Shown here: positions 1 to 4,617 of the stretch, piece by piece | How positions within the stretch are numbered: the stretch's first letter is position 1 | How the letters are laid out: each line of letters starts with the position of its first letter | Origin: a virus | Taxonomy: Duplodnaviria > Heunggongvirae > Uroviricota > Caudoviricetes | Virus record (IMG/VR): IMGVR_UViG_2681813274_000008 | Reading direction: 5' to 3' (one strand) | Length of the DNA: 4,617 nucleotides | Position numbers and translations under genes: made by a program | Notes under the pieces: model-generated | The model's database searches: none | The model's input: the letters and a program-made list of their open reading frames with translations, nothing else | What the model was told of the DNA's origin: nothing

Positions 1-37
1 CATCGGGCATTATCTGAACATAAAACACTATCAATAA
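1..37 (+). CDS. insB: IS1 transposase InsB (InsAB') C-terminal fragment; 5' part outside window
   Basis: Codons 2-34 read I-G-H-Y-L-N-I-K-H-Y-Q followed by TAA at 35-37, consistent with the known C-terminus of IS1 InsB. Recognised from memory, not searched. Confidence 0.75.
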   Translation, partial: IGHYLNIKHYQ

Positions 38-52
38 GTTGGAGTCATTACC
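1..52 (+). mobile_element. IS1 insertion sequence, right-end fragment (terminal 52 bp including the right inverted repeat); body of the element lies left of the window
   Basis: Reverse complement of 1-52 is GGTAATGACTCCAACTTATTGATAGTGTTTTATGTTCAGATAATGCCCGATG, which matches the IS1 right terminus as I recall it (IRR GGTAATGACTCCAACTTATTGAT). The same 28-mer recurs inverted at 4590-4617. Homology ends sharply at 52/53. Confidence 0.88.
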
Positions 53-646
53 TGCGCCCCCCTGTGGAATGTAGTAATAACGTTCCATAACGCGGGCACG
101 CCATATTTCCAGATTTTCAATATCTTCACCGTCTGTAATGGTGTCAGCGTACCCTGTGGACGGCAGACCACTGACGGGTGTTCCCAGTTGCATGGCAATA
201 CCATCATCCGTATTCCCCGCCGATCCCGGTTCGTCTGCCACAACAGGCACCCGGAGAAGACCATCGGCTGCGGTCACCGTCGCCGTCGTGGTAAAGGTCA
301 CCTGATTATCACGCTGGATCTGCGTTCCCGCTGGCAATACCGGCGTCCCCTCTACGCCATCCCAGCGCACAAATCCCCGGGCTGCCACCGCTTCTTTTCG
401 CGGGCAGCGTTTGATTCTGGCGTGCCGGTACAGCCAGTCTTCATCACACACGTCCGGTAACAGATTTCTGGCAAGATAATCGATATACCCGTACAACGTG
501 TGTACGGCTGCAGCCTGTACACGGGCATACACTTCCGCATCCATACGACGAAGCAGCGTATCCTGCTCAAAGCGGGTTAATAAATCGCTCCGGATCATAG
601 AAATAAGTTGCGGGAGGCCGGGGCGATAAAACTGACTGTCAGCCAT
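53..646 (-). pseudogene. Baseplate J-like protein (Mu gp47 / P2 gpJ family), 5' portion only; truncated by IS1 at 52/53
   Basis: ATG at 646-644 with GGAG (complement of 655-658) 8 nt upstream. Open frame of 198 codons (MADSQFYRPGLPQ...ITDGEDIENLEIWRARVMERYYYIPQGGA) runs straight into IS1 sequence. Position directly after the gp46-like gene matches Mu gene order, and the E-x-D...R-x-R...GG motif region resembles baseplate J proteins. The ORF track omits it because no stop occurs inside the window. Confidence 0.65.
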
Positions 647-1049
647 TCAGTTCACTCCAGATATCATCAAAAATAATGTTGTGAATATTGCCGTCACGCT
701 GGTAAATGGTAATGGCAAGTGCCAGCGAGTCTGTCCCGGTCCGGACAGCGTTAATATCAAGACGGGAAGCAACACCATCCTCCACCATCCACGCCAGCGC
801 CTCACGGACATAATCTCTGGCAAGCTGCGGGGTTTTATTTGTCAGCTTGCTGCGTCGCAACAGATACAAACGCGACCCCGTGCGATCATTCTGAACCGCA
901 GGCCAGGTATCCCCCCACCATCCAAATATCCGTGGTGCATCATCACGCCCGGCACGCCGCCATGTAAAAAGCGAAATAATCACAGCACGCGTCAGAAGGT
1001 CGATCGAAGCCCCGGTCGACACGGGTCGCCCGTTAACATTAATCATCAT
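639..1049 (-). CDS. Mu gp46-like baseplate protein (GP46 family)
   Basis: 136-aa ORF; size, position between the gp45-like and gp47-like genes, and motifs (FGWWGD, GSRLYLLRRSKL) fit the phage GP46 family. Its TGA stop overlaps the gp47 start in an ATGGCTGA arrangement. Confidence 0.75.
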   Translation of the reverse strand: MMINVNGRPVSTGASIDLLTRAVIISLFTWRRAGRDDAPRIFGWWGDTWPAVQNDRTGSRLYLLRRSKLTNKTPQLARDYVREALAWMVEDGVASRLDINAVRTGTDSLALAITIYQRDGNIHNIIFDDIWSELNG

Positions 1050-1054
1050 GATTT

Positions 1055-1588
1055 TCAGCCCATCGGTTGATCCGGCGTGTCAGTGATCCCGCCACCATCA
1101 CCATTTTCGGTATGTTTGTGGGCATTGTAGGCCTGCCGCATTTGCTGCATGCTGAGTCCGCCACTGTCGCAATTGTCAGTAATATCGGCGGTGGATTCGA
1201 CTGGCATTTCAAAGCGCGCTTTAGGCGCGTTTTTAAAAATTATGGCCTTCCCGGCCCCGTCCACCACAATACCGGAACGGGTCAGGACAACGGACTGTCC
1301 CAGATCGTCATAAAGCGCCACTTCCCCACGTTTCAGTCCTTTCAGCCGGTAACGTCTGTCAGCCACGACCACAACCACACCATGAGAACGATCGCCCGCC
1401 GGAAATAAAGCAACGCCCTCAGCACCGTTCTGTGCGGCAGATGTAAAACCATAAGGTTCAAGGTGCTCAACGTGTTGTTTCTGATCTCCGGCTATCATTT
1501 TCAACCCTACAGACTGACACTTTCTGGCGGAATCCACCGCCGTGATGACAGCCCGGGAAATCAGATTACGAAGAGAAAACCCGTTCAT
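1055..1588 (-). CDS. Baseplate spike / baseplate assembly protein V (Mu gp45-like)
   Basis: 177-aa ORF; central region PYGFTSAAQNGAEGVALFPAGDRSHGVVVVVADRRYRLKGLKRGEVALYDDLGQSVVLTRSGIVVDG is typical of the gpV/gp45 OB-fold spike family. GGAGG (complement of 1596-1600) lies 7 nt upstream of the ATG at 1588-1586. Confidence 0.85.
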   Translation of the reverse strand: MNGFSLRNLISRAVITAVDSARKCQSVGLKMIAGDQKQHVEHLEPYGFTSAAQNGAEGVALFPAGDRSHGVVVVVADRRYRLKGLKRGEVALYDDLGQSVVLTRSGIVVDGAGKAIIFKNAPKARFEMPVESTADITDNCDSGGLSMQQMRQAYNAHKHTENGDGGGITDTPDQPMG

Positions 1589-2654
1589 CAGAAATCCTCC
1601 TCAACATTTTTTTCTTCCTGGCGGTAACAGGCTCGGGGAGATAAGCATCTGCCGGGCCAACCCGTAATTCAGTCGTCGTGCCCCGGTCGTCCTGGTTATA
1701 GGTAACTTCTGCGATCACCAGTTCATCATTATCAAAATTATTCAGCGGGTCGAAAACGATGACAGATAACCCCGGACGCCATAACGCGCCACTGCCCTGC
1801 CGCCAGCCCTGAACCGTATATGTTGTCTCACGGGTAAGCGCAGCCCGTTGGCGCGCTTCAAATTCACAACGGGCCTTACAGGTTGCTGTCGTTGCTGTGC
1901 CTGACTGCTGAATCAACAAAGGGCGATAACGGGTCACGCCACTGTCCTGAATGGTCTGACGTATTGCGGCAATGGTGGCCTCACCAAAATCATCGTCGTT
2001 GCCCGGGCGCTGCCCACTGACCTGATATTCAGAAAACCGCTCTCTGATGCTTCTTTCCGTGTCACAGGAAAGAATATTCTCTCCCAGCACCAGCACCAGC
2101 ACCAGCGCCGTCGCCGCTTTACCTGTTCCGGGTTTTCCCAGAACCAGTCGCCCGCATTCATCGTCATAAGCCAGCGTCTGAACCTGCCCCAGTAACCGGT
2201 TAAGACAATCGGCAACGGTTTCGCCGTGTTCCGGCTGGGCATCAATCACCGCTGTCTGCGGCACGCCAGCATCAACAACGGTGATGCCAAATGGCGCAGC
2301 CAGTTCACTGACTATTCTGAGCAGGTTTTTTCCGCTCTGCTGGAGTGGCAAAGCAGAGCAGTCAACCAGATCGGCTGTTTTGCTTCGCCCGACAATTCCC
2401 ATGCTGACGCTGCTGGCGTCATAACGAAGCGGTAGTGCCTCCACATATCCGGTGAGCACAGGCTCATCCCCGATAAGCACTTCAACCAGCTCACCATTTT
2501 TTATCCGGGGTTGATAATCCCGGCTTCCGGGCCAGCGGGTGGTAATGGCAACATTAAAATCCCGGGCAATACGGTTAATGCCCGCACTGATACGGACGGA
2601 TGTCCAGCCGCCCCATTCGCGACCGGAAACCCGAAGTAAAACGGTATCATTCAT
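1566..2654 (-). CDS. Baseplate hub protein (Mu gp44 / gene P; P2 gpD late control D family)
   Basis: 362-aa ORF; length and C-terminal region (WRPGLSVIVFDPLNNFDNDELVIAEVTYNQDDRGTTTELRVGP) fit the gpD/Mu P family. Start ATG overlaps the N gene stop (ATGA at 2651-2654); its 3' end overlaps the gp45 start by 23 nt. Confidence 0.85.
   Translation of the reverse strand: MNDTVLLRVSGREWGGWTSVRISAGINRIARDFNVAITTRWPGSRDYQPRIKNGELVEVLIGDEPVLTGYVEALPLRYDASSVSMGIVGRSKTADLVDCSALPLQQSGKNLLRIVSELAAPFGITVVDAGVPQTAVIDAQPEHGETVADCLNRLLGQVQTLAYDDECGRLVLGKPGTGKAATALVLVLVLGENILSCDTERSIRERFSEYQVSGQRPGNDDDFGEATIAAIRQTIQDSGVTRYRPLLIQQSGTATTATCKARCEFEARQRAALTRETTYTVQGWRQGSGALWRPGLSVIVFDPLNNFDNDELVIAEVTYNQDDRGTTTELRVGPADAYLPEPVTARKKKMLRRISDERVFSS
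2085..2106. repeat. Hexanucleotide tandem repeat (CAGCAC) x3.7 within the baseplate hub gene
   Basis: Direct reading: cagcac cagcac cagcac cagc. On the coding (minus) strand it encodes A-L-V-L-V-L-V-L. Confidence 0.9.
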
Positions 2655-4060
2655 CTGACGGGTACCCTTAATGCCCTGACCGGAACAAAGCCCGGATGAG
2701 AGATGGCATTTCGATCCAGGATATCAGTTTCACGGGACGCATCGTCGTACCATGACGCAGCCAGAACAAGCGCAGGCAGAACTTCCGCTGGCGTTCGCTC
2801 TGCGGTTTCCTCCGTCTGAACCAGACGCGCCTGAATATCCCGGTTCAGTTCTGTACGTAATGACGTCAGCTGAAAAAACAGCCTGTCATCCGCCGTACGC
2901 CTGAGCTCCTGTTCAATCGCCGCGTTCAGCGATTTGCGTATGATGGTGAGATTTTCCCGCGTGGGTGGTTGCGCTCTCTCATCCTGTCCTGTGCTGGCTG
3001 CCACGCTGTCAAGTGCCGGATGAGAAACGTGAATAATATCGGACTGACGTTCAGTGGAACCACCAACAGCCACAACCGCCTGCTGATTTTTCACCAGGCT
3101 TCCGGGTTGTGGCAGTGAAGTGACCGCCCTTGTGGCTTCGCTGATTGCCGTCGTCCGGATGACAGCAGCCACAAGGTTTGTCTGCTGTTTTTGCCTGATA
3201 ACCGATGCGGAATCTGTGGGCCACACCGCACGCGGTGCCAGTCCTGGGTCCAGCGTAATGCCGGACATTGTCGTTATGGACTGCACCAGATCCTGTGTGT
3301 TATCCACCAGCCGGGTTCCGGCCCGCCAGGTATCCTGCAACGTATGCACAAAATCACTGGCAACCGACGGCGGCATCAGAATGACGGATAAATCGCCCTG
3401 CAGTAGTCTCGCTCCGGCAGAAACAGCCGAATTAACCATTTTGAAAGCTGTCTGAACGGTTCCCAGCATATCGGTCGTCCGGGCAATAACATCGTTCTGA
3501 ATAAANNNNNNNNNNNNNNNNNNNNNNNNNNNNNNNNNGAGATCAAAATCGCCGAACATGTCTTCAATCAACTCATCCAGGAATACGGACGACTCCTCCA
3601 GTTTTCTGGCGGTTGCAGCTCCGGCGACCGGAAATGACAGTTCCCCGCTCTCAACAAACTGAAATGAAACCCGGCACATACGGCCTTCAGTGCCGGAGTG
3701 AGAAACGGTCACCTGCCCGTCAATACAGCCCTGCATTTCACCGAACTGCGGATGGATCAGCGTCCCCGGCCCGGCGGTTTCAATCGCTGTAATCAGCCTG
3801 TCGCGCTGCTCTGCGTAATCATCACCAACGAGATACGCATTAATCGTCAGCCGTCGCGTGGCACGCCCGAGATCTTCCGTGTACGGTTTGTCACGGTTTG
3901 GGTATTCATGGACCTGAACGCGGCGTCCGAACGAACCCTCGTCGCTCTCCACCGAAAACGGAACGCCACGAAATGAAGCGTCGTAAAGATTATCGCGCCA
4001 ATTGATACCTGAAGATGCAGAAAAGAGTGAAGAAAGAGAAGGTAAAGAAGGTAAGTCCAT
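2651..4060 (-). CDS. DNA circulation protein N (Mu gp43-like; DNA_circ_N N-terminal domain)
   Basis: 469-aa ORF; N-terminal region WRDNLYDASFRGVPFSVES...GRRVQVHEYPNRDKPYTEDLGRATRRLTINAYLVGDDY...GPGTLIHPQFG matches the conserved DNA circulation N-terminal domain. Contains a 32-nt N gap (3507-3538) that happens to keep the frame. GGAG (complement of 4066-4069) precedes the ATG at 4060-4058. Confidence 0.85.
   Translation of the reverse strand: MDLPSLPSLSSLFSASSGINWRDNLYDASFRGVPFSVESDEGSFGRRVQVHEYPNRDKPYTEDLGRATRRLTINAYLVGDDYAEQRDRLITAIETAGPGTLIHPQFGEMQGCIDGQVTVSHSGTEGRMCRVSFQFVESGELSFPVAGAATARKLEESSVFLDELIEDMFGDFDLXXXXXXXXXXXFIQNDVIARTTDMLGTVQTAFKMVNSAVSAGARLLQGDLSVILMPPSVASDFVHTLQDTWRAGTRLVDNTQDLVQSITTMSGITLDPGLAPRAVWPTDSASVIRQKQQTNLVAAVIRTTAISEATRAVTSLPQPGSLVKNQQAVVAVGGSTERQSDIIHVSHPALDSVAASTGQDERAQPPTRENLTIIRKSLNAAIEQELRRTADDRLFFQLTSLRTELNRDIQARLVQTEETAERTPAEVLPALVLAASWYDDASRETDILDRNAISHPGFVPVRALRVPVR
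3507..3538. other. Assembly gap (32 N) inside the N gene
   Basis: Run of n characters; the flanking reading frame is continuous across it. Confidence 0.95.
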
Positions 4061-4065
4061 ACTGT

Positions 4066-4069
4066 CTCC
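4066..4069 (-). promoter_or_regulatory. Shine-Dalgarno (GGAG) for the N gene
   Basis: Complement of CTCC at 4066-4069, 5 nt upstream of the ATG at 4060-4058. Confidence 0.5.
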
Positions 4070-4073
4070 ACTA

Positions 4074-4098
4074 TAAAAAAACCGCCAATTTCTGGCGG
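4074..4098 (-). terminator. Rho-independent terminator (minus strand) downstream of the AT-rich ORF
   Basis: Stem CCGCCA (4082-4087) / TGGCGG (4093-4098) with a 5-nt loop; on the minus strand the hairpin is followed by a run of 7 U (complement of A-run 4074-4080). Lies 9 nt after the TAA (4107-4109) of the upstream ORF. Confidence 0.55.
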
Positions 4099-4106
4099 CT
4101 TATATA

Positions 4107-4589
4107 TTAATCATCATTAATATCTTTCATATTCAATTTGCAATTTTCGTAGGTCACTCCCGACTCGCCATTAACATTAACTCCAGCTCTGATATTCCCG
4201 TTTTCTTTTACATCTACAAAAAACTGGCCTCTTGGCATCTTGAACGCAAATGTAAAACCAACAGTATCTGAATCAAAATCATCATCTTTATATATTGGGA
4301 TCAAAAATGTCATCGTCGCTGGTGATGCATTGTTTGCAAAATCAAATACACCTATACTTTTGCCGAATTCNNNNNNNNNNNNNNNNNNNNNNNNNNNNNN
4401 NNNNNNNNNNNNNNNNNNNNNNNNNNNNNNNNNNNNNNNNNNNNNNNNNNNNNNNNNNNNNNNNNNNNNNNNNNNNNNNNNNNNNNNNNNNNNNNNNNNN
4501 NNNNNNNNNNNNNNNNNNNNNNNNNNNNNNNNNNNNNNNNNAATCCATCTGTATCCAAGTCAACGTCATTATCTGCAGATGTTTTAACG
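4107..4589 (-). CDS. Hypothetical protein, AT-rich ORF of unknown function; interrupted by a 171-nt N gap (4371-4541); 5' end unresolved, possibly truncated by IS1
   Basis: Minus-strand frame open from the gap edge (4370) to TAA at 4107-4109 (...EFGKSIGVFDFANNASPATMTFLIPIYKDDDFDSDTVGFTFAFKMPRGQFFVDVKENGNIRAGVNVNGESGVTYENCKLNMKDINDD). A second open stretch 4542-4589 (VKTSADNDVDLDTDG) continues without a start codon into IS1. AT-rich third codon positions and a terminator immediately downstream support coding. No family recognised. Confidence 0.4.
4371..4541. other. Assembly gap (171 N) inside the AT-rich ORF region
   Basis: Run of n characters; true length and content unknown. Confidence 0.95.
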
Positions 4590-4617
4590 GGTAATGACTC
4601 CAACTTATTGATAGTGT
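4590..4617 (-). mobile_element. IS1 insertion sequence, right-end (IRR) fragment in inverted orientation; body lies right of the window
   Basis: 4590-4617 GGTAATGACTCCAACTTATTGATAGTGT is the exact reverse complement of 25-52 and matches the IS1 IRR terminus. Flanking base 4589 differs from the base flanking the left copy. Confidence 0.85.

Follow-up and report, generated by a model that had tools for sequence, protein, structure and literature searches.

How did a stretch of tailed-phage DNA come to begin and end in the same insertion sequence, IS1, with the two ends in opposite orientations? The window, by which we mean the whole stretch of 4,617 nucleotides analyzed here, carries the following features at its two ends.

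1-52, + strand: last 52 bp of an IS1 in standard orientation (100% match to annotated IS1A/IS1B)
2-37, + strand: end of insB, translated as the InsB C terminus IGHYLNIKHYQ and a stop
30-52, + strand: right terminal inverted repeat (IRR) of the left IS1
4590-4617, - strand: 28 bp at the IRR end of a further IS1, which has the opposite orientation (perfect reverse complement of 25-52)

Of 5,426 complete E. coli genomes, 4,959 contained sequence matching positions 1 to 52 at 100% identity, at approximately 71,000 places in total, and the matches were annotated "IS1-like element IS1A/IS1B family transposase," in agreement with an earlier note that had read this end as IS1. A repeat search of the whole window paired positions 25 to 52 with 4590 to 4617 as an inverted repeat of 28 nt that was 100% complementary with arms 4,537 nt apart, and the exact reverse complementarity claimed for the two ends was thereby confirmed. 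No other inverted repeat in the window came close in length, the runner-up being 20 nt long at 85%, and the chance expectation for a perfect 28-nt inverted pair in 4.6 kb is approximately 1.5e-10 ((4617^2/2)/4^28). On the inward side the repeat is blocked, as base 53 is T whereas base 4589 is G, whose complement is C, such that similarity does stop abruptly at 52/53 and 4589/4590 as had been proposed. On the outward side it is bounded by the window end. The depth of IS1 sequence is unequal at the two window ends (52 versus 28 bp), whereas equal depths would be expected of a simple break in a fixed-k de Bruijn assembly.

Complete copies of both elements were read from 16 distinct finished chromosomes among the matches listed by two exact-protein look-ups, with 31 further similar places lying outside this sample. 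The non-N bases of the window were 100% identical to 14 of the 16. Both IS1 copies were complete (approximately 768 bp), inverted, and directed with IRR inward in all 16 chromosomes inspected, as the earlier note had predicted for the pair, and wherever the read-out was clean, the two copies were identical to each other. The full copy is 768 bp long, has imperfect 23-bp terminal inverted repeats matching at 18 of 23 positions, and encodes insA and, in the -1 frame, insB', with an A6C slippery site (AAAAAAC) at nucleotide 307. Pfam searches of the called products returned InsA, HTH_Tnp_IS1, and DDE_Tnp_IS1 (PF03811, PF12759, and PF03400). The identity of the ends, the approximately 768-bp element, insA/insB' with their domains, and 9-bp target duplications all indicate IS1, the full-element characters having been read from the identical chromosomes, as no more than 52 and 28 bp of the elements lie in the window. 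Two of the chromosomes, CP066810 and JAENSM01, are named as Shigella sonnei in PMC8549364, and CP110404 is so named in PMC11125565; a species is thus given in papers for only 3 of the 16, and the remaining 13 were assigned from sequence identity.

If the two copies had arrived separately, each should be flanked by its own 9-bp duplication, and the comparison of 9-mers called for in the earlier note was performed on these chromosomes. The inner copies of the duplications lie in the window as follows.

53-61: inner copy of the left IS1 target-site duplication, TGCGCCCCC, 9 bp (both IS1 flanks in 16 chromosomes)
4581-4589: inner copy of the right IS1 target-site duplication, GTTTTAACG, 9 bp (both IS1 flanks in 16 chromosomes)

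Its outcome was decisive: both 9-mers, the very ones named in that note, recurred past the far end of their own IS1. The left IS1 (IS1b) had GGGGGCGCA, which is the TGCGCCCCC site written on the locus strand, at both sides, and the right IS1 (IS1a) had CGTTAAAAC, the GTTTTAACG site on the locus strand, at both sides, in each case in 16 of 16 chromosomes inspected. The outermost 9-mers of the two-IS1 unit therefore differ (CGTTAAAAC versus GGGGGCGCA). Moreover, two uninterrupted E. coli prophages, L001 and L002, contain the empty sites: each 9-mer is present once, and the sequence beside it is identical to that on the outer sides of the IS1 copies in S. sonnei. As each IS1 has its own 9-bp duplication and the uninterrupted relatives carry single copies, we conclude that the locus arose by two independent simple IS1 insertions and not by composite transposition.

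Between the two IS1 ends the window contains the following features, all on the - strand.

53-646, - strand: 5' fragment of a baseplate J/gp47-family gene, 198 of 360 codons, interrupted by the left IS1 (aligns collinearly with L001 5513-6595, where the gene is intact)
639-1049, - strand: intact GP46-family baseplate gene, 136 aa (PF07409, E = 4.5e-33)
1055-1588, - strand: intact Mu gp45/baseplate assembly protein V gene, 177 aa (PF06890, E = 2.1e-26)
1566-2654, - strand: gpP/gp44-like baseplate hub gene, 362 aa (four GpP/Gp44 Pfam domains)
2651-4060, - strand: DNA circularization protein (Mu gp43-like) gene, holding a run of 33 N (PF07157, E = 3e-36)
4079-4101, - strand: terminator-like hairpin and T-run, downstream of the moron gene
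4107-4589, - strand: 3' part of a low-GC, lipoprotein-like moron gene of 160 aa, cut by the right IS1 and holding a run of 171 N (intact at L001 10030-10512)

In place of the runs of N (33 at 3506-3538 and 171 at 4371-4541), the identical chromosomes have 15 and 70 bases, and their DNA circularization protein is 463 aa long. Because 33 and 171 N replace 15 and 70 bases, the interior is 4,418 bp long rather than 4,537 bp; the latter figure, given earlier as the enclosed length, holds as a distance within the window and is inflated as a real length. The DNA_circ_N, GpP/Gp44 hub, Gp45, GP46, and Baseplate_J domains of a Mu-type gp43-gp47 module were all present and in order, and together with synteny to the phage phiP27 they substantiate the earlier description of the interior as a phage baseplate segment. 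The module is not fully intact, as IS1 interrupts J/gp47 after its codon 198: Baseplate_J (PF04865) was found on the truncated product, and PF26078 and PF26079 were found on the other half, past the IS1. The hub gene contains an in-frame hexanucleotide tandem repeat at 2084-2106, and its last residues are altered, relative to L001 and phiP27, by a 1-nt deletion in an A-run. The moron gene lies between the tape-measure and DNA circularization genes; its 160-aa product matched PHROG family phrog_5586, a family of unknown function (E = 2e-88), and gave no match in a Pfam search. The interior as a whole was collinear with two uninterrupted E. coli prophages at 98.8% and 97.3% identity. We conclude that the interior is a tail-baseplate module in which a gene at either edge is interrupted by IS1.

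Taken together, the data make it very probable that the window reflects two separate IS1 insertions in an S. sonnei prophage combined with an assembly break at IS1. The window would be a short-read contig, or part of one, from an S. sonnei chromosome, and the locus is 4.4 kb of the tail-baseplate module (Mu-type gp43-gp47) of a defective phiP27-like prophage adjoining ssrA/smpB. Two separate transposition events each left the 9-bp duplication typical of the IS1 transposase (InsAB'), one splitting baseplate J/gp47 and the other splitting the low-GC lipoprotein-like moron, and the inverted, IRR-inward layout of the two copies is happenstance. With a very large number of identical IS1 copies in the genome, a short-read assembler would halt within some tens of bases of entering each copy and thereby produce a terminal inverted repeat. 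As expected where short-read assemblies break at IS1, the gpP protein was found mostly on contigs of 2 to 5 kb (1,636 of 1,699 data blocks); the count for a second protein was 470 of 624. The claim that the contig ends in IS1 through collapse of the repeat is thus most likely right. On the other side stand the unequal IS1 depths at the window ends and the two runs of N; a scan of the genome_contigs collection for the exact left junction (47 nt) gave 0 hits, which shows that the window was not drawn from that collection. We infer that the window ends were caused by such a break, and any order and date assigned to the two insertions would likewise be inferred.

The best-surviving alternative is that recombination between the identical inverted IS1 copies flips the block at appreciable frequency. 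The copies, each 768 bp long and inverted relative to each other, show 100% identity at a distance of only 4.4 kb, and IS-mediated inversions are frequent in Shigella, the branches of which carry 103 of 114 reconstructed inversions (PMC8072062). The possibility of a flip, raised in the earlier note, is therefore mechanistically sound, but the ancestral orientation was found throughout: all 16 finished chromosomes inspected read outer TMP flank, IS1, moron end, J end, IS1, and outer J flank. The inverted orientation was seen in 0 of these 16, which were drawn from the matches listed and are consensus assemblies, blind to minority subpopulations. Moreover, both split genes are already dead whichever way the block lies, such that no evident effect would be expected of a flip, and we consider frequent inversion very unlikely. 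Slightly less likely still is that the IS1 pair is a switch operated by recombination, or a composite element of the Tn1681 kind that can still move, and that it flips or moves the 4.4-kb block in a minor fraction of S. sonnei cells, invisibly to consensus assemblies and with a selectable consequence; if true, the selectable effect might be, for example, altered gp43-gp46 expression from IS1-borne or flanking promoters.

IS1 forms composite transposons both as direct copies, in Tn9, and as inverted copies, which in Tn1681 surround a heat-stable enterotoxin gene. An inverted IS1 pair and the 4.4-kb baseplate block might accordingly have moved in jointly, as in Tn1681, and the architecture fits, with two identical inverted IS1 copies around a short segment. 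Each IS1, however, has its own matching duplication, and the outermost CGTTAAAAC and GGGGGCGCA are unlike. In addition, the uninterrupted prophages are collinear with the interior and with the outer flank on each side, which indicates that the interior has stayed in its native context throughout, and each split gene continues directly beyond its IS1. Among 72,556 plasmids, only weak matches (74 to 78%) to unrelated phage baseplate genes were found and the segment was on none, and for either inner IS1 junction no place covering at least 80% of a 240-nt synthetic query was found in the 5,426 complete E. coli genomes. The plasmid search thus gave no sign of mobilization, and the insertions are not shared with the sequenced E. 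coli. Thus, of what defines a composite transposon, bracketing by IS copies was observed, and a common outer target duplication and multiple contexts with foreign cargo were not. The composite-transposon-like description holds for the bracketing and fails for transposition as a unit, and we regard joint transposition as exceedingly improbable. Equally negligible is an assembly artefact, in which a chimeric or hairpin terminal repeat would have no flanking IS1 copies: the window does end inside a repeat of unequal length at its two ends and contains two runs of N, but both junctions recur without a base difference in independent finished long-read chromosomes, together with complete IS1 copies and duplications, and a hairpin or chimeric origin was rejected.

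Two separate insertions followed by an assembly break thus remain the preferred reading, and their significance is small and mostly a matter of bookkeeping, with no bearing on an open biological question. IS1 expansion in Shigella is well documented, and the two-insertion locus is genuine but unremarkable and can already be found in published genomes. It provides a textbook case of Shigella IS1 expansion inactivating prophage genes and splitting short-read assemblies into small IS-ended contigs. Should it be established how the two junctions are distributed among S. sonnei lineages, they could be used as lineage markers, and so could the polymorphic hexanucleotide repeat in the hub gene.

Comparison with known systems is consistent with this reading. 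The IS1 copies resemble the IS1A/IS1B-type elements of E. coli and Shigella in length, terminal inverted repeats, insA/insB' frameshift, and 9-bp duplications, with no notable difference. Like the present pair, Tn9 and Tn1681 have two IS1 copies around a few kilobases, and those of Tn1681 are inverted, as here; unlike them, the present pair lacks a common outer target duplication, its cargo lies in a native prophage, and no second location was found. The Stx2e phage phiP27 (NC_003356), whose tail/baseplate module has genes of the Mu gp43-gp48 type, is 96.4% identical at the nucleotide level over window positions 53 to 4064 and shares the order of the genes (DNA circularization, hub, gp45/V, gp46, and J), but phiP27 has no IS1, and its tape-measure and circularization genes are not separated by the 160-aa low-GC moron. 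Compared to phiP27, the prophage in S. sonnei is degraded: its head region has been replaced by IS4- and IS3-family elements, and the remainder is likewise riddled with IS elements. S. sonnei chromosomes carry a median of 243 to 299 IS sites, 42 to 59% of which are IS1, and as in the IS1 expansion and IS-driven pseudogenization described for this species (Hawkey et al. 2020, PMC7373316), the two IS1 sites here inactivate prophage genes.

An inverted-repeat search indicated that positions 25-52 and 4590-4617 of the window form a perfect 28-nt inverted repeat, for which our own arithmetic gives a chance expectation of about 1.5e-10 and which is far longer than the runner-up pair (20 nt at 85%). 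The match ends at 52/53 and 4589/4590, its outward extent being bounded by the window ends. Of 5,426 complete E. coli genomes, 4,959 contained 100% matches to positions 1-52, about 71,000 in all, every place among the matches listed falling under IS1-like IS1A/IS1B family transposase annotation, and 2-37 translates to IGHYLNIKHYQ*, the C-terminal end of InsB. Thus, the window opens with the final 52 bp of an IS1 in standard orientation and, given the perfect inverted repeat, closes with the same IRR end inverted. We note that the reach into IS1 is unequal, 52 bp on the left versus 28 bp on the right. Breakage of a de Bruijn graph at fixed k would leave overhangs of equal length; end trimming, or excision of the window from a slightly different record, may account for the difference.

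The interior genes all lie on the minus strand:

Minus strand, DNA-circularization protein, Mu gp43-like, baseplate module
1566-2654, minus strand, gpP/gp44-like hub, baseplate module
Minus strand, gp45/V, baseplate module
Minus strand, GP46, baseplate module
Minus strand, baseplate J/gp47, first 198 of 360 codons, interrupted by the left IS1
4107-4589, minus strand, 160-aa gene, intact at 10030-10512 of L001, an uninterrupted E. coli prophage

By exact-protein look-up, the 362-aa hub protein occurred in 1,699 data blocks, and these included at least 41 finished chromosomes of about 4.8 Mb. All non-N window bases, including the IS1 ends, were identical in seven of the eight chromosomes first compared. 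Neither junction was found in the 5,426 complete E. coli genomes, and the left junction had no match in the GTDB species-representative collection. Sixteen distinct chromosomes were inspected, the name Shigella sonnei being confirmed from papers for three of these records (CP110404 [PMC11125565]; CP066810 and JAENSM01 [PMC8549364]). Both elements were complete IS1 copies in all 16, inverted with IRR ends inward, 768 bp in length (767-770 bp where long-read homopolymer errors occur), and mutually identical wherever both were 768 bp. The full copy has terminal repeats matching at 18/23 positions, insA, insB' in the -1 frame, and an AAAAAAC slippery site, and its products contain the Pfam domains InsA, HTH_Tnp_IS1, and DDE_Tnp_IS1. 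The identification of IS1 in the earlier note, made from the window alone, was therefore upheld.

The earlier note had also proposed that target-site duplications would distinguish independent insertions from composite transposition, and the test was decisive. In 16 of 16 chromosomes, CGTTAAAAC bordered the right IS1 on either side and GGGGGCGCA likewise bordered the left IS1; in the window these two 9-mers appear reverse-complemented, as GTTTTAACG at 4581-4589 and TGCGCCCCC at 53-61, respectively. A single copy of each 9-mer was present at the uninterrupted sites of L001 (98.8% identity) and a second E. coli prophage, L002 (97.3%), with flanks identical to the S. sonnei outer flanks. As each IS1 has its own 9-bp duplication and the empty sites have single copies, we conclude that two independent simple IS1 insertions occurred in a resident prophage.

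The two IS1 copies, as identical 768-bp inverted repeats separated by 4.4 kb, offer RecA a valid substrate for inverting the intervening segment, and Shigella genomes often undergo IS-mediated inversion (PMC8072062). The ancestral order was nonetheless retained in all 16 chromosomes, orientation being scored on assembled chromosomes such that minority forms within cultures could escape. A composite transposon, in which the inverted IS1 pair and enclosed segment moved as a unit, fits the IS1-segment-IS1 architecture but fails in its defining features: the outermost 9-mers differ, the cargo is in its native context, and a second location was not found, with the segment on none of 72,556 plasmids and neither junction in the 5,426 E. 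coli genomes. Composite transposition as the origin is ruled out by the separate target duplications and the single 9-mers in L001 and L002. An assembly artefact is excluded, as finished genomes repeat both junctions base for base.

We infer that the window ends are assembly breaks at the two independently inserted IS1 copies, where short-read assembly would break and leave each end inside IS1. The hub protein's longest contig measured 2-5 kb in 1,636 of 1,699 blocks, and that carrying the 160-aa gene fragment was 2-5 kb in 470 of 624, the size expected were short-read assemblers to stop at both copies. Median counts of IS sites per S. sonnei chromosome are 243-299, with IS1 responsible for 42-59% of insertions (PMC7373316).

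Two N runs stand for fewer real bases in otherwise identical chromosomes: 33 N at 3506-3538 for 15 bases (GTCCGGTATTCCCGC) and 171 N at 4371-4541 for a 70-mer. Masking or gap filling was not length-preserving, and the apparent interior is 4537 bp versus a true 4418 bp. An in-frame hexanucleotide repeat, (CCAGCA/CACCAG)n, at 2084-2106 of the hub gene encodes (LV)n. The repeat varies between S. sonnei chromosomes (interior of 4406, 4412, 4418, or 4424 bp; hub protein of 358, 360, 362, or 364 aa) and could serve as a VNTR typing locus. On the coding minus strand, 1605-1611 is A7 in the window versus A8 in L001, a 1-nt deletion that changes the hub protein end from NVEEDF* to MLRRISDERVFSS* and causes the hub ORF to overlap gp45 by 23 nt. 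At 4037-4054, in the 5'-terminal part of the DNA-circularization gene, 9 bp are exactly duplicated in tandem (AGAAGGTAA twice), encoding a repeated LPSLPSL motif at the protein N-terminus.

The rest of the J gene, with Baseplate_J_M and Baseplate_J_C, lies directly beyond the left IS1. The right IS1 interrupts the 160-aa gene (37% GC) at about codon 34, and the gene is inactivated in S. sonnei. This gene, which separates the tape-measure gene from the DNA-circularization gene, encodes a lipobox-like N-terminus (…LTSC…) and has its own terminator-like hairpin at 4101-4079; it belongs to the function-unknown family phrog_5586 and had no match in a Pfam search. In S. sonnei (loci L003, 1800-2955 and 18100-18462, and L011, 1566-4596), the prophage adjoins ssrA (tmRNA)/smpB, and IS4-family and IS3-family elements lie beside a head-protease fragment (Peptidase_S78) at the expected head-gene position, and this replacement of head genes indicates that the whole prophage is a remnant. 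The nearest uninterrupted prophage (98.8%; L001, NZ_CP065613.1, "E. coli" FDAARGOS_944) adjoins a frameshifted ipaHe T3SS effector gene (L001 1-1137), which suggests a Shigella/EIEC-type strain and a prophage type that carries ipaH.

Among sequenced phages, the Stx2e phage phiP27 comes nearest, with 96.4% identity over 53-4064. Like L001, phiP27 has two LV units fewer in the hub repeat than the window. Its tape-measure and circularization genes are adjacent without the 160-aa gene. Being missing from phiP27, the 160-aa gene behaves as a moron and appears to be one carried by the prophage, perhaps encoding a surface or exclusion lipoprotein. The exact configuration is already in many deposited S. 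sonnei genomes, and every element is of a known kind: IS1, a phiP27/Mu-type baseplate module, IS-driven Shigella prophage decay, and repeat-induced contig breaks. We conclude that the finding is real but ordinary and already known.

Follow-up and report, generated by a model that had tools for sequence, protein, structure and literature searches.

The baseplate of phage Mu has been determined by cryo-EM (PDB 9KI1), and each of its six wedges contains two copies of gp47, which is designated "baseplate wedge protein 2" there (PMC11915804). The Stx2e phage phiP27 (NC_003356) possesses a Mu-type tail module, and the rest of this complete 42.6-kb phage is of a different type: it has a cos site as well as genes for a site-specific integrase, an excisionase and the terminase, and a prohead protease is encoded by a separate gene ahead of the major head gene. 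A related prophage is found in the chromosome of E. coli FDAARGOS_944 (NZ_CP065613.1), where the head orthologues are annotated as HK97 family prohead protease and phage major capsid protein.

In Shigella, five IS types have expanded in every species of the genus and generate pseudogenes there, with IS1 being the most abundant among them (Hawkey et al. 2020, PMC7373316). For S. sonnei 75/02, a PHAST analysis classified a 57-kb region (75/02pp4), which surrounds the locus described here, as "intact" and gave phiP27 as its homologue (PMC5447701).

Here we describe a gp47-like gene that ends at an IS1 junction, and we compare its surroundings with these systems.

Layout of the window

The window, i.e. 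the whole stretch of DNA that was analysed, comprises 4,617 nucleotides of the virus record IMGVR_UViG_2681813274_000008. All of its long ORFs are located on the minus strand (Table 1), and positions 1-52 and 4590-4617 represent the same IS1 terminus in opposite orientations. Two runs of N are longer than the sequence they replace in genomes that are identical elsewhere: 33 N (3506-3538) stand for 15 bases and 171 N (4371-4541) for 70 bases. Because of the first run, the gp43-like ORF reads 469 aa in the window, while its true length is 463 aa.

Table 1. Features identified in the window
Feature	Position	Strand	Remarks
IS1 copy 1, last 52 bases (IRR end)	1..52	+	remainder outside the window on its left side; same sequence as the end of the 768-bp element (InsA/InsB Pfam domains) at 10998-11765 of L008 (S. 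sonnei 75/02)
9-bp target-site duplication of IS1 copy 1	53..61		TGCGCCCCC on the + strand, GGGGGCGCA on the gene strand; same 9 bases at both IS1 ends in S. sonnei 75/02
gp47-like baseplate wedge gene, 5' fragment (198 of 360 codons)	53..646	-	Baseplate_J; orthologue of phiP27 L52
gp46-like baseplate wedge gene, 136 aa, intact	639..1049	-	Pfam GP46, E=4.5e-33
gp45-like spike / baseplate assembly protein V gene, 177 aa, intact	1055..1588	-	Pfam Phage_Mu_Gp45, E=2.1e-26
gp44-like baseplate hub gene, 362 aa	1566..2654	-	Pfam GpP-like_1st, Gp44-like_2nd, GpP_4th
gp43-like (DNA circularisation N / tube initiator) gene, 469 aa as read	2651..4060	-	Pfam DNA_circ_N, E=3e-36
Intrinsic-terminator-like hairpin with T-run, between the putative moron gene and gp43	4079..4101	-	consensus scan only
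Accessory gene (160 aa when intact), 3' part; 5'-proximal part cut by the second IS1	4107..4589	-	phrog_5586; target duplication at 4581-4589
IS1 copy 2, first 28 bases (IRR end)	4590..4617	-	inverted relative to the first copy

The gp44-like hub gene contains a tandem repeat of the hexanucleotide CCAGCA (2084-2106, detected with TRF), which encodes (LV)n. Its copy number varies among otherwise near-identical complete genomes, resulting in gp44-like proteins of 358-364 aa. The repeat is not present in phiP27 or E. coli FDAARGOS_944, where the gp44-like protein has 351 aa.

The gp47-like fragment

Translation from position 646 to 53 on the minus strand gives an open frame of 198 codons with an ATG start. 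A GGAG is located 8 nt upstream of this ATG, and the last 8 nt of the gp46-like gene are shared with the beginning of the frame (ATGGCTGA), an overlap that exists in the same way between L51 and L52 of phiP27. The 198-aa translation matches the Pfam profile Baseplate_J (PF04865) with an E-value of 3.5e-24 (85.9 bits, cutoff 21.1 bits). This match extends over residues 69-198 of the fragment and positions 2-134 of the 255 profile positions and thus reaches up to its final residue, i.e. the domain is cut in the middle. The intact orthologue covers profile positions 2-255 (E=1.6e-54). Moreover, its residues 37-351 can be aligned with Mu gp47 (PDB 9KI1 chain H, 360 aa; E=4e-36).

The gp47 orthologues with 97-100% DNA identity, among them those of phiP27 and E. 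coli FDAARGOS_944, all have a length of 360 aa. A full-length member of the family would have about 300-400 aa and be alignable along the structurally resolved gp47, whereas the gene in the window reaches just 198 of 360 codons. The gene context is that expected for a gp47 gene, with gp43-, gp44-, gp45- and gp46-like genes upstream in the window and a gene of the Phage_Mu_Gp48 family behind the IS1 in complete genomes. The initial annotation had described a gene with a good ribosome binding site and an ATG directly after gp46, which runs into the IS1 junction after 198 codons and stays open beyond it, so that a truncated protein with an IS1-encoded tail would result, and had noted that baseplate J-family proteins typically have 300 or more residues. 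All of these points hold true.

One could assume that this protein naturally has a length of about 200 aa and that a split or short Baseplate_J gene lies beside an IS1 by chance. PHROGs indeed comprises half-length families for the two halves of gp47. Yet the frame is not closed by a stop codon at the junction, the closest orthologues are almost twice as long, and the Pfam domain is interrupted at position 134 of 255. Furthermore, the missing half is located behind an IS1 with a target duplication, and excision of the element restores the frame (see below). The probability of a naturally short protein is therefore negligible, and judged from its sequence the gp47-like gene of the window is a disrupted member (pseudogene) of the Baseplate_J / Mu gp47 family and not a short variant.

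With respect to the PHROGs entries, the family for the N-terminal half is phrog_2103 (162 aa) and that for the C-terminal half phrog_1608 (192 aa), as seen by comparison with the intact gp47 gene of E. coli FDAARGOS_944 (L001, 8516-9595). Split gp47 genes are thus annotated in some phage records.

The IS1 insertion in gp47

The homology to uninterrupted gp47 genes from E. coli stops at position 52 of the window. When the exact gp46 protein was looked up, ten complete or near-complete (chromosome-scale) records were obtained. Outside the runs of N, two of them (L002 and L005) show 100% identity to the window, while S. sonnei 75/02 (CP019689) differs by one indel. In all ten records an IS1 is present at the same base, followed by the C-terminal part of gp47, gp48 and fibre genes. 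The length of this IS1 is 768-769 bp in nine of the ten records, the exception being CP029794.1. In the latter (L011), both IS1 copies at the locus are short, with 464 bp (6129-6592) and 449 bp (10998-11446), which may reflect a parallel internal deletion or an assembly error.

Since no more than 52 and 28 terminal bases of the two IS1 copies are inside the window, the element itself was examined in the complete genomes. There, the distance between the IRL and IRR motifs is 768 bp, and the Pfam domains Zn_ribbon_InsA, HTH_Tnp_IS1 and DDE_Tnp_IS1 are present. The nonanucleotide GGGGGCGCA occurs on both sides of the gp47 IS1. When the element is removed in silico from the S. sonnei 75/02 locus (L008) together with 9 bp, an ORF of 1083 nt (360 aa) results, whereas removal of 8 or 10 bp instead of 9 bp breaks the frame. 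The reconstructed 360-aa protein differs from the orthologue of E. coli FDAARGOS_944 in a single residue. In addition, the gp47 fragment located behind the IS1 matches Baseplate_J positions 132-255 and is complementary to the fragment in the window. The restored ORF and the complementary halves of the domain led us to reject a naturally short gp47.

The gp47 frame continues into IS1 for 17 codons that are visible in the window and for 26 codons before a stop in the complete genomes. The predicted fusion would consist of 224 aa, and gene callers report a product of exactly this length in several of the complete genomes.

It is conceivable that the junction is an assembly artefact, i.e. that the contig ends in a collapsed IS1 repeat or is chimeric and that gp47 is really intact. 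The window starts and ends in IS1 termini, and its runs of N have the wrong length, as it happens in scaffolded short-read assemblies. Against this stands that ten independent chromosome-scale assemblies possess the same junction at single-base precision, together with a full 768-bp IS1 and the 9-bp duplication, and that the 52 bases could only be joined to the contig by reads extending from IS1 into gp47. An artefact is thus extremely improbable.

The split of gp47 has all the characteristics of a textbook simple IS1 insertion. In our opinion, the best explanation (probability of roughly 95%) is that a single 768-bp IS1 transposed into codon 198/199 of the 360-codon gp47 wedge gene of a phiP27-like remnant and produced a 9-bp target duplication, with the full picture taken from genomes that are identical or nearly identical to the window at this locus. 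Insertion of IS1 at this codon with its usual 9-bp duplication would have the consequence that the N-terminal half is made as a 224-aa fusion of 198 gp47 residues and 26 IS1-encoded residues. Such a fusion would lack the second half of the Baseplate_J domain as well as the C-terminal region. The C-terminal 162 gp47 codons, gp48 and the fibre genes beyond the IS1 would be cut off from the translation start and from upstream transcription.

Genes beyond the window

The missing parts of the module were located in the complete genomes. Directly behind the gp47 IS1 follow the remaining 162 codons of gp47, a full-length gp48 gene (196 aa, Phage_Mu_Gp48, E=2.3e-25) and then tail-fibre and fibre-assembly genes. 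Downstream wedge and tail-fibre genes had initially been regarded as absent, which is not the case; they only seem to be absent because the window ends inside the IS1.

Neither of the two IS1 junctions was detected in 5,426 complete E. coli genomes, a collection that excludes Shigella, and from this it can be concluded that the insertion is not shared with E. coli, but nothing beyond that. An exact-match scan of a species-representative genome collection with the 31-base junction gave no hit either, as is expected if an E. coli genome represents Shigella there.

The second IS1 copy and the accessory gene

The second IS1 possesses its own 9-bp duplication (CGTTAAAAC, 4581-4589), and its excision restores an ORF of 160 aa. 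Over 768 bp, this copy has 0 mismatches to the first one, and it lies in the opposite orientation.

An identical, inverted pair of IS1 elements that brackets a segment of 4.4 kb is reminiscent of a composite transposon, and the baseplate segment might accordingly have arrived as a unit. This is very unlikely, since each copy has a separate target duplication (GGGGGCGCA and CGTTAAAAC, respectively) and the phage genes on the outer sides of the two elements continue the segment collinearly and in the same orientation, exactly as they do in phiP27 and E. coli FDAARGOS_944. Also the lack of either junction in the complete E. coli genomes speaks against it. We rejected the composite transposon on the basis of the individual duplications and the collinearity with the flanks, which together indicate two independent insertions. 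Consequently, the window is a unique stretch of 4.4 kb between the gp47 IS1 and a second, inverted and independently inserted IS1.

Because of the IS1 copies at its borders, short-read assemblies break at both ends of this stretch. The longest contig has a size of 2-5 kb in 3664 of 4067 collection blocks with the gp46 of the window and in 1636 of 1699 blocks with its gp44 (approximately 90-96%). Such sizes are in line with a contig bordered by IS1 in thousands of short-read assemblies.

The 160-aa accessory gene is located between the tape-measure and the gp43-like gene and is not found in phiP27. It belongs to the family phrog_5586 (function unknown), and the intact copy has a lipoprotein-like N-terminus. 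Directly after the gene and just upstream of the gp43-like start, a consensus scan of the minus strand revealed a strong hairpin with 10 pairs and a T-run at 4079-4101. Taken together, the absence from phiP27, the lipoprotein-like N-terminus and the terminator-like hairpin after the gene make this segment look like a self-contained moron cassette.

State of the prophage remnant

Only about 13 kb, the tail module, are left of a 42.6-kb phiP27-like genome. The remnant in CP029794.1 matches phiP27 (42,575 bp) only at approximately 25.4-25.8 kb and 29.3-42.2 kb, and the locus of S. sonnei 75/02 contains the same phiP27 blocks from its first base onward. The smaller block of about 450 bp corresponds to the boundary between portal and protease genes and includes a fragment of the prohead protease of 120 aa (103 aa in one record), and the larger block extends from the sheath gene through the fibre genes. 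An IS3-family element replaces the genes from the capsid to the tail terminator.

Directly upstream of the protease fragment, an IS4 copy is present in three of the four places listed, and no gene is called there in the fourth. In one record, bamD is the gene upstream of the protease fragment. The tmRNA gene (ssrA) forms the right border, so that ssrA, smpB and ratAB lie on the other side of the remnant. It was also observed that the whole remnant together with ssrA-smpB-ratAB is located between two IS4 copies (L015/L016, 1-3000 and 20150-21089; L008, 1-1400). Besides the gp47 IS1, three further IS elements (IS1, IS3-family and IS4) are present in or next to the remnant.

By comparison with phiP27, there are no integrase, repressor or antirepressor, replication, lysis, terminase, portal or capsid genes at the locus; the integrase, regulation, replication, lysis, packaging and head modules of a complete and inducible prophage are missing. 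With everything but the tail module lost and with the additional IS elements, the prophage has to be regarded as decayed. It is dead, and the decay is of the ordinary IS-driven kind. The initial view of a decayed rather than inducible prophage is therefore right with regard to the decay, as only the tail module is left, but the argument from missing downstream genes, on which it was built, has to be dropped. The host locus is predicted to be a phiP27-like remnant, more precisely its tail module, which adjoins ssrA/smpB in S. sonnei or in a genome that is indistinguishable from it at this locus. The "intact" label assigned by PHAST is contradicted by the gene content at this locus, a tail-only remnant with four IS elements (CP019689, 762060-782470).

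Discussion

The designation of the element as a Mu-like prophage has to be corrected. The closest phage is phiP27 with its integrase, cos site and terminase, and only the tail module is of the Mu type. Judged via this closest complete relative, a Mu-type transposase, a replicative-transposition module and the head genes of a Mu-like transposable prophage are not present. The prophage can therefore be classified from its gene content as phiP27-like with a contractile tail and baseplate module of the Mu type.

As an expectation, the previously proposed defect of the baseplate module is supported, since the wedge gene is cut after 198 of 360 codons. In Mu, pairs of gp47 build each wedge together with gp46 and gp48 (PMC11915804), and for this reason we infer that no wedge and hence no baseplate could assemble. 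The effect might not be limited to gp47 itself. IS1 insertions are polar, and gp48 and the fibre genes would therefore be poorly transcribed even if an upstream promoter was present. The tail module is probably silent in any case, because the late-gene regulatory region has been lost.

Most of the tail ORFs that remain have their full length, which raises the question whether the remnant is, or recently was, a tailocin locus in which the IS1 insertion or the 224-aa fusion has a selected role instead of being neutral decay. Apart from the two IS1 hits, the called genes for sheath, tube, tape measure, gp43-46 and gp48 have the same or nearly the same length as in phiP27 in the majority of the assemblies listed, and genes of the fibre region are more variable. 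However, no lysis, regulatory or promoter-bearing region is left, and gp47 is a structural component of the Mu baseplate that occurs twice per wedge (PMC11915804). For the full-length ORFs, the simplest explanation is not selection but the young age of the S. sonnei clade, which goes back to a common ancestor of the late 17th century (PMC7373316). A tailocin function is therefore highly unlikely. One can also imagine that an ancestral, working tailocin-like locus existed and that the gp47 IS1 was fixed in S. sonnei as an advantageous inactivation, or that the IS1-bracketed 4.4-kb segment moves or inverts as a unit. Nothing found here supports either of these ideas, and even taken together we consider them quite improbable. 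Neutral decay following a simple IS1 insertion remains our preferred reading.

The gp47 IS1 insertion is already visible in published and annotated complete genomes, and in this respect it is nothing new. A Shigella genome contains several hundred IS insertions. The one in gp47 matters little biologically, being one among these several hundred and lying in a remnant that is already reduced to tail genes. It is of more use as a caution. If a contig or window ends in an IS copy, there is no basis for inferring that downstream genes are absent. Labels from prophage prediction can mislead, as illustrated by the PHAST result for S. sonnei 75/02. Finally, Mu-type tail modules also occur in phages that are not Mu-like.

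Comparison with known systems

The tail module of phiP27 (L44-L57) resembles the window with 96.7% DNA identity over positions 53-3505, and both share the order of gp43-, gp44-, gp45-, gp46-, gp47- and gp48-like genes followed by fibre genes. There are clear differences, too. The gp47 orthologue L52 of phiP27 (NP_543104.1) has 360 aa compared with 198 codons before the IS1 here, and phiP27 is a complete phage of 42.6 kb, while the locus described here is a tail module of approximately 13 kb that is broken by two IS1 copies and an IS3-family element. Unlike phiP27, it contains the extra 160-aa gene between the tape-measure and gp43-like genes.

Mu gp47 (9KI1 chain H) and the intact gp47 belong to the same family, have the same length of 360 aa and can be aligned nearly end to end, and the neighbouring genes gp43-46 and gp48 are arranged in the Mu order. 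The sequence similarity to Mu gp47 is only moderate, though, the host element is not of the transposable Mu type and the gene is cut at residue 198.

The zinT prophage of E. coli FDAARGOS_944 shows 98.8% identity over the unique part of the window (52-4589) and shares the 160-aa accessory gene. Its gp47 gene (WP_000785589.1, "baseplate J/gp47 family protein", 1083 nt, 360 aa) is uninterrupted. In contrast to the remnant, this prophage possesses head genes and has no IS1 at either site. Furthermore, it adjoins zinT, whereas the otherwise near-identical remnant adjoins the tmRNA gene. As a side note, a frameshifted ipaH effector gene is located beyond the fibre genes of the FDAARGOS_944 prophage, and its sheath gene is split by ISEc60 (L001, 2496-4137 and 16305-19105).

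The interruption itself corresponds to the IS1 insertional pseudogenes described for Shigella (PMC7373316), with a 768-bp IS1 and a 9-bp duplication inside a coding sequence. As with these other pseudogenes, further expanded IS types (IS4 and IS3-family) are found in the surroundings and short-read contigs break at the IS copies. Between the gp47 gene described here and the known IS1 insertional pseudogenes of Shigella there is no difference of substance.

Follow-up and report, generated by a model that had tools for sequence, protein, structure and literature searches.

An AT-rich reading frame in a prophage tail module as the probable remnant of an accessory gene severed by IS1

We report that the AT-rich open reading frame near the right-hand end of a 4,617-nt stretch of phage DNA, here called the window, is most probably the back three-quarters of an accessory gene for an exported protein, which was severed by IS1 and is now dead in a decaying Shigella-type prophage; we put the probability of this reading at about 0.8. 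The window covers part of a prophage tail module whose genes lie on the minus strand (Table 1). IS1 ends lie at both of its edges and two runs of N interrupt it, one of them in the accessory gene and the other (3506–3538) in the DNA-circularization gene, where 33 N stand for 15 nt. For comparison we used the intact prophage loci of E. coli FDAARGOS_944 (L001) and STEC316 (L002), together with a near-identical and unmasked viral contig (L013) that matches the window at 99.8–100% identity, the differences being one substitution and one 6-nt repeat unit. The window itself probably represents the stretch between two IS1 copies, as is obtained when a short-read contig breaks at IS copies.

Table 1. 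Features of the 4,617-nt window, in order of position
Feature	Position	Strand	Evidence or remark
Right end of the second IS1, inside the baseplate J gene	1–52	+	Ends ...GGAGTCATTACC; maps to the L013 IS1 at 10412–11179
Baseplate J/gp47 gene, 5' part, about the first 198–201 of 360 codons	53–646	−	tblastn with the L001 J protein; cut by the second IS1
GP46-family baseplate gene	639–1049	−	RefSeq annotation, tblastn
Baseplate assembly protein V (Mu gp45-like) gene	1055–1588	−	RefSeq annotation, tblastn
Baseplate hub (Mu gp44/P-like) gene	1566–2654	−	Last codons frameshifted relative to the intact prophage
DNA-circularization (Mu gp43/N-like) gene, downstream neighbour	2651–4060	−	RefSeq annotation of an identical locus, tblastn
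Intrinsic terminator of the cassette, stem GCCGCCAG/TTGGCGGT followed by a T-run	4069–4101	−	Terminator scan, RNA fold
3' fragment of the PHROG 5586 accessory gene, codons 35–160 and stop, 382 nt of real sequence	4107–4589	−	100% identity to WP_000594909.1, L013 frame
Run of 171 N in place of 70 nt of real gene, codons 51–74	4371–4541	.	Alignment to L001, L002 and L013
9-bp IS1 target-site duplication, one copy	4581–4589	−	CGTTAAAAC on the minus strand; partner copy beyond IS1, outside the window
Terminal 28 nt (IRR end) of the gene-interrupting IS1	4590–4617	−	GGTAATGACTCCAACTTATTGATAGTGT, identical to the L013 IS1 end

A preliminary description of this DNA had singled out an AT-rich frame whose product is rich in Asp and Asn and ends in KDINDD*, and these features are borne out by the computed values. 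The G+C content is 35.3% in the 312 known bases of 4107–4589 versus 54.4% in 53–4060, which holds the baseplate genes, the minus-strand frame ends in ...KLNMKDINDD* with its TAA at 4107–4109, and Asp and Asn together make up 17–20% of the protein. The open reading frame itself was confirmed as a coding remnant of 382 nt and not as a continuous frame of 483 nt. In the window as given, 4107–4589 cannot be read through because the run of N has the wrong length, 171 positions standing for the 70 nt found in L001, L002 and L013; the two halves flanking the gap are consequently not in one frame, and the C-terminal frame meets a stop at 4560–4562. With the 70 nt of L013 in place, a single open frame extends from V35 to the stop codon, and closing the gap in this way revealed no in-frame stop that would break it. 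The readable parts are 100% identical to the E. coli FDAARGOS_944 gene for WP_000594909.1. Stronger coding on the plus strand (4240–4587), which had been named as the observation that would speak against the minus-strand frame, was looked for and none was found: the 115-aa plus-strand ORF is an artefact of the run of N, the longest antisense stretch with real sequence comprises 73 codons, and L013 has no antisense ORF of at least 60 aa at the same place.

The break in the gene is documented by L013, from which the body of IS1 and the 5' part of the gene are known, the window itself holding one IS1 end and one copy of the duplication, with the remainder of the element past its right edge. In L013 a complete IS1 with IRL and IRR occupies 5232–5999. 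Upstream of it come an intact tape-measure gene, 67 nt of intergenic sequence and then 101 nt from the 5' end of the accessory gene, followed by CGTTAAAAC, and downstream of it stand a second CGTTAAAAC and the remainder of the gene; on intact L001, the two L013 BLAST segments overlap by 9 nt (8581–8589). IS1 is 768 bp long, makes duplications of 8 or, more usually, 9 bp and prefers AT-rich targets (PMC10359306), and the hallmarks of a simple insertion given there are all found in L013, namely the length of 768 bp, the inverted repeats and CGTTAAAAC on both sides. The element is a simple 768-bp insertion that splits the accessory gene at codon 35 with a 9-bp target duplication. It had rightly been suspected that IS1 truncates the 5' end. 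The proximity of IS1 had also been taken as a signature of acquisition, and this does not hold, since the element is a later, simple insertion with its own 9-bp duplication; it came after the gene and is not how the gene was acquired.

The consequences for the remnant are severe. The start codon, the signal peptide and the lipobox now lie across IS1, outside the window, and the product could not be exported because its signal peptide was lost to IS1. Shigella sonnei 4822-66 has an annotation for the corresponding N-terminal stub, 37 aa that run on into IS1 (…NVKT-VMLPTY), and every S. sonnei entry listed under the protein cluster is partial. In Shigella the predominant IS is IS1, to which gene inactivation in S. 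sonnei is mainly due, and half of the pseudogenes of S. sonnei are caused by IS elements (PMC7373316). The prophage appears to be defective, as baseplate J is also broken and the end of the hub gene carries a frameshift. Taken together, we infer that the prophage, probably one of Shigella sonnei, is defective and that the remnant in it is a pseudogene without function.

The intact gene comprises 483 nt and encodes 160 aa, listed in RefSeq as 'hypothetical protein' (WP_000594909.1, WP_032083313.1). In prophages that combine an HK97-type head with a contractile tail of the Mu type, it separates the tape-measure gene from the DNA-circularization gene; the hosts are E. coli, Shigella, Salmonella and Yersinia. 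The gene had been called an orphan; it belongs instead to a small catalogued family, PHROG 5586, whose profile it matches over its full length (residues 1–160, E 1e-88) together with 14 of 14 aligned members, the window copy spanning residues 35–160 only. The family is catalogued without an assigned function. Word-index searches returned a handful of 90% clusters, distributed over E. coli/Shigella, Yersinia enterocolitica and an E. coli/Salmonella branch, to which phage vB_EcoM-720R4 belongs, at 50% identity, and an exhaustive profile search of 1.84 billion representatives gave only 17 matches below E 0.001. A species-level genome scan with two short peptide patterns, which is no measure of distribution, found two loci, in S. 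flexneri and E. coli. The intact protein had no match in Pfam or NCBIfam and the 14 members had none in Pfam; PADLOC-DB was likewise negative, with matches allowed up to E 10 for the protein and up to E 1 for the 14 members. A sequence and profile search of the PDB returned weak matches to a Na/Ca exchanger and Prp8 only, at E 0.08 or worse, which we take as noise, and no paper on the family was found in the literature by accession, phage name or PHROG number.

All full-length members carry an N-terminal signal peptide, as judged by pattern, with an aligned cleavage motif A-x-A↓K (AQA↓K, SFA↓K, ALA↓K, VFA↓K, VSA↓K and AMA↓K), and the intact product is thus predicted to be targeted to the periplasm. 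The allele of E. coli/Shigella has a lipobox, LTS↓C, at residue 15. By a rule of the PROSITE PS51257 type ([LVI][ASTVI][GAS]C, with the Cys in the first 35 residues) one other member fits, 10 of 12 tested members of the family fail, and the window copy has lost the region to IS1; lipidation of the intact E. coli/Shigella allele is accordingly no more than possible by this pattern. Two cysteines, C57 and C150, are conserved. An AlphaFold2 model built on the 14-sequence alignment (pLDDT 85, pTM 0.78) has a helix, residues 24–41, packed on an eight-stranded up-and-down beta-barrel, and places the conserved cysteines where strand 1 ends and within strand 8; it supersedes a model from 3 sequences that was unusable (pLDDT 48). 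Foldseek found nothing significant against the PDB and BFVD. As modelled, the intact protein is probably a small exported barrel, stapled by a disulfide, with no informative relative. Homology to the MliC/PliC lysozyme inhibitors, which a shared 'SASG' string and the cysteine pattern had brought to mind, was rejected at an hhalign probability of 1%, the E. coli MliC sequence used having been verified against PDB 2f09, and with no Pfam match in the 14 members.

The distribution of the gene is that of cargo. It is carried by 11 of 5426 complete E. coli genomes, and a further 40 E. coli genomes have the DNA-circularization gene at 80–90% identity and lack it. Among viral contigs with a DNA-circularization protein at least 94% identical, 7 have the gene, about 20 are empty at this position and one has an unrelated gene. 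The empty junction measures 15–21 nt in these roughly 20 contigs and in L004 and L005, where 15 nt separate the tape-measure stop from the DNA-circularization start, versus about 600 nt in the 7 loci with the gene. In L050 the slot is taken by an unrelated gene for 151 aa with a textbook lipoprotein signal (…CLAG↓CD) and a terminator of its own. Linkage of the cassette to one tape-measure variant was also considered and was not seen, both C-terminal variants being found with and without the gene. The difference in composition is equally consistent: at each tail-module locus examined the neighbouring genes are less AT-rich than it is for this gene, whose GC3 in six such loci is 0.26–0.40 versus 0.43–0.59 for the flanking genes.

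The gene was further said to have its own terminator, and this is the case. On the minus strand, a hairpin with a T-run follows the stop codon at a distance of 5 nt and leaves about 20 nt to the start codon of the DNA-circularization gene. The hairpin folds as RNA at −13.6 kcal/mol, and a scan of 3900–4617 gave 3 terminator-like sites where 0.2 are expected. A GC-stem hairpin with a T-run is present 3' of the gene in 7 of 8 family loci, with stem sequences that vary between branches, and is missing in L040. In the definition of phage morons by Juhala and Hendrix, as summarised in PMC3594210, such genes are extra genes between otherwise adjacent ones, deviate in base composition, have a promoter and a terminator of their own and are expressed from the repressed prophage; here the gene separates two genes that otherwise adjoin, differs from its surroundings in G+C content (35% versus 54%) and in GC3, and brings a terminator in those 7 of 8 loci. 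These traits agree with the definition, the promoter excepted. Because it is absent from many near-identical prophages, is AT-rich and has its own terminator, the gene appears to be dispensable cargo of the moron type that moves as a gene-plus-terminator cassette. The proposal that it was horizontally acquired as such is thereby sustained, by its presence and absence among near-identical prophages at one fixed junction.

As to function, the intact product would be a small periplasmic binding protein, soluble or membrane-anchored, that protects the envelope of the lysogen, and a periplasmic protective or exclusion factor is our best guess, held with low confidence. The role that we favour, in which the protein would block genome entry of a superinfecting phage, is put forward tentatively and by analogy, because of the precedent of HK97 gp15, the logic of Cor and Llp, and the fact that the slot also holds an unrelated exported lipoprotein. 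The lack of a meaningful match in Pfam, NCBIfam, PADLOC, the PDB and BFVD leaves the protein with no link to a known exclusion or defence family, and this counts against an exclusion role. Expression from a repressed prophage is likewise putative, and the missing promoter counts against it: consensus scans found no sigma-70-like promoter in the upstream gap of L001, L003 and L037, and a relaxed scan of nine loci found no element common to the branches in the tail-slot loci, although a weak or non-consensus promoter could escape scanning in these gaps of 47–71 nt. The terminator speaks indirectly for independent expression. It stands so shortly before the DNA-circularization start that transcripts of the late tail genes have to pass through it, and its retention at this place would be best explained if it served to insulate a transcript that the lysogen produces. 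On a wider and similarly uncertain view, PHROG 5586 could be a new class of periplasmic phage-entry exclusion proteins, and the site in HK97-head/Mu-tail prophages where the tape-measure gene meets the hub genes a dedicated hotspot for swapped, unrelated envelope-targeted cassettes, which would comprise the PHROG 5586 beta-barrel, the L050 lipoprotein and the HIRAN-domain gene of L043. On that view, the insertion of IS1 in Shigella would mark the loss of one of these exclusion functions.

The main functional rival is an inhibitor that serves host fitness, with a tail-linked role next. According to the first, which we consider unlikely, the gene is a fitness or virulence moron whose periplasmic product counters attack on the envelope from outside, for example as a lysozyme inhibitor like MliC/PliC or as an orphan immunity protein aimed at a secreted peptidoglycan-targeting toxin; the window copy would be dead here too. 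A possible likeness to the periplasmic lysozyme inhibitors MliC/PliC would lie in a small eight-stranded beta-barrel, which for PHROG 5586 is a predicted one, in the existence of both periplasmic and lipoprotein versions and in cysteines at the closure of the barrel. The earlier suggestion of an effector or of a toxin/immunity pair finds no partner gene in the slot and no PADLOC or Pfam match to lean on.

A still less probable alternative is that the gene is a conserved member of the tail module with a role in virion morphogenesis or infection, which would make the window copy a broken structural gene. Its position would agree with this, as it occupies the same slot directly after the tape-measure gene in seven branches, at identities down to about 34%, and so would the undetected promoter and the tight packing in L040, where the gene sits in the operon with gaps of 16–17 nt and no terminator. 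However, the roughly 20 prophages with a near-identical DNA-circularization protein and a closed junction do without the gene, and an unrelated gene can occupy the slot. The cleavable signal peptide and the probable disulfide point to the periplasm and not to cytoplasmic tail assembly. The two most distant members (24–28% identity) lie outside tail modules altogether, in regions of lysogeny and plasmid maintenance where they adjoin RepA, ParA, CI-like repressor and toxin-antitoxin genes, surroundings that are those of phage-plasmid-like elements; the terminator is present there as well. The persistent AT bias and the gene's own terminator also argue against a tail gene and fit the cargo reading.

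The second IS1, at the left edge of the window, is likewise a simple insertion, 4.5 kb away in baseplate J, and in L013 the remaining J gene resumes past it. On the outer sides of both IS1 copies the prophage is collinear with intact L001 and L002, and each IS1 junction pair overlaps by 9–10 nt on the intact reference. As each copy is a simple insertion, the two are independent hits on a resident prophage. A composite transposon formed by the two copies was rejected, the outer DNA being that of the same prophage and each IS1 having its own 9–10-nt overlap. The remark that the frame is flanked by IS1 is therefore correct in that an IS1 end abuts it and incorrect as to the arrangement, one IS1 lying inside the gene and the other far off in J. 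That IS1 delivered the gene as cargo, for example in a composite transposon, or that IS1 signals yield a new truncated or fused product, is very improbable: the segment between two inverted IS1 copies would suit the former, and an in-frame TTG in the IS1 end that opens a 131-codon ORF, with insA/B transcribed in the direction of the remnant, would suit the latter, but the insertions are separate, E. coli, Yersinia and phage 720R4 carry the gene free of IS1, no Shine-Dalgarno sequence precedes the TTG or the internal ATG at 4313 on reading the window and L013, and a product without a signal peptide would not reach the periplasm, where the disulfide would form. Expression of the remnant from an IS1-adjacent signal, as once envisaged, is not to be expected of a gene left with no start codon and ribosome-binding site and no signal peptide.

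The window copy is of little importance in itself, being one more pseudogene made by IS1 in a decaying Shigella-type prophage. Both the event, an IS1 pseudogene in Shigella, and the type of element, moron-like cargo in a tail operon, are well known, and the family, though uncharacterised, already has entries as PHROG 5586 and among the hypothetical proteins of RefSeq. The intact family is of some interest as a narrow group of exported, predicted beta-barrels that, though dispensable, holds one slot in a tail module common among enterobacterial prophages. If its members do act in exclusion or envelope protection, the entry blocks of prophages would gain a periplasmic, non-membrane class, and the junction would mark a predictable cargo hotspot in which more may be found.

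Compared with known systems, the severed gene is a typical example of the IS1 insertional pseudogenes of Shigella and differs from them in nothing, with the same 768-bp IS1, the 9-bp duplication and the AT-rich target. For the intact gene, comparison is with proteins that phages encode among their tail genes and direct against incoming phage. Llp of T5 is a small lipoprotein encoded in the tail region that acts against incoming phage by blocking the receptor. Cor of phi80, N15 and HK022 is an envelope protein, also encoded in the tail region, that acts against incoming phage (PMC3594210). Members of PHROG 5586 resemble both in that a small exported or lipidated product is encoded among tail genes, and differ in that no homology was detected and most members have a signal-peptidase-I site and no lipobox. 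Gene 15 of HK97 is a moron that adjoins the tape-measure gene, and its product, a YebO-like superinfection exclusion protein, resides in the envelope and stops genome injection in a tail-dependent manner (PMC3594210). The two share no Pfam or PHROG family, and exclusion by a PHROG 5586 member is only putative. HK97 gp15 is a single-pass inner-membrane protein, whereas the family is predicted to consist of beta-barrels of about 140 aa that bear a signal peptide, and gene 15 lies upstream of the tape-measure gene whereas the PHROG 5586 gene lies downstream. HK97 gp15 is the best positional and logical precedent, both being extra genes in the tail operon beside the tape-measure gene, absent in relatives and deviating in composition, that encode a small envelope protein.

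The terminator carried by the accessory cassette (the PHROG 5586 gene plus this terminator) ends only about 20 nt ahead of the DNA-circularization start codon (4060). This spacing leaves no room for a promoter, so transcription of the baseplate genes must depend on read-through of the cassette terminator in phages that carry the cargo.

The junction between the tape-measure and DNA-circularization genes also accommodates other cargo (see table). The unrelated 151-aa protein found there in one viral genome begins with a lipoprotein signal of the classic kind, MKKALIILSCLFCLAG/CD, in which Asp occupies position +2; its gene carries its own terminator, and the protein gave neither a significant Pfam match nor a PHROG match. 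At a further locus the slot holds two cargo genes, the second being a HIRAN-domain gene that lies between the tape-measure gene and the PHROG 5586 family member.

Features in the window and at related loci
Feature	Location	Remark
Cassette terminator	window 4069-4101	
Second IS1 copy, inverted orientation	window 1-52	interrupts baseplate J/gp47 gene
Baseplate J/gp47	window 53-646	
T-run in hub gene	window ~1600-1616	
CCAGCA repeat in hub gene	window 2084-2095	
N-runs	window 4371-4541; 3506-3538	
Unrelated AT-rich 151-aa gene	L050 1920-2375 (IMGVR_UViG_2189573020_000003)	in tape-measure/DNA-circularization junction
HIRAN-domain gene	L043 2387-2974	Pfam E 8e-9
Most distant PHROG 5586 family members	L035 740-1270; L036 2919-3413	in phage-plasmid-like elements
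Yersinia enterocolitica allele	L037 6975-7010	
ISEc60	L001 12619-13809	FDAARGOS_944
IS4	L004 5428-6774	RMDEC465

Upstream of both of the most distant family members stands the string TATTTAAATAAATATTTAAT, and their neighbours are ParA, a CI-like repressor and toxin-antitoxin pairs of the HigB/HigA-like and MazE/PemK kinds. The Yersinia enterocolitica allele appears to be frameshifted inside the signal peptide: only MMLISC precedes the lipobox Cys from the annotated start, and an upstream ATG in a different frame opens MKKPIYLCL and a stop, similar to the E. coli N-terminus.

In the window, the N-run over the accessory gene places 171 N where the true sequence has 70 nt, and the shorter run places 33 N for 15 nt. 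The excess of the former (101) is the exact count of PHROG 5586 gene bases displaced by IS1, and the interval 4107-4589 consequently has the same length as the intact gene (483 nt). This agreement in length is a coincidence, and the match between excess and displaced bases is probably an artefact of scaffolding or masking.

Two changes were found in the Mu gp44/P-like hub gene. Near 1606, a homopolymer run is 1 nt shorter than in the intact E. coli prophage, and this deletion alters the final codons from …ARKKKNVEEDF to …ARKKKMLRRISDERVFSS before the stop, and the open reading frame runs on into the protein V gene. The deletion is probably real rather than a sequencing error, because the near-identical unmasked twin of the window (L013) has the same change. 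The CCAGCA hexamer repeat, which on the minus strand codes for repeated Leu-Val, varies in copy number, the window having one unit more than the twin and two more than the FDAARGOS_944 prophage.

Baseplate J is broken by IS1 after about codon 198-201, and as its remainder is present past IS1 in the twin, this is likewise a simple insertion. Insertion sequences are also breaking prophages of this type elsewhere: in FDAARGOS_944 the tail sheath gene is split by ISEc60, and in RMDEC465 an IS4 interrupts the tape-measure gene.
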